Shown: positions 1 through 64,000 of the stretch, piece after piece
Layout: the number at the start of each line of letters is the position of its first letter
Position numbering within the stretch: position 1 is the stretch's first letter
From: Minutocellus sp. GHC0000111
Lineage: Eukaryota
Length of the DNA stretch: 64,000 nucleotides
Direction: 5' to 3'
NCBI GenBank assembly: GCA_977018835.1
Contig: OZ361257.1
Coordinates: forward strand, 4,960,001-5,024,000
Made by a program: the position numbers and the translations under genes
Notes under the pieces: model-generated
What the model saw: only the letters and a program-made list of their open reading frames with translations
Told to the model about the DNA's origin: nothing
Databases searched by the model: none

Positions 1-105
1 CTTGCCCCTTCATTCATTTGTTCTGTACAAGCATCATACCTAACCACAACGAGAAGCATTTATTTGTAAAGCAAAGAAATCAAGTCAACGGCCATCTATC
101 TCTAA

Positions 106-1357
106 ATGAGAGTTCCAAGCCCTACGTCGACCATCATGACCGCCAGCGCCGCCTCCGCTTCCGGCACAAAAAGCGCTACTAATTCTACTTCGACAATCTC
201 AAAGAATGTCTGCACCCAATGTCCTCCCACCACTGCAAAGCACTACCCCCTTCAAGGACCTCACCCATCACAAACTTTTTCGCACTTAATAAAAACTTAA
301 TTCGAGCGATGCCGCCAATCCTCCATCATTCGCAACGATCCGCTAGCCGCCGACGTCCTCCGTCGTCGCATCGTGCCAGGGCAATTCAGGCTGGTGACCG
401 AACACGAGCCCAGCTTGTTTGCCTTGAAGAGACCCGCCACGGTCACGCAAAAGGTAAACATGGACGAGTCTTTTGATCAGAATAAATTCAACTTCAACAA
501 GGTTAGGGGTGACGAGGAGGTTCTGGCGGTACTACAAGATGGAGATGAGCAGAGTCATCGCATACTGGTCAACGTCAGCCCGCTCATGTTTGGCCATGGT
601 CTGCTCGTACCATTTGCGGAGCAATGTCTGCCGCAGCAATTGACATCGGATGCAATCGATTTGGCTATAAGACTGTTGCGGAGAGACATTGACTATGCCA
701 CAGACGAAATTCTCAACGATAGTAGCAGCAGTAGCGGCAAGTCGACAAATCCATCCGCCGACACATTCTGCATCGGTTTCAACAGCCTCGGTGCCTTCTC
801 GTCCGTCAATCATTTGCATCTTCACATTTTGTACCCGTCCGAGTTGGATCATGAGGCACGTGGTGAGAGACTGCTTCCCGATGGCAGAACCAATTTTCCC
901 ATTGTATATGCATCCACCAAGCGGGTTGTGACGGAAAATTATCTGCAGAATAAATGCCGGGTTGAGGAGTTGCATTGGACCGTCCCGTGCTTTGCGTTTC
1001 AAGCTAGTGTGGATGAATGCCTTCCCAATCGGTGGCGTCCTTCGTGCGACATTTACACGAGCAGAGGATACCGCACAATGTGCTCTTTATCCAGAAAAAA
1101 GCGACGGCAATAGCAATGACGAAAGTGCCCATAGTACAATCCGATGCATCGTCATCCCCCGGCAGCACCAGGATCACTTCGACAAGGACAAACATGGGTT
1201 CAATGCGGTACTTGGAGAGATATCGGGCATGCTGATTGCTCGTACGAAGGAGCACTTTGAACCATTCCAAGAATTAGATATCATAGAGCAGATGCAAAAA
1301 TATGTGGCGTGTGAATACAATGATTTGGAGGGCATTTACGAGGAGCTTCAAAGGTAG
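106..1357 (+). pseudogene. GDP-D-glucose phosphorylase / GDP-L-galactose phosphorylase (GDPGP1/VTC2-like, HIT superfamily), disrupted
   Basis: Motifs FDQNKFNFNKV, ILVNVSPLMFGHGLLVP, GFNSLGAFSSVNHLHLH (HIT), IPHNVLF and ELGEISG-like VLGEISG. ORFs 106-300 and 301-1113 share a frame, split by TAA at 298-300. Two further frameshifts at ~1020 and ~1095. Confidence 0.8.
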
Positions 1358-1381
1358 AGACGAGGAGCTGCAAAGGTAGAG
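1338..1381 (+). repeat. 22-bp tandem duplication spanning the GDPGP stop codon
   Basis: acgaggagcttcaaaggtagag followed by acgaggagctgcaaaggtagag (1 mismatch). Confidence 0.9.
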
Positions 1382-1423
1382 ATAGGTAGCACGGAAAGTT
1401 TGTAGAAACATGTTGATCTTATT

Positions 1424-4400
1424 CTATTCTTTATTTTGATTCATTGCATCAAAAACAGATGCAGAATGTATTTGCATGGAGTACATGGAGCTTCCACCAA
1501 CACTTTGGTCGTCAACCCCACCAGCAGCATCATCGGCATTGTCCGTTCGATACGCCGCTGGCATTTCCAGCTGGAAGAAGCGCGTTTCGTCATCGGTGCC
1601 AGTCGAGCTGGCAACTTCCGCAAGCAGGTTGGTGTACTTGCCACGAAGAATGTCGTCGGTAGTTTCGTCCAGATCGACAGATGTGTCGGCATTGCTCACA
1701 TCGTCGTCGATGATCTGATCGCCAGAAGTCTTCCTGGAACCGTTGGCGGCCATCGAGTTATCCAGATAACGCAACGAGTCCAAGTTGTCTTCCGGTTTAT
1801 TCTCATCATCATCGTCATCATCATTTCCTAGGATTGATCCGATAATTGATCCTGCCGCACTCTTGGTAGTCGAACTGGGGGCGCCCTTGCTGCTAAAACC
1901 AACGTCGCTGTTGGACTCATCGACCTCTGGGATGGTGGCCGAGTGTATGGACGGAGCAGGACGAGTGTGGAAAAGAAGGGATTCGTCCTCAGCCTCGGAA
2001 TCTGTCGAAGCGTTGTCAATATCGAATCTTGGAGCATGATGAGACACATCGAGGAAACTATTCGTGGCGTTCTCCTCCTTCATGCGACGGATTACTCTAT
2101 TGGTTTCAGAGAGTGAAACGCCAAGGACACTGTCTTCGATGCTCTTGGCCGGGGATACCTCTTCTACTGCCGGTGGCATTTGACTCTCATCATTCTCAAT
2201 ACGAGTCTTCCAGAGTGCCGAGAACTCAGACTTGTTGGATTTTTCTGGCGTATACTCTCCATCGACTTCCTCGGTGATACCGCCAAGCTCACTTGTGTTG
2301 GTTCCGAGCTCGCTCATGTCATCACCAAGGACAGATCCGAGTCGAAACTCTCCAAGGGCGCTCATGTTGTCGGTCTCGGCGTAGCTCATATCAGCCTCGC
2401 TTTCGGCGTAGGCGGATGTGTGCCCAAGCGCCTGGCGCATCCGCTTACCCATATTGGCAATGGACTTTTCGGGCTTCAGCGTCTGCTTATCGGTAAGCTG
2501 GACGTGGTCCTTGCCGATGTCATTGACGCTCCATTCCGACATGGTCATTCCGCATTCGCTCTCGGAATACTGAGAGGTGTCAAAGTCAAAATCAGATTCT
2601 CCATCGATCGACGGCTCAGGTTGCGACTCGACATTCTCGAGTTTCTCAAAATACTCCTCCATCTTTTGGTTCTTCTCTTCTTCCTTCGCCGAGGAGGTGG
2701 GTGATATGGGATGAGTGTCCCCTGAGAACGTTTGCTTCACTACGTCGGGGTCGGAATCATCGCCACCAAATGTGAATAGTTTGTTGACATCCTTTTGTGG
2801 AAAGGATCGGGAACGAGGGGACAGATCTTCCTCTTTGCTCTTCCGCATAGCTCGGCGGCGAGAGTAGATGGCAGCACCACCAATAACAAGGATAATGGCA
2901 CCACCTGCAACAGCGATGGCACTGATGGTCAGCGTGGAAAAGAAGGATCCCTCATCACCGGAGCTCATACTACCAATGCCACTAACAATTGTCTCACTGT
3001 CGGCAATGGCTTCGGCCTCGGTCTCAGCATCCTCATAAGAGCCGCTGATGGGAGTACCGTCCATGAAGGAAGCTCCAACATTGATCGCTCGGGGCAACTT
3101 GGTGCGACCCTTGGCCTCGGCGAATTCCTCCAACAAATTATTTTTCTGAAGGGCAAGTTCGATTGCCGCTCGGAGCTGCGCCTCATCGGGCAGAGGGTGA
3201 GCATCCAGAGCAGTGATTTCAGTACCATCCCCAGTCTCTAGAACCAAGAAGATGGCCTGGCCGTGGACGGAGAAATATTCACGGTTGGCAGGTCGACCAT
3301 TGTCGAGGGTCAAGGCGACGGCATCAATGTTGGTGGCTTTGATGGTTACACCCCAAAGGCGATCGTCAAGGGTAGCGATGGAGTCTTGGAGAACATTTTG
3401 GAGGGCGTCACGAAGAGCATCAGTGTCGATGACGGGTTCGGCGATCCGGTTGGGGTCCTCCTGCAGTAGCTGACGCTTGTTGGCGTTGCGAATGCGGACA
3501 TCGATGGCCATGAAGAACGAAGGCAGAGCCACCTCGATAGGGAAGGTCTTCTGAGGACGATCCTCAGGAACATCGTAGGCAAGCTCATCGTTCATTACTT
3601 CTTTTTCGTGCCCTCGGGTATCCTCGATTGCCGGTCCAGGATCATTGGATGCGACGTTGGTATCTTCCGTGGCTGGTCCAAGATCGTTGGTCGCTGGGAC
3701 CTCGGGCGTCCAAGTGTCTTCCTGTGGCCCATCGACGACAATGGCAGGATCCGACGGCTCGTTGCCGACGATGGTGCTATCTTGGACGGTGTCTTCGGCG
3801 AGGGGATTTCCCGCAATTTCATCAACACCCTCAGCGGTATCCACAGGGTTGGCTTCTTCTGTATCTTCGTCTTGGACGACGGGCGCCTCCTCGGCAGGGG
3901 CGACAGCCTCATCGGTCTCGGCAGCCTCATCGGTACTGTCCATACCACCATCTTGCGCCACCTCCGGAAGGCTGTCCGCATCATTCATCGCCAAGCTCTC
4001 CTTGATGGACTCCTCCAACTCATCCATGTAATCCACCTTGACAAAACTCGGATCTCTGTACCGCTCGGGGATGCAGTAGTCAATCTTGTCCTCTGCCTGC
4101 CCACCGCAGAACGCCACATTCGGCAAGGATTGTCGATTCCTCACCAAACAAAACAGGCCCGGCTGGCACTCGTCGTCACTGTCGCAATCGCCGGTGCAGG
4201 CCGGCAGGTCGTAGGTCCCACCGTTGCCAATCTTGCTCAGCGGGTATAAATTGGGCACACTCAGATCTTCAAATGCGGTGGGCAACCCGGCATGGAGGTT
4301 GAACCAATGGGCACACACGGTCCACTCGTCGTTCGGGCTGGCACCGTCGGTATTGGCGGCCAGGATCTGCTGGTAGTTGTACTGTCCGTGGTTGAAGTAT

Positions 4401-4981
4401 TGGGGCGAGCAGCGCTTGGGACGGGAATAGGAGGTGAGGGTGTATTCGTAGGTGCCATCAAAGCAATGGGTGTAGGAGGAGGGTGGGGTGGCTGGATCGG
4501 TGGGAATCCAATCCATGCAGGAGACCAGCTCCGTGGGCTGTTGGCTTTTATCCTCATCGACATTTCCTTCATCGAGATCGGCAACTTCATCAACCGGCAA
4601 TTCCTCGGCCATACTTGCCAGTATCTCCTCGTCTTCTTCAAATTCGGCATCGATCACGGCCGTCTCCTCTGCTTCCAAGTCTTCCACATCAGTAATGGTG
4701 ACGGAGGCAGGTCCCGACGAAGTCAAATCGATGGTAACAGAGCTCGCGGTGGCATCGGCACCGCTAACATCTCCAGTGACAACATTGACGTTGCTGTATA
4801 TCGTGGTGTAGTTTTGCTCCTGCTGAAGTGAGCGGCCCTGCTTGTTTTTGTGAGAAAGTCGGGGGACCGCTGCTGCTGCATGTTGATGATGAACAGATAC
4901 ACGATCGGCAGATACGGCCAGAAGACATGCCGAAGTTATGGCGGCAAACAGCCAAGCCGCATGATTCACCGTGGCATGCAT
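1424..4981 (-). CDS. Large acidic single-pass (type I) membrane protein with a Cys-rich extracellular module
   Basis: 1185-aa ORF with an N-terminal hydrophobic signal peptide and the motif CTGDCDSDDECQPGLFCLVR...CGG...DYC. TM helix TLTISAIAVAGGAIILVIGGAAIY is followed by RRR and an acidic disordered tail. Confidence 0.8.
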   Translation of the reverse strand: MHATVNHAAWLFAAITSACLLAVSADRVSVHHQHAAAAVPRLSHKNKQGRSLQQEQNYTTIYSNVNVVTGDVSGADATASSVTIDLTSSGPASVTITDVEDLEAEETAVIDAEFEEDEEILASMAEELPVDEVADLDEGNVDEDKSQQPTELVSCMDWIPTDPATPPSSYTHCFDGTYEYTLTSYSRPKRCSPQYFNHGQYNYQQILAANTDGASPNDEWTVCAHWFNLHAGLPTAFEDLSVPNLYPLSKIGNGGTYDLPACTGDCDSDDECQPGLFCLVRNRQSLPNVAFCGGQAEDKIDYCIPERYRDPSFVKVDYMDELEESIKESLAMNDADSLPEVAQDGGMDSTDEAAETDEAVAPAEEAPVVQDEDTEEANPVDTAEGVDEIAGNPLAEDTVQDSTIVGNEPSDPAIVVDGPQEDTWTPEVPATNDLGPATEDTNVASNDPGPAIEDTRGHEKEVMNDELAYDVPEDRPQKTFPIEVALPSFFMAIDVRIRNANKRQLLQEDPNRIAEPVIDTDALRDALQNVLQDSIATLDDRLWGVTIKATNIDAVALTLDNGRPANREYFSVHGQAIFLVLETGDGTEITALDAHPLPDEAQLRAAIELALQKNNLLEEFAEAKGRTKLPRAINVGASFMDGTPISGSYEDAETEAEAIADSETIVSGIGSMSSGDEGSFFSTLTISAIAVAGGAIILVIGGAAIYSRRRAMRKSKEEDLSPRSRSFPQKDVNKLFTFGGDDSDPDVVKQTFSGDTHPISPTSSAKEEEKNQKMEEYFEKLENVESQPEPSIDGESDFDFDTSQYSESECGMTMSEWSVNDIGKDHVQLTDKQTLKPEKSIANMGKRMRQALGHTSAYAESEADMSYAETDNMSALGEFRLGSVLGDDMSELGTNTSELGGITEEVDGEYTPEKSNKSEFSALWKTRIENDESQMPPAVEEVSPAKSIEDSVLGVSLSETNRVIRRMKEENATNSFLDVSHHAPRFDIDNASTDSEAEDESLLFHTRPAPSIHSATIPEVDESNSDVGFSSKGAPSSTTKSAAGSIIGSILGNDDDDDDENKPEDNLDSLRYLDNSMAANGSRKTSGDQIIDDDVSNADTSVDLDETTDDILRGKYTNLLAEVASSTGTDDETRFFQLEMPAAYRTDNADDAAGGVDDQSVGGSSMYSMQIHSASVFDAMNQNKE

Positions 4982-5496
4982 GTTTTGGCGGTGAATAAAT
5001 GACGTTCTCCTTCGCTGCGTGTGTTTATCTCGGTAGTCTTCGACCAGTCACAAGCGTATCTCAAACAAATTTAATCAATCAATGGGTTCGCGCCGATCGA
5101 TCACCTCGTGAGATACACAAGGCCAAAAATCTGGCACGAGAAGTGCTCGGAAATGAAGCCACAACTGCAAAGCCTATCGCAGCAAATCTTAGTGAAGGCT
5201 AGGCAATGGAACAGACCGATACTAGTAGAATCAATGGGGCCGAGAGGCTGGCAGTTTGGCAGCAACAGCAATCAATCGGCACCAACGCGTCGATGGTCAA
5301 AGCAAACGTCGACGTCCAAAAAAGTGACGGGTTGGAAGTTGCGATCGGCGAGGACCTGCCGACTTGGCGGCATGCGATATTTTTTTGAATTTTTTAACTC
5401 TTGCGCCGCGCCGCCGCCCTCGCGCCTCGGCCGCTCGATCGAGTTCATCACTCGCCCACCCATGCATGACATTGTGAAGTGCAAGCGTGCGGTACT

Positions 5497-5750
5497 CTAC
5501 TAGGCTTACTGTACTGTGCTAGCTGGAGCTACGTAGATCTACCATAGATACTCTACATGTAAATGAGACATATATCATCTGCAATTCTTTCAAAAGATAG
5601 AGTCTACATACATGTATGTGTAGATCTAGATCTAGATCTACGGCGCTGAGTAAATCTAGATCAATCTAGGAATTCCTAGATCTACTAGTACGTGTTGTCC
5701 GGTGCCGTAACGGCACTTCTAGAATCTCTAAATCTTCGTCGTGTAGATCA
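5497..5750. repeat. TA-rich intergenic tract dense in perfect palindromes
   Basis: Palindromes GTAGATCTAC (5533-5542), ACATACATGTATGT (5606-5619), GTAGATCTAGATCTAGATCTAC (5620-5641), ATCTAGGAATTCCTAGAT (5664-5681), TACTAGTA (5683-5690); hairpin GTGCCGT-A-ACGGCAC (5702-5716). Confidence 0.85.
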
Positions 5751-6035
5751 AATTGCTCTGGCTGGCTGGGTCGACGCCAAAAATGGAGATTCAACCACAC
5801 AGGCGATGCGACGGCAATAGCCACCTTCTTGTTACCTCACCGAAAGATACAACGATAAAAAATAACATAGCGAAGAACAGCCGCCCAGCAAATGGCACCC
5901 GAATATTCTCTATCTTGCTCGTTTTGGAAACTCAATCAAAGACAATCTGACGAACAGAATCACATTTGGGGACATGATTCAGGGCCCCAATGGGTGCCTG
6001 GGCCGCCCTGCATTCGGCCCTTCTCTTTCCACCAC

Positions 6036-7196
6036 CTAAATGGCGGTAGATGCCTGTTGTAGCTCCGACAAATGAATGTAGTTGTTGTCACACGGAGCTT
6101 GTTCAACAGAATCACATCGTGGGATATTCTTCACCGACTCAATGAGCTTCTGGGTTCCAATACACTCTGTTTTATGGCCACAGTGACGATTGTTCCAGTG
6201 CTGCTTCTGACATTGGCGACTGCAGTAACAATATGTGTGACATCCTCCGCAGAGCTTTCTCGTTGATCTGTCCAGCAAAACACCACAAGAGGCACAAGCC
6301 CCTCTCAATTCACGAAAGTTCTTCTTCGCTTTTTCGATCGTCATCCTGAAATTGTAGGACTGTGATTTTGGGAGGAGCACGATGTTCTTCTTGACATGGT
6401 CAATCCAAACCTTTCGTTTTGCGAACAATGACTTCTCCGAGAAGAACACTTGAAGGTTCCACGCCGACAGAACATGGCCATTCATTGCAGAGGACAGAAA
6501 TATCTCTTCGGCAGAAATCCAATTTTCGGCAAGGAGGAGTGCACCACCAAGCCGATACTGGGTATCGGCTGGCAAGTTATCGGGTGAGCCACGTAGAAGG
6601 GTCTCAAGAAGGTCGTCTCTTTGATCGAGGTCGCCGTTGTTATAATATTTCTCGGCCAAGATTATCATGCTGTCGTAGAAGTAATTCTTCATTACTACAG
6701 GATCTTGGGCCAGAGACAACTTACACATTTCTTTGGACAAGCGCAATTCGATCTCGCAACCCAGCCCTTCCATGTAGCAACGTGCCAAAGCGTAATTTGC
6801 AAAAGGGTGGCCCTGTGCCGCAGCCTTGCGATACCAGCGGATGGCCTCGTAGTCGGATTGCATCGTAAAGTCTCCGGTGGTGAAAGATCTGCCTAGGTGA
6901 AACTGCGCCCAGGGTATGCCTTTTTTGGCATTTCTCTTTGCCTGTTGGAGCGTCGGCCCCGACATGCCGCAAACGTGGCAGCTGCCACCATCCTTCACAT
7001 GCTTCCCCATTGTTCTACAGTGGCCACAAACGTCGGAGCCACAGCAAAGATTAAGCGTCCCCATGCCCCTATACTCATCCGACCATCGCTTGAGGTTATT
7101 TGAGCAAATCACGCATGAATCAGGGTCGGGATTTGAGCTAATAACACCGGGCTTGAGCACCATCGTTCCAGCGGCAGCCGGAACAGGCGAGGCCAT
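6036..7196 (-). CDS. Sel1-repeat + MYND zinc finger protein
   Basis: Sel1 repeats (AQFHLG...EAIRWYRKAAAQGHPFANYALARCYMEGLG). C-terminal MYND finger CASC...CGGC...YCSRQCQKQHW...HKTEC. N-terminal Cys cluster. Confidence 0.85.
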   Translation of the reverse strand: MASPVPAAAGTMVLKPGVISSNPDPDSCVICSNNLKRWSDEYRGMGTLNLCCGSDVCGHCRTMGKHVKDGGSCHVCGMSGPTLQQAKRNAKKGIPWAQFHLGRSFTTGDFTMQSDYEAIRWYRKAAAQGHPFANYALARCYMEGLGCEIELRLSKEMCKLSLAQDPVVMKNYFYDSMIILAEKYYNNGDLDQRDDLLETLLRGSPDNLPADTQYRLGGALLLAENWISAEEIFLSSAMNGHVLSAWNLQVFFSEKSLFAKRKVWIDHVKKNIVLLPKSQSYNFRMTIEKAKKNFRELRGACASCGVLLDRSTRKLCGGCHTYCYCSRQCQKQHWNNRHCGHKTECIGTQKLIESVKNIPRCDSVEQAPCDNNYIHLSELQQASTAI

Positions 7197-7500
7197 AATT
7201 GCTCCTCAGGTACGGCCAAAAATTCTCGACGGTCGGTGAGATACGTGAGTGAGACTCGCAAATGAATATTATAATTCGAGCCGGAAACGGATGCCGACAA
7301 AACAAATGTACCGTAAAGAAAATAGCAGCGGGTGGTACGAAGCAACACCTGTCTGCTTTGGCTGCGGTTGAGTGGTGGGTCGATTGGTTGCTTGACTTGT
7401 CGGCACGAGATGTGCTGAGCATTGCAGCATGAGTTTTGCTGGTTTGAACCGGGAAACCCGGAGATAATGCCGCTACCACCACCACCAGCGCAAGCCCACC

Positions 7501-9516
7501 ATGGCATTGTCAATGGCAAGGCCCCAAAGCGCCGCCGAAGACATGGCTGCATCAGCATCCGATGCTGTAATTCGCTGGACATCCACCGGAGGTGGATGGC
7601 GATCCATGTTCGCATGTTTTGGCTTTGGCAATCTGTTCCATCAAGCCGGTCTGTTCCCTCCCAGCGCCGCCGGTGGAGGTGCTGCTGAGCCTGCGCTCTT
7701 GTCGGCGATATCGACCACGTCGGGAGGTGAGGTGTATTCATTCATGATCATTTTTGGCAGTATCTCTGTCGGCTCTTCGCTTTTGCATACAAAAGCTTTC
7801 CCTTCTGCTCACACCCACTTCCATATCTTGCCGGCTACAATCTCACCTTCCATTTATGCCACAATCCAAGCCTCGTGGTACTCGACACAACTCTTCTACT
7901 CCCAGCCATTCTACGATGCCACCGTCACATCATCTCCCGAAGACTTGCGTGATTTCGTGGATCTATGGTTGGACTCGTACGCTAATCTAACCGCACGTGC
8001 CAGTGCCAGTCTGGCGGGGAGCAACGTCACGGCCATATGTCAGGATCTGCCCGATGTCGACGATGGCAACCTCATCAGCATATGCGAGCTGGTGATTGCC
8101 TACGGTGGAGATTGGGCATCCTTCATTGAGGATATGCTGTACGAAACGTCGGTGGCCTTTGGTGATGCTGACTTTGCTACGAGAACTGCCAATGCCCAGG
8201 GTCGGATTGGGCCGCTGCAAAATGTCGATTTGATTACACAGACTGGTCTGACACCGACGGCACGAGTTGTGAAGGAGGGATCAGCCGATGCGTATGTTTA
8301 CGTCGGCCCAACAGCAGAATCGTATTATACAACGCCCATACCAGCATCGTATGTTGTGACATCGGATGATGCAACGCCGATCAAGGGTTGGTGGATCGGT
8401 CCAGCCGGATCCGAGTTGCTGGTGTCCAACCCAATGGCTCCCGACAATTCGTCTTGCTTTGACTTCTCGGATTGGGATGAGTTTGATCTCTTTCCTCCTG
8501 TCGATGATGCGTCGACAACCGCGCCTCGCACTGACGCATTTGGTCGGCCGCTGTTACCGGTGGAGCCTTTTCAGGAGCCCTTCTCGACATCTGGTGCGCA
8601 AGCTGCGGCCACCAGCTCAGCTCTGTTGGGGTCCTTCAGCGGCCTCGCACCATCGGTGTTTGCTCAATCGTTGTCCTTGGCCAGATATCGTATTGAGAAC
8701 GATTCTACCTTGAGTCTTGTCAAAAAGACGGCTGCTTTAAGTGCTCTTGATGGTCCGGTCTCCGATCGGCTATATGATTCGGAACTTGTCTTTGGATTCT
8801 CGGTTTGCAGCCAGTGGCCGAACCCTTGTGGTGAAACTGATTCGCATTTCCTCGATGGGATCGCCACCGATACCACCGCTCTTGCCACGACGGTTGGAGC
8901 CTATCACGTTTCGTCAGAGGCCGATCTATCAAAACCCATGAAAATCGTGCTAACCAACACAAATTTCGAGTGGGATAATGCTTTTAACATCCAACAGATC
9001 TTGATGCATTGGTCCTCACCGCTCAACCAAGGTGTCGACCCCGGTTCATTTCTCTGGCTTGAGGACTACAACCAGCAGCCCATGCAGTCCACCCAATTAT
9101 TTTCACAGTTTTTGAATGAGGAAATGCTCGACGGTGCCCTGGAGGAGGTGGATGGAACGAACTTTACTACTGCGATTCTAAACGGCACAACAATTGATAA
9201 CCCATCCTTCTCTATCAAAGCAGGGCAAGAAGTCCAGGTGCTTCTAATAAATTTCAATACACCGATACCTACCCTCGTTGTCGGCCCAGAATTTATCGAC
9301 ACACTAAAACAGCCGATGGGAGACATGGTCGTTGAGATTGCTACAAATCCAGACTTGCTTGCAAGAGTGAATGCGTTTCTTGAATTGGAAGATGATAAAG
9401 TAGAAGAGAAAGAGGAAGAGGTAGAAACGACCAGTAGTCTATCTGATAGAAATGTGCCAATGAATTTATTTGTGTTGATGAAGATGGCTCTATCCATCGT
9501 GGTATATTTATTTTAA
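7501..9516 (+). CDS. Lysophospholipase / cPLA2-like (patatin-fold) hydrolase, probable C-terminal membrane anchor; probable intron 7727-7870
   Basis: TGGGWRSM oxyanion-like motif. Splicing GT(7727)...AG(7870) yields STTSGASW, a nucleophile-elbow-like motif. FLDG is a candidate catalytic Asp. Hydrophobic C-terminus. Confidence 0.6.
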   Translation: MALSMARPQSAAEDMAASASDAVIRWTSTGGGWRSMFACFGFGNLFHQAGLFPPSAAGGGAAEPALLSAISTTSGGEVYSFMIIFGSISVGSSLLHTKAFPSAHTHFHILPATISPSIYATIQASWYSTQLFYSQPFYDATVTSSPEDLRDFVDLWLDSYANLTARASASLAGSNVTAICQDLPDVDDGNLISICELVIAYGGDWASFIEDMLYETSVAFGDADFATRTANAQGRIGPLQNVDLITQTGLTPTARVVKEGSADAYVYVGPTAESYYTTPIPASYVVTSDDATPIKGWWIGPAGSELLVSNPMAPDNSSCFDFSDWDEFDLFPPVDDASTTAPRTDAFGRPLLPVEPFQEPFSTSGAQAAATSSALLGSFSGLAPSVFAQSLSLARYRIENDSTLSLVKKTAALSALDGPVSDRLYDSELVFGFSVCSQWPNPCGETDSHFLDGIATDTTALATTVGAYHVSSEADLSKPMKIVLTNTNFEWDNAFNIQQILMHWSSPLNQGVDPGSFLWLEDYNQQPMQSTQLFSQFLNEEMLDGALEEVDGTNFTTAILNGTTIDNPSFSIKAGQEVQVLLINFNTPIPTLVVGPEFIDTLKQPMGDMVVEIATNPDLLARVNAFLELEDDKVEEKEEEVETTSSLSDRNVPMNLFVLMKMALSIVVYLF

Positions 9517-9747
9517 TAATCGATTTGTTACAACATTCACATACGACAAGGCCGTGTAGTCTCTCTAGTGCCCACTTCTCCCAGAAATACAAAATGTTTG
9601 CCACGAAGACCGCCGGGAGTATAGCCACCCTTGGGGGGCGATAAGTGCTGGAACTCTATCCCCAAGCCTTGTCTAATTGCTTCCGGGGGATCATCAGGTA
9701 ACGCTGTGCGTCTGTGTTAGAAATTAATTTCACTTCAACAGCGAATT

Positions 9748-11915
9748 TCATTTATTTGCCCCGAATCTCAAAATCAGATCTTCTGTGGATGGATTGCCGC
9801 CATTTACATACGCCGCAGATAAATTAACGTGCGCATTTTCGGTGTCAGGGAAAATCTCTGCATTTTTAGCCCAAAGAAGCATGGAATTTCTCCAGGGAAG
9901 GAGGGTTTGGGGCGTTAGGTTGCTCGCAAACCAACCTGATGTCCCTGTCATACTAACACAGGACAGAACTAGACACGGCTTAGCGCTTCGCCTCGCCGCA
10001 GCGTTTGGATTCGTGATATATAAAGCCCCTTCGGCGACTGCGGACAGATCTCGCCTTACAGGCGTCCCCGAGTCTACCGCTATTTCCAATGGAATCGCAC
10101 CATCGAGAACAAGGACAGGTAGCAACCCAAATGAATTGAATGCCGAGTAAAGAGACCCGGACAATGCTGCGCGAAGAGAGGACCAAAAATCAACAAGGGC
10201 AGGTACGCATAACGATCCGCTGCGAGAAATAGCCGCCCATGCTGAATCAGGCCCAAGCTTGGGAGTAGAATGGCGACAAAGCACCCATACGAACAAGCCA
10301 CAACTCTTCCAGAGGCATTCGAAGTTGAATACGCCAATATCGTCAGTGTGACATAGGGCACTGCAATGAGAGCTACAGCCACTTCCCAGTGATCAATAAA
10401 GCTGAAACTCATCTTTTCGACTGCCGCAACCAGATGCGAGGGACATATGATTTTCGTTGCATACCAGCACAGTGCCCAGGCCGATTTCTGCACCTTTTCT
10501 AATGGCGTTTGAACGTCAAGCAGATGCTTAGTATTGCCTTTGACCACGAACACAGTCACGATGAATGACGTGAAGAGAAACGGGACCCATGATATGATCG
10601 CACGACAAGTGAGATTCCACAGCTTTGGAAATGCAACTTTTCTGAAATCGCCAAGAACTCGATTTGGAAACAACAGTCTCATGCCTCGGCTCTGCTTATC
10701 GAGCGCGCCAACGCCCGCAATCTTCTTTCCCTTTCCATTTGCATCGGGCTGTGTAGGCATCGGTCTTGACAAAAGAGGATAGCTGTAGATGAAAACATCA
10801 ACAATAATAAATACCAACGGGAGGGTAACCGCTGGACTCTTGCAAAATGTGGCACATATATAACAAAACAGTGAAATCAATTTCGGCAGCGTCCAGTACA
10901 TAATCTCACTTCGATCCTCCAGCGGAATCTGTGGCACTGATCGACCCGCAGATCGTTTTTTCTTTCCCGCAATGCTTTGCGAGTCCGTAATGCTCCCAAA
11001 CACGTAAGGTCCACGCACTTCGCCAGGTCGTCCCCCGGACCGAAGATGTCTTCGCCACTTTCGCATAATGTCACGATGAGCGACATAACCCCAGAACGAT
11101 ATGAGAGCAAAGGTACAACTCAGAATGTAGGACAGACAGGATATCCAACCAATGGTCTGAGCCTGAAGGGGATGGACGGCAAAGAAGGTCAAGGTTCCAA
11201 GGAACAGACCCATGGTGGTTGTAGCTTCGTGCCGATAAAGATACAACAGTGCCCCCTTGGCCGCCCCGAAATCCATTGCACTAGATGAACGTTGTCCATT
11301 TTGAGCCCTTTTGCCATTGTCCTTCTTCCCTCGTTGGGTCAATTGCGAGTCATTCGTCTTTCCCTTCCCGGTCGATTGACCCCCGCCGTTCGTTTTCATT
11401 TTGCCCTCTTCCTTCACTTGATTCAGTTGTTGGGCAATGTAGTCGTAATGATTCACCGACCGAACAAACATTAGACCAACCCAAAACGCCAGCACCACAT
11501 TGAATGTGTGCCAGCATGCCGACAGCATCCGATACAATCGTGGTCCTGATGTCGCCGTTGTCATTATTGCCCCATCATCACCAGCACCACCGCCACTAAC
11601 CCGAGCGGCGGAAAAGTCCAGCACGTTATGTATGATCATCTTGACCATTAGGCTGACGGGTTCCCACACGCCCAGTATCTGCCCATCGGCACTCCACGCC
11701 CATCGAATGTTGGCGATGGTGAACGCCGGTCGTTTCATGTGTGCATTGTTGTAAAAGTTCTTGGCGTCGTCCCATAAGTAATCCCAATCGCCGTGCGTGG
11801 ACAGGTACGTGTCGGTGACGAGGAAGACATGCCGGAAGGCGTACAGAGTTGTGACGATGAGGATGGCCGAGAGGCCAAGCGGGAGAATTAAGCGGATGAT
11901 CAAGGAAGTGTTCAT
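9748..11915 (-). pseudogene. TMTC-like protein O-mannosyltransferase (GT-C), frameshifted
   Basis: WDDAKNF, FAVHPLQAQTIGWIS, ATFCKSPAVTLP and AADRYAYLP motifs. The downstream TMTC motif WRNSMLLW...P...AHVNLSAAY lies in a different frame (ORF 9748-10296), implying a frameshift at ~10170. Confidence 0.7.
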
Positions 11916-12094
11916 CTTTGCTGGTAGTGTTGTAAAATAAGTAATGGAAAAAATGTCCAGGTTCAAATTGCGAGCCGAGGGAGCCGAGGAACAATCAGAT
12001 GCGCCTTGCGATTGCCACAATATTTCGTCCTATCAGCTCTACCGAAAGCGCCTAACGGGGAGCAACCTAAAAGAAGAAAGGTCTCAGAGGTGGC

Positions 12095-13210
12095 GTGTTG
12101 CAAGACAAGAGAGGAAGCTGCTCTGCCTCCCGAGGAACGCTGGAACGCTCGCTCTGCGCCTCTCGACCAGAGAGAAGTTGTGAAGTTACCGTGCGTGAGG
12201 TGTTTCTGGGGGAAATTAGAATTCCCCATTTTCTGAAGCCTGCAACAAGCCCCCTCATTCTGAACAAACTTGCTTGCAAACCGGATAAGGCTCTGCCGGG
12301 CATTGATTCGCTGCAGCCGATTGTGAAGATTCTGACAGAGAATGATTGCATCGGTGTCAAGGAATTGGGCGTTCTTGAGCAGACGTGCAAGACCGCCCGA
12401 ATCACCATCTGCAGCGAGGAGGTCTGGGAGGCCCTCTGCCTGCGCAGGTGGCCCAATACTATACATTTCAATCGCAAGACTATGGGGCGTTTAGGTGGTT
12501 ATCGCGGCTTGTATAAGCGGCGAATTTCCAAGCCGCCCCTCCGCGAAAAATCGCCCCCCGAAGAGCAACTCCCGCCCCCAACCTTGAAAAAAAAGGACCT
12601 GGTCTTTTTCGTCGACATTTGGGCCAATGGCAAACCTGTAATCTCAACTGCGCTGCCCGGTGATCACATAGGTATCGGAAAGGAAGACTCCACTATTGAG
12701 CGAAAGGGGGGCGTCGGTCTCATTGATCAAAAAACCGTTGGCAACATTGAATACGAGCTCGGCACAATGAACGAGATTCAAAACGCTGATGAATTCGTCT
12801 CCGATCAGTTCACCGTTGAAGTTCAAATGGTCACGCCATCGCGGACATGTGCCGTTGTTACGCCAAATGTCCACTTCTGGTTCGACCGACGCGGTGTGAT
12901 GAGAGACTGCGAAAACAACGAGTCTAGTGTTTTGCCCATATACGATGGGAACGTTCGTGACATCTCCACATGCCGACTCCGATCGACCTTGCTAGGATCA
13001 GCAATCAAGCAGCGCCTTGGGGGTGAAGTCTCCTTACTTGTCTATCCGATCGCCCGTCTTATTGACAAGCGCAGAAAACTAGTTGTAGATTCATTGGAGT
13101 TTGTTCTTTATGTTGGCGAAGCGAAGTTCGACAAACAGGTCCGGGATGAGACCGGAGTTAGCTCGTTGCACGTGTTGGAAAATCTCGAGGGCAGTCCTAT
13201 TTCTTCCTGA
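12095..13210 (+). CDS. F-box-like protein (5' end uncertain)
   Basis: F-box-like segment LQPIVKIL...VKELGVLEQTCK...SEEVWEALCLRRWP. No convincing ATG start identified. Confidence 0.6.
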   Translation: MLQDKRGSCSASRGTLERSLCASRPERSCEVTVREVFLGEIRIPHFLKPATSPLILNKLACKPDKALPGIDSLQPIVKILTENDCIGVKELGVLEQTCKTARITICSEEVWEALCLRRWPNTIHFNRKTMGRLGGYRGLYKRRISKPPLREKSPPEEQLPPPTLKKKDLVFFVDIWANGKPVISTALPGDHIGIGKEDSTIERKGGVGLIDQKTVGNIEYELGTMNEIQNADEFVSDQFTVEVQMVTPSRTCAVVTPNVHFWFDRRGVMRDCENNESSVLPIYDGNVRDISTCRLRSTLLGSAIKQRLGGEVSLLVYPIARLIDKRRKLVVDSLEFVLYVGEAKFDKQVRDETGVSSLHVLENLEGSPISS

Positions 13211-13348
13211 ATCTTTTCACAAACGCATAATTTGGCTGATCCTGATAATTGTGCCGCATATCGAAGTGCATTTTAAATCATTATCTATCTGGTCAAATTT
13301 ATATGGAAGTTGAAATGCATATTTTGGACACACCGCAATGTCATAAAC

Positions 13349-14392
13349 TCAAATCGCCTTGCTCTCCTCAAGCTGCTTGTACATATCACTCCTCGTCTTC
13401 TCCAACGGATAAAAGTCAATTCCCAGCTCGTTCTTGGCTTTTCTATTGTCGAGGTTCATCTTGTATCCCATATTCTTGGACACGAAATTACGAGTAAGTC
13501 CAATGTACGGTGCCAACGTTCAAAGCAGCAGCTTGGGAACGGGTGCCTCCTTCATACCAGGAATCAACCCCTTGGCCATCTCCACCATATTGGTGTTGCT
13601 TCCACTGGTAATGTGCCGACCGGCAGCCTCGGGGACGAATGCCGCGGCAATGTGAGCATCGGCAACGTCTCGTACATCCATGACGCCAAAGGGAAAGGCC
13701 GGTACTCCCGTGCTGCCACTACCGACCAGCTGCTTGGCAAACTGGAAGGATTCCGACGACGGATGGTACTGGAGACCAGGGCCCATCACAAACGAAGGAT
13801 TGATGACCACCAGCTTCCACTGGCATTGGCTGCCGGCCATGACCCAGGCCTTCTGCTCGGCCAAGGTCTTGGAGAGGCTGTACGGATTATCGGTCCGGCT
13901 CGAGTTGCGATTCCATACCTCCTCGGTCCAGACACCGTGAGGGATCTCGTCGAGATCACACGCGTGGTTGTAGATTGCGGCACAGGATGAAGTTAAAACA
14001 ACTCTCTTCACCGTTGGCGTTTTGCTCGCCGTCGTGAGCACGTTCTCGGTGCCCTTGACTGCCGGCTTGAGCAGATCCTCGTCGACGTCCTTCACGCTAA
14101 TGACGAATGGCGACGCAGTGTGGAAGATGACCGAGCACCCCTTGGCTGCCTCGTCAAAGCTACCCTCCTTGAGCAAATCACCGGCGAAGAACTTGATCGT
14201 GCCTTTGGACTCATCGGCCTTTTCTTGGAGGTATTGAATCCGATCTTTCTTCGACGGGTCACGAACGGTGGCGTGAACGGTGAGGCCACGGTCAAGGAGG
14301 CGCGAGATGAGCACACCTGCAACATATCCTGTGGCTCCGGTAACGCATACGGGACTTTTGGTATCGATGTCAAGGTCTTTCGTGCACGGCAT
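13349..14392 (-). pseudogene. NAD-dependent epimerase/dehydratase (DFR/CCR/aldehyde-reductase-like SDR) with one internal TGA
   Basis: VTGATGYVA, FHTASPF, VLTSSCAAI, YSLSK and DVRDVADAH motifs. After TGA at 13520-13522 the frame continues TLAPYIGLTRNFVSKNMGYKMNLDNRKAKNELGIDFYPLEKT...* to 13349. Confidence 0.8.
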
Positions 14393-14651
14393 GATTGGTT
14401 GGTTTATGGTGGAATTGTGAGGCTTACTTGCCTTGTACGAGTCAAGAAGTGGGAGAGAGGGCAGATGTGCCGAGCCAAAAGTGGAGTCAGTTCAGAAGGA
14501 AATCTTTCTCGGTGCGTTGTTCGGCGTGGTTTCCTAGGTTCGCAAAAGGGGGCATAAGTGATTGTGAGAGGAAAGTAGCGACGAACTATCTCAAACATAC
14601 CAGTACAGCCATCAGGCATGCCTGCCATTCCTTGCTTGCGCTGCTCCCGAG

Positions 14652-15086
14652 ATGGCTCCTTCCAACCAGAATTCACAGGCCGACAGTGCCAAGCCACCAG
14701 CTGAATCATATACTAGTAACAGCTCCGGGGATGACGCCGGCCAGCCCGTCATTTCACCTCGGCAGCAGCGCATCGACACCGCAACTGCCTACTTATGCAC
14801 CGCATCGGGCCCGTGCCGCTCCATCGGCGATGTGTACTTGGCATGCGTGGCAACGGCAGGGCTGGGCATGTGCAAGTCGTACCGGTATGCCTATCAGAAT
14901 TGTTCAAAGGAATGTTCCGAAACCATGGGAAGGGACATGCTCCAGGGGCTGGGCGAGCAGGTTTGTCGCCATGTCGACGGTACAAACGAGCACACCAAAG
15001 AAGACGACAAGGACAAGATGAGCTGTGCGGCAGGATGTGTGATGAGCCAGATGATGGCCGCGGCACAGCAGGGGCCAACGAGATGA
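14652..15086 (+). CDS. Small twin-CX9C (CHCH-like) protein
   Basis: C-RSIGDVYLA-C and C-KSYRYAYQN-C form two CX9C motifs in a 144-aa ORF. Confidence 0.6.
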   Translation: MAPSNQNSQADSAKPPAESYTSNSSGDDAGQPVISPRQQRIDTATAYLCTASGPCRSIGDVYLACVATAGLGMCKSYRYAYQNCSKECSETMGRDMLQGLGEQVCRHVDGTNEHTKEDDKDKMSCAAGCVMSQMMAAAQQGPTR

Positions 15087-15240
15087 TTGGTTGAGACATA
15101 ATGCCATTGCATCATTCGTTTGCCACCATGGTGGCTCATCAGTCGCTTCTCGTCAGTCATGGCCGAACTGAGGAATAAATGCAAAAACCTCTCCAAACTC
15201 CTCACTTCTACATCAAACCGTACCGCAACTATCCAATACG

Positions 15241-16905
15241 ATGAGCTCGGATGTCAATCAAAGTCTCTATAGAGCACATCGGCTAAGAGAGGAGGCCAAC
15301 GAAGCATTCAATCAGGATGACTTTTCCACCAGCCTCAAGCTGTATCAAGATGGTCTCGCTTCACTGAACCAGATAGATCTGGCGATTGCCAAGAGATCAA
15401 TTGTAAACCCTATCGGATCCCTTGGTGTTACTTTACACTCGAACCTCGCTGAAACCTATTTGAGGCTCGGTATGGGCTATATGGCAAGAAAACACTGCAA
15501 TCGTGCCCTTGCTTTCGACAAAAATGATCCTTGTGTTTCTATGCGACTTGGTCATGCTCAGCGAATGATCAAACACCATCGCAGTGTGGCTGACAAAGTC
15601 AAGGTCAAAATGAATAGCATGGAGGCCGCGAAAAAGGCAAAATCTTTCGATAAAATGATACCACTTGCTGCGGAGTTGAAACAAACGATAGATACCAACG
15701 GCATGGATGCGCATTTGACCGCCACGTGCTTGGTAACGGCAGCCGAGACCGAAATGATCCTCTCGAAAGCTCTTCTCAAGGAATCATCATCTGATACTAC
15801 CCGCAATGCCATCAAGGCCGTGGCTAAGATTCATTTCAGAGAGTGCGGTAAAATGTACAACGAGGTTTCGGAACTTTGTGCGCCCTACTGTTTAGAATCT
15901 GGGTCTTTCGGATTTGATGGGGCAGATGTGTCGTCCATGGCAATCGAGTCACGATGGAGAGCGAATCTGTTTTGTGCCAAGGCAGGGTTGAAGCATGGGC
16001 TGGCCCTCATGATGATTGAGATGATCGATTCTTCTTCCAATCCATTGAAATATGCCTCCACTCTCAAGGACTTTTCTACCGATGGCCGGTCTGCCTTGTA
16101 TAATCGGCTGGCGGAGGCCCGGCAGTTCTTGTCGACCGGGCTCGAGGCCGTTCAACATCTTCATTGCAACGATAAGGTGCAGGATTTCCTAAAGGGTCGC
16201 AGGCTACTCCTTGAAGTGGAAATTCTACTCGAGCTAATATCGATTGACTGGATTGACTTTAAATATGGTGCCTCGAAAGAGCTCGCTGTTACCATTGACA
16301 GGGCGATCAAGTCATGTACATGCACCACGTCAGGGATAGATAAAGCAGCCATGGTTGACCTTTGCAACCTAGTCAAGCAGAAACACAAGACTCTGATCCA
16401 TCCAAATAGCCGAAATGCGTTTTCAATTTCGATGCGCCTTTTGTCTTCATGCCTTCATGCTGCTACGATCGCCGATGATACTGAAATGCAGATTGCCCTG
16501 TTGCGTGAACTTATCCAGACAAGAAGAATGCAATGGATCACGCAGTCTTCGCCTAAATATGCACCGATCTCAGAAGATGACAAAAAGGAAGACGAAAACA
16601 GCACAATCCTCCTAATGACAGCGTTACGAAAAACCGGCCGAGAGATTAGCGATGAATGTCCCATTTGCTACGAGCCTCTTATTGGCTCTGAGAGCGGAGG
16701 TGTTGTCAAACCTTTGAAATGTGGGCACTTTTTTCATCATCGCTGCTGCCAACAATACTATGATTGCAGTGGTAAGGTTCCCGAAAGTGACAAAGAGAAG
16801 GCTCGTGCTGGTAGACGCATTATCAAAGAATTACCTTGCCCCACATGCCGTGCTCTGCACAATATGAGAGTGCTCAAGGATGGGTCATTGTCCGAGGTCT
16901 ATTAG
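15241..16905 (+). CDS. TPR + RING-H2 putative E3 ubiquitin ligase
   Basis: N-terminal TPR-like helices (REEANEAF...LHSNLAETYLRLG). C-terminal CPIC...CGHFFHHRC...CPTCR. Confidence 0.85.
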   Translation: MSSDVNQSLYRAHRLREEANEAFNQDDFSTSLKLYQDGLASLNQIDLAIAKRSIVNPIGSLGVTLHSNLAETYLRLGMGYMARKHCNRALAFDKNDPCVSMRLGHAQRMIKHHRSVADKVKVKMNSMEAAKKAKSFDKMIPLAAELKQTIDTNGMDAHLTATCLVTAAETEMILSKALLKESSSDTTRNAIKAVAKIHFRECGKMYNEVSELCAPYCLESGSFGFDGADVSSMAIESRWRANLFCAKAGLKHGLALMMIEMIDSSSNPLKYASTLKDFSTDGRSALYNRLAEARQFLSTGLEAVQHLHCNDKVQDFLKGRRLLLEVEILLELISIDWIDFKYGASKELAVTIDRAIKSCTCTTSGIDKAAMVDLCNLVKQKHKTLIHPNSRNAFSISMRLLSSCLHAATIADDTEMQIALLRELIQTRRMQWITQSSPKYAPISEDDKKEDENSTILLMTALRKTGREISDECPICYEPLIGSESGGVVKPLKCGHFFHHRCCQQYYDCSGKVPESDKEKARAGRRIIKELPCPTCRALHNMRVLKDGSLSEVY

Positions 16906-17280
16906 ACTCTAGCTGGCTTGTTGCAAATATCAAAGGTAACCATCTAGAAATTTCTAGCATACAGTACATAAAAATCATCGGTAAGCCGGTAAAATGAAAG
17001 TTCATAGCCGTAGTTAGCTAGCTAATAGCACGACGTGATTTCTGATTGTAGCCGAAGCGTTAAACCTTGTGTTGGCTATGCCAAAAATGTAATCACAAAA
17101 AGTCAATAAAATTGTAGCGGGGGTTGAGATTGCAGCCAAGGCGTCGGTTGCCCAAAAGTTTATAAATTGCGGCGCATGTGTAGATGTAATTCTTGATGCC
17201 GCGTCATGTGTACTGGTATGGACAATATGCAGTGTACAGAGAACGGATAGTAGGGAAACAGAGATAAGGGCCGTGCCTGT

Positions 17281-18582
17281 CTAGTCCAAGGAGAAACCAA
17301 TCTCCTCCGAATCAAAGCACTCGGTCCGGGGAAGGTTGGCATCAGCTGCAGCCGCAGCCTTTTGGTAAAAAGCTTGACAGTGGACGGGATGGACGAGTTC
17401 CCCACTGACGGTGCAGACGAACATGCCATCGTCTTCGACGACATTGCGCCAGTCCCACTTCTCGGCTGAGAACTCGATGACGTTGCGGTTGGCATTGTCT
17501 CGAATTTCGGTCCGAGACGACCAAAGACGGGTGGCGATGCGGGAGGAGTATTCAGTTCTCATGGGTATCTGGACGACGGATACCGAGGGAGCAAATTTGA
17601 TGGACTTCTTCTTCTTTTTGTTGTTGGCATGTTTGGTAGATTTCGGCGGTGCCGAGTTACCATCGTTGCTGCCAGTAGAAGGGATGGAGGAGGCAGATGT
17701 GCTGCAGGTACTCGCCAAACTCAATCTGCGGATGGGGTTCAATAGTTTCAGCGCAGAAGACGACAACAATGTTGGTTCGTCCTCCCTGTACTTGAGAGGT
17801 TCGACGAGGGGCTGAATATCAGTTATCTGTGGTCGGCTGGCACCCTTGACGATGGTCCCCATGTCCCCGTTGGAGCTGTCGAAACAAACCGGTACGGCCG
17901 TTCGGGGCAAATTATCGGCCGAAGAACGGATACCACCGACGCCGAGGGATCGGAGCATGTTCATTTTGCGAACGGTTGCTGGATCACGCGGTACGTCAGC
18001 GATGCGATAGGAACAGCTGGGTATTTGCCCCAACGAGACAGACTCGTCGGACGTTCGTCGTATCGTTTCGGCGGAGGAAGACGTGCAAGAGGAGGTCGAG
18101 CAGTCGGATGGACGGCGCTGACGTGAAGCAGAATGCGAGGAAGACGAACGCGAGGCATACGTTGCTGCCCTTTGAAGTGACCGTTCGATGCCACTTGGAA
18201 TGGGACTTTTGCCGGAGCTTTCGTCTTGTTGGCTTTCTGAAATTTTGCTGGGCCTATTATCGCTGACACCGCCGGTTCGGGTCGTCAATGTCGCTGGTAC
18301 CGCAGGAATTTTGCCGTAAATTCCAAGTCTGTTGAGCAGCCTCGATCGATGCTCTTGGACATCCTTGGCCGGAGGAGAGGCACATATTCGTATAGTAGTA
18401 AGATTATCGACCTTGCGAACGGCGCTCTTGAGATGTCTGGCGGCGCTTCCGGAGCTTCTGGTAGAGGAGGTGCTCGAACGACGGGCCGCACGGAGCGGAT
18501 CGCCCCCGACTCCGCCGTTGGGCATGGACGACATGTCCATGTGATGGTGCTTGCGATACATGATGCTTGGCATGTATCTCAA
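17281..18582 (-). CDS. Hypothetical protein, Ser-rich with conserved-looking C-terminal domain of a diatom-type family
   Basis: 433-aa ORF. C-terminal IKFAPSVSVVQIPMRTEYSSRI...LW...RNVIEFSAEKWDWRNV...SGELVHPVH. Confidence 0.7.
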   Translation of the reverse strand: MRYMPSIMYRKHHHMDMSSMPNGGVGGDPLRAARRSSTSSTRSSGSAARHLKSAVRKVDNLTTIRICASPPAKDVQEHRSRLLNRLGIYGKIPAVPATLTTRTGGVSDNRPSKISESQQDESSGKSPIPSGIERSLQRAATYASRSSSSHSASRQRRPSDCSTSSCTSSSAETIRRTSDESVSLGQIPSCSYRIADVPRDPATVRKMNMLRSLGVGGIRSSADNLPRTAVPVCFDSSNGDMGTIVKGASRPQITDIQPLVEPLKYREDEPTLLSSSALKLLNPIRRLSLASTCSTSASSIPSTGSNDGNSAPPKSTKHANNKKKKKSIKFAPSVSVVQIPMRTEYSSRIATRLWSSRTEIRDNANRNVIEFSAEKWDWRNVVEDDGMFVCTVSGELVHPVHCQAFYQKAAAAADANLPRTECFDSEEIGFSLD

Positions 18583-19119
18583 GCGATCAGGGCAAGGTTT
18601 TGCATTTGCTCTTCGCCCTTATCGTTGTGTTGCGTAAGGAGTGAGCTTCCATAACCCTACGTGTAACAGCGTGGCCGCAGGCGAGGAAAGTCAAGACACA
18701 CTTGCCTTTCCAGATCTAGAGATGCGGGGCCTTCACCTCCGGACTTTTTCATGGCTGCCGGCAATTGGGCCTGTCGCACGAAAAGTCGCAAACGTCAGTG
18801 CGTCTCCTTGCGGCGGCGGAGAGCGGAGGTTTCTGAAGTGTGATGCCTATCTGTTCCCGCACCATCATCATACTGACTTACTCCTCTCTATTTCGTGTTG
18901 ACGCTAAAATAGAAGTAAATGTTCAATTCGAGAGTGATGTCGGTCTTTCCGTTCTTCACGCATTCGTCAGCGCATGTCAAAATTTAGCAGAGAGAATTCA
19001 AAGTTCAAAGCCCGGGGAGCGAGCTAAGTTCAAACGCCCCGGCAAGCAAGCCAATAGCTTTGAAACGAAACAAAGATACAAGTTGTGGATTGTTCCTGCC
19101 TACCTCCTTTCAATTCAAC

Positions 19120-19994
19120 ATGCGCCTCATCAGCATCGCTCTCCTTCTCGGCCTTGGCCTCGGCCATTCCAATGCCTTTGCGCCGACGCGATCCTCGACT
19201 GCAAGTCGCTCCATCATCTCCAACAGCCAACTCTTTGCCGAGGAAGGTGATGGTGATGACATTCTCAAGCCCAAGTACGAAATTGAGCCGCTGCCACTTC
19301 GGGTCGGTCATGGGTTCGACATCCATCGAATGGCGCCGCTCGAGGAGGCTGGTCAGCCGGTGGTCATCGGAGGCGTTACCATCCCCCACAAGGACCAAAA
19401 GGTGAGTTTGGTTGAGCGGAAGCACCGATGGATGTGCCTTGATTTCGATATGTAAGTGACAATCACTATAATCTTTTCCTTGATTCTAACTTATCATTTT
19501 AACTGTATATGGGCCAATGATGCAATGACTCTCATCAATGCCAGTGGACCGACGCGGAGGGCAAATACGTGGAAAAGGGCGGCATTTACGAAACTCAGTT
19601 GGGAGTGGTGGCACATTCAGACGGCGATGTGATATATCACTCCATCGTCGATGGGATCTTTGGTGCATTGACACTGCCCGATATCGGCCAGGTTTTCCAG
19701 GATTCTGATCCCCGATGGAAGGGTTGCGATTCGTCCAAATTTATGGAACACGCCTACGAGGTGATGACCGACTATGGGTATCAGATCGGCAACATTGACG
19801 TGACGTTGATTTTGGAGCGGCCCAAGGTGGCCAACTTCAAGCCGGGGATGAAAGACAATATCGTCAAGCTGCTCAAGACCACGCCGGGACGGGTCAACAT
19901 CAAGGCCCGAACGCACGAGAGGGTGGACAGCGTTGGTGAGCTTCGCAGTTTGAGCTGTCACGTCGTCTTGACGTTGGAACGAATCGAGAAATAG
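19120..19994 (+). CDS. ispF: 2-C-methyl-D-erythritol 2,4-cyclodiphosphate synthase, plastid-targeted; intron 19402-19544
   Basis: RVGHGFDIHR, AHSDGDV, LPDIGQVF, GNIDVTLILERPK and VNIKART motifs. Signal peptide + SNAFAP. AAG|gtgagt...ccag|TGG splice restores the frame. Confidence 0.95.
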
Positions 19995-20120
19995 ACACCG
20001 ATAAATATTTGATAAATCCATAGAACGTGGATAGATCCACTAACAAAAGATAACTGCATGTAAATGAAGCTACGCGCGGCATTCCACGTGGTACGATATG
20101 CTTTTATCCTTCAACAGCTC

Positions 20121-20639
20121 CTAATTTGAAGACATATCTGCATTGACCCGTTCCATCAGTTTTGGTTCCTCAGTTTGCATTCTTTCCATGATAGCCCCTA
20201 GCTTCTGTGTTCGCTGGGCACCTTCCAACCCGTCCAGTTCTTCCTCGATCTCAATCCATCTACTTGCATACTTGCTCTTCATTGCCCTTTCAAAGTCACC
20301 CAACACCTTTTCAATGGCAGAATCCATCTGACCGAGGAGAGCATTCGCCGCCACAAGAAGTAGCACGACGACGCCAAAGATGCCCAGCTCCAACTTGATT
20401 GTGGGATCGAGGAATTGGATGTCATCCTTGAATGCCTCCTCGATGCCAATATCATCTGCGGCAGATATGAGGAAGCCTCCAATATGTGCAAACGCTGATG
20501 ACGAGGATGGCATCGGCAGGGCACGCAGCTCCGTGCTTCTGCTGCTGCATGTGAGGCTTGCTGGTGCGACGAATGCCGATGCGGTAGAGACGATGGCGGC
20601 AATGGTGGCCATCAACAAGAGGTGATTATATCGAGCCAT
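20121..20639 (-). CDS. Plastid-targeted small membrane protein of unknown function
   Basis: Signal peptide + TASAFVAP motif; one TM helix (LGIFGVVVLLLVAANALL); coiled C-terminus. Confidence 0.7.
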   Translation of the reverse strand: MARYNHLLLMATIAAIVSTASAFVAPASLTCSSRSTELRALPMPSSSSAFAHIGGFLISAADDIGIEEAFKDDIQFLDPTIKLELGIFGVVVLLLVAANALLGQMDSAIEKVLGDFERAMKSKYASRWIEIEEELDGLEGAQRTQKLGAIMERMQTEEPKLMERVNADMSSN

Positions 20640-20783
20640 GCTACAATATTGATTCGATGGCGCTTTGCGGACTGGAGCTTGAGAGCTGATTGAGAGCAAA
20701 TGTTTTGAGTTCAACCTCCATGCAGACACGGGCGGGAGGCGGGAGCTTCCCCAACTCATGGCTTAGGGGGGCGACCTCATTAT

Positions 20784-22263
20784 TTGCCGGAGACGCGAGT
20801 CAGCGAGATGCTCGGCCCAACGCGAAGGAGAGCGCTTGCAGCAGCGGCAGTCCTTAGCTGCAATGTTGCAAGAGCTACATGTGTGCATCCTCAACCCGCT
20901 GTGACTGCGTTTATTCAAAATGGTTTCCGAAACCGGCACATGAGTTTTTTGATGCGACGTCAACGAAACGCAGGCTTGATATTGAGTCACCCAGCAACTC
21001 ACTCTACTCAGCTGTTATTATCTTCTCGAAGCGCCCCAAAGCTTTTCATGTCAACCGAAGCCGATGTATCATTAGATTCAATTGTTGATGGGTCTTATGG
21101 TGACTTTGACGAAGACGTTTCAGGTGACGATGATGGGTCATCTTCTGAAGGTGACTCTCGCTCATCCAAGTTGCACAAGGCTCTGACGAAAGCAGTGTCT
21201 ACAAGCCTCAAGGCAATCAGCAAGAAGAACGCCTCGCTGCAGCGAGAACTCGACAAAGCAGAGAGTCTTGAAGGCACCATGTCTCGTGCCAATCTGATCA
21301 TATCAAATTTGTATCGACTTCCTTCCGGAACAACGACGATTGAGGTGGAAGACTGGGACAAGGGCGGGGAGCTGGTAACGTTGGAACTCAACACCAAGGA
21401 CTATTCATCGGCACAGGAGGAGGCTGATGCCTTGTTTGCCATGGGTCGGAATATGAAGCGTGGGTCCAAGGTAATTCAAGAGTTGATGGTAGGCAGTGTC
21501 GAGGCAGAAGATATATTAAGCGATGCTCAGATGGATCTGGAGGCTGCCGGCAAAGCTAACGACGAGGGTATGCTTGTGTTGATACAGGAACGACTAGAAC
21601 GTACCTCGAGCAAGACGGGATTCCAAATGCCATCCCTCGATGATGGAGAGGCTGGCTCCAGCAGGCAGTCCAACGCCAAACGGCAAGACAAGTCAAAAAG
21701 AGACAATCAGACATATAGGAAATTCACATCACTGTCAGGTTTGCAGGTACTTGTCGGCCGGAATAAGCGTCAGAACGAAGCCATATGCTTCAAGGAAGCC
21801 CGGCAAAATGATGTATGGTTTCATGCGCGTGGTTGTCCTGGAGCGCATGTTTTGCTCTGCGTCCGACGAGGAAGTGTCAAACCAACAGATGATGATTTGC
21901 AATTTGCCGCAAATCTCGCTGCTTTCTACTCGGATGCCAGGACTGAGCGTCGAGCGCCAGTAACAACGGCCGAACCCAAGCACATTCAGAAACCACGGGG
22001 AGCCGGGTGCAGTCAAGCTTCGTCAGGAGGGTCCTACTCTTGTTGGTAATCCAGAGGATGTCGACGATGAACTCAAGCAGGCTAGAGAAGAATCCGGCGG
22101 AAAATGGGACGAGATGGGCTATCGAAAGGGAGGCGTGAGAGCAAAGAACAAGAAGAGAACAGCAGCGGCCGATAAGCAGAGTCAAGCCAGGAGGAGAGAG
22201 CAAATGAAGGAGAAGAAGAAACGTCGCCAAAAGAAGCAAGAGAGTGGCGACGATTTCTACTAA
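20784..22263 (+). pseudogene. NFACT-R (Rqc2/FbpA-like RNA-binding) domain protein, frameshifted near the C-terminus
   Basis: VLVGRNKRQNE...DVWFHARGCPGAHV...AANLAAFYSDAR...KPRGA. At ~22005 the expected continuation GAVKLRQEG...GNPEDV...KKQESGDDFY* is in another frame, ending TAA at 22263. Confidence 0.75.
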
Positions 22264-22655
22264 AAAGTCAGTAGTAATATGTGTCTCCTCCATTCTCATT
22301 TTATGCCGATTCCTACATTGAATCGCAGAATCAAAATGCAAGAGGTGTAGATCCTGTTCTACCGTTGCTGGTTGAAATGATACATTTCCCTCAAGGTCTC
22401 GCGTAGTTATCGCAGTTGCAAGACCTCTTAGCCTTTTCCCGGACAGCCCTTCTTCAGAACAGCCCAGGAAAAAGTTATTTTGATTCGCAGCACTTAGAGC
22501 ATCTCAAATGTCTCCAATCTGCCTGAACCGCGGTTTTATCTCGCTCCTAGAAACGAGAAAATGTTTTTTTGGTATGGTTGTATAATATGCATGCATTTAG
22601 TATTCTTCAAACGTACGACGCCTCCATCGTTAGCGAAAAGCGAACAACCGGGCGT

Positions 22656-23692
22656 TTATACGTAGGGGAAGGGGCCCTGGGTAAGGACGGCCTGGGTGAC
22701 GACGCCGGAGAAGGCAAGCATGGCGAGACGGCCGTTCTTGATCTCCTTGAGCTTCATGTCGTTGATCTCCTCCTCGGACTTGTCCTTGAGGAAGCCGACA
22801 GGGTCGAGGCCGTAGTCACCGGCGGCGCGGCCGGATCCGTTGAGGGTCTGCATGAGGGCGACGGTGCCGATGACCTCGGCGAGGCCGAACCAGAGGAAGA
22901 GCTGGCCCATGGCGCCGTACTCGACGAGGGCGTCGTGGGCGGTGACGGAGGTGAGGCCCTCGTAGGCCTCGGGGAGGGGGTAGACGCGAAGGCCGCAGTC
23001 GACGGCGCAGAAGCCGAGCCACGCCATCATGCAGATGCGGCCGTGCTTGAGCTCGGCCTCGCGGAGGAAGTCCATGGGGACGAAGTCGGAGAAGCGGAAG
23101 GGGTCGAAGCCAACGTCGCCGACGTATCCCTTGAGGTTCTCCGGGTAGGGGAGGAAGGGGAGGGCGGTGGACTTCTCAGCGGCGAGGCTGGTGGCGGCCT
23201 GTTTATGTGCAACGAAAGTAGGGCAAGAAGAGAAAACACATGCGGAATGTGAGATGTGCTGCATTCAAAAAAGATATATTCAATGTCTTTGTGTGTTCAA
23301 GGACCTGATATTCTGCATGCTACGTAGCTGGTCTGATATCCGCCACAAGAGCAGGTACAAGCGAAGCTGCAGCCTCGGCTCTCTCCCAAAAATGCTCGTC
23401 CGCTTTGCTTGCAGCGCAACTTATGCTTTGCTTTCAGAGATCCACTTGTAAATCTCTCTCCATGCCAATCCAATCAAAGTTTTTTTTCATTTTGTTGCCA
23501 GTGCAGTTTCCAGAACATTCCATCATCTGTGCCATCGGCTACCGAGTGCCGGCCGCGCACTCTTCCTGCATGAAAACGAAAAACCTTTTCTCGGAAATTA
23601 TTCGACGACGAATGACGTACCCTGGAGCCAGTCTGGGCAGGGGCAAAGGCCGAAGCCGAGGCAAGAAGGGAAAGGGCGGCAACAGTCTTCAT
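22656..23692 (-). CDS. Fucoxanthin-chlorophyll a/c light-harvesting protein (Lhcr-type); intron 23199-23620
   Basis: Exon 1 MKTVAALSLLASASAFAPAQTGSR. Exon 2 has GDVGFDP, LREAELKHGRICM and KEIKNGRLAMLAFSG. Canonical GT-AG junctions in frame; strong GC3 bias. Confidence 0.95.
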
Positions 23693-24420
23693 TATTTCTA
23701 TGTGTATTCTCAACAAGCAAGGCGCAACGAGTAGACAGCGATGAAGCAGGGGCGCGCGGTCGGCGGCGGCGAGAGGGCGAACCGTCGGCCGGCCATCGTC
23801 ACGCGCAACGCAAGAGGAAGGGGCACTCGGTTGATCCCGATTTCTACTTCAAGGATCGCGAAAATCCGTTGGTGGGACGATTTTTGTGCTCTGCAATAAG
23901 CTGGTCGTATCAATGATTTTGGACTGACTCAATTTCAGTGTAGGCTCACCCGCTGGAAAAAGAAAGTCCGCACTTGCCAACATCGCCGGCCAGCCGGGTC
24001 AAGTGGCGGGAGTGTCAAACTTTCCGGCATGTTTATTGGCGGGAGTATCCTATCACAGAACGAGGCTGAAAGACACACACAAAAAAAACGGCGCCCTTAG
24101 TAACTCTGTACACAACTTCAAGATGTCGCATAATAGAGATGCTGCAAGTATGTGGTGTAACCCGGGCATCCGGAATGATTATGAAACTGACTCACACAAA
24201 TGGAACACGCCAAAAGGCTGCATCCTGCGTCATTGTGTTTACACGTGATCACGCATAAGAGTTCATGCTGCTGCGTCATCCAGTTCAAGTAGGAATTCCT
24301 ACATGCATCGGCGTTACCGCGAAAACCAAAAAAGGCATAATGCTCGGACAGTTTCCTCAAAAGCGTTGCCACAGAGCTGTACTCGAAGTAGTGAGTTGAT
24401 CGAACCCACCTACCCGAAGG

Positions 24421-24915
24421 ATGAAAGAGCACTCGTTCCATCGCCTTCGGCTTCCTGCCCACCACAACGATGCCCGCTCGGCCAATTTTCGTTCCCATCG
24501 CAACAAAGTAGCCTTTGTAGAAACCGTCGTCATCCACGAAGTGCTAAGTCTTCAAAGCAATACCGATGTTGAAATGGAAAAGTGCTGGCTCACCCCTCGA
24601 GACCATTGCCGTATGCAAAAGGATATCAAACGAACAACCAAGTACATGCGAAGAGGATGTGACGAGTCGACGCATGATGGGCTCTGCACACGGGGCCTGG
24701 AACATTTGAGAGATATCAACATCTTTCGAGAACTCACACACGAGAGAGATACTTTGGTCCAAGCTGTCCTCGCCGAACAGTCGAAGAATGAACTACATTC
24801 ATCAAGGAACTTTGCCGCCACTTCTTCAAGGCTGTCGAAGCGCGCTCGGGATCGTGCCGTGCAAAAGGCACATCTTGATGCCGAATTTGTCAAGAAGAAT
24901 GTCATTTATTCGTGA
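24421..24915 (+). CDS. Hypothetical protein of diatom-type 'V.F...V...W...CTRGLE' family
   Basis: KVAFVETVVIHEV...CWLT..D...DIKRT...CTRGLEH...VQAVLAEQ...S...RDRA...A..DA pattern. Resembles the 30006-30593 gene. Confidence 0.65.
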   Translation: MKEHSFHRLRLPAHHNDARSANFRSHRNKVAFVETVVIHEVLSLQSNTDVEMEKCWLTPRDHCRMQKDIKRTTKYMRRGCDESTHDGLCTRGLEHLRDINIFRELTHERDTLVQAVLAEQSKNELHSSRNFAATSSRLSKRARDRAVQKAHLDAEFVKKNVIYS

Positions 24916-25250
24916 ATGCAACTTATCCCTCACCTGAAATACATGTAGAATATTAACCACTTGATGTACATAATGTTTGTTACTCTCAATCCTGTTCGAT
25001 GTTTGCATCTTACATTTCTAAGAGCTGAGCAATCAGCCAGTTACGTGTAGTATTGTCCAGAGTAATGTGGCGTAGTGTACCCTTTGGTACCTTAGAGCTA
25101 CCGTAGATCGCCATGCCCTTCTTGGTACAGGTACAAAGTTTAGCTTATCCCATGGAATAGAATGTACCAATGGAACCATTACTTTTCATTTCCAAAATAC
25201 CTCTTTCATTTGTAAAACCTCTTTCAAGTCCAACAACCAAAGCAGTTATA

Positions 25251-26036
25251 TTACACCGATCGGAACCACCCGCCCTTCTTTTCTGGCGGCTCCTCGGGCT
25301 TCACGACGTTTTTAATAGCCTTCACTTTGGACACCATTTCTGTCTCGTAACGTGCCAATCGACCTTTGAAAGCCACGTGCCAAACGAAGAAAGGTATCGC
25401 CCGTTCTTTCATGAATTCAGATCGAAACCTCTCCGGTCCCATGGCATATATGAGAGCACCCATGGCATTATCGGGGGCACTTTCCAGCATTTTTCGCTGA
25501 AGCGTTGATATCTCTGGGTTGGGCGGGAAGTACGCACGCATCAGAGGAAGGGCTGCCCTCTCTTCGACGGCGAAATGCGCGAGCATGGTCTTCTCATAAG
25601 CCGCCATTGCATTTCGGAGGGCCGATAGAGATGCCTTGTCTGAGCTCAAATTGGACACAGCTCTGCCGACCTTATCGCGAACAAAGTCGAGCTGATTGTG
25701 AATGGTTTCAATCTCCTTTGGCCAAACAAAGCGAGTGATCAGCAAGGGCCGGTACATCTTTTCCTCTGCCTCACAGTGATCGACGGCATGGGCCACGTGT
25801 CCCTCCCACCACGCTCCGATAGTAGCTGCTGCCAACTCTGGCACATTTCGCTCGGTCTTCAGTCGCCCAGCCATCGAGTCCAGGGCCTCAATCATAGACC
25901 GCATCTCGACGCGAAGCGCATTGTGCGTGTGGACCCACTGATCGTGATCCAGTGGTATGCCAGCCCATTTTTCGTTCTTGTCGGGTGGGAATTCCTTGGC
26001 ATCAACAGCCGCCGCGGATATGTTGAGAGAGGCCAT
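25251..26036 (-). CDS. Hemerythrin-like (HHE cation-binding) domain protein
   Basis: WVHTHNALR.EM, HAVDHCEAEE, IHNQL and LAHFAVEE His/Glu ligand pattern. Confidence 0.8.
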   Translation of the reverse strand: MASLNISAAAVDAKEFPPDKNEKWAGIPLDHDQWVHTHNALRVEMRSMIEALDSMAGRLKTERNVPELAAATIGAWWEGHVAHAVDHCEAEEKMYRPLLITRFVWPKEIETIHNQLDFVRDKVGRAVSNLSSDKASLSALRNAMAAYEKTMLAHFAVEERAALPLMRAYFPPNPEISTLQRKMLESAPDNAMGALIYAMGPERFRSEFMKERAIPFFVWHVAFKGRLARYETEMVSKVKAIKNVVKPEEPPEKKGGWFRSV

Positions 26037-26212
26037 GATTGGGAGGCTCAGATTAGGATAGGTTTCCTTTCGTGATCAACCGCTTCTCTTCTTTGCAACC
26101 CCTCGAGGACTGAGTTGATTCACTCCGTACCTGTTCGCTTCGTCTCTGGCGGGTGCAATCTGCGATGAGTTCTGAGGCGCGCGTCTGTGCTTCTGGAGAT
26201 CTTCTGCTGAGA

Positions 26213-26235
26213 GCTGCTGCTGCTGCTGCTGCTGC
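26213..26235 (+). repeat. (GCT)n microsatellite
   Basis: About 7-8 consecutive GCT units upstream of the hemerythrin gene. Confidence 0.85.
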
Positions 26236-26659
26236 GATGGGTGATGGGGAAGGTGACGGACAGACCATCTCTTATCTTCCATCCATCTGTATCTCTGTAA
26301 GTCGCCATGCGATGGTTGACGACTGCTACCGGTGCTGCGTGTTAGAGTGCCGTGAAGAACGTCCCTGAATTGGGCATACCGATAGAATGCGTCAAATGAG
26401 AACTTTGCAAAAAGTGACAAGGGTTTTTGTCCGACGCCGTTCCAATTTAGCTTTTAGCATCGGTGGTGTAGATCAGCTTTTTGCCTGGCTGCTTTCGACG
26501 CCAGCCAAGCAGATTGCACAGAGTTCCCTCTCACGTCCCGAATGTGGTCAAGAAAAGAGCAAAGGCACCCGGGTTACCAAACTTTGTTGGTATCTTCTTC
26601 AGTATTATTGATATTGATGCAGAGGTCTTCGTCAAATGTACCTGCAGGATGCGACGGGG

Positions 26660-27671
26660 ATGATGATGTCGATGCAGAGCTCTTCCACCAGTGCCATTGC
26701 TTTTCGTCTCTGTGTTGTGTCAAAGCAGTCCTGATATTTCTTCCCAGTTACGAATTCTGTCATCTGACCGTCTCTTGGCAACTCCAAAAACGAAAACAAT
26801 TCTTCGTACATGTTATCAAAGTCATCCTCGAAGCGCTCGTAATAATGCAAAATGAGGGCCGGGATCTTCATCTTGTTGGTTGCGGCGAGAGCAAGGGAAT
26901 GCCATTGCGTGTGTCGGTAAAACTCGGAATGACAAGGAACACCCTCGAACGCTTTTAGCAGTGCATCGTCGAGGAATCGCGATTCTTTCTCCTCCTCATG
27001 AACCTTGTCGTCCATGGCCTGGCACCAATCCTGAAACCCTTTCGGCGTGCTGGGATGTTTCGTCAGCCATTCCTCATCGTTCTTCTTCTTCTTGTGAACG
27101 TTCTGCTCCAGATGAAATCGGCTCACAATGTTGTCGAATGGATCTCGAACAACATGCACCGCTCGTTGGACCAGTGATGGGTCGTAGTGAGTGTGATGCT
27201 TCTCAACCTGACACAGTGCCTTCCCCCGGGCACTAATGACATCGCCGTCTTCATCAAACTCCGGGGTCAATCGATTGCCGGTGAGGCATTGCATCATGAA
27301 ACTCCGTGCGGTGTGAATGTGCTTGTCCGGACCGCTGTTTGTGGTGTGTCCCCCACAATGCGTCTTGGTTGGGATGTACCGCGTGGGCATCCTCCTCTTC
27401 TTGAGCTGGCTGAAGAACGGCCCGTCCGGACTTCGCTTGTAGACGGGATGCAGTTCGACCCCTTGTCGTCTGCATCGCATTCCATCCCGTAATTGGACGC
27501 ACCGGTGATGTTGGACATGCGCTGCACGAGGCGCATGGTGAACGACGTGCCACTGTTGGGAAACGACATGACCCAGGCTGTGCGCGGCCACTCGTAGTCC
27601 TCCCCGCGCCTGGATCTTGGTCGCACGTCATGGGTTGGACAAATGACGGTGATTTGCCAGTTTTGCATGCC

Positions 27672-27703
<32 letters not shown>

Positions 27704-28080
27704 CATTCTCGATTCTTTGGATGGTTCACAATCAACATCTTCTTTGCCTGTAAACACATTGGGCTTGTTGACTTTGACACTGCTGCTGGTCGCACTTTTA
27801 CTCGAGGAACCTCGTTCCACGATGCCAATGGCCGCTCCGCCGTCATTGCTGTCTTTCACAACCCTCCACGCAAAGGCAATTATGTCATCAGTGCGAGAGA
27901 TGACATTGTTACACACTTTTGCCGGCTTCCCCCACGGCGATGGTTGCCCTTGATTGGGCTGCCGCTGCCGTTGGCAGTGTGGGATCGTGGCTGGAGAACG
28001 TCAGGGGTCTCATTGTTGCTGCTTTGTGCGCCTACGATGTGCTGGCCTGCAACGAACTGAGCCTCTTCATTCTTGCAGAT
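26660..28080 (-). pseudogene. Sulfotransferase-like (P-loop, WSCD/diatom type) gene relic, hypermutated and frameshifted
   Basis: AWVMSFPNSGTSFT (PAPS-loop-like), SNYG.E, TKTHCGG, AVHVVRDPFDNIVSRFH, PCHSEFYR..QWH and FLELP motifs. Split over frames at ~27450 and ~27610; outer limits approximate. Confidence 0.75.
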
Positions 28081-28109
28081 TGATTGGCAAGATGCATGCG
28101 TTGGGCGGC

Positions 28110-28620
28110 ACTTGCACACATGACAGAAGGAACCTCGTTGGATCATGCGTGTGGAGACTCCGGATGTAAATTCTTGGACCTGGCGACGGATGTGCTTGAG
28201 AGGAAGGCGTCACTGGACCACCGCCCTACCAGCATGATTGTGTGCGTGGGAACATCATTTAGACACATTGCCATTGCTGCTCCGCTGCGAATGGAGTGTG
28301 ATCCGAGTTCAGAGGGATGGCAGCCCAGGACGTCCTCTCCAATCACTGTGGCCGACGCTCGGATCTTGTCAACTGTTCGGGTGGCAGGAATGCATTTTAA
28401 TGCGCCGTTGACCACGAAGGCATTTGCCGGCGTGTCGCTGTTGGTGGCACTGGGGCACCCTAGGACTCGTTTCACCAGGGCAGCCCAAGCTCGAACTGGG
28501 CAGAGGGTGGCGTCGTGGGTGCAGTGTTGCGTGATCGTGACGTCACGCTCGTCGTTCTTCTGGAACTCAAAGGTGACGGAGACAGAGTCTGCTGAGAGGA
28601 GGGACCGGTCGTTGTGACAC
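28110..28620 (-). mobile_element. Tyrosine recombinase fragment of a DIRS/Ngaro-type retrotransposon, decayed
   Basis: SVTFEFQKND.RD.TITQ, LCPVRAWA, HSIRSGAAMAM and IMLVGRWSSDAFL. After a 2-nt frameshift it reads KHIRRQVQEFTSGVSTRMI, with His at the catalytic Tyr position. Confidence 0.85.
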
Positions 28621-29394
28621 ATGTGCGCCGTCGGCCGCGGCAGAGCTGCATGTGGATCCTTTTCGTCCACCACTGAAAAAATGCACATGTGGATGACGAC
28701 AACGAAATGTCATTTGGAGACGATGAAGGTAATTGTGGCTCAGATGAATCTGTCAAGGGCAGTAAATCCTGACAATGACTGCATTTTACATGTCATTCAA
28801 TTGATTTCGGCCTCGGCCTCGACCTCATGTTGCCGGTTCATTTGAGCCGCGGGGTTTTGGTTTTCGGGGGGAAGCTCCCCTCGGCCTGAGCGGGACCACG
28901 AGCCGCCGCTCTTTTTTATATATTTTTTTTCATAAAAAATCTTGCCTTGCTTTCACCGCGTTGAAAAACAACCACACAGCCACAACAGACCACCATGACG
29001 GACACCGCCGCTCTCGACGCGCTGGCCACCGCCGCCGACATCCGCGGCTGACGGAGGAGACAGTTGGGGACCACACTGCCGTGGCTGGGTCGCTGATGTT
29101 CGGTCGCCTGCTGTGTGCCTTGCGGCGGTTCGGACCTGCCTTCCGATGTGAAGGACTGCGCTCTTGCTCGTCGGATGGCGTTGCATGACGTCACTGATTG
29201 GGACTTCTTTGACAATTGGAGGCCCAGACGCTGGACTCAACACAAGGCCATCGTTCCTGATCGTTCCATCATTGAGCTTGCTCATGATGCTTTGTCCGGA
29301 GCTCAAGGAGGTCGAGCGCTTGCGCGTGGACCACCTGCTTGGACCAGCGCGTCGAGCGCAAGATCAGTCAACTCCTCCGAGCCACTGGCGAAAG

Positions 29395-29560
29395 GTTTGA
29401 CGCCGTCTGTGGCATGCAGTCTGAATCTTCTTTCGTCAAGACCTTGTCGGATTTATTTCGGCACAATGGCGTCATGCGCATGCTCCGTTCCGACAATGCC
29501 CAAGTCGCAGTCGTGCGGAGAGCCATCTGCCGCTGGTGCCGTGTGTCGGTCATCAGTCGC
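29395..29560 (+). mobile_element. Ty1/Copia (diatom CoDi-like) integrase core fragment
   Basis: DAVCGMQSESSFVKTLSDLFRHNGVMRMLRSDNAQV matches the remembered Copia integrase pattern VYGM.S...F...L.D.IR..G.M..L.SD.AQV. Confidence 0.7.
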
Positions 29561-29573
29561 TAACCCTAACCCT
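29560..29573 (+). repeat. Short telomere-like repeat (CTAACC)2CT
   Basis: ctaaccctaaccct directly truncates the Copia fragment. Confidence 0.6.
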
Positions 29574-30005
29574 CAATTGCGCAGGAGGAAGGGTTGGAAG
29601 GGTTTCGGTGAGAAAAAATGATGTGCACGAGGCAGATTTGTACGGTGCGGCACGTTCTCGGCAATGTGTTGGCTGCCTGTGCTCGCTGCTAGTTAGTGCG
29701 CACTTCCTTGCCACGAGCGTTGCGACAGTTCAAGGAGAAGTCAGGCACAAAAAGACTTTTTGCGCCAGTTCGTTTCCGAAAGTTCGACTTTCTTTTTTCT
29801 TGAGAGGTTCAACTTGAGTTGCAATAAGTGTACGCGATGCAGAGAGTGCGTGCCCTGGAAACCCGCCTTTTCGGTCGGAATGCAAAGGATTTGCATTCCG
29901 ATATCATTCCAAGCAGGAGGCAGTAAGCCAAACAGCAGCCGACGCCTGCCCGCAAATCCTTCTACTGCAATAGACAAGCTAACACCACCACTCTGCTCAT
30001 TCGCC

Positions 30006-30593
30006 ATGCTTGCTACACCACCTTCTTTGCCCTCGCCGGTTGCAAGTGAGTCCGCCTACCTGTACTCCGCAGCAACTCTCGCGATCCCTTCGCATACACA
30101 AAATGCTCCAAAGCGGAGACCCCAGAAAAAAGCAAAGCATCTAACCATCACATTTTCCAGCCAAGTTGAAGTGACGACAATCGCCTCCCTTCACAACATG
30201 GAGCAAGAGCAAATCTCATCCGTGTACTTCAATGAAGGGGATCGGCAAGAATGCAAGGAGGACATTGCCGTGACTCTGCGCGCCATCCGCCACAGGACTG
30301 CCCTCGACCCAACCACACAAGACACGAGAGGTCTCGAACATCTCATCTCCCGCGAGGTATACACTGAACTCCTTGCCAATAAAAACGCAGCGCTTTGCGC
30401 AGTCTTTGAAGCCCAGGATGCCGAAAATTCTCCCGACGATATTGCCAGGGCATACTCCGAAACCACTGCCGAGGCAGCTGATCGTGCTCAACGCAGGGCA
30501 AAGCGTGATGCCTTCGAGGCTACCATGAATCAAAGAGATTGGTCAAATGATCCATTTGCGTTTTTCAAAACGATGAATAGAGTAGCTGGCTAG
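30006..30593 (+). CDS. Hypothetical protein, same diatom-type family as 24421-24915
   Basis: ITFSSQVEVTTI...YFNEGD...EDIAVTL...DTRGLEH...AVFEAQ...IARAYSE.T..A...A...A..DA. Confidence 0.65.
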   Translation: MLATPPSLPSPVASESAYLYSAATLAIPSHTQNAPKRRPQKKAKHLTITFSSQVEVTTIASLHNMEQEQISSVYFNEGDRQECKEDIAVTLRAIRHRTALDPTTQDTRGLEHLISREVYTELLANKNAALCAVFEAQDAENSPDDIARAYSETTAEAADRAQRRAKRDAFEATMNQRDWSNDPFAFFKTMNRVAG

Positions 30594-30792
30594 ATCCAGT
30601 CCAAAAGCACTGCATGTATATTTTCTGTTCCTGTTCTTTCCGATTCCGACTTCCAATGTAAATACTGTAACAATATATATACTGTAATAAATAATTACTA
30701 ACTCTGCCCAGCATATCTATCGATTCTATCTACATTGTTCTTATCTTTGCTTTAGCTACATGCACCTGTACCTAACAACATGTTGCAGGATA

Positions 30793-31590
30793 CTACAAGT
30801 CAATCAACTCGGGAAAGTCCATGATGAGATCCTGCTTGGTCAATACCTCGTCCTTGTCGCTTGGCGTCCAAAACACCTCCACGGCATTCAAGCATTCCCC
30901 GCCCTCGACGTTGACGTCGCTGGCAATGCTCGACAATACCTCCTTCGTACCCGCAATGCTAAATCCGGCACCTTCAAACTTGGTTGTATCGCCCTGTATT
31001 TCCAGAATGATGCTCACCACCACGGTAGTCGGACCACCTGGAACGGCGTCGGAATCTCCACCGCTGGAAGTGGGTACGTACTCCTTCTCGAACTTGGCAG
31101 CCTCTCGGTTGGCCCAGTCGTTGTACAGGCTCTCCGCTTTGCCGGCATCGTCCCACTTGAACCACTTGGAATCGGAGCAGGCACCGACCCATTCGTCGGA
31201 TTTGCGCATCAGGGCCAAACATACGGAATTGGTGAGCTGGGCCAGCTCCCAGGGTTCACTTCCGCCATTGTTGGCGGACTTTTCCAGTAGGGCAAAGATG
31301 GAGTCCGGACCGCGGTTGAGGCAATCGAGGGCTACCTGCACCTTGCCCACGGTGATGCCCTTGCCCACGGTGATGCCCTTGCCCAAGGCACCTTCCTCTT
31401 CGAACATCTTTTCAAATAGGTAAAGTCGGCTTGATAATGATTGGTGGCATGTATTTCGAGCACATAATGTGCTAGCAGAATTATCACCACGAGATATTCT
31501 CAAAGCGCCTGACGAGACAGCGGGTGCAAATGCCTCGACACTGCCAAGGAAGAGGGCGACGAACGCAAGCAATCTGGTCGTCATTGTCAT
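30793..31590 (-). CDS. DUF1517 (FLAP1-like) protein, plastid-targeted
   Basis: Signal peptide + VEAFAP. TVGKVQVAL, VCLALMR, AESLYN..A..E.AKFEKE, VVVSIIL and AVEVFWTP...EVLT..DL..DFPEL motifs. Contains an in-frame 18-bp duplication (GKGITV x2). Confidence 0.85.
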   Translation of the reverse strand: MTMTTRLLAFVALFLGSVEAFAPAVSSGALRISRGDNSASTLCARNTCHQSLSSRLYLFEKMFEEEGALGKGITVGKGITVGKVQVALDCLNRGPDSIFALLEKSANNGGSEPWELAQLTNSVCLALMRKSDEWVGACSDSKWFKWDDAGKAESLYNDWANREAAKFEKEYVPTSSGGDSDAVPGGPTTVVVSIILEIQGDTTKFEGAGFSIAGTKEVLSSIASDVNVEGGECLNAVEVFWTPSDKDEVLTKQDLIMDFPELIDL

Positions 31591-31855
31591 CTTGAAGCAA
31601 GGTTGAAAAGTAGCCGGAACGCTGAGTGCATGAGGAGTGAGATGCGGGCGAGCCAAGCAAGCCGCGCGTGCGTGCGCACGAGGGAGTTTTTCGGACAGAC
31701 AGAAGGACGCCGTTTCCCAGCCAAGCAATCGGAAGACGGAAGAAGACATCGCGCCCACATCACGTTGACCTGACCTGACCTGGTATTGATCGACGGCGAG
31801 GAGCATCAAAAGGGCGGTGATCCAAGTTGCACCATATATCACAATCATTTGCAGC

Positions 31856-33802
31856 ATGAAGTTCTCGATCGCTGCTATTTTCGTGTCGGTATCTTGCGGC
31901 GGTCTCGGCGTGACTGCCTTTGCGCCCGTTCCTGCACATGTCGGTTCGCTTTCACATGCAACGGCCGGCACTGCTGCCAGCATCAGCCCAACATCTCTCC
32001 TGTATGCCTCGACGGTGACTCCCGAGACCCGTCAATTCACCAAGGAACTCAAGAACATTCTGAGTCCCCGCAATCGTCAGGGCGGTAAGCAGGGAAAGAA
32101 TGGCAATAAGCGTGTAGGTGCTGCAAACATCAGCCAACCCGAACAGGCCGAACAGTACCTCCTTTCCAACCTCGACAAGGCCGACGTCGTTTCCGTCACC
32201 AAGGTCGTCGGCGCTTGGTCGCGGAGCCGCGATCGCAATGCCCCGGCCCGTGCCGAAGAACTCGTTTCCAAAATTACACAAATTGCCAATGACGACAATC
32301 GTCTCGACCTCCGTCCCAACGCGTACACGTACAACGCCCTGATCAACTGCTTCGCCCGTCGGGGCATGACCGACAAGGCCGAACACTATTTGGAGGTGGT
32401 CCAATCTCTGCCCGGCGTGCAGGCCGATGCCGTCACGTACAATTCCGTCATCAACGCCCACGCCACCAGTCGCCGCGGCAAGCGCGACGGTGCCGACCGT
32501 GCCCTGGAATTGCTGGAGGAGATGAAATCCTCGGACAACCGGAACGTTCAGCCCGATGCCATTACCTACGGATCGGTCATCAAATGTCTGACCAATGCCG
32601 GTGGCAAGGCCAACGCCGAGCGGGCGGAGGAATTCTTGGACGAGTTGGGGAAGCTGTACGAGGAATCCGGAAAGAATGAACGTTTGGCGTCTAATACCAT
32701 TATTTACAATTCGGTTTTGGATGCCTTTGCCAGTATTCGCGGTGGGGATGGCATTGCCCGTGCCGAGGCGATTTTGGATCGGATGGAGGATCTGAGGGCT
32801 GCCGGAACCAGTGATGTGAGTCCCGATGCCTTTACGTTTTCGTCGCTCATCAAGGCATGGACCTCGGCCTCGACGAGCTCTGGTAAGAAGAACAAGAAGA
32901 ACGATGATGACGGCGATAGCACCAGTGATCCCGACCTCCTCGGCCGATCCGCCGCCGAGCGTGCTCAGCAGTTATTGGACCGCATGGAGCAGCTCCACCG
33001 CGATGGCGACGACAATGTCAAGCCTACCACCGTCGTGTACAACTCCGTCATCGCGGCGTGGGCCAAGAGCGGGGAGACCGGAAGTGCCGAGCGGGCCGAA
33101 GACTTGCTCGCGCGCATGGAGCAGATGGCCAAGACCAGCGGCGATGCCGACGTCCGTGCCGACACCATCAGCTTCAATTCCGTGATTGATGCCTGGGCCC
33201 GTGCGGAGGAGTACGGGTCGGCCGAACGGGCCGAGAATCTGCTCAACAGCATGGAACGGCAGTACATTGCCGGCGACGAGGCCGTCAAGCCCGACATCAA
33301 GAGCTTCAACTCCTGTATCAATGCGTGGAGTCGCACCGGTGGACCCGGCGCTGGGTTGCGTGCCGAGCAGCTTTTGGATCGCATTGAGGCGCTATACGAA
33401 GATACCGAAGATGAGGACATCAAGCCCAATCAGATTACATATGCCAGTGTAATTCACGCTCATGCTAAGAGCTTCAAGAAGGGATGTGGCGAGTTTGCCG
33501 AAGCCATTCTGGATCACATGGAGGAGCTGTACGAGGACGATGGCGTGGTAGAGGCCAGGCCGAATCCTATCGCCTTCAGCGCCGTCCTTCAAGCATGGAA
33601 GAACAGCGAGGTTGGTCTATCGCCGCCCAGGGCCGAGGGACGCCTCATGCGGATGCTGGAATTTGTCGACCGGAACAATGGGTGGGAGGTGCAGAATGCG
33701 AACAAAACATTCGACTTGGCGGTGCGGATATTAGACGCATCGTACGACGCAGATGCGATTGCTAGAATCGAAGCATTGAGGAATAAGCTCGAGGTGGAAT
33801 AA
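31856..33802 (+). CDS. Pentatricopeptide repeat (PPR) protein, plastid-targeted
   Basis: Signal peptide + VTAFAP. About 10 repeats of the type P[ND]..[ST]YN.VI.AWA.SG....AE.LL..ME. Confidence 0.92.
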   Translation: MKFSIAAIFVSVSCGGLGVTAFAPVPAHVGSLSHATAGTAASISPTSLLYASTVTPETRQFTKELKNILSPRNRQGGKQGKNGNKRVGAANISQPEQAEQYLLSNLDKADVVSVTKVVGAWSRSRDRNAPARAEELVSKITQIANDDNRLDLRPNAYTYNALINCFARRGMTDKAEHYLEVVQSLPGVQADAVTYNSVINAHATSRRGKRDGADRALELLEEMKSSDNRNVQPDAITYGSVIKCLTNAGGKANAERAEEFLDELGKLYEESGKNERLASNTIIYNSVLDAFASIRGGDGIARAEAILDRMEDLRAAGTSDVSPDAFTFSSLIKAWTSASTSSGKKNKKNDDDGDSTSDPDLLGRSAAERAQQLLDRMEQLHRDGDDNVKPTTVVYNSVIAAWAKSGETGSAERAEDLLARMEQMAKTSGDADVRADTISFNSVIDAWARAEEYGSAERAENLLNSMERQYIAGDEAVKPDIKSFNSCINAWSRTGGPGAGLRAEQLLDRIEALYEDTEDEDIKPNQITYASVIHAHAKSFKKGCGEFAEAILDHMEELYEDDGVVEARPNPIAFSAVLQAWKNSEVGLSPPRAEGRLMRMLEFVDRNNGWEVQNANKTFDLAVRILDASYDADAIARIEALRNKLEVE

Positions 33803-33925
33803 ATAGGAACGATGTTGTTGTAATTTTTTAACACACATATATATTTGTTTCGGTCTTTGGTCTGTCGGTATTCATAAATAGTGTTTTTCGTATCAAATGC
33901 ATTTTCATATTCTCTCCTTCTCTTT

Positions 33926-36136
33926 TCATGCTTTCATCATTGAGTTGGCACGGACAGCCTGAACAGATACATCGACCAAACGATTGGTGACGTCGTCCAT
34001 GGTAGAATCAATATCTTCGTCCAATGCGTCCCCGCCTATAAGGCCCAGCTCGGTGCAGATGCTGCCGTTGCCAACAATGAGGTTGAACGAAAGACGAGCC
34101 ACGACCCAACGGATGCCGCGGACGAACACCTCCTTCTGGTCCTTGTCCTTGGCCTCGAAGAGGATGACCCCGCCATTGCTAAGGGCAACAAAGAAGCTAT
34201 GGCTCGGCATGGCAAAGGGGTAGGCCTGCAGATGCTTCGCCTCGGCCTTCTCGACCGATGCAATCTCAAAAAGAGGAATGCTGCCTCTTGCGATGACCTT
34301 TTTGGACCTGCCGGCGGCATCGTCGTAGATGTCCCATGTCAAGCAGGGATCCGGTGATTCCTCGTCCAGCATGAGGAAGGTGGTAATGTCCGTTGGTTCC
34401 ATCTGAAGCTTGGAATTGTGGACTCGGTGCCAAATGAGTGGAAATCCTTTGTCGATGATTTGCTTGGAAAAGTGACGAAGATCGGATACGTCACCGCTAC
34501 TGGCATTGGCCGAGACGGACTTTCGGTTGTGTTGCCTGGGAGTGCCACCACCCTTGTCCCTCACAACGCCAACACCGGGCCGCCGTCCGATGACGTCCAA
34601 ATCCTCCTCGGCACCGGTAACGGTGCTGCTGTCCTCGTCCTCGTCTCCCTCGGGGATGTTCTCGGGCCGGCCCGACAGCGTCGAGCTGCCCCGCCGTCCC
34701 CGGCCTCGGCCTCAGCTACCACCACTGCGCCGGCTGCCGCTGCGGCGCTGCTGCTGCTGTGCGCGCCTCCCACTGCTGCTCTGCTGCCGCCGATTCCGGC
34801 CGCTGCTGTGGCCGGTGGTGTCGCTGTAATCCGACTCGTCCTCGGAGGACGAGTCCTCGTACGATGAACCGTCGTCGTCGTCGTCGGAATCGCCTCCGCC
34901 AAACCCAAGCTCGGCGAGGTCGGTACCTGCCATGCAGTTGGTCGACATCATGTGCTGGAGGAACTGGACCGGACCGATGATTTGCGGCTTCGTTTCTCTG
35001 TCATTGGTGGCAGTTTTCGTGTTCTTGTTCTTTCCATTCGTATTATTGTCATTCCGTGGGTTGGTCCGCGCCACGACGGTGGAGTCCCCGCCTCCGACCC
35101 CGATGCCATCTGTATTTTGGCCTTGTTGTATGCCGAGCAACTCGCTGCCATTGAGGCTGTAATCGTTCCGGCCGCGACTTCTGCTCGATATAGCCTTGTT
35201 GCTCCTATTGGTCCCACTCTTGGTGGTGCTCTTGACTAATTTCTGCCGCATCTTGGACATGGGCTTGTTGGTGTTGGCATTGTTGTTGTTGACATCGCCA
35301 TCCATCGTCGTGGCCTGAACAAAGTCGTCCATCACCTGGCTGAGGGCAGGACCGCACGGGTTGGTTCCCGTCACTCGCAAGGACTGCTGTTGTTGAGCGT
35401 TCTTGGCACTGCCGCGTCTGCCATTGGGCGATAGCGATCGGACGACGGCGTCCCGCAATTTTCTTCCGGGACTGGAGGTCTTCTTCTTGTTGTCGTTGGT
35501 GTTGTTGTCATTGGCATGGCTGCTCTGATTGCCATCGCGATGATTTCCACCCCCCTCCATATTTCTGTTGCCCGACGACGATCTGTTGGCATTGGTCTTG
35601 TTGTTGTTATCCACCGCCATTAAGTCGTTGGCAATGTCGTTGGTCCACTCCTTAATAGTACCAAGCGCCGAATACAAAAGTCCCCCGGCCGTCGCGGTGG
35701 CCTGGGTACCGGCCCCCATGGATTGGTACGAGGGGGAGGGGCCGACGACGACGTCTCCCACTCCTTCTCCAACTAACTGCTGGGAGGAGGGCCCATCGTT
35801 GCCGGTGGAGTGCGAGTTGGGACTCCCCAGCCCGCCGGTGAGGTTGGCCGTGTTGCTGCTGTTGTCATTGCCGCTGCCGGCGCCTCCTCGCGTGTGGGCT
35901 CCGGTGGGGACGGTCGTGTCGCCCGTCCGGACGGTGCGGACCTGGCGAAGGTCCGAGGCCGACGAGGCCGGGGTGAGGACTGCGCTGCTGGGGTCGGCCT
36001 CGTGGCTGCCGGTATTGTTTGTATGGTTGTCGGTGGTGGTGATCGACACCCTGGCCCGGCCGCGGCTGCCGCTCCGCCGACGGCGATTTGGGGTGCCGTC
36101 GTTGTCGGACGAGGACGGCATTGTTTGACTGACCAC
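33926..36136 (-). pseudogene. Low-complexity protein with C-terminal PH-like domain; one internal TGA
   Basis: ORFs 34712-36136 and 33926-34600 are in frame and separated only by TGA at 34712-34714 (SGGS*GRGRGRR). C-terminal YPFAMPSHSFFVAL...ILFEAKD...FVRGIRWVVARL. Confidence 0.7.
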
Positions 36137-36757
36137 GAGGCTCAGCGAGCGCAGTGCGTATAAAAAGATACGGAGCCAGCCCGCGACGCAATCGATCAGC
36201 GAAAAATAACGTTATCGGAACGAACAAGAGATGCACTAGGACCGGCCGATTGCCACGAGGAGCAGGGTACTAGTATCAGGGCACGACCAACAAGTGGCAA
36301 ATGACAATTGCTCGCTTGCTGCTGGAGGGTTGGCAGAGAACGAACGAAAAAGCGAAGCGGTCAAGAGTCCAAAAGTAGGCACATGCACAAAGAACACAAG
36401 ATGGGCTCGTTTTTTAGACTACTATGGTCACGCCTCGGCAGATCGAGGTAACGCCAGAGTACTGGGCGTCCAGCCAAACCCTATTCTTTGCCGTTCAGCC
36501 AAGGACCGAGAACAATATTGTCGCTCATCCAATGGCATCTCATCGCCAGTTCAGGCCGATCTCTAGAGTAGCTCTGCATGGCATGCATCGCGTCGCATCT
36601 GATCGACAAAAAATTCCCTCCGATACGCGAGCCTGCAGCGCCGACTTACGGAAAAAGCCTGCCGGCTAACATTGGCAGTCGAGCAAGTCACGAAAACAGA
36701 ACGACTTTCACTTTCACTTCACTCTTGGCAGGCTTGAAACAACGTCGGCCACCGACC

Positions 36758-37696
36758 ATGAGCCTGAAGAACGGCGAGGGCACGGCTACCACCACCCCAG
36801 CGAGCACCGGAATCGGCCACTCCTGCTTCACCGACGCAATATACTCTCAAGTAGAGCATTTGTACTCCGAGCACTCCCAGCACGTCGAGCACATCACCGC
36901 CTTCCTCGAACGGACCGTGCTGCCGGATCTGCTACTAGTACTACAATCGTCGTCGTCTTCTGCAACAATAAGTATTGCTACGAGTGGCAGTGATGAGAAG
37001 CAGAATATAAACAAAGAGCTGTCCCTGCTGGACGTCGGCGCTGGTCCGGGACAAATCACTCACAAATTGGCTCGTCATTTCCCCACAGTCGAGGTGATGG
37101 AACCCAACCCCTCACCGGACTATCTGGCCAGCTATGCCCGGTCGGAACCGCCCTTTGCCGTCCATCCATCACCCACGCTGGAGGAGGCCGCCATTGCGCC
37201 CGACGCGTACGATTTGATCCTGTGCTCGCACGTGCTGTATCACGTCGCCACATCGAAATGGACGGAATGTTTGCAAAAGTTGCATGCGGGGTTGCGAAAA
37301 CCCAATGGTCGTCTTGTGGTGGCGCTGATCGCCCCCCGTGGTCCGTGGTACGAGTTCATGTGCTCCCTCCGACCGAATCACGAGGTGGAGATGCACACCG
37401 GCACGCTGTGTCGAAAGCTGGATGATTTGCCAAACGTGGCATACAGGGCATATCCTCAAAAGGTTTCGCTGGCGGTACCTGCGGACCTGTTGGCAGAATT
37501 TACCAATCTCGTGAGATTGTTTTCGATTGCAGACACGTGGACGCCGACGGAATGGGAGGAGCTGGGGGAGGCAGGGAGGGAGGAGGCGGAAAGGAAGGTG
37601 GAAAAGTTTATTCAAGAGCAGTGTTTGGATACTAGTAGAGAGCGGAGGGGGTATCGGTTGGAATTTGACGAAGATTATGTTGTGGTGTCGGCTTGA
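36758..37696 (+). CDS. Class I SAM-dependent methyltransferase
   Basis: LLDVGAGPG (motif I), VMEPNP, YDLILCSHVLYHV, L..GGR-like LRKPNGRLVV. Confidence 0.85.
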   Translation: MSLKNGEGTATTTPASTGIGHSCFTDAIYSQVEHLYSEHSQHVEHITAFLERTVLPDLLLVLQSSSSSATISIATSGSDEKQNINKELSLLDVGAGPGQITHKLARHFPTVEVMEPNPSPDYLASYARSEPPFAVHPSPTLEEAAIAPDAYDLILCSHVLYHVATSKWTECLQKLHAGLRKPNGRLVVALIAPRGPWYEFMCSLRPNHEVEMHTGTLCRKLDDLPNVAYRAYPQKVSLAVPADLLAEFTNLVRLFSIADTWTPTEWEELGEAGREEAERKVEKFIQEQCLDTSRERRGYRLEFDEDYVVVSA

Positions 37697-37842
37697 AGAC
37701 GGGACCAGCAAGAGTGATGCACATTGCAACATACATCGAAATTTTAACATTTCGGTTCCCATCAAAATCCACCAAATTGCCCCACACCTCTCAAGAAAAC
37801 ATTCCAATATTTATCGACCATAAATTGAACCAATAGTCAACG

Positions 37843-39519
37843 ATGACTGCTGCATGGGAAGAGTATTTTGAAACAGCGCATAAGAGAAGGGAAGAAGGCA
37901 ACAAGCTATTCCACGAAGATAGTTTTGATGGTGCAATCCATGTGTACATCGACGGTCTCTGGCATCTGAATCGTGCCGAGGAGAAACTTGCAAATGACGG
38001 GTATATTTCTGATGGAAACAACGGCGTTCTAGACTCTATCCGATCTCTTCAACTTACTATGCATTCTAATTCGGCAGAATGCTACTTGATGCTTGGCATG
38101 GGCATCAAGGCAAAGGAACACTGCACACTTGCTCTCACGATCGACGAAGAAAATGATACAGTCCATGAGCGCCTCAATCACGCTAATTGGCTATGTAGAT
38201 ACTATGACAAACTTTTGGCACAAGTTTATGAAAAGTTGGATCGGCTGCACTCCGCCAAAGATTCTGTAGATTTCGCTGCGATGGTCAATGCTACCCGCGA
38301 ACTTTCCGAGATTTCCCCGATTGGTTCAGGCAAATTGGATTCTCATCTCAAGGTGAAGATCATATTGGAGCGAGCTGAGATTGAAATTATTCTTGCAAAG
38401 GCTCTGTGTAGAGACAACTACGCTCAATGTCCCAACAAAATATCAATCGCTTCAGCTGCTGGTCATCTCGATAAAGTGTTGAGTTATGTTCGGAGGCCGC
38501 AGCACTCTGTCGACCTTTCCTGAAAGGTGACAGAATCGGTTTTGATGTTTCTGACAAATCTGATGATGGACACGAGGCCGGCTTCCTTCCAAATACTTTA
38601 CACGCAGAATTAAATTGCAAGCAAGCCCGAGCCCTCATGATAAAGGAAATGATTCGGTCACAAATCAATTTGTCTACCTACATCCCTACAATCAAATTGT
38701 GGAGTGACGACGAACGAGCAAGCTTGTATAATCGGTTGGCGGAAACCAAAAGAATACTCCTTGCTGGTGTTGACCTACTTCAGTCTTCGTTGAACTATTT
38801 TGAAACCCGGCATGATCTACATGGGCGTGTTGAGCTGTATGGTTGACATTCGTTTGAGGCTGGTTGTTGTTGAATGGATAGGGTTGAATTTGGAAGATGT
38901 GAGACAGTATGTGAACTCTATCAAATCGACTTTCGAGACCGTCACTCTAAAGAAGATGGATTGCGATCACGTCAACAAAATGTGCGAGGCCGTATCAAGC
39001 ACGTGTAGAAAACTTTTCAACGGTTCCACTGAGGTGGTGCATTTTCCGATGATAAGTACCCTCTTGTCTGCCTGCATCCGCGGTTATAATATCGCGGGCA
39101 ACTCGGAAATGGAGATTGAAATGTTGCGAACACTCATTCGAGCAAGACGCCTTTCCTGGATGTCACGCCCCCTTCCAACATACACTCCGAGATCAGATGA
39201 AGATGCATAAGATGACAAGAGAAATATTGTAAGCCTTGCGGAGGCTCTCAAACAGACCGGGCGCGAGGTTGATCTGAAATGTCCTATATGTATGGAATCG
39301 CTGCTTGGGGTGGAAGGTACTGTTGTCAATCCACTGAGCTGTGACCATTTGTTTCACAACCATTGTTTCCGGCAGTATTGTGGAAGTAAGATATCAACCG
39401 AAGACATGGCACAAGCTCTCCTCGGGCATCGTATTATAAAGCAGATGCCCTGCCCAGTCTGCAGACAGCAGAGATCAATGCGAGTAATGAGAGATGGCTC
39501 GTTTATCGAGGAGGTCTAG
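37843..39519 (+). pseudogene. TPR + RING E3 ligase paralog of 15241-16905, disrupted
   Basis: Colinear similarity (REEGNKLF, MHSNSAECYL.LGMG, LYNRLAE, EMEIEMLR.LI..RR..W, TGRE...CPIC, CDHLFH..C, RIIKQMPCPVCR, DGS..EV*). Frameshifts at ~38478 and ~38815; in-frame TAA at 39208-39210. Confidence 0.85.
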
Positions 39520-39559
39520 CTAGTTTCACTCGTTTATCGAGGAGGTCTAGCTAGTTTCA
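39498..39559 (+). repeat. 31-bp perfect tandem duplication spanning the stop codon
   Basis: ctcgtttatcgaggaggtctagctagtttca x2. Confidence 0.95.
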
Positions 39560-39629
39560 CATCTGCCAACACAACTACGCAGGACTGAATAAAATAACAT
39601 TAAGCTTAGCATACATTGATCAAACATTT

Positions 39630-41876
39630 TTATTTCTTCTTTTTCTTTTTGTTCTTCTTCTTTTTCTTGGCGCTTCCGCCGCCACCGTCGGCCTTGCCGT
39701 CTGCTGATGTGCCATCTTCTGGAGACGCCGAGTCATCCCCGACAAAAGGCTTGATGGTCGAGTCGAAGCCAAGATCGTTGGCAAATGCACTTCCCACATC
39801 TATATCGAACTCATCGTTCTCCTTGCCATTTCTCTCGTCATCCGATGCTAGCAGCGGATTGCTGTTGATTGCATCGACCAAGCCCGCCATACCCATTCCA
39901 GGCATAAACCCGTTGGCTGGCGGCATCGGTATACCGCCGCCAAGACGCTGCTGCTCAATTGTAGTGCTTCGCAAAGTTTCTTGGTATGATTTCCAGCCAT
40001 CGTGGCTATCGAGATAATGTCGGAGGAATGAATGCGTCGACAAGGATTGGCTGTGCAGTCGCAGGGCGTTGAGACATCGTAGCAATACACCCTTGTTGGA
40101 CACGGTTGCGTCGTTCTTGATCGCTTTGATTGCCCGGCCAACGAACTTAGTCTTTTGGACCAGAACCTTGAGGCCATCCTCGTGATTGGTCATGCAGAGC
40201 GAGTGAAGCAATCGATAAAATTGAATCTGATATAGGTTGTTCTCAGGGTATGCAAATAGGAGGTCAACAAAGCCTGGGAAGGGGTTGTAGACAATGTCCT
40301 CGGAATCATTCGCCTCGTCCGCCTTTCCACCGCAAGAGGGCGGAAGGGGTAATGCGCAAATGGCATCGATTGCCACCTTTGCGGCAGAGTGGTCGTGGAC
40401 CGTCTCCTCTTCCTTATTTTCGGTGGAATCGCCATTTGCGTTATCAAAGTCAACAATGTCCGCCAAAAGGCTGATGAGATGCAGCCTCCGAGAAGTAAAG
40501 GGTCGCTTGATGGCATAATGGCCGGGATGACGAACAGCGCCGCCATTATCATCGTCACCATTCTCTTCACTCCTTGTATCGATCGATCCACCATCTGCTA
40601 GCGCATAGACATCGATGCCCTTCACTAGCACATCAATACTGCCAATCAAACGCTGATGCATTGATGTGGTCAGTCCGCTCTTTTTGATTTTGTTGATAAC
40701 CTCGACCGTGTCCTCCACAGCCTTGGCGGCTTCGCTGGTAGCTTCATCGGCATCGGCCGCATCCAACGCCGGCGGAGCCGAGTGATTCTTGCTCCTTCCA
40801 GTTGCTAAATCAAACAAACCCAACAGGGCGCGTGATGCCGAAAGCGAATTGTTCAAACTGCCACCGGTAACACAGTGCGTCAAATGATGCAAAAAGTCAT
40901 CGGTTGCCAGCGGTGCCAACAGAGCCTCCTCGCCGACACTCTCCTCCATCTCCTTCTTCTTTTTGGCGTCAACCACCACGCCCGGTGGTGGCATGGGAGG
41001 AAAACCAACGGTATCCACAATGGATAGCAAAGCATCGCAAGCAGCCTCACTTCTATACAGGGCACTCTCATCAGTACCTGGGTGGTCGATGCAGTCGGCC
41101 AGTCTCGTCAACAAATCCCAATCGGCCAAGCTACGGACAAATTTCCGCCGATGGCCCTTGGAAATAAGATGGTTGGTGCTATTGTGAAATTCCTGTGCCT
41201 GCTGGGCCATCATCATGGGGTTGTTCATCATCTGTTGATTCCGGGTCTGTTCCGTGGCGGCATTCGACGACAGTCTACCGGTGCAGCCCGTGGTGACAAT
41301 GGCCGCCAACGTCGGTAGGGGACTTTCCAAGCTGGCGGCGCTGCCAATGTCGGCACCGGATTCGGCCGCCTTGGTCGACGCGGACGACATGGAGCGGTAG
41401 GTCAACATGGGCCCTAGGTGGGCCTCGATGCCCTCCTTCCCACCGGCGCAGGCTGCCATACAAACGGCGTTGGCATATCCTTCGAGAAGAGATTTGAGCA
41501 AATGGTTGACGTGCGGGATGTGCGGTCGAAGGTGTTGCCGATCAGATGAATCTTCCCCAGGTTCCTCCTGCTCCTTTTGATCATATGCGCCAAATAACTT
41601 CTTGGCCAACAGACCAGCCCTCGTGCCGTTCAAAATCAGCGCATCGTTCTCCTCAATGTCGTCCAGGCTCCCACCGCTCTTTTGGATCTGGGCCGCCAAC
41701 TGCACGTCCTGTTCGAGTATCTTGGTGGCTCGGTACGACCGTTTGATGGGAAGCATCTCGTCTTGTTCGCTAGTATCACTCGATGAGGTGGAGAGCGTCG
41801 TCATGTTGAGAGGACGGACGATGCAATCCGAGAGGACGGCGTAGGCGTTTTCGTTCTCCTTGAGGAAGGTGGCCAT
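39630..41876 (-). CDS. SAPS / PP6 regulatory subunit-like protein (probable upstream exon ending at 42276, intron 41877-42275)
   Basis: PFTSRRLHLISLLAD and FVDLLFAYPENNLYQ resemble SAPS motifs. Lys-rich C-terminus. GAG|GTGCG donor and GCAG|ATG acceptor seen; 5' structure uncertain. Confidence 0.6.
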   Translation of the reverse strand: MATFLKENENAYAVLSDCIVRPLNMTTLSTSSSDTSEQDEMLPIKRSYRATKILEQDVQLAAQIQKSGGSLDDIEENDALILNGTRAGLLAKKLFGAYDQKEQEEPGEDSSDRQHLRPHIPHVNHLLKSLLEGYANAVCMAACAGGKEGIEAHLGPMLTYRSMSSASTKAAESGADIGSAASLESPLPTLAAIVTTGCTGRLSSNAATEQTRNQQMMNNPMMMAQQAQEFHNSTNHLISKGHRRKFVRSLADWDLLTRLADCIDHPGTDESALYRSEAACDALLSIVDTVGFPPMPPPGVVVDAKKKKEMEESVGEEALLAPLATDDFLHHLTHCVTGGSLNNSLSASRALLGLFDLATGRSKNHSAPPALDAADADEATSEAAKAVEDTVEVINKIKKSGLTTSMHQRLIGSIDVLVKGIDVYALADGGSIDTRSEENGDDDNGGAVRHPGHYAIKRPFTSRRLHLISLLADIVDFDNANGDSTENKEEETVHDHSAAKVAIDAICALPLPPSCGGKADEANDSEDIVYNPFPGFVDLLFAYPENNLYQIQFYRLLHSLCMTNHEDGLKVLVQKTKFVGRAIKAIKNDATVSNKGVLLRCLNALRLHSQSLSTHSFLRHYLDSHDGWKSYQETLRSTTIEQQRLGGGIPMPPANGFMPGMGMAGLVDAINSNPLLASDDERNGKENDEFDIDVGSAFANDLGFDSTIKPFVGDDSASPEDGTSADGKADGGGGSAKKKKKNKKKKKK

Positions 41877-42924
41877 CTGCGAATATCATGGAAAGATACA
41901 AGGCAAAGGGTAGCACAAAATTCGAGAAAAATGAGATGTGCGCATTGATACATAGATACTTAGATAAAGAAAACAGATGAAGAAGGCGGATGAAGAAGGC
42001 GGATGGCACTGCATCGATACTCTTCGTTCGCGAGACTGGCAGAAGACATGCCCCAATAATTCTTCGTGCGTTTGTGTTTCTGGAAACTCGGCACTTCTTG
42101 TGCTAACTTCTTGCGTTCGTCCATTTTTAAAGTTCGATGAAATGCAGTAAAACACATGCCAAGGACACCAACTCGCAGACAAGCTACTCCCTGAATAGAT
42201 TCTGTCCATTATTCAACGATTGAGATGATCCAAACCATGCACATAACACTGGCGCACCGCTCACACAACACGCACCTCCTTCTTGGCATCCTCGGTGAGT
42301 CCACCGTCGGCGGCGACGGAGTCCAAAAGGCGGTACACCAGAGCCTCATCCGTCGACATATCAGCAGACGAAGATATGCCGTGCTCGGCCATCGTTTGGG
42401 TCAGCTCGGCGGTCATGCCTGCTCTCTCTGTCGGCAGGCAGGGAGGGGCCGTCGTTTTGCCATCAGCATCTTCCTCGAGCGAGCAGATCCGGTCGACGGA
42501 CTGACTCTTGGGATAATTGCGTCTGTACGTCGACCGTAAAATGCAAGCCGGCACGGCACATCTGCAAAACAGCGGGATGCGCGCTTGGGATATTGGCACC
42601 GACCAAGACCTCGTTTGGCACCATCAATCCAAGCGAGAGCGGTCGGCTCACCTCCAGCAATTTGGTCAAATAACTGCCAAACAACAAGAGGACGGTGTCT
42701 GTCGCGTGCTTAATTTGGGCCTCCCCTTGCAGTGTGAAGAAGAAGAAAGAAGAAAAATTGGGAGTCGAATCGAATGAACCATCATTCTTAGCACAAAGAG
42801 AGGAGAAGGTAGATTGAGCAAGATCTGGTGGTGACTGTTTGGAACAGAACACATTTCGGCTCTTGATTCGATTATTCGGTTGCGTTCTGCTCCCTTCGAG
42901 GGAACGGTAGTTCACAAAATAAAC

Positions 42925-45880
42925 ATGCTCGATGTGCAGACGATCTCGTCGCCATCGGACACCTCCACTGTGTTCTACGATGCCCTTGATTTGCTTTCCA
43001 ATGCATCCTTGGAGAGTTGTAATGAGCATGATATGATTCCGAAGCCTGTGGAAAAGACGTCGCCGACTGGCAGTCAACACAAGAAGACGCCGCCACAGAA
43101 TCGATCGGCGCAGTGGTTCGATGATGATGATCATGCCAATGCTTTCGAGGAGAAATGTGATATTGGACATGCGGATTTGACCTTGTGTCTGCCGCCGCCA
43201 ACTCCCAAAAGTAGCAATGCCACATCGACGACGACGCTGCCTTTGCCAGGTGTTTCGCCCAACTCGGCCTTTCGAAGGCTCGGACCTCGTGTCGATAAAG
43301 TCACAATGCAAAATGCTTGGCTTGGTATGGGTTCATCGAAAAAGGAGGCGATGAGCATGCCTGAAATGGACCATCGTACGCGGACGCAACACGAAATTGA
43401 AAAGAGGTCGGTATCGCCGAGTGCCCACGACCAACAAAATCATGGTACAGCATCTCGCGATGCATCCCGTGATGAGTACGAAGAAAATGATACGATCCAC
43501 CCCGTCGTTTCCATTCATGAGGTGAATATATGCGACGATGGTAGCGTTGATGGGTACAGCAGCGGTGAAGATAGTGGCAGATTTTGCGCCATCGACCCCT
43601 CTCGATCGTACAACATGGCATCACCATCGGCGGCAGATATCTATGCAATAGAGTATGCCCAGTCCATAGAGCATCAAGATTTGTCGTCGTGCTCATACTC
43701 CCCGATATCGAAATGCAGATTGCTGCACGATGAAGGTCAAAGCAGCAGACGAGAGGACAATGAGGTGGACAAGGTCCTATCCAAATCACCCGAGAAATGG
43801 CTACCGTCACCCTTGCCGGAGGGCGACGACGAAATGAGAGATGCTGCGTCCAAAGCACCCAAGATGTCTTCATTGCGAAGGTACAAGACTTGGTCTCCAA
43901 GAAGTCCCCACAAAGAACAGTCTCCTCTGACGAGAAATTCTGATCGAACTACTTCTTCAACCGATGCTTCTTCTGACGAACAAAATAATGACGACAATCC
44001 ATTTTTGTTGGAGGACGTCTCAGACGATAGCCCTCGCATTGATATTGCCCAGACTCACGACGACGGGGAGATTGAACTTGCAGTGCACGAAAACTTGAAC
44101 GGCTCCTCTATATCGAATGATGGTTCCACATCGCTGGACGTGTATACCCCATCCTCCTCGGAGCACAGCCGACGGGGCCATTTGCGACTTCGTCGGGCAG
44201 TGACGCTGCCAAGTCCCAGACGTCTGTTTAAAGAATTCTCTCCCAAATTTACTAGTCCTATCAAGCTTCGTCGGCGCGCCCAATCAAATGATGGTGGGGT
44301 TCAGCCTGTGGATGTCTTGCCCAAAAATGTCGTCACAGCTCAGAGCGGAACAAATGTAGGCAAGGCAGTGGGAGCTGTAGATTTTGATCCTCTCCTTCTC
44401 ATCGGCAGCATCACCCTGGCCCACGCCGGGCCAATCTGGAGGATGGAGTTTAGCCCCGATGGACGATATTTGGCCACTGCTGGTGATGATGGTCTTCTTT
44501 CAATCTACCAAGTGGCCCCAAAGAAGCCAAAATCTATCGACCTCTGCCCAACGGCAGCCGCTCTGAAAGAGTGGGAGGAAGCCCAAGGAGCACCACCACC
44601 GACAGATCCTCGAGGTAGCGGGCCCGCACTAGGCACCGACATTGAGATTCTTTCTTCCAAACCCTTGCGTAGATATCGAGAGCATACCGCGGATATTGTC
44701 GATTTGTCCTGGTCACGAACGGGCTTTCTTCTCACCGCCTCCTTGGACAAGACGGTTCGACTGTGGCATGTAAGCAAGAAGACAAGCCTCAAGACCTTTG
44801 CCCATGCTTCGTTCGTCACTTCGGTTAGCTTCCACCCAACGAAAGACAAATACTTTGTCTCGGGGAGCTTCGATCGAAAGGTAAGGGTCTGGGATACCCC
44901 CTCGGGTCGAGTTACCGAGTGGGCGCAGGCTCCAGATCGTATTTCCTCTGTGACCTTCACACCTGACGAAGAATATGTCGTCGCAGGATTGTTCCGTGGC
45001 CAAGTTCTCTTTTATACAGCAGATGGTCTCAAGTATTACACTCAGGTCTCTGCTAGAGATCGGCATGGGTCTAAACAAAGTGGAGCAAAAGTCACGGGGT
45101 TCTCGTTTCGTCGAATGAGAAAGGATGTCGACGGAAGAGAGCGGTCTCTGTCCTGCACTTCGCCTACCAGTACTGTCAAGGACTATTGTGACAAAGAAAC
45201 GCCGTCACCGACAAAGAGAAGAAGACGGCTCAACAGAAAATCTATGAATCTAGAAGAAGTTAGGAGGCAGGCAAGAAAACTGAAGGTATCACCCAAGCTC
45301 ATCAAGGTCGCCTTTCATCGGATGAAACGACGTGATCGAAATGCTTTAATGTTCAAGGAACAAATTCTTGTGTCCACTAACGACTCGAGACTGCGGCTCT
45401 TTGGACTCGATGACTACTGTCAAGAAAAGAAGTACAAGGGCTTGAAGAACACTAGCCTCCAAATCAAGGCACGGATAAGCGAGTCGGGACAGTACATCAT
45501 CTCGGGGTCGGATAGCGGTGGGTTGATGCACATTTGGAATGCTACCGCACGAAACTCGCCCTTTGAGCATTGATTCGCACGGTATCCACACCAGTAGGGG
45601 AATCGAAAAGTCATGGGCAAGCGAGAGCTTTCAAGTTACGAACTATCAGCGGAAGCCAATTGTTACTGATGCACACTTTGTTCCGACTATTGTGTTGAAG
45701 CGTGCCATGAAGCGAAGTGGTCTATTTCCGACCATCTCGGACCAGCTCGATGATCTGGATCATGATCTTTCTAGTGCTGCAATCATCACATGCGACTATG
45801 AAGGAAGTATTCGAATATTATTGAGAAAGCAAGTATTTGACGATGCAATCAAAGCGGCGGGGCCCGAGGGTTTCCACTGA
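42925..45880 (+). pseudogene. WDR44-like WD40-repeat protein, frameshift near the C-terminus
   Basis: AHAGPIWRMEFSPDGRYLATAGDDG, HTADIVDLSWS..GFLLTASLDKTVRLWH, FVTSVSFHP...YFVSGSFDRKVRVW and ILVSTNDSRLRL. The last blade (...IITCDYEGSIRI...*45880) is in another frame after ccctttg at ~45562. Confidence 0.8.
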
Positions 45881-45935
45881 TTGATAGATTCACTAGCTCA
45901 GTGGTAAAATGCTTAGCTCTTATGGACTACAACAG

Positions 45936-48518
45936 TTACTTTTCCCTTTTCTCTCCATTAATTGCTTCTTCCTCGTCGGTACTTTCCAGATTTTTTAGTA
46001 TGGTTGAATACTCGTGCAGCTTCTCATCTACCTTGAAATTCAATGTGCCTTCTGGATATTTTCCTTTACTGTCTAGCTCTCCGGCGTCTACCCCAGTCAA
46101 CAAAGACAGTGCCTCGTCCACATTTTTGTATGTGTAGACATGAAATTTTCCTTGCTGCGCTGCCTCAACAATATCAGGCCGAAGCATGAGGTGAGGGGCG
46201 TTGCTTTCTGGAATCAGCACGCCTTGTTCACCGGTGAGGCCTGTAGCTGATGCTTTGCAAACATCGCAGAAGCCTTCAATCTTCTCAGTAGCACCACCGA
46301 TTGGCTGTGCTTGACCAAATTGATTTGTACTGCCAGTAATTGCGAGGTTCTGTTTGATTGGCACGCCGCTCAACGATGATAAAATAGCACAAAGCTCCGC
46401 CATTGATGCCGAGTCACCATCGATTTGGCCGTATGACTGCTCAAATACCAAACTAGCTGACACGGCGAGTGGGAACTCCTTTGCGTACCGATGCGCCAAT
46501 AGAGACGAGAGAATCATGACGCCCTTGGAGTGTATACTGCCGCCAAGTTCTACCTCACGCTCAATATCAGCAACTTTGCCCCGACCCAGGCGCGTGGTTG
46601 CCGTAATCTTTGAGGGACGACCAAAGGCCAACTTTCCGAGAGCCAAGACGCTGAGTCCATTAACCTGCCCGATCGCAGACCCATCTACATCTATAATGAG
46701 TGTACCACAGCGAATTTGCTCATAAATCAGCTCTCGAACTCTGTCGGCTCTATAGATTTGCTCTTCTAGTGCCTTCTCAATGTGTCTTCCGCAAATTATG
46801 CTTGAGCTGTCTGCCTCGGCATAAAAATCGGCCTCGCGAAGCAGGTCAGTCACGGTAGTCATGTGAGTAGAAAGCTTTTCTTGATCACCAACTCTCCGGG
46901 CCGCTTGTTCTATTACACCGGCGACAGCATCTCGGTCCAGAGCCCTTGTTTCTTCAGAGTTCGCGATTGATGCGAGCATCTGTGCATATAGCTGACAGGA
47001 CTCATCTGAGCGGTCGACATCATCATTGAAGTCAGCCGCAACCTTGAAGATCTCATCAAAGTCAGGATCATACTGTTGCAATAAGTAATAGAGCATACGA
47101 TCACCAAGAAGAACCACCTTTACGTCCAAACTGATGGGCTCAGGTTGGATTGTCACTGACAGTTCTGCTCCGAGGCTCTCGATCTTCACCGAGTGACCTC
47201 TTATGGCTCTTTTCAATGATTCCCACGCAAATGGCTGCATTAACACATCCCTCGCACGAAGTTCCAAATATCCGCCGTTTGCCTTGTGTAGCGCACCGCA
47301 CTTGATGAGGGAAAAATTGGTTACAAGCGACCCCATCATTGAGGCGTGGTCGATTCTTCCCATGAGGTTGTGATGAAAAGGGTGTTCCTCATATATCACC
47401 GGAGCGCCTTCTACTTCAGAGTTGTCCACGAACAAGTTGATCTGGTATTTTTCGAACGATAGGCGCTTGGGTTGGGACATGATGGATAATGGCGATTCAT
47501 TCTCCTCGTTTTCGGAGTGGATGCGGTCGTAATTTTCCATCATATCGTCCCGTAAGGCGTTCAAGTGAGCTATGACTTCATCGAACTCGCCATATTTTGT
47601 GCGTAACGACGCCATGTGGTCATCAATTACTCCCTTGGCACAATTTCTATTCAAATCCTTTGCCTTGGACATCGCTTCTTTGCGTAATTTGGGCACTTCA
47701 TTGATGAGCTTCTCGACTCGAGGCTGCAGCTCTTTCGCGGCTTTGGCCTTGAACTCCTCTTCTTCCGGACTGAAGGGCTCGCCGTCCTCCTTCTTCTCCG
47801 GTCCGGCAATGACGAACGATCCGGTCTGCGTCCGAGCGATGGAAAGTCCACTCTCCTTGGCTTCCTCAAATATGTTTTCAATCTGACGCTCATTCTCGCC
47901 AAACACGGCTTTGGTACTGTCCTCAATCTTTTGCTTATGCTCGTCTGCCTCGAGGGCTTCCGGAATGGCCGTTTGGAGCTCCTCGGTTAGCGTAGCGACG
48001 TCCTTTATGAGTTCCTTGCCCATACCGGCCGCCAAACTAATGGCCTTGGGCTTGTCACCATCGACAAAAGTGTGCACGTAGCACCAATCTGGCGGCGTGG
48101 TGAAAGATTCCTTGCTGCTCACTTCCTCCAGATACTTCTTGACGATGGTTCGTTTGCCCGTCCCCTGTGGTCCTAAAACGAATAAATTGTACCCATCGCG
48201 CTTCATGTGGACGCCGAATTCAATGGCCGAGCGGGCGCGGGCCTGGTTGATCAGTGCGCCGTCATTTTCCAGTGGTGTCAGCTCGTCGGTGGTGGTGAAA
48301 TTGAACGTTGAGGGGTCGAGATGCCACCGAAGGCTGGAAGCCGGTAACGGCGGATGGTCTGGGGCTGGTACGAGATATTCGCTGTTGCTTTTGCTGATAT
48401 CGTCTGGTGAGAGCGTTGAAAACAATCGAATATGCGTTGTGTATGTGCTACGAGGTGCCACAAAGGCGTCTGCGGCAGATGCGGACAGGGCCAGCAGAGA
48501 TGTCGAGTGAGTTCGCAT
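45936..48518 (-). CDS. Lon-family S16 protease of LonC/YcbZ type (AAA_32 + Lon_C), predicted plastid-targeted
   Basis: Signal-like N-terminus + ADAFVAP. GPQGTGK, PPDWCYV..F, GALHKANGGYL, GQVNGLSV, FEQSYGQIDGDSAS (catalytic Ser), PIGG..EKIEGF (catalytic Lys), QGVLIPESN..HLML. No intron seen. Confidence 0.9.
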   Translation of the reverse strand: MRTHSTSLLALSASAADAFVAPRSTYTTHIRLFSTLSPDDISKSNSEYLVPAPDHPPLPASSLRWHLDPSTFNFTTTDELTPLENDGALINQARARSAIEFGVHMKRDGYNLFVLGPQGTGKRTIVKKYLEEVSSKESFTTPPDWCYVHTFVDGDKPKAISLAAGMGKELIKDVATLTEELQTAIPEALEADEHKQKIEDSTKAVFGENERQIENIFEEAKESGLSIARTQTGSFVIAGPEKKEDGEPFSPEEEEFKAKAAKELQPRVEKLINEVPKLRKEAMSKAKDLNRNCAKGVIDDHMASLRTKYGEFDEVIAHLNALRDDMMENYDRIHSENEENESPLSIMSQPKRLSFEKYQINLFVDNSEVEGAPVIYEEHPFHHNLMGRIDHASMMGSLVTNFSLIKCGALHKANGGYLELRARDVLMQPFAWESLKRAIRGHSVKIESLGAELSVTIQPEPISLDVKVVLLGDRMLYYLLQQYDPDFDEIFKVAADFNDDVDRSDESCQLYAQMLASIANSEETRALDRDAVAGVIEQAARRVGDQEKLSTHMTTVTDLLREADFYAEADSSSIICGRHIEKALEEQIYRADRVRELIYEQIRCGTLIIDVDGSAIGQVNGLSVLALGKLAFGRPSKITATTRLGRGKVADIEREVELGGSIHSKGVMILSSLLAHRYAKEFPLAVSASLVFEQSYGQIDGDSASMAELCAILSSLSGVPIKQNLAITGSTNQFGQAQPIGGATEKIEGFCDVCKASATGLTGEQGVLIPESNAPHLMLRPDIVEAAQQGKFHVYTYKNVDEALSLLTGVDAGELDSKGKYPEGTLNFKVDEKLHEYSTILKNLESTDEEEAINGEKREK

Positions 48519-48951
48519 CGATTGCAATTGTAGCGTTCCGAGATGTCTTGTTTCACGAGAAAAGGAGAGACTTTGCTTCGATCGTTGAATTGATTGCGAT
48601 ATGATTCGCCTAATGATCAGAGGTGGTATTATTCTGTTGAATACAATTGATTGCATCGAGGAGGGTTCTGAAAAGAAGCATGCATTAAAGCGTCAAAGAG
48701 TCATGAGCAGGTCTTCATTGTTCTGCACATCGCTCATGGTGTCGAGCGGGTTCTGGATTTGGCAAGAAAACCCCGAGTTTTCAAAGGAAATGGGAGAATG
48801 GGTAGGTCCTCTTTTCTGTCTGTCCGTCATCGCTCACAAAGCGGCACATCTGCTTGTGCTGCCTGTTGTGCTGACTTTTTACTCGTGCTGGATACGCCAT
48901 TATTACCCCTCTTCAACGCTCGATATACCCTTGAATTGATATCGTTCTGTC

Positions 48952-49947
48952 ATGTCGGATGTAGTGGAATTAGCCGGAGAAAGTTTTGGAGGCGATCGGC
49001 CCGCGAAGAAGCCAAAGCACAATGAAATCGTGGCGTTCGGCGGACCTATGGACGATGAGGAAACCGCTCGGAAGAAGCTCGAGGAGGCTGGGTTTGATCC
49101 TGACAAGCCGTTAGATCCCGTATTTCCTTTAATGTACCCTGATCACTTTCCCGTGACTTATTTTTGCAGCGTCGGTGATCTCATGATGTGCCGGTACCTG
49201 CTCTCGAAAGGCGCCTCAACAACTCAAAGTTGGGTCGACGATGACGAAGACGATGCTAAAGGATTAAACAGCCTACCTTCACCGATGTTCGCAGCTGCTC
49301 GCGGAGGGCATTTAGATATCTGCAAATGGCTATGCGAATACGGTGCAAGCAAAGATATACAAACGACCAATAACTACTATTGCAGCCCTCTGTGCACTTC
49401 GGTAACCCAAATCAGTGAAGGGCTAGGGATCGATTCCTCCGAAATAGAAAGTTATAGAAAAGTTTGCCGCTGGTTGATCCTAAATGGAGCTCTTTGTCCC
49501 AATGACGATGGCATTATCAGCTTGGCCCTTATTAATGAGGCATTGGTACCAGCATTCGCGCAAGAAGACGGTTATGAGGAAGCGGAAGTGCTCCATTTGA
49601 TTGAGTGGGCAAAGGATACACTGCGAACACAAGAGAGTTTCATGACTTTTTTGATGGGGACGTACCTTCGCGATGTACCCACATTCACCACAGAAGGCTT
49701 TGAAGCGATGCTGGGGAAGAAATTTCATTCACCGGTATCGAAAGAAATTATCTTGAATCATCTTCCCGAGGCTCAACGGCGGTTGTTGTGGGGAGAGGAG
49801 AGGAATGACTGCGCTCTTCAGTGTCTGTCCGGACACCCTGAAATTCGAAAGCATATTGCAGACATGCTGGGAGTAGTGAGAGGGACGGAGCTTCGCATGA
49901 TGCGTGGACTGAGACGGTGTTTGGAAATCATTCTTGAGCACACGTAA
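48952..49947 (+). CDS. Ankyrin-repeat protein, copy 1 (intact)
   Basis: GDLMMCRYLLSKGAS, SPMFAAARGGHLDICKWLCEYGA and WLILNGAL. C-terminal LQCLSGHPEIRKHIADMLGV. Confidence 0.85.
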   Translation: MSDVVELAGESFGGDRPAKKPKHNEIVAFGGPMDDEETARKKLEEAGFDPDKPLDPVFPLMYPDHFPVTYFCSVGDLMMCRYLLSKGASTTQSWVDDDEDDAKGLNSLPSPMFAAARGGHLDICKWLCEYGASKDIQTTNNYYCSPLCTSVTQISEGLGIDSSEIESYRKVCRWLILNGALCPNDDGIISLALINEALVPAFAQEDGYEEAEVLHLIEWAKDTLRTQESFMTFLMGTYLRDVPTFTTEGFEAMLGKKFHSPVSKEIILNHLPEAQRRLLWGEERNDCALQCLSGHPEIRKHIADMLGVVRGTELRMMRGLRRCLEIILEHT

Positions 49948-50200
49948 ATTGAAGAAGAAATTCCGTTCACCCGAAGCGGCACATGCGATCCTGGCGTCTC
50001 TTCCCGAGGATCAGCATCAGTTTGTATGGGAAAAGGAACGTAAGGCATTGAATCATTGTGATCTTCAGTGTCTGTCCGGTCACCCAGGAATTCGGAAGCA
50101 CATTGCCGATCCGCTTGGAGTCAAATGCGGAAGAGATCTTCGTATCATGCGTAATTCAAGACGGGGTCTGAGAGCCTATTTGAGCACAAGTACTCTGTAG
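49945..50200 (+). pseudogene. Duplicated 3' fragment of the ankyrin-family gene
   Basis: KKFRSP...LPEDQ...LQCLSGHPGIRKHIADPLGV..GRDLRIMR; lacks the N-terminal ankyrin part. Confidence 0.8.
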
Positions 50201-50479
50201 AATGAAAAAAGGAATGTCTTCTCCGATGGTATAAAAATTTCCCATGGCATTCGGTATGGGCTCATGGCATTCGGTATGGGCATAGGGAAGTCGAAAACGA
50301 AACAATTGTGAGCAGAAGTGTGATACTTAGGAATTGCTCAGCATCTTAAACTCTAAAAAGCTTACAAATCTATATAACATCTCTCAAGCGTCCTCCTTGG
50401 CCCCGCTATTATCATAACTGACCATTCTATCCAGGCCCTTCGTTTCCTTTCTTTATAAACTTCGTTTCTCTTCGGAATG

Positions 50480-51783
50480 CTATCGATAGGCAGAAATCGA
50501 GAGTTCCGGGCTCATCATCAAATAAAGGATTCCGACGGTCCCAATCATTTGGACCGCGGTATGGGCTCCAAATCGAGCAGGCCCGACCCTGTTGTCATCA
50601 CAAAGCTTTTGGGTCAATGCGACGGTGCAAAAGAATCCCGTTACCATCACCACGCTCTAAACAGTATGTATGGTGTCCCATTCAGCGACGAATTGCGGTA
50701 TTCTGGACTTTGTCTCTGCTGCAAATGGGAGGTAAAAGGTATCCGGGAGCCGTGCGAGGACCAAGCCGAGCCTGGGCGATGATATGGTAGCAAATATGTG
50801 TTAGCGGTATGTATAAAAGACATCCAATAATTGTACGCAAAGAAGTGGTTACTTACTCTCGCATCCCTTATCCCAACCAGTACGCAGTCAGCGACCCCCA
50901 AGCAAGAGGAAGGTAACCATACCCAATCTCCTGGATGCCAACCTTGACAGTCTTCCTCAGAATGCTCATGAATTCGAAGAGGTTGAGACGGCCCAGACCG
51001 AGTACATCTGCCTTATCGAACAAGGCACTGGACTCCTCGTTTGTGAGGGGCTTCTTGAAATATCCCAGGTCGGACATTGTGTTGAACTCCTCCTTCGTAA
51101 TGAACCCATTTCCGTTCTTGACGAGTCGATTGAAGATCTCTACGAATGTGAGTTGAGTCTGCAGCTCGTTTTCTGCCTTGATGCTTCGATAGGTTGGACT
51201 CGAGGGTCGTCCGGCCTCTTTAGTTGAGAAGTAAAGGTCTGAGATATCGTCCATTAAAGTTGCAATGGATCGGCGATGTCTTCCGCTAACAAAGTCTCAT
51301 AGAGGTTTACGATTGCTGTGTTTTCTGCGGGCTGACGAGTCAATTGTCGCCTCCAAATCTTCGCTAAAGTCTCCAGAGGCCCACTAGCAGCATCGGCAGC
51401 ATAACTCAATGTACCCGGCAAGGCAAGGATCGCAGCAGAAAGCGCAGCATGGGTGGCAAAAGGCACATCGAAAGCAGGCGGTGCTTCGGCAATGGACGGA
51501 TCAAGACCCACATCTGCAAGGATCTTGGGTAGATAATGCAAAACCACGGCACCCTGCGGAATTGTGATGATGGCTCCCAGCCAAAAGTTGGTCTCTACTT
51601 GAGATGGAGCCAGGTACTCGGGCTTTTGGAGGAATTTCGGCACGAACCACGGGAGACCAAAGTCTTGCCCCAGGGGCCGTAAATTGCACTCGGGAGCCTC
51701 CCGTTCGCAGTTCTTAACGCAGGACATGCACATCACGCAATCGCCCATGTCTCTCAGCTGCTTATTCTTCAGGTCCATCGTGC
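50480..51783 (-). pseudogene. 5'-truncated membrane 4Fe-4S-binding protein with EF-hand insertion
   Basis: DCVMCMSCVKNC...NLRPLG ferredoxin motif; EF-hand-like NGNGFITKEEF and DVLGLGRLNLFEF; YGYLPLAWG. Frameshift at ~51260, TAA at 50868-50870, probable intron from 50853, TAG at 50657-50659. Confidence 0.7.
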
Positions 51784-51947
51784 TAAGGATATTTTTTTGG
51801 AGAGGTAAGCTTGGAATATCCTTAATTAGAATAAGGATTTCTAAACTCCAATTGATAAGAAATGCATAGAAGAATAAGGAACATGTCCGAAATTCCAAGC
51901 TTACCCTAAGGATAAAAAAATATCCTTATAGGTGTGGCCGGACTGTA
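51784..51947. mobile_element. MITE-like remnant with nested inverted repeats and a Tc1/mariner-like right end
   Basis: TAAGGATATTTTTTT (51784-51798) pairs with AAAAAAATATCCTTA (51914-51928). GGTAAGCTTGGAAT (51804-51817) pairs with ATTCCAAGCTTACC (51892-51905). Ends ...GTGTGGCCGGACTG|TA (minus strand TA|CAGTCCGGCC). Confidence 0.6.
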
Positions 51948-51949
51948 GT

Positions 51950-52294
51950 AAAGGCACGACATTCTTGCGAAACTGGGCAAGGGATGCCATAACAGAGCAT
52001 GACAACTTTCTGGTGTTCCTCATGGGAACCTTCCCTCATGCCCAATTCACCACAGAGGAACTGCGCAAATTGCTAAATCAAAAGCTTCGGTCGCCGAATT
52101 CTTTAACTACCATCATGGAGAGCCTATCAGAGTACCAGCAGCTGTCTTTGTGGAACAGCGAGCAGAGGCAGCCCAGCATCATTCAGTGCCTATCGGGTCA
52201 CCCTGGAATTCGGAAGCATATTGCTGACATGATTGGAGTGGTGAGAGGAAGGGATCTTCGCATTCTGCGTGGCCTGGAGCGGGTGGTCTTCTAA
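51950..52294 (+). pseudogene. 5'-truncated ankyrin-family copy
   Basis: WARDAITEHDNFLVFLMGT...FTTE...KLRSP...QCLSGHPGIRKHIADMIGVVRGRDLRILR. Confidence 0.8.
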
Positions 52295-52473
52295 CCTCTG
52301 ATCATCTTCTATAATGGGAAGTGAGACTCGCACACCTCGATCAGCTGACTCTGTAAATGAGATTTGCACCTTTGTCGTGATTGAGATGGCGAATCGTTTT
52401 CAACCGTAACCAATGGCCAGGTCCACACCTGTTGCTTTCGCTGGATACGCCATTGAGTTGATACCATTCTATC

Positions 52474-53491
52474 ATGTCGAATGCAGTAGAATCTGCCAGA
52501 GCTAGCGGCGGGGACAGCCGGTCCGCGAAGAAGCAAAAGTGCAATGGGACCGACGTGTTTGGTGGGCCCATGGACGATGAGGAAACCGCTCGGAAGAAGC
52601 TCAAGGAGGTTGGGTTTGACCCTGAGAGACCCGATCATTGCAAGCGCATAGCAATTGACGGGGAAGTCGACCCATATCTTCCAATGGTTTATTTTTGCAC
52701 TGTCGGTGACCTGGGAATGTGCCGATACTTGTATTCCAAGGGCGCATCGACTTACGAAAATTGGTGGGACGAAGCGTACGATGTTTATATTGGTGATTCT
52801 ACGATTGGTACCGAAGAAGAGAAAATGTTGAACAAAGTCCCTACACCAATGTATGCGGCTGCTTGCCAGGGGCATTTCGATATTTGCAAGTGGCTATACG
52901 AAGTCGGGGGATGGAAGGACATTCGATGGACAAGTACTTCATTTGATAGTCCGCTGTGCATTGCAGTATCTTGCATCAGTAAATGTGCCGATCCCACCGA
53001 AAGAGAGCGCCAAAGAGAGATTTGCCGCTGGTTGATCCTGAAGGAAGCTCTCTGCCCCTGTGACAATGGCTTCATCAGTGGTGGTCTTCTCAAAGAGGCG
53101 TTTCGGCGGTGTATCTATGGTGACGAAGCACCTTATTTTCTTGGTTGGGCAGAGGATGCAGTTCAAACACACGATGGCTTCATGGCATTTTTGACTGGGA
53201 CCTATCTTCGTGATGTACCCGCTTTCACCAACGAGGGCTTCAAAAGAATGATTAGGGACAAATTCCGCTCCTCTGAATCAGCATTTCTCGTTACGGCGTC
53301 ACTACCAACAACAGTACATGTGGGAAAACGAGCACCGCCATAGTAGTTGTGTTCTTCAGTGCCTCTCCGGACACCCTGGAATTCGTAAGCATATTGCCGA
53401 TATACTGGGAGTAGTTCGGGGTAGAGATCTTCGCATCATGCGCGAGTTGGAGGAGGGCTTACTAAATCTTAATGGAAGATGGGGATGGTAA
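52474..53491 (+). pseudogene. Ankyrin-repeat protein, full-length copy with frameshift at ~53306
   Basis: Colinear with 48952-49947 (FGGPMDDEETARKKL, GDL.MCRYL.SKGAS, GH.DICKWL). The family C-terminus LQCLSGHPGIRKHIADILGV...* lies in another frame ending at 53491. Confidence 0.8.
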
Positions 53492-53731
53492 GAATCCAGA
53501 ATCTCAAGGCTCGACATGACGGACGAACTATTTATTTCTTCCGATGCGGAGATGATCCGGCTTTGATAACAGTGCATCGAGGTACGAGTCTTCGTGACCA
53601 TTCATTTGACGTCAAATGACGCATCAGACCTCCTCAACGACACCGCTCGTGATGTGGAGCCAAACAGATTGCCCCGGCTTCCCGATTCCCACCACTTCCA
53701 CCACTTTATCACTCTTCTCTTTTCAAGCTCC

Positions 53732-55693
53732 ATGGGCCTCACGGCCTCCACCCTCGGCTGCAGAGGGCGCAGCAGCCCTCCGACGACTACCAAGCAACAG
53801 CCCCAAACACATCGCCCACCACCACAATGCGCGCCCCAGTCTTCCATTCCCCACAACAACCTAATCTTGGAGCCTCGAGCTCCCGTTTTGCAGAAACGGC
53901 GGTCGTCATCCCTGAAGGGACCGATTCTATCATTGGTCAAAGATATGCATCACGTTGTCAACACTTCGGACGATGCCGCCATTAAGAGCCACTTTAGCAA
54001 TCACTTTACCTTAGCTTCGAGAAGACAGCACAAGCAGTTTGCCTATGGCAACGAACATTACCATTCCAATAGCAGCAGTGATGGCGGCAGCCGCCGACGA
54101 ACTCACCTACCACAAGCCGGGGCCGGATCTAGAGACTTTGACAAGTACCAGCTCATCGGCAAGGGTGGCTTCGGTGCTGTTCTTCGTGCGCAGCGTACCG
54201 ATACTGGCAAATGGTATGCCCTCAAGGTCCAGCCGATGGAGTCCATGGCTCGATCCTCGCGCTCTGGCGCCAAGAAGATTGAGGACGAGACCGTCTTGCA
54301 CATGGAGCGGACAGTGCTGGCGGCCTGCCGTGGTCGTCCCTTCATCGTCAGTCTCGAATATGCCTTCCACACTCGACGCTTTGCCGTTCTTGCCTTGGAC
54401 TATGTCGAGGGCGGTACATGGTCGCAATTGATTTCCGGAAGTCCGGGCATGATGCTGCCCTTTGACCTGGCCAAGGCCTACACCATGGAGATTGCCCTCG
54501 GTATAAACTTTATGCATAGCCGCGGCATCATCTACCGCGACCTTAAACCTTCGAATGTCCTCGTCGATCGATCTGGTCACATCCGGCTTACTGATTTTGG
54601 ACTTTCAGGTTCCTTGGTGAAACATAAGAAGCCAGCTCCGTCTTCGAGTGATGATGCCGATCCCCAAGACTCCAAGCTTCCGCCACTCTCTCCGTCGCTT
54701 CCTCGTTCGGCCCGCATGCCAAGAGACATCCGTGAGCCAACTCGAAGCACCGACGACATGAGCGAAAGCAACGGGGATCCTGAAATGTCTGATCAGGAGG
54801 AGATTGCCGTGAGGCAAATGGCTGAGGCAGTTGGTGCTCCTGTGGCTACCAGCACCGGCGAAGGCGAACATGATATTCGTTGGGTCCGCCGACGGACAGT
54901 TTGTGGTACTGCCGGTTATCGCCCACCGGAGCAGGTCCAGGAACGATACACCGACTACTCCTCCCGCACGGGATATGACGAGAGGGCCGATTGGTTTGCT
55001 CTCGGCGTGTGTTGCTATACCATGGTGACGGGACGGCGGCCCTTTCCAACCAAGAAGGAACTCCAGAGATCGGAGCGGTCGCTTACAGCACGAAAGAGTT
55101 CTCTGACGGGTTCCGGCGAAACGACCCCACAGGTCGGCAACCTTTCCAAGGAAGCATCGAAGAAGGTTTTGAATGATGCCGAATTCCGATGCCTCATGTT
55201 TGAGGTGCCCTTTCCAGCTCAGTTCAGCACCGAACCCGAGGCTGAAACGTTCATCCGAGCACTCCTGGAACGCGATCCTCGCAAGCGACTCGGCTACGAT
55301 GGCATTGTCAATCATCCTTGGATGGAAGGAGAAGCCTTTACCACCGATGGAGCGCTTGCACAAACAATTCCGCAGTGGGTCAAAGACCACGCCTATCTCC
55401 AAATGACTCGAGTGGCACGCAACGAGAACAACTGGCGCCAGTGGAAGCGCTACCTTCGTCCCAGACCCGACCATCATAGTGGCGGCTGCCAGCAGTACAG
55501 CTCTCTCAACGACTGCATCGATGATATGTGTCGACGGTGCTTCGAGACGCATGATTCTGCCTATGCGCAGGGTTTTCGCAAGAAGTGGACGGCCTCGACG
55601 AGCAAAAATACCAACGAGCTCTTTCATCGTTGGACTTATGTGAGTCCTGAGGCGCTCCAACTGGAGATGCAGTGTGCATCGGAAGAGCAATAG
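53732..55693 (+). CDS. AGC-group Ser/Thr protein kinase (GRK/RSK-like)
   Basis: GKGGFG, YALK, PFIVSLEYAFHT, IIYRDLKPSN, LTDFGL, CGTAGYRPPE, DWFALG and LLERDPRKRLG. N-terminal MGLTASTLGC. Confidence 0.92.
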   Translation: MGLTASTLGCRGRSSPPTTTKQQPQTHRPPPQCAPQSSIPHNNLILEPRAPVLQKRRSSSLKGPILSLVKDMHHVVNTSDDAAIKSHFSNHFTLASRRQHKQFAYGNEHYHSNSSSDGGSRRRTHLPQAGAGSRDFDKYQLIGKGGFGAVLRAQRTDTGKWYALKVQPMESMARSSRSGAKKIEDETVLHMERTVLAACRGRPFIVSLEYAFHTRRFAVLALDYVEGGTWSQLISGSPGMMLPFDLAKAYTMEIALGINFMHSRGIIYRDLKPSNVLVDRSGHIRLTDFGLSGSLVKHKKPAPSSSDDADPQDSKLPPLSPSLPRSARMPRDIREPTRSTDDMSESNGDPEMSDQEEIAVRQMAEAVGAPVATSTGEGEHDIRWVRRRTVCGTAGYRPPEQVQERYTDYSSRTGYDERADWFALGVCCYTMVTGRRPFPTKKELQRSERSLTARKSSLTGSGETTPQVGNLSKEASKKVLNDAEFRCLMFEVPFPAQFSTEPEAETFIRALLERDPRKRLGYDGIVNHPWMEGEAFTTDGALAQTIPQWVKDHAYLQMTRVARNENNWRQWKRYLRPRPDHHSGGCQQYSSLNDCIDDMCRRCFETHDSAYAQGFRKKWTASTSKNTNELFHRWTYVSPEALQLEMQCASEEQ

Positions 55694-55756
55694 GAATATA
55701 TCTAACTCCATAGCAAACAATCGAAAAAAATAATGTCCTATGAGCTAAGTTAGATT

Positions 55757-58700
55757 CTAGAAACCAAACAAGCCCTTATCAGCCAAATGCTTTTCGGCCA
55801 GTGTCTTGTGAAGAGTATCTCTCAGTGCAGCTTCCACCTCATAGTCCTCCATTCTGAGCGATACCAGTGGCCAGGCACCCCCTCCTCCACCCAATGACGC
55901 GTGGTATGAGGCGTGGAGGCCCTTGGGAGTTTGTAGGGTAATGACGCGAGTTTCCCCTAGACGATTGAGGATCCCAAGTAGCTCGCCGAAGCTCGGAGGA
56001 GGTAGATATTGTCGATCTCCGAGACTTTCGGCCACTCCCTTCATTTTCGTGAGGATTTCCTGTACATCGAATCCGCCCTTTTCTCTTCCGGTATGCTTCT
56101 GGAGAGAAGCGATGCTGACAATGAGAAGGGCTTCGAAGGATGTTGCCGAGGAAACAGCTCGGTTGATAATGCTGTTGAACATGTCTCGAGCGGCGCGTTG
56201 GATGTCGGGAATGCGGACAATCTTGGGGGCGCTCTTTGAACCACTACCGACACCACTCTTGCCCCTCGACGCATTGGTCTGACTTGGCTCTCCCTCCTCT
56301 TCCATCTTGGACAAGACAGTTTCGGCGGCAGCCTTGCAAATCTGGAAGGCCTTGCGGATGTCGCCAGACATGACGGCGGTCTTTCTAGCGCCGAATGTCA
56401 GGGCATCTTGATCAAAGGTCGAGGTAACATCCTTGGCGTCGTCACTACCGGAAAGCCTGGCCTTGAGGATGTTGCAGGTTTCTTCAACATTGTAAGCCTT
56501 GAAGACGCACCGTTCTCGTCCCAAGCGAGATTGAACTGCTGGCTTGAGCCGTTCGGGGAGGTTAATGGTGTTTGAGATACCAATAACAACCAATCGCGCT
56601 CCAGATATGTTGGTGGCAGAGCGTCTGGGCCATTCAAAGAAGTTGTAGAGAACGGACTGCTTGTTGGTCACCAGGTAATCAATCTCATCCAGTAGAACGA
56701 CGGTGACTGGACGCGTGGTCCCCTCCTTTGTCCCGGCGCTTTTCTTGGAGCTACTGCCGACGAAATGACGTTCCAGCATGGCGGCTGCAACTCCCGGCGT
56801 GCGTTTCTCCTTGAACTCACTGATGGCCTCCCAGAGACGAACGTAGGCGTCAAAGGGATATTGCATCTCCATCCCATTGAGTGATACAAAGTCAAATTGT
56901 GGTATGTTACCACTTGCCTGCTCATGGCGAAGCTGAGCAATGACGGCCTTGACGCAGGCGGTCTGTGTAAGGGAAACGTAAGAGAGGGAAAGATGTATGT
57001 GAGCGATGGAGTGCCCTTTGAGACAAAAATAAATTTAAAACTAAGAATAGAAGTTCCACTTACCTTGCCGGTACCGGGAGGCCCGGCGATGAAGATGGAC
57101 GATTTGACTGACGATTCAATTTCTGTTCCGTCGAGAGCTTTGAATTCATTCTTTGCGCCCTGAATGGCCGAGCGAAGAAAGTCCTTGATTTGATTTAGCT
57201 CATTCTTTCTGCCAGTGAGTTCCATACCTCGAATCTGAGCATCGGCAGAGGCATCCGAAAGCGAAAATCTTGATATCGCTTCTCGAAAGTTGCTCTTCAA
57301 TTCTGTTTTTGAGCTGACCTTGCCGGACGCCGAAGAAAGCTTGGCCGCACTGTCGTTGCCGGCACCTCCCAACACCTTATCAAGAGCGGCCTTGAGGAGA
57401 GCATCTTTGCCGAAGTAGCTTGAATACATGCGGCCACGCTCGACGCGGCCCTTGATAGAGCCCGAGGGCATTAACGACTTGCGATGAATCGACCAAAAGC
57501 GATGACATTGATAACTCATGATGGGCATTCCAAGGGCGTCGACGGTAGGAACATCACATGGAACAGAGGATGCGTAGAGCTTTACCGGGGCCAATAGAGC
57601 TGCGGCAGGGCAATCCAACGTATCATCGGTCTCGATGACCTCCTCCAACCCCCCAGTCTTTGCTGCGGAAAAGGTCTGCCTGGCCGAGCCAGGCATTTCG
57701 TGTTGGCGATACAGCCAGCGGACTTCCATGCGCATTTCATACCTTCCCGAGGTTGCATCATCATCCGAGGCACCGCAAGGCGCCTCGTCCTTGAGATTTG
57801 TGACATCTTCTTTGAATCGATGCTGCTTCCAAATGCAGACGACCTCCGCTGGGCACCAGGTTGCGGTGAAGGGCAGCTTAGGACCGTTGCCAACATTGCC
57901 CCCGACATCAAAGTGAACAGCGACAGTATCGCCAATCTTTACCGTCCAGACATTGTCACCGCTGCCTTCTCTGGAAGGTTCTCGAAATTGCGCAGCATAG
58001 TGATCGTAGGGTGGATTGATATGAATCTCGGTGTAGTAGCTCCTGGAAGATGCCACATCAACGTGAGAAGGGGGTGATGTTGTCCATGCCTGTTCAACAT
58101 CGTCCATTTCGTCATCGCTACTTTCGTCGTCATCGAGCACTAGTTCTTCAAGACTATCTGTATCGTCGCTGATTTTGATATCCCTGGAGTAACTTTCCAC
58201 GTCTCCCGATTTCTGTTCACATATTTTTGACCGTTTGGGTCGCTTCGAACCTTGCTTGGCCGAAGAGATGGATTTATCTTCGTCGTCATCATCGATATCG
58301 CCGTCATCGTCATCTTCAAATGCAGGCCCTCGTGCAACGTTGTCGGCTTCAATCTCAATCTTTAGCCCGGCGATATCACGAGAAAAATCGGAATTCAGCA
58401 CACCCATAATCGCATCGCCAAGGCTCTTGCTTCGTGAGTAGTACGTGGAAGTATCAATGAGACGAGAGCTTACGCTTTCAATGATTGGCTTCACTTGTTC
58501 GTCAAACTGCTTGCAGCACCGAAGATATGCCACGGGCAACTTGCAGGGACCGCTGATGGTTTGCGGGGTCGACCACTCACTGAGAGGCGTTATTTCCTTC
58601 TCGGCGATTGCCAACGGTCCCAGGATGGAGGCGCCATCGGCCCCGATCGTTGTGTCCATCTCGACGAGGTCCACGTCGTAGGCTTCATCGTCTATATTCT

Positions 58701-60453
58701 TGTGCCGACTTCCACGCGCCCCGGCCAATTTGGACGCCACGACGTCGGCAGTGCGGTACAGAAGCTGAAGCTCAAATTTCACCTTGGTGGTGTCGCTAAC
58801 GTCCGTCCAAGATTTCGACGTAGAGGGTGAGGAGGACGCTGTAACCTCATCGGTATAAATGGCCGCAATTCGACACGGCCTCCACTTGGTAGCGCTGTTA
58901 AAGGGATACCACGCATTGCCCCGCTTGGCCTGAACCCACTCACTGAGCTTCGGCGGACGGGCATCATCCGCACGAACCGCCACCACGTCGCCCACCCGGG
59001 CCGTCCACCGGCGGACCATGGCCGCCACCGACCCGCCGCTCCCACCGCTGCCGCCGCACACAATGTCCCGTCCGTACTGAAACGTCGACCAATCGATGGG
59101 CAGCCGGGCGGAATCGTAGAATTTCCTTGCAGTGCCGGATGATGTGCTTACCACTGGGGAACCATCGTCCAGTTGCGTCAGCGACAGCAGAGGCGGGGGC
59201 AGCCGCACCGTGGCGCTGTCGGCGGCAATCGACGACACGATGCACGCCGCCGCCGAATCCGATGCGGATAATGCTGATCCACCACCACTCCATCGGAGAT
59301 GGAGCTTGTACTTCCACCTCAGCGTTATCTGCAACTTGGCATCGTTCCGTATCAACTCGGATCGTCCCAAAGAACGTTCCAGTGCATACGTCGAGGCATG
59401 CAGCAGCGGCATGATCTGCTCTTCTCCGCTGGCGTAGAATCGATGGCACAGAAAGTGGACGGTGGGCACCGCCAGTGGATGATGATGACGACGACGCGAG
59501 TTGCTGCCGCCGCCGCTCCTGCTGCTGCCGCTACTGCCACCGCTCTGCAAATGTTTGGCAGTGACAAACGGCCTCCCCACCTCATCCCGCAGGACGGCTC
59601 TGCCCAGTATCCGATCGACGGACACGTCCCGCAGGACCTTGAAGGTTTCCAACACTTCTTCGGTGTGCTCCCCCTCATGTTTGGCGGCGTCGGTGTTTAG
59701 CAGAGAATCACCAACTAGGCCCGGCACGCCACCGACCAGGTTGGTGTGTCTATATAAACGTCGGACCTCCAGCTTGATGCTATCTCCCCCACTGCCATTG
59801 CCATTGATGCTGTTATGACCATCCCGATAGATGGCAATCACCTGCACCACCCCCCAAGGCTCCAGATACGGATACCACGTCTTTTCTGCGTCCTTGGCCC
59901 GGGTGGGCAACGACTTGGCATTCTGGGCAACGGTGGACGGAGCAGGCGGGGCGGCGTCGGGGTCCGATAGGCAGAGGGCGTCGCCGAGATGGATGGTCCA
60001 TCGAACTGTCGGCTTTGGTTGGGTGGGTGCCGCCTTGCGCTTGGTTCCACTTTTGCTACTACCGTTTCCACCCTTACCTCCGCCGCCACCACTGTTGCCA
60101 CTATTGCCACCACCGCCAGCAGCCAACTTCCTCTGCCTCTCCCTCACCAACCTGTCTCGTCTCTGCCGGGCGTTCCCCTCGTACTGCCCATGAACCAACT
60201 TGGGCAGCTCCTTCCGATGACACGACAGGGTGACGCTATCGTAGTACTCTCGGGTGATGGTGTTGCCGGCGGAGGAGGATTGGACCTGCGTGACCTTGCG
60301 CCCGCGCTTGGTTTTTTTGGATGCGTTATTAGTGGTGGGAGATGGCAGGGCGGCGGAGTGGAGGACCTCGGGGGGTGCAGCGACGGACCACCGCCGTGAC
60401 GACGAGGTTGGACTGGAGCTGCGGGCGGTGCCGGCCTTGCGCGGCTTGGCCAT
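55757..60453 (-). CDS. ORC1: Origin recognition complex subunit 1 (BAH domains + AAA+ + winged helix); intron 56963-57063
   Basis: Splicing gives Walker A IAGPPGTGK|TACV. Also FVSLNGM, Walker B VVLLDEIDYLVT.KQSVLYNFFEWP, VIGISNTINLPE, SRLG and SGDIRKAFQIC. N-terminal BAH-like repeats. Confidence 0.92.
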
Positions 60454-60808
60454 GCTATATATATGTGATTCGGCGGGCACTGAGTCGACAAACCAAAGGC
60501 TATTGCCGGATGCTGCTGCGGCGGCCGTGGCACTGGGCTGGTATCTCTCGCCTCTGCGGCGGCCGTATCTGCAAGCGGCCGGCCACCAGGTTTGAATTCA
60601 GCACATCTTGTGCCGGTTTGATGAGGGTTGCGTTTTGAAAAAAACGGGATTACAAATGATCCCGTTTTCTGACCGACCACTGGCCTTCGTCTGAGACTGA
60701 ACGACCATCATAACCCGCGTCCTCGTCAGCCACTGCCATTAGCATTGTATCGCCGCATATCACCGACGCAAGCTCCAGTCATTTGCACGCCATGACGGTG
60801 GCGGCGTG

Positions 60809-62641
60809 ATGCTTTGCATGATCCATTCTCACCATCACTTGTCGGCGTATCTTCTTCTGTGGACAGCAGCTTGTCTCATTCTCCTCGCACCAACCGCCGC
60901 CGAGGGAGGTGGAAGAATAATGACGAACGCACCACCTGCTGCATTCCTCGTCCCATCGCAGGCGGTAGGACCAAGGACGAAGAATGACAGCGGCAGCTAC
61001 ACACATGACGGCAGTGCAGCGGCTTCTCGGCCAAGACGCGGTGTGAATGGCGAAAATGACGCATCTTGTCCCGCCGCGTCAGACAAAGCCACCCCCTCGG
61101 CATCGGCATCGGCATTGCGCATGCTGGCCCCGTCGCAGGCCATCAAGGGCTCTGGTTCATCGTCATCGTTTGGGCTATCGAAATCACGACGGAATAATAG
61201 ACGAGCAAACCAAATGAAGCGGACTGATACTGCTCTGACCGCAGCCACTTCTTTTTCCAGCGACGACAGCAGAAATAACAACAACAACCACCACACCAAA
61301 AAGAAGAAATCCAAACCGAGACGGCAGCTCAAGCATCGAATGACGGGCAACATCCCCGACGTCCACTGGCGGGCCATCCCCCTCGAGCATTTGCGTCACC
61401 ACCCATCGTTCGAGGCGTTGCCCCATCCGGATACCATCACCGCCCTCGATTCTCTGGAAGATGTCCGTCTGTTTCGACAAGATTCCTGGCAGTGGGATGC
61501 CCTGCACTCGGGTAGATGCACCACCTCCCAGGCCACGGCGGCGTTGGGGGTGCTGGAATCCAGGGCCGGGGGAGAACTGGGCATACCCCGCAGCTTGCAA
61601 AAGGGTGCCGTCGGGGCGTACCATCGGCTGAGTCAGCCGGGTCTGCGGAATTTGGAGGATATGAGGGAGGTGCTGTGTACCGGGGAGGGCAATTCACCGC
61701 CCGAGCTGGATATGTTGGACTTCCCTGTATGGGATGTCGAGGCAGCGGACAAGGCCAGGAACGAAGCAGAGAAATACGAGAAAAACGGCAAGAACGGCAA
61801 GACGAAAGCGAGCGGACAGCAACAACAGAAGGGCTTCAATGCGTTCTATCTGCCCAGAATCAAAATGAGCGATCTGGACCGACGACGAAACATCTTGAAG
61901 GACTACTATGCTCTCAAGGATTCCTCTCGCTGGGTGGCACGGATGCAGTGGGGCAATGCGCAGGAACCGACGGCGTTGCTTACGGCGCTCAATTACTTCA
62001 CCAGGGCCGTTCCTGGAACCAAGATACGAGAGGTGGGAATGTGCGGCGCTGGGTTGGACATTAACAATACGGCATCGAATGAGGAGAACGGGCTCATCAT
62101 TGGGGCAACGCCTGACGCCGTGATCCATTACCCCAATGGCACGCTTGAGGCGTTAGAGGTGAAGAACCACTGCCCGTTCGTCCCGCTGTACTGGGGATCG
62201 CGAAAGCCATCAAATGATGACAAGGATCTCTTCCGCATCCGCGAATCGAGACTCCCGTTGGACGTTCCACCGGCGTATGTTCCTCAGCTCATGTTGGAGA
62301 TGCTGTCCTTGGGCCCACAATGCCGTTCGGCCATCATGGTCCGTCAGACCGCGACCAAGGGAGCTGTGATACTACGTTTGCAGCGCGATGATGAATGGAT
62401 CGATGAAATGTTGTATTGGCTGAACGAATTTGTTGATCGATTCGTAAACCAAGGCGAGCCACCGCCTCCGAATGTATTTTGGGATGGCAATGAACATTCC
62501 GGCGGTGAAAGATATCGGAAATTTGTTGTCCGAACGAAGGAGATTAGTTTGAGCGCACAGCTCGTGGCCAGAATCCCCCACGGAGATATTCAGAGGGTTA
62601 TTGGATCAAAGAGGCATATTATTCCCTTGTTCCTCGATTAA
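60809..62641 (+). CDS. YqaJ / lambda-exonuclease-like PD-(D/E)xK nuclease with N-terminal signal-like peptide
   Basis: QDSWQW..L..GR.TTSQ, MQWGNAQEPTA, IGATPDAVI, LEVK.HCPF and YVPQL.LEM motifs. Confidence 0.8.
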   Translation: MLCMIHSHHHLSAYLLLWTAACLILLAPTAAEGGGRIMTNAPPAAFLVPSQAVGPRTKNDSGSYTHDGSAAASRPRRGVNGENDASCPAASDKATPSASASALRMLAPSQAIKGSGSSSSFGLSKSRRNNRRANQMKRTDTALTAATSFSSDDSRNNNNNHHTKKKKSKPRRQLKHRMTGNIPDVHWRAIPLEHLRHHPSFEALPHPDTITALDSLEDVRLFRQDSWQWDALHSGRCTTSQATAALGVLESRAGGELGIPRSLQKGAVGAYHRLSQPGLRNLEDMREVLCTGEGNSPPELDMLDFPVWDVEAADKARNEAEKYEKNGKNGKTKASGQQQQKGFNAFYLPRIKMSDLDRRRNILKDYYALKDSSRWVARMQWGNAQEPTALLTALNYFTRAVPGTKIREVGMCGAGLDINNTASNEENGLIIGATPDAVIHYPNGTLEALEVKNHCPFVPLYWGSRKPSNDDKDLFRIRESRLPLDVPPAYVPQLMLEMLSLGPQCRSAIMVRQTATKGAVILRLQRDDEWIDEMLYWLNEFVDRFVNQGEPPPPNVFWDGNEHSGGERYRKFVVRTKEISLSAQLVARIPHGDIQRVIGSKRHIIPLFLD

Positions 62642-62703
62642 TCTAAATCGCATGCTGCTACCATTGTACGTAGCTTTAAACTGATAGATATTACAACCAC
62701 TTT

Positions 62704-63103
62704 TATGTATGTATGTATGTATGTATGTATGTATGTATGTATGTATGTATGTATGTATGTATGTATGTATGTATGTATGTATGTATGTATGTATGTATGT
62801 ATGTATGTATGTATGTATGTATGTATGTATGTATGTATGTATGTATGTATGTATGTATGTATGTATGTATGTATGTATGTATGTATGTATGTATGTATGT
62901 ATGTATGTATGTATGTATGTATGTATGTATGTATGTATGTATGTATGTATGTATGTATGTATGTATGTATGTATGTATGTATGTATGTATGTATGTATGT
63001 ATGTATGTATGTATGTATGTATGTATGTATGTATGTATGTATGTATGTATGTATGTATGTATGTATGTATGTATGTATGTATGTATGTATGTATGTATGT
63101 ATG
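62704..63103 (+). repeat. Perfect (TATG)n microsatellite, 400 bp (100 units)
   Basis: Uninterrupted tatg run between two convergent 3' ends. Confidence 0.97.
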
Positions 63104-63171
63104 CATTAACTTAAAAATTAAATCCCTCTGATACGATATGTGCGGCCGAGGTTCCCTGTGTTTGATCTCAA

Positions 63172-63996
63172 TTAAAAATGTGCAGAGCACCTTCGCGTTG
63201 CCTTCTTCCTTTGCGTGACTTGGCGCCCGCCTTTGACAACTTTCTTGGCAAACCCAGCCACAGACTCTCTGGCCTCTTCAATACCGGCCAAAGGCAGCAT
63301 AGTTCTGGTCATCGACCGCCTTCTTCGCGCCATCCTGGCTACTCTGGCAGCCTCTGTCGTTTCCTCTCGAGTGTGCCCATACCGATGCTCCAGGACGTTG
63401 CGTCGGAAGTGGGGTTGTATGTACATTTTCTCGGAATTTGGACCACCGTCTCTGATCCGGTGCTTTTCCCAGTCATCAACACGAACAGGCTGATGATCTT
63501 GGTGTTGCCAATCTAGGGCGATTGGGGGGCCTAGACGGCAGCAGGGGTGATCACCGAGCGTTTGTGAGTGCGAGCGGACGGAAACGGAGGAAAATGACAC
63601 CGAAGACCCAGTAGAGCCAATTGAAGTGGATCGATCTCGCCGAACTTCATTCCCTCCCGCTGAGGAAGATGCGGTTTGCTGTTGAAGACTTGCAAGACAA
63701 ATAAGATCAGGGCGGACATACACCTCAGATGATGGCTCATTATTCCCATAGGAAGAGTGACGGCGAAAAATGCTTCTGGGCTGAGATACTCGTGACGAGG
63801 CCGAAGCCATGGAATGCCGACGAGAATGCCCAGGTGGTGACGATGGCTGAGAATCTGAAGAATCGTCACTGTTGGTCGACTCCCCCCTACTTGCATTTGC
63901 ATTTGCACTTGCACTTAACCCATTTTCTTGAGGCATTCCATCTTCTTCGTCTGACGAATCCCCGTCCAAATAATTCTGCACTTCCGTCAGCGACAA
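63172..63996 (-). CDS. Hypothetical protein of diatom-type family, probably 5'-incomplete at the window edge
   Basis: VSFSSVSVRSHSQTLGDHPCC..GPPIALDW...VDDWE..R pattern. The ORF runs to the window end without an ATG. Confidence 0.65.
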   Translation of the reverse strand: MSLTEVQNYLDGDSSDEEDGMPQENGLSASANANASRGESTNSDDSSDSQPSSPPGHSRRHSMASASSRVSQPRSIFRRHSSYGNNEPSSEVYVRPDLICLASLQQQTASSSAGGNEVRRDRSTSIGSTGSSVSFSSVSVRSHSQTLGDHPCCRLGPPIALDWQHQDHQPVRVDDWEKHRIRDGGPNSEKMYIQPHFRRNVLEHRYGHTREETTEAARVARMARRRRSMTRTMLPLAGIEEARESVAGFAKKVVKGGRQVTQRKKATRRCSAHF

Positions 63997-64000
63997 ACGC

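What the first reader, a model, noticed from the sequence alone, without database searches (positions are those of the whole stretch)
26640..29560. Island with directional TpA->TpG/CpA (A->G, both strands) hypermutation: a candidate 'reverse-RIP' genome defence system
Seen: TpA is depleted. My hand count is about 32 TA in ~2.9 kb, only 1 in 28981-29560, versus about 15 in the 600 bp at 29941-30540. Surviving TAs are mostly in TTA/TAA context. The recombinase and integrase fragments contain no Tyr. Where family consensus (from memory) has Tyr, the codons are TGY or CAY: recombinase AMAM-C(TGT)-L, VPT-H(CAC)-T, LG-C-P, LG-C-HP and catalytic K-H(CAC)-IR; integrase V-C(TGT)-GM; sulfotransferase CGG-H, K-H-PS, R-H-.QWH, QD-C-F, plus I-P(CCA from CTA)-TKTH. 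Established: fungal RIP and 5mC deamination give C->T and create TpA/TpG, the opposite direction. TadA/ADAR-type deaminases prefer A preceded by U/T. Inference: Y->C (A->G on the sense strand) and Y->H (A->G on the antisense strand) occur within the same genes and in a non-TE gene. That suggests a DNA-level, region-targeted adenine mutagenesis (deamination or a mutagenic A modification at TpA) acting on repeats. I know of no characterised system of this kind.
Basis: partly seen in the sequence, partly recalled or inferred. Interest (0 to 1): 0.9.

Follow-up and report, generated by a model that had tools for sequence, protein, structure and literature searches.

The report
TpA-erasing hypermutation island in a diatom
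In a likely diatom genome, a 3-kb patch of transposon scraps and one broken gene copy has had most of its T-A steps rewritten to T-G or C-A while the neighbouring genes are normal, likely the footprint of a targeted DNA-mutating defence that my searches found described only in one 2026 preprint on an unrelated alga.

Summary
TpA observed/expected is 0.22 in 26640-29560 against a minimum of 0.43 in 547 other windows. Near-identical intact orthologues polarise it: the sulfotransferase copy has lost 9 of 18 tyrosines to His/Cys, and 11 of 40 TpA steps of a DNA orthologue survive against 910 of 1241 other steps. Ten copies of the recombinase family carry Cys or His in 31 of 42 tyrosine cells, both residues at the same codons: a DNA-level, two-strand process. 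Independent runs confirm the letters and show polymorphic TpA sites. This scan has also noted it in other diatom genomes. New here: a small, sharply bounded, half-finished, apparently transcribed island that includes a host-gene copy. Adenine deamination is my favoured but untested chemistry; sequence cannot tell it from thymine damage. Verdict: new member of a known kind, interest 0.62.

The parts
26665..29850 (.). TpA-depleted island (core). Polymorphic TpA/TpG-CpA sites reach from 26491 to 29831.
   Evidence: TA o/e 0.25, 0.22, 0.29, 0.05, 0.39 in its five successive parts against 0.46-0.53 left and 0.49-1.14 right; best segment 26844-29824; polymorphic sites
26678..28013 (-). Broken copy of a host sulfotransferase gene (PF00685): frameshifts, last ~15 codons replaced, 9 of 18 aligned Tyr now His (5) or Cys (4), plus Ile->Thr (3), Ile->Met (2), Val->Ala (1)
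   Evidence: Pfam E=1.4e-5; 88-92% identical intact orthologues P0121-P0123; DNA orthologue L001 aligns at 81% over 28018-26678
28117..28640 (-). C-terminal fragment of a tyrosine recombinase of a multi-copy mobile element (likely DIRS/Ngaro-type retrotransposon); no Tyr left, the YIR tyrosine is His, one 2-base frameshift
   Evidence: 215 homologues; PF00589 on relative P0046, E=7e-6; contig depth about 40 times the flanks; family-majority contigs have TpA at 28194, 28244, 28533; layout of relatives L003, L006, L007
26665..28652 (.). 1988-bp block (sulfotransferase copy plus recombinase fragment) that a half-depth contig skips; likely an insertion carried by one haplotype
   Evidence: joint 26664->28653 in 3 of 4 runs at depth 56, 128.6 and 8.3, about half of the flank depth; what lies between is not known to the tool
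28729..28979 (+). 251-nt GT..AG intron of a + strand transcript whose first exon runs antisense through the recombinase fragment
   Evidence: joint seen in RNA run X6 only, 0 in the three other runs; ends read
28995..29560 (+). Broken Tyr-free reading frame; its tail (about 29411-29521) looks like a copia-type integrase piece (likeness recalled, not confirmed); a short high-copy repeat lies at about 29507-29556
   Evidence: 1 TA in 565 bases; P0215, from a 2.6-Mb contig that also holds relatives of two other window genes, is the same locus as one open 214-aa frame with 0 Tyr; no Pfam match; depth and loose ends
25251..26036 (-). Left neighbour, hemerythrin-domain gene: unaffected control
   Evidence: TA o/e 0.46; every aligned Tyr of 14 cluster members is kept
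29880..30593 (+). Right neighbour, open reading frame with ordinary TpA content: control
   Evidence: TA o/e 0.49; no Pfam match

Best explanation
The island is DNA in which T:A pairs at TpA steps have been converted to C:G on both strands, likely by a host enzyme that is steered to transposon-marked DNA and that would deaminate the adenine of TpA to hypoxanthine, which is then copied as G. Shown: the direction (Tyr and TpA are ancestral), the TpA context, both strands, independent hits in different copies, confinement to about 3 kb, and polymorphism within the species. Inferred: (1) a block made of a truncated sulfotransferase duplicate and a recombinase fragment landed next to another decayed frame and was marked as mobile or foreign DNA; (2) the mutator acts in place over many cell generations, one site at a time, and does not read gene function, so the host-gene copy and up to ~200-300 flanking bases are hit too; (3) the enzyme is TadA/ADAT2-like, because tRNA wobble deaminases naturally act on the A that follows U33 (established knowledge, recalled) and the B. 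natans authors propose the same; (4) the outcome is defence, since the catalytic Tyr and most other Tyr codons of the recombinase are lost. My odds: targeted TpA mutator 0.9; adenine deamination as its chemistry about 0.55.
For: Island o/e 0.22 against minimum 0.43 of 547 windows and 0.65 in 16,339 bases outside long ORFs. Against DNA orthologue L001: 11 of 40 TpA kept against 910 of 1241 other steps, p=4e-9; 23 of the 29 lost ones read CA (16) or TG (7); A->G after T 25 of 80 against 45 of 515 after A, C or G, p=3e-7. Against P0121: 9 of 18 Tyr changed against 24 of 420 other residues, p=8e-7; 15 of 33 differences are TA-codon changes, while 19 relatives compared with P0121 show one Tyr->His and no Tyr->Cys. 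Ten recombinase copies: 16 His, 15 Cys, 10 Tyr, 1 Ala in 42 cells of 8 columns, with Cys and His together at 3 columns and Ile/Thr/Met at one; 111 distant relatives have 16 Cys/His in 555 cells, 6 of them in two proteins. In run X3, 17 of 30 listed differences are window G/C against A/T, 12 of these 17 at TpA (31% expected, p=9e-4), 4 go the other way. Same signature measured de novo in B. natans, 230 of 231 mutations A:T->G:C and all of these at TpA.
Against: No enzyme was found or could be sought: no genome is held and none of the 25 long ORFs scanned matched a deaminase family. Sequence cannot separate A from T chemistry. The direct forward/reverse test at TpA against L001 is only borderline (25 of 80 against 4 of 32, p=0.055). 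5 of the 17 X3 changes are not at TpA (3 ApA, 2 CpA), and that list mixes family-majority, second-version and other-sample contigs whose bubbles were collapsed. A finer context preference was not significant (3' pyrimidine 17 of 43 against 6 of 25, p=0.29). The whole window avoids TpA (0.57; silent T share before A 0.24 against 0.49). The island appears to be transcribed and spliced, which does not fit a simple silent-heterochromatin target. Defence is not demonstrated.
Confidence: 0.58

Rival explanations
1. Same targeted process, but the chemistry is on thymine: T in TpA is oxidised or otherwise modified (5-hydroxymethyl- or 5-formyl-uracil) in marked chromatin and mispairs with G, giving T->C before A.
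For: TpA is self-complementary, so every event counted here fits equally. 5hmU is known from dinoflagellates, another SAR lineage (recalled; a review mentioning it appeared only as a listing).
Against: No paper linking such a mark to diatoms or Bigelowiella surfaced in the listing; oxidised thymines are normally repaired by glycosylases and mispair only partly (recalled), whereas loss here is near complete in places (1 TA in 565 bases).
Confidence: 0.18
2. Adenine in TpA is first methylated (6mA) by a region-targeted methyltransferase and the modified base is then deaminated or miscopied, by analogy with the methyltransferase-led route of RIP.
For: Would give a strict, symmetric dinucleotide context on both strands, as seen.
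Against: Known eukaryotic symmetric 6mA is in ApT, not TpA (recalled), and ApT is not depleted here (1.11 against 1.13). No candidate enzyme tested.
Confidence: 0.08
3. Error-prone gap filling by polymerase eta or iota during repair of marked DNA, as in the A:T phase of somatic hypermutation (WA hotspots).
For: TA is the strongest pol eta hotspot (recalled); 3 of 17 X3 changes are ApA->ApG; a slight, non-significant CpG loss could supply the lesions (28 of 104 against 14 of 84, p=0.11).
Against: No ApA excess against L001 (13 of 157 forward, 18 of 157 reverse); AA o/e is 1.20 in the island; few transversions at TpA; CpG o/e is 0.95.
Confidence: 0.07
4. No targeting: a genome-wide TpA mutability or GC-biased gene conversion shows only where selection has stopped (dead gene, dead transposon).
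For: The whole window is TpA-poor (0.57) and silent sites avoid T before A (0.24 against 0.49); the island is made only of broken sequences; one flanking methyltransferase differs from its counterpart by one Tyr->His and two Ile->Thr among 20 differences.
Against: DNA outside long ORFs has the highest TpA content (0.65), for example 24 TA in the 199 bases at 30594-30792, and a ~400-bp TATG microsatellite at about 62700-63100 is unbroken. A->G is not raised after A, C or G, which excludes plain GC-biased conversion.
Confidence: 0.06
5. ADAR-like editing of element RNA, fixed by reverse transcription.
For: 5' U preference fits ADAR; the element is probably a retrotransposon.
Against: Both Tyr->Cys and Tyr->His occur in one copy and in a non-TE gene; flanks and an intron-containing stretch are hit too; an RNA route gives one strand per cycle.
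Confidence: 0.02
6. Sequencing or assembly artefact.
For: Run X1 may be the source of the assembly and is then not independent.
Against: A 2018 Illumina metatranscriptome of another study (X6) matches 26318-27211 and 27244-28154 with 0 differences; a second assembly holds the Tyr-free frame P0215.
Confidence: 0.01

Closest known systems
TpA-restricted hypermutation of integrated viral DNA in Bigelowiella natans (Mettrop et al., bioRxiv 10.64898/2026.01.13.699255; I read the abstract, Results and Discussion, and term look-ups; supplements closed)
   Same: A:T->G:C transitions at TpA giving TpG and CpA on both strands; confined regions; long-term TpA loss with CpA+TpG gain; low-TpA coding sequences enriched for transposon domains but including host-type domains; enzyme unknown, ADAT2-like deaminase only proposed.
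   Different: Other SAR branch (likely a diatom, a stramenopile; the preprint's main text never mentions diatoms). Target here is a 3-kb patch of transposon scraps and a host-gene copy between normal genes, not 25-186-kb viral inserts. Depletion is deeper (0.22, locally 0.05, against 0.45). RNA contigs cover and splice the island, whereas the B. natans giant-virus region is silent. Here it is inferred from homologues and polymorphism, there measured de novo.
Repeat-induced point mutation (RIP) of ascomycete fungi (recalled; RIP papers seen only as listings)
   Same: Dinucleotide-specific transitions on both strands that wreck transposons, hit duplicated host genes and leak into flanks.
   Different: Opposite chemistry and direction: RIP turns CpA/TpG into TpA; this removes TpA and creates CpA/TpG. 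Dependence on homology, on the sexual cycle and on RID/DIM-2 is untested here.
TadA/ADAT2-ADAT3 and ADAR adenosine deaminases; APOBEC DNA editing of retroelements (recalled, and as discussed)
   Same: A->I read as G with a preference for U/T before the A; deamination as an anti-element defence.
   Different: Natural substrates are RNA; APOBEC edits C on one strand of cDNA. Nothing here identifies the enzyme.
Polymerase eta WA hotspot mutagenesis in somatic hypermutation (recalled; listing only)
   Same: A->G favoured at TA.
   Different: WA includes ApA and yields transversions; neither is raised against L001.

Membership tests
B. natans-type TpA hypermutation | Excess of A:T->G:C transitions with known direction | tested here: met
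   Tyr ancestral in orthologues, 9 of 18 lost; 17 against 4 by direction in X3
B. natans-type TpA hypermutation | Restricted to TpA context | tested here: met
   25 of 80 after T against 45 of 515 after A, C, G, the latter no higher than in the reverse direction; 12 of 17 in X3, so strict exclusivity is not proven
B. natans-type TpA hypermutation | Both strands (TpG and CpA products) | tested here: met
   16 CA and 7 TG; His and Cys at the same codons
B. natans-type TpA hypermutation | Confined to regions, neighbours normal | tested here: met
B. natans-type TpA hypermutation | Targets are foreign DNA (viral, transposon) | tested here: inconclusive
   One part is a multi-copy recombinase fragment; nothing viral; the largest part is a host-gene copy
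B. natans-type TpA hypermutation | About 1000-fold raised de novo rate, active in a subset of lines | not testable with these tools
   Needs mutation-accumulation lines; polymorphic TpA sites only suggest recent activity
B. natans-type TpA hypermutation | Candidate ADAT2/3-like deaminase in the genome (proposed there, not shown) | not testable with these tools
   No genome held
Fungal RIP | C->T transitions, mostly CpA->TpA | tested here: not met
   TpA 0.22, CpA 1.35, TpG 1.42; direction fixed by orthologues
Fungal RIP | Triggered by sequence duplication | tested here: inconclusive
   Recombinase is multi-copy and a second sulfotransferase version exists in the runs, but the most depleted part, 28996-29500, has about single-copy depth
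Fungal RIP | Premeiotic timing; RID/DIM-2 methyltransferases | not testable with these tools
   No genome, no crosses
DIRS/Ngaro tyrosine-recombinase retrotransposon (source of 28117-28640) | Tyrosine recombinase domain | tested here: met
   Relative P0046 matches PF00589, E=7e-6, just under the curated cut-off; HxxR, GRW and YIR motifs conserved in A3; no direct match of the window piece and none in PDB
DIRS/Ngaro tyrosine-recombinase retrotransposon (source of 28117-28640) | Overlapping upstream RT/RNase H frame | tested here: inconclusive
   Relatives L003, L006, L007 have a 1060-1090-aa frame overlapping the recombinase, with RT-like motifs by eye, but Pfam and PDB gave no match; absent from the window
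Copia (CoDi-type) integrase (29411-29521) | Match to an integrase core profile or to intact relatives | tested here: inconclusive
   No Pfam match; 2 relatives only; none among longer proteins; the one viral-contig hit is a chance match on a non-coding frame

The most novel reading that the evidence does not exclude
Diatoms and chlorarachniophytes share one ancient DNA-editing immune system, a mirror image of RIP: an adenine deaminase guided to mobile or duplicated DNA, perhaps by transcripts such as the spliced antisense RNA that crosses this recombinase fragment, erases TpA on both strands, kills displaced copies of the cell's own genes as well as transposons, and so limits gene duplication in a major phytoplankton lineage. 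It would be the first natural genome-targeted adenine base editor of eukaryotes.
Probability: 0.25. Interest if true: 0.92.

Novelty: new member of a known kind. Interest (0 to 1): 0.62.

Why it matters
Almost all known mutational defences (RIP, APOBEC, 5mC decay) turn C into T. A TpA-specific A:T->G:C mutator has been reported once, in a preprint on a rhizarian alga, with no enzyme. Finding the same footprint in a likely diatom widens it to a second SAR branch that has genetic tools, so the enzyme, the targeting signal and the timing become testable. This locus is useful as a test case: it is small, bounded by normal genes, half mutated, polymorphic, and includes a host gene with 88-92% identical intact orthologues, so every change can be polarised. 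If the enzyme is a double-strand-genome adenine deaminase it also bears on base-editor design, and on how transposon age, GC content and pseudogenes are read in diatom genomes.

Tried and rejected
Own genome: not held, so no genome-wide TpA scan, repeat annotation or deaminase search. Self-BLAST of the window found no second copy of the island parts, only ankyrin-gene repeats at 48.9-53.4 kb. Viral contigs: no relative of the recombinase by protein, alignment or exact 21-mer; the integrase-like query gave one chance hit, L008. Integrase-like piece: no Pfam match, two relatives only, none among longer proteins, so V-C-GM stays unpolarised. PDB gave no match for the recombinase profile or the RT-like frame; Pfam none for the RT-like frames. 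The protein atlas did not complete. A possible leak into the hemerythrin gene at 26003 was rejected: Asp, the window's residue, is what all but one of the cluster members show where the column was printed. A finer context rule (3' pyrimidine, no T at -2) was not significant against L001, although 11 of 12 X3 sites have a 3' pyrimidine. CpG decay as the source of the TG/CA excess: CpG o/e 0.95 and asymmetry p=0.11. I could not recover the second, less mutated sulfotransferase version: the contigs collapse most of it. No species name came from cluster look-ups. Prasinoderma paper (PMC11884799, passages only): genome-wide lack of AT bias, no TpA; not the same thing. Crypton paper (PMC3212892, passages only): diatom Cryptons exist, so a Crypton origin of the recombinase is not formally excluded. 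Ten literature searches listed no report of this signature in diatoms; the library lacks most subscription journals.
Full report
1. Observation. TA observed/expected is 0.22 against 0.57 for the window, with TG 1.42, CA 1.35 and CG 0.95. Of 547 same-length windows outside the island the lowest is 0.43 and the 96 GC-matched ones start at 0.45; a segment scan picks 26844-29824 far ahead of anything else. DNA outside long ORFs is richer in TpA (0.65 over 16,339 bases), so this is not what unconstrained DNA looks like in this genome. Survivors are enriched in TTA/TAA (21 of 32 against 35%); GTAA/TTAC is spared, ATAC/GTAT and ATAG/CTAT are absent.

2. Organism. No genome is held. The named homologues are from diatoms (Attheya and Ditylum; Trieres and Thalassiosira), so 'diatom' is an inference; no species name was obtained. 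Runs holding the stretch are labelled organism A, sponge metagenome and marine metagenome.

3. Anatomy. Between a hemerythrin-domain gene and an ordinary ORF lie: a broken sulfotransferase copy (26678-28013, minus), a tyrosine-recombinase fragment (28117-28640, minus), a short exon and 251-nt intron (28729-28979, plus), and a broken Tyr-free frame (28995-29560, plus) whose tail resembles a copia integrase (recalled likeness, not confirmed). The recombinase piece has about 40 times the flank depth; relatives sit in elements with a long overlapping RT-like frame, the DIRS/Ngaro layout, but the RT call rests on motifs seen by eye (Pfam and PDB negative). In 3 of 4 runs a half-depth contig joins 26664 to 28653, and the orthologous locus L001 has a different upstream neighbour with no match in the window. 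I read the 1988-bp block as a displaced, 3'-truncated gene copy travelling with an element fragment on one haplotype; this is inference, and a deletion on the other haplotype is not excluded.

4. Direction and context. The sulfotransferase has intact orthologues at 88-92% identity. Against P0121, 9 of 18 Tyr are now His (5) or Cys (4), one of them beside a frameshift; with Ile->Thr (3 ACA), Ile->Met (2 ATG) and Val->Ala (1 GCA), 15 of 33 differences are TA-codon changes. Among 19 relatives compared with P0121 there is one Tyr->His and no Tyr->Cys. At DNA level, 11 of 40 TpA steps of L001 survive against 910 of 1241 other steps (p=4e-9); 16 became CA and 7 TG; A->G occurs at 25 of 80 adenines after T and 45 of 515 after A, C or G. 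The matched reverse test is only borderline (4 of 32, p=0.055). Flanking genes keep their tyrosines: hemerythrin all, against 14 cluster members; PPR 16 of 18; RING 7 of 7 and 2 of 2; methyltransferase 11 of 12. These controls are under selection, which is why the non-coding control of paragraph 1 matters.

5. Family-wide and recent. Ten near-identical recombinase copies (nine database proteins, most from large contigs, plus the window) hold 16 His, 15 Cys, 10 Tyr and 1 Ala in 42 cells of 8 tyrosine columns, with Cys and His together at three columns. One codon cannot give both without separate events on opposite strands. The 111 more distant homologues have Cys or His in 16 of 555 cells, 6 of them in P0015 and P0039. 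In run X3, 30 differences pass the 35% share filter: 17 are window G/C against A/T, of which 12 are at TpA, 3 at ApA, 2 at CpA; 4 go the other way, one at TpA; 9 are transversions. Contigs collapse alleles, so I cannot say which differences are between haplotypes and which between samples. Run X1 and the RNA run X6 of another study match the mutated gene with 0 differences, which excludes an artefact; X6 alone shows the GT..AG joint and has no cover over several neighbouring genes, a hint that the island is transcribed.

6. I-P-TKTH is ancestral. LG-C-HP has Cys in intact relatives too. V-C-GM could not be polarised. The island is slightly wider than given. The system is not without precedent.

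7. Mechanism. Shown: TpA-specific T:A->C:G change, both strands, in place, confined, repeated across copies. Inferred: a host mutator steered to element-marked DNA, blind to gene function, leaking a few hundred bases. I favour deamination of the adenine by a TadA/ADAT2-like enzyme (about 0.55 given a targeted mutator at 0.9), because wobble deaminases act on the A after U33 (recalled) and deamination gives pure transitions. TpA is self-complementary, so thymine oxidation fits the data equally and is the main rival; a 6mA route, polymerase eta (no ApA excess), relaxed selection or GC-biased conversion, RNA editing (two strands) and artefact follow in falling order. Whether duplication, chromatin or RNA guides the enzyme is open: the most depleted part has about single-copy depth, which argues against a strict RIP-like homology trigger.

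8. Comparison. I read its abstract, Results and Discussion: in B. natans mutation-accumulation lines 231 of 302 substitutions fall in two viral inserts, 230 are A:T->G:C and all of these at TpA; low-TpA coding sequences are enriched for transposon domains; an ADAT2 homologue is proposed without test; diatoms are not mentioned. The present island meets the four sequence features I could test and differs in host, target, scale and apparent transcription. It works like RIP in effect but fails RIP's defining chemistry. Ten searches listed no report for diatoms. Unchecked notes of this scan describe the same pattern in other diatom genomes; none for this genome or this sequence. I did not test those notes and do not count them as support.

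9. Verdict. Real, well polarised, mechanism unknown at enzyme level, precedent in one preprint: new member of a known kind, interest 0.62. The boldest reading left open, a shared SAR adenine-editing immunity that also removes displaced host-gene copies, has probability about 0.25 and would deserve about 0.92.

Noticed in passing
P0015 and P0039: Two distant recombinase homologues (60% and 51% identical) carry the same Tyr->Cys/His pattern at 4 of 4 and 2 of 5 conserved columns, so other element families or species are affected.
   Followed up: partly
window 28458-29225: A spliced RNA contig starts inside the recombinase fragment, antisense to it, and leads into the frame at 28995, which is open for 214 aa without a single Tyr in a second assembly (P0215): a possible chimeric new gene or guide transcript. 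The other haplotype-like contig has a changed donor site at 28730.
   Followed up: partly
L003:1049-7260; L004; L006; L007: Complete or near-complete recombinase retrotransposon-like elements lie in contigs filed under bacterial MAGs, one inside a 375-kb contig next to bacterial-type genes; either misassembly/contamination or a real insertion. Their TpA content is ordinary (mostly 0.4-0.6).
   Followed up: no
L005:1-3481: A related element shows the opposite decay, CpG o/e 0.26-0.30 with TpA 0.64-0.76, as expected from 5mC deamination in another host.
   Followed up: no
window about 62700-63100: A perfect TATG tandem array of about 400 bases, untouched by TpA loss; repetition alone does not trigger the process, or the array is homogenised faster.
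   Followed up: no
window 36578-37696: Methyltransferase-domain gene differs from its counterpart in the second assembly by 20 of 309 residues, including one Tyr->His and two Ile->Thr; TA o/e is normal (0.58).
   Followed up: no
window 45936-48656: A LonB/LonC-like AAA+ protease of prokaryotic type in this eukaryotic contig; possible horizontal transfer.
   Followed up: no
window 48917-53442: Locally duplicated ankyrin-repeat genes, 65-83% alike, with ordinary TpA content: old host duplicates that were not erased.
   Followed up: no
window 29507-29556: Short high-copy repeat with many different flanks in the contigs, at the right edge of the island; perhaps an element terminus.
   Followed up: no
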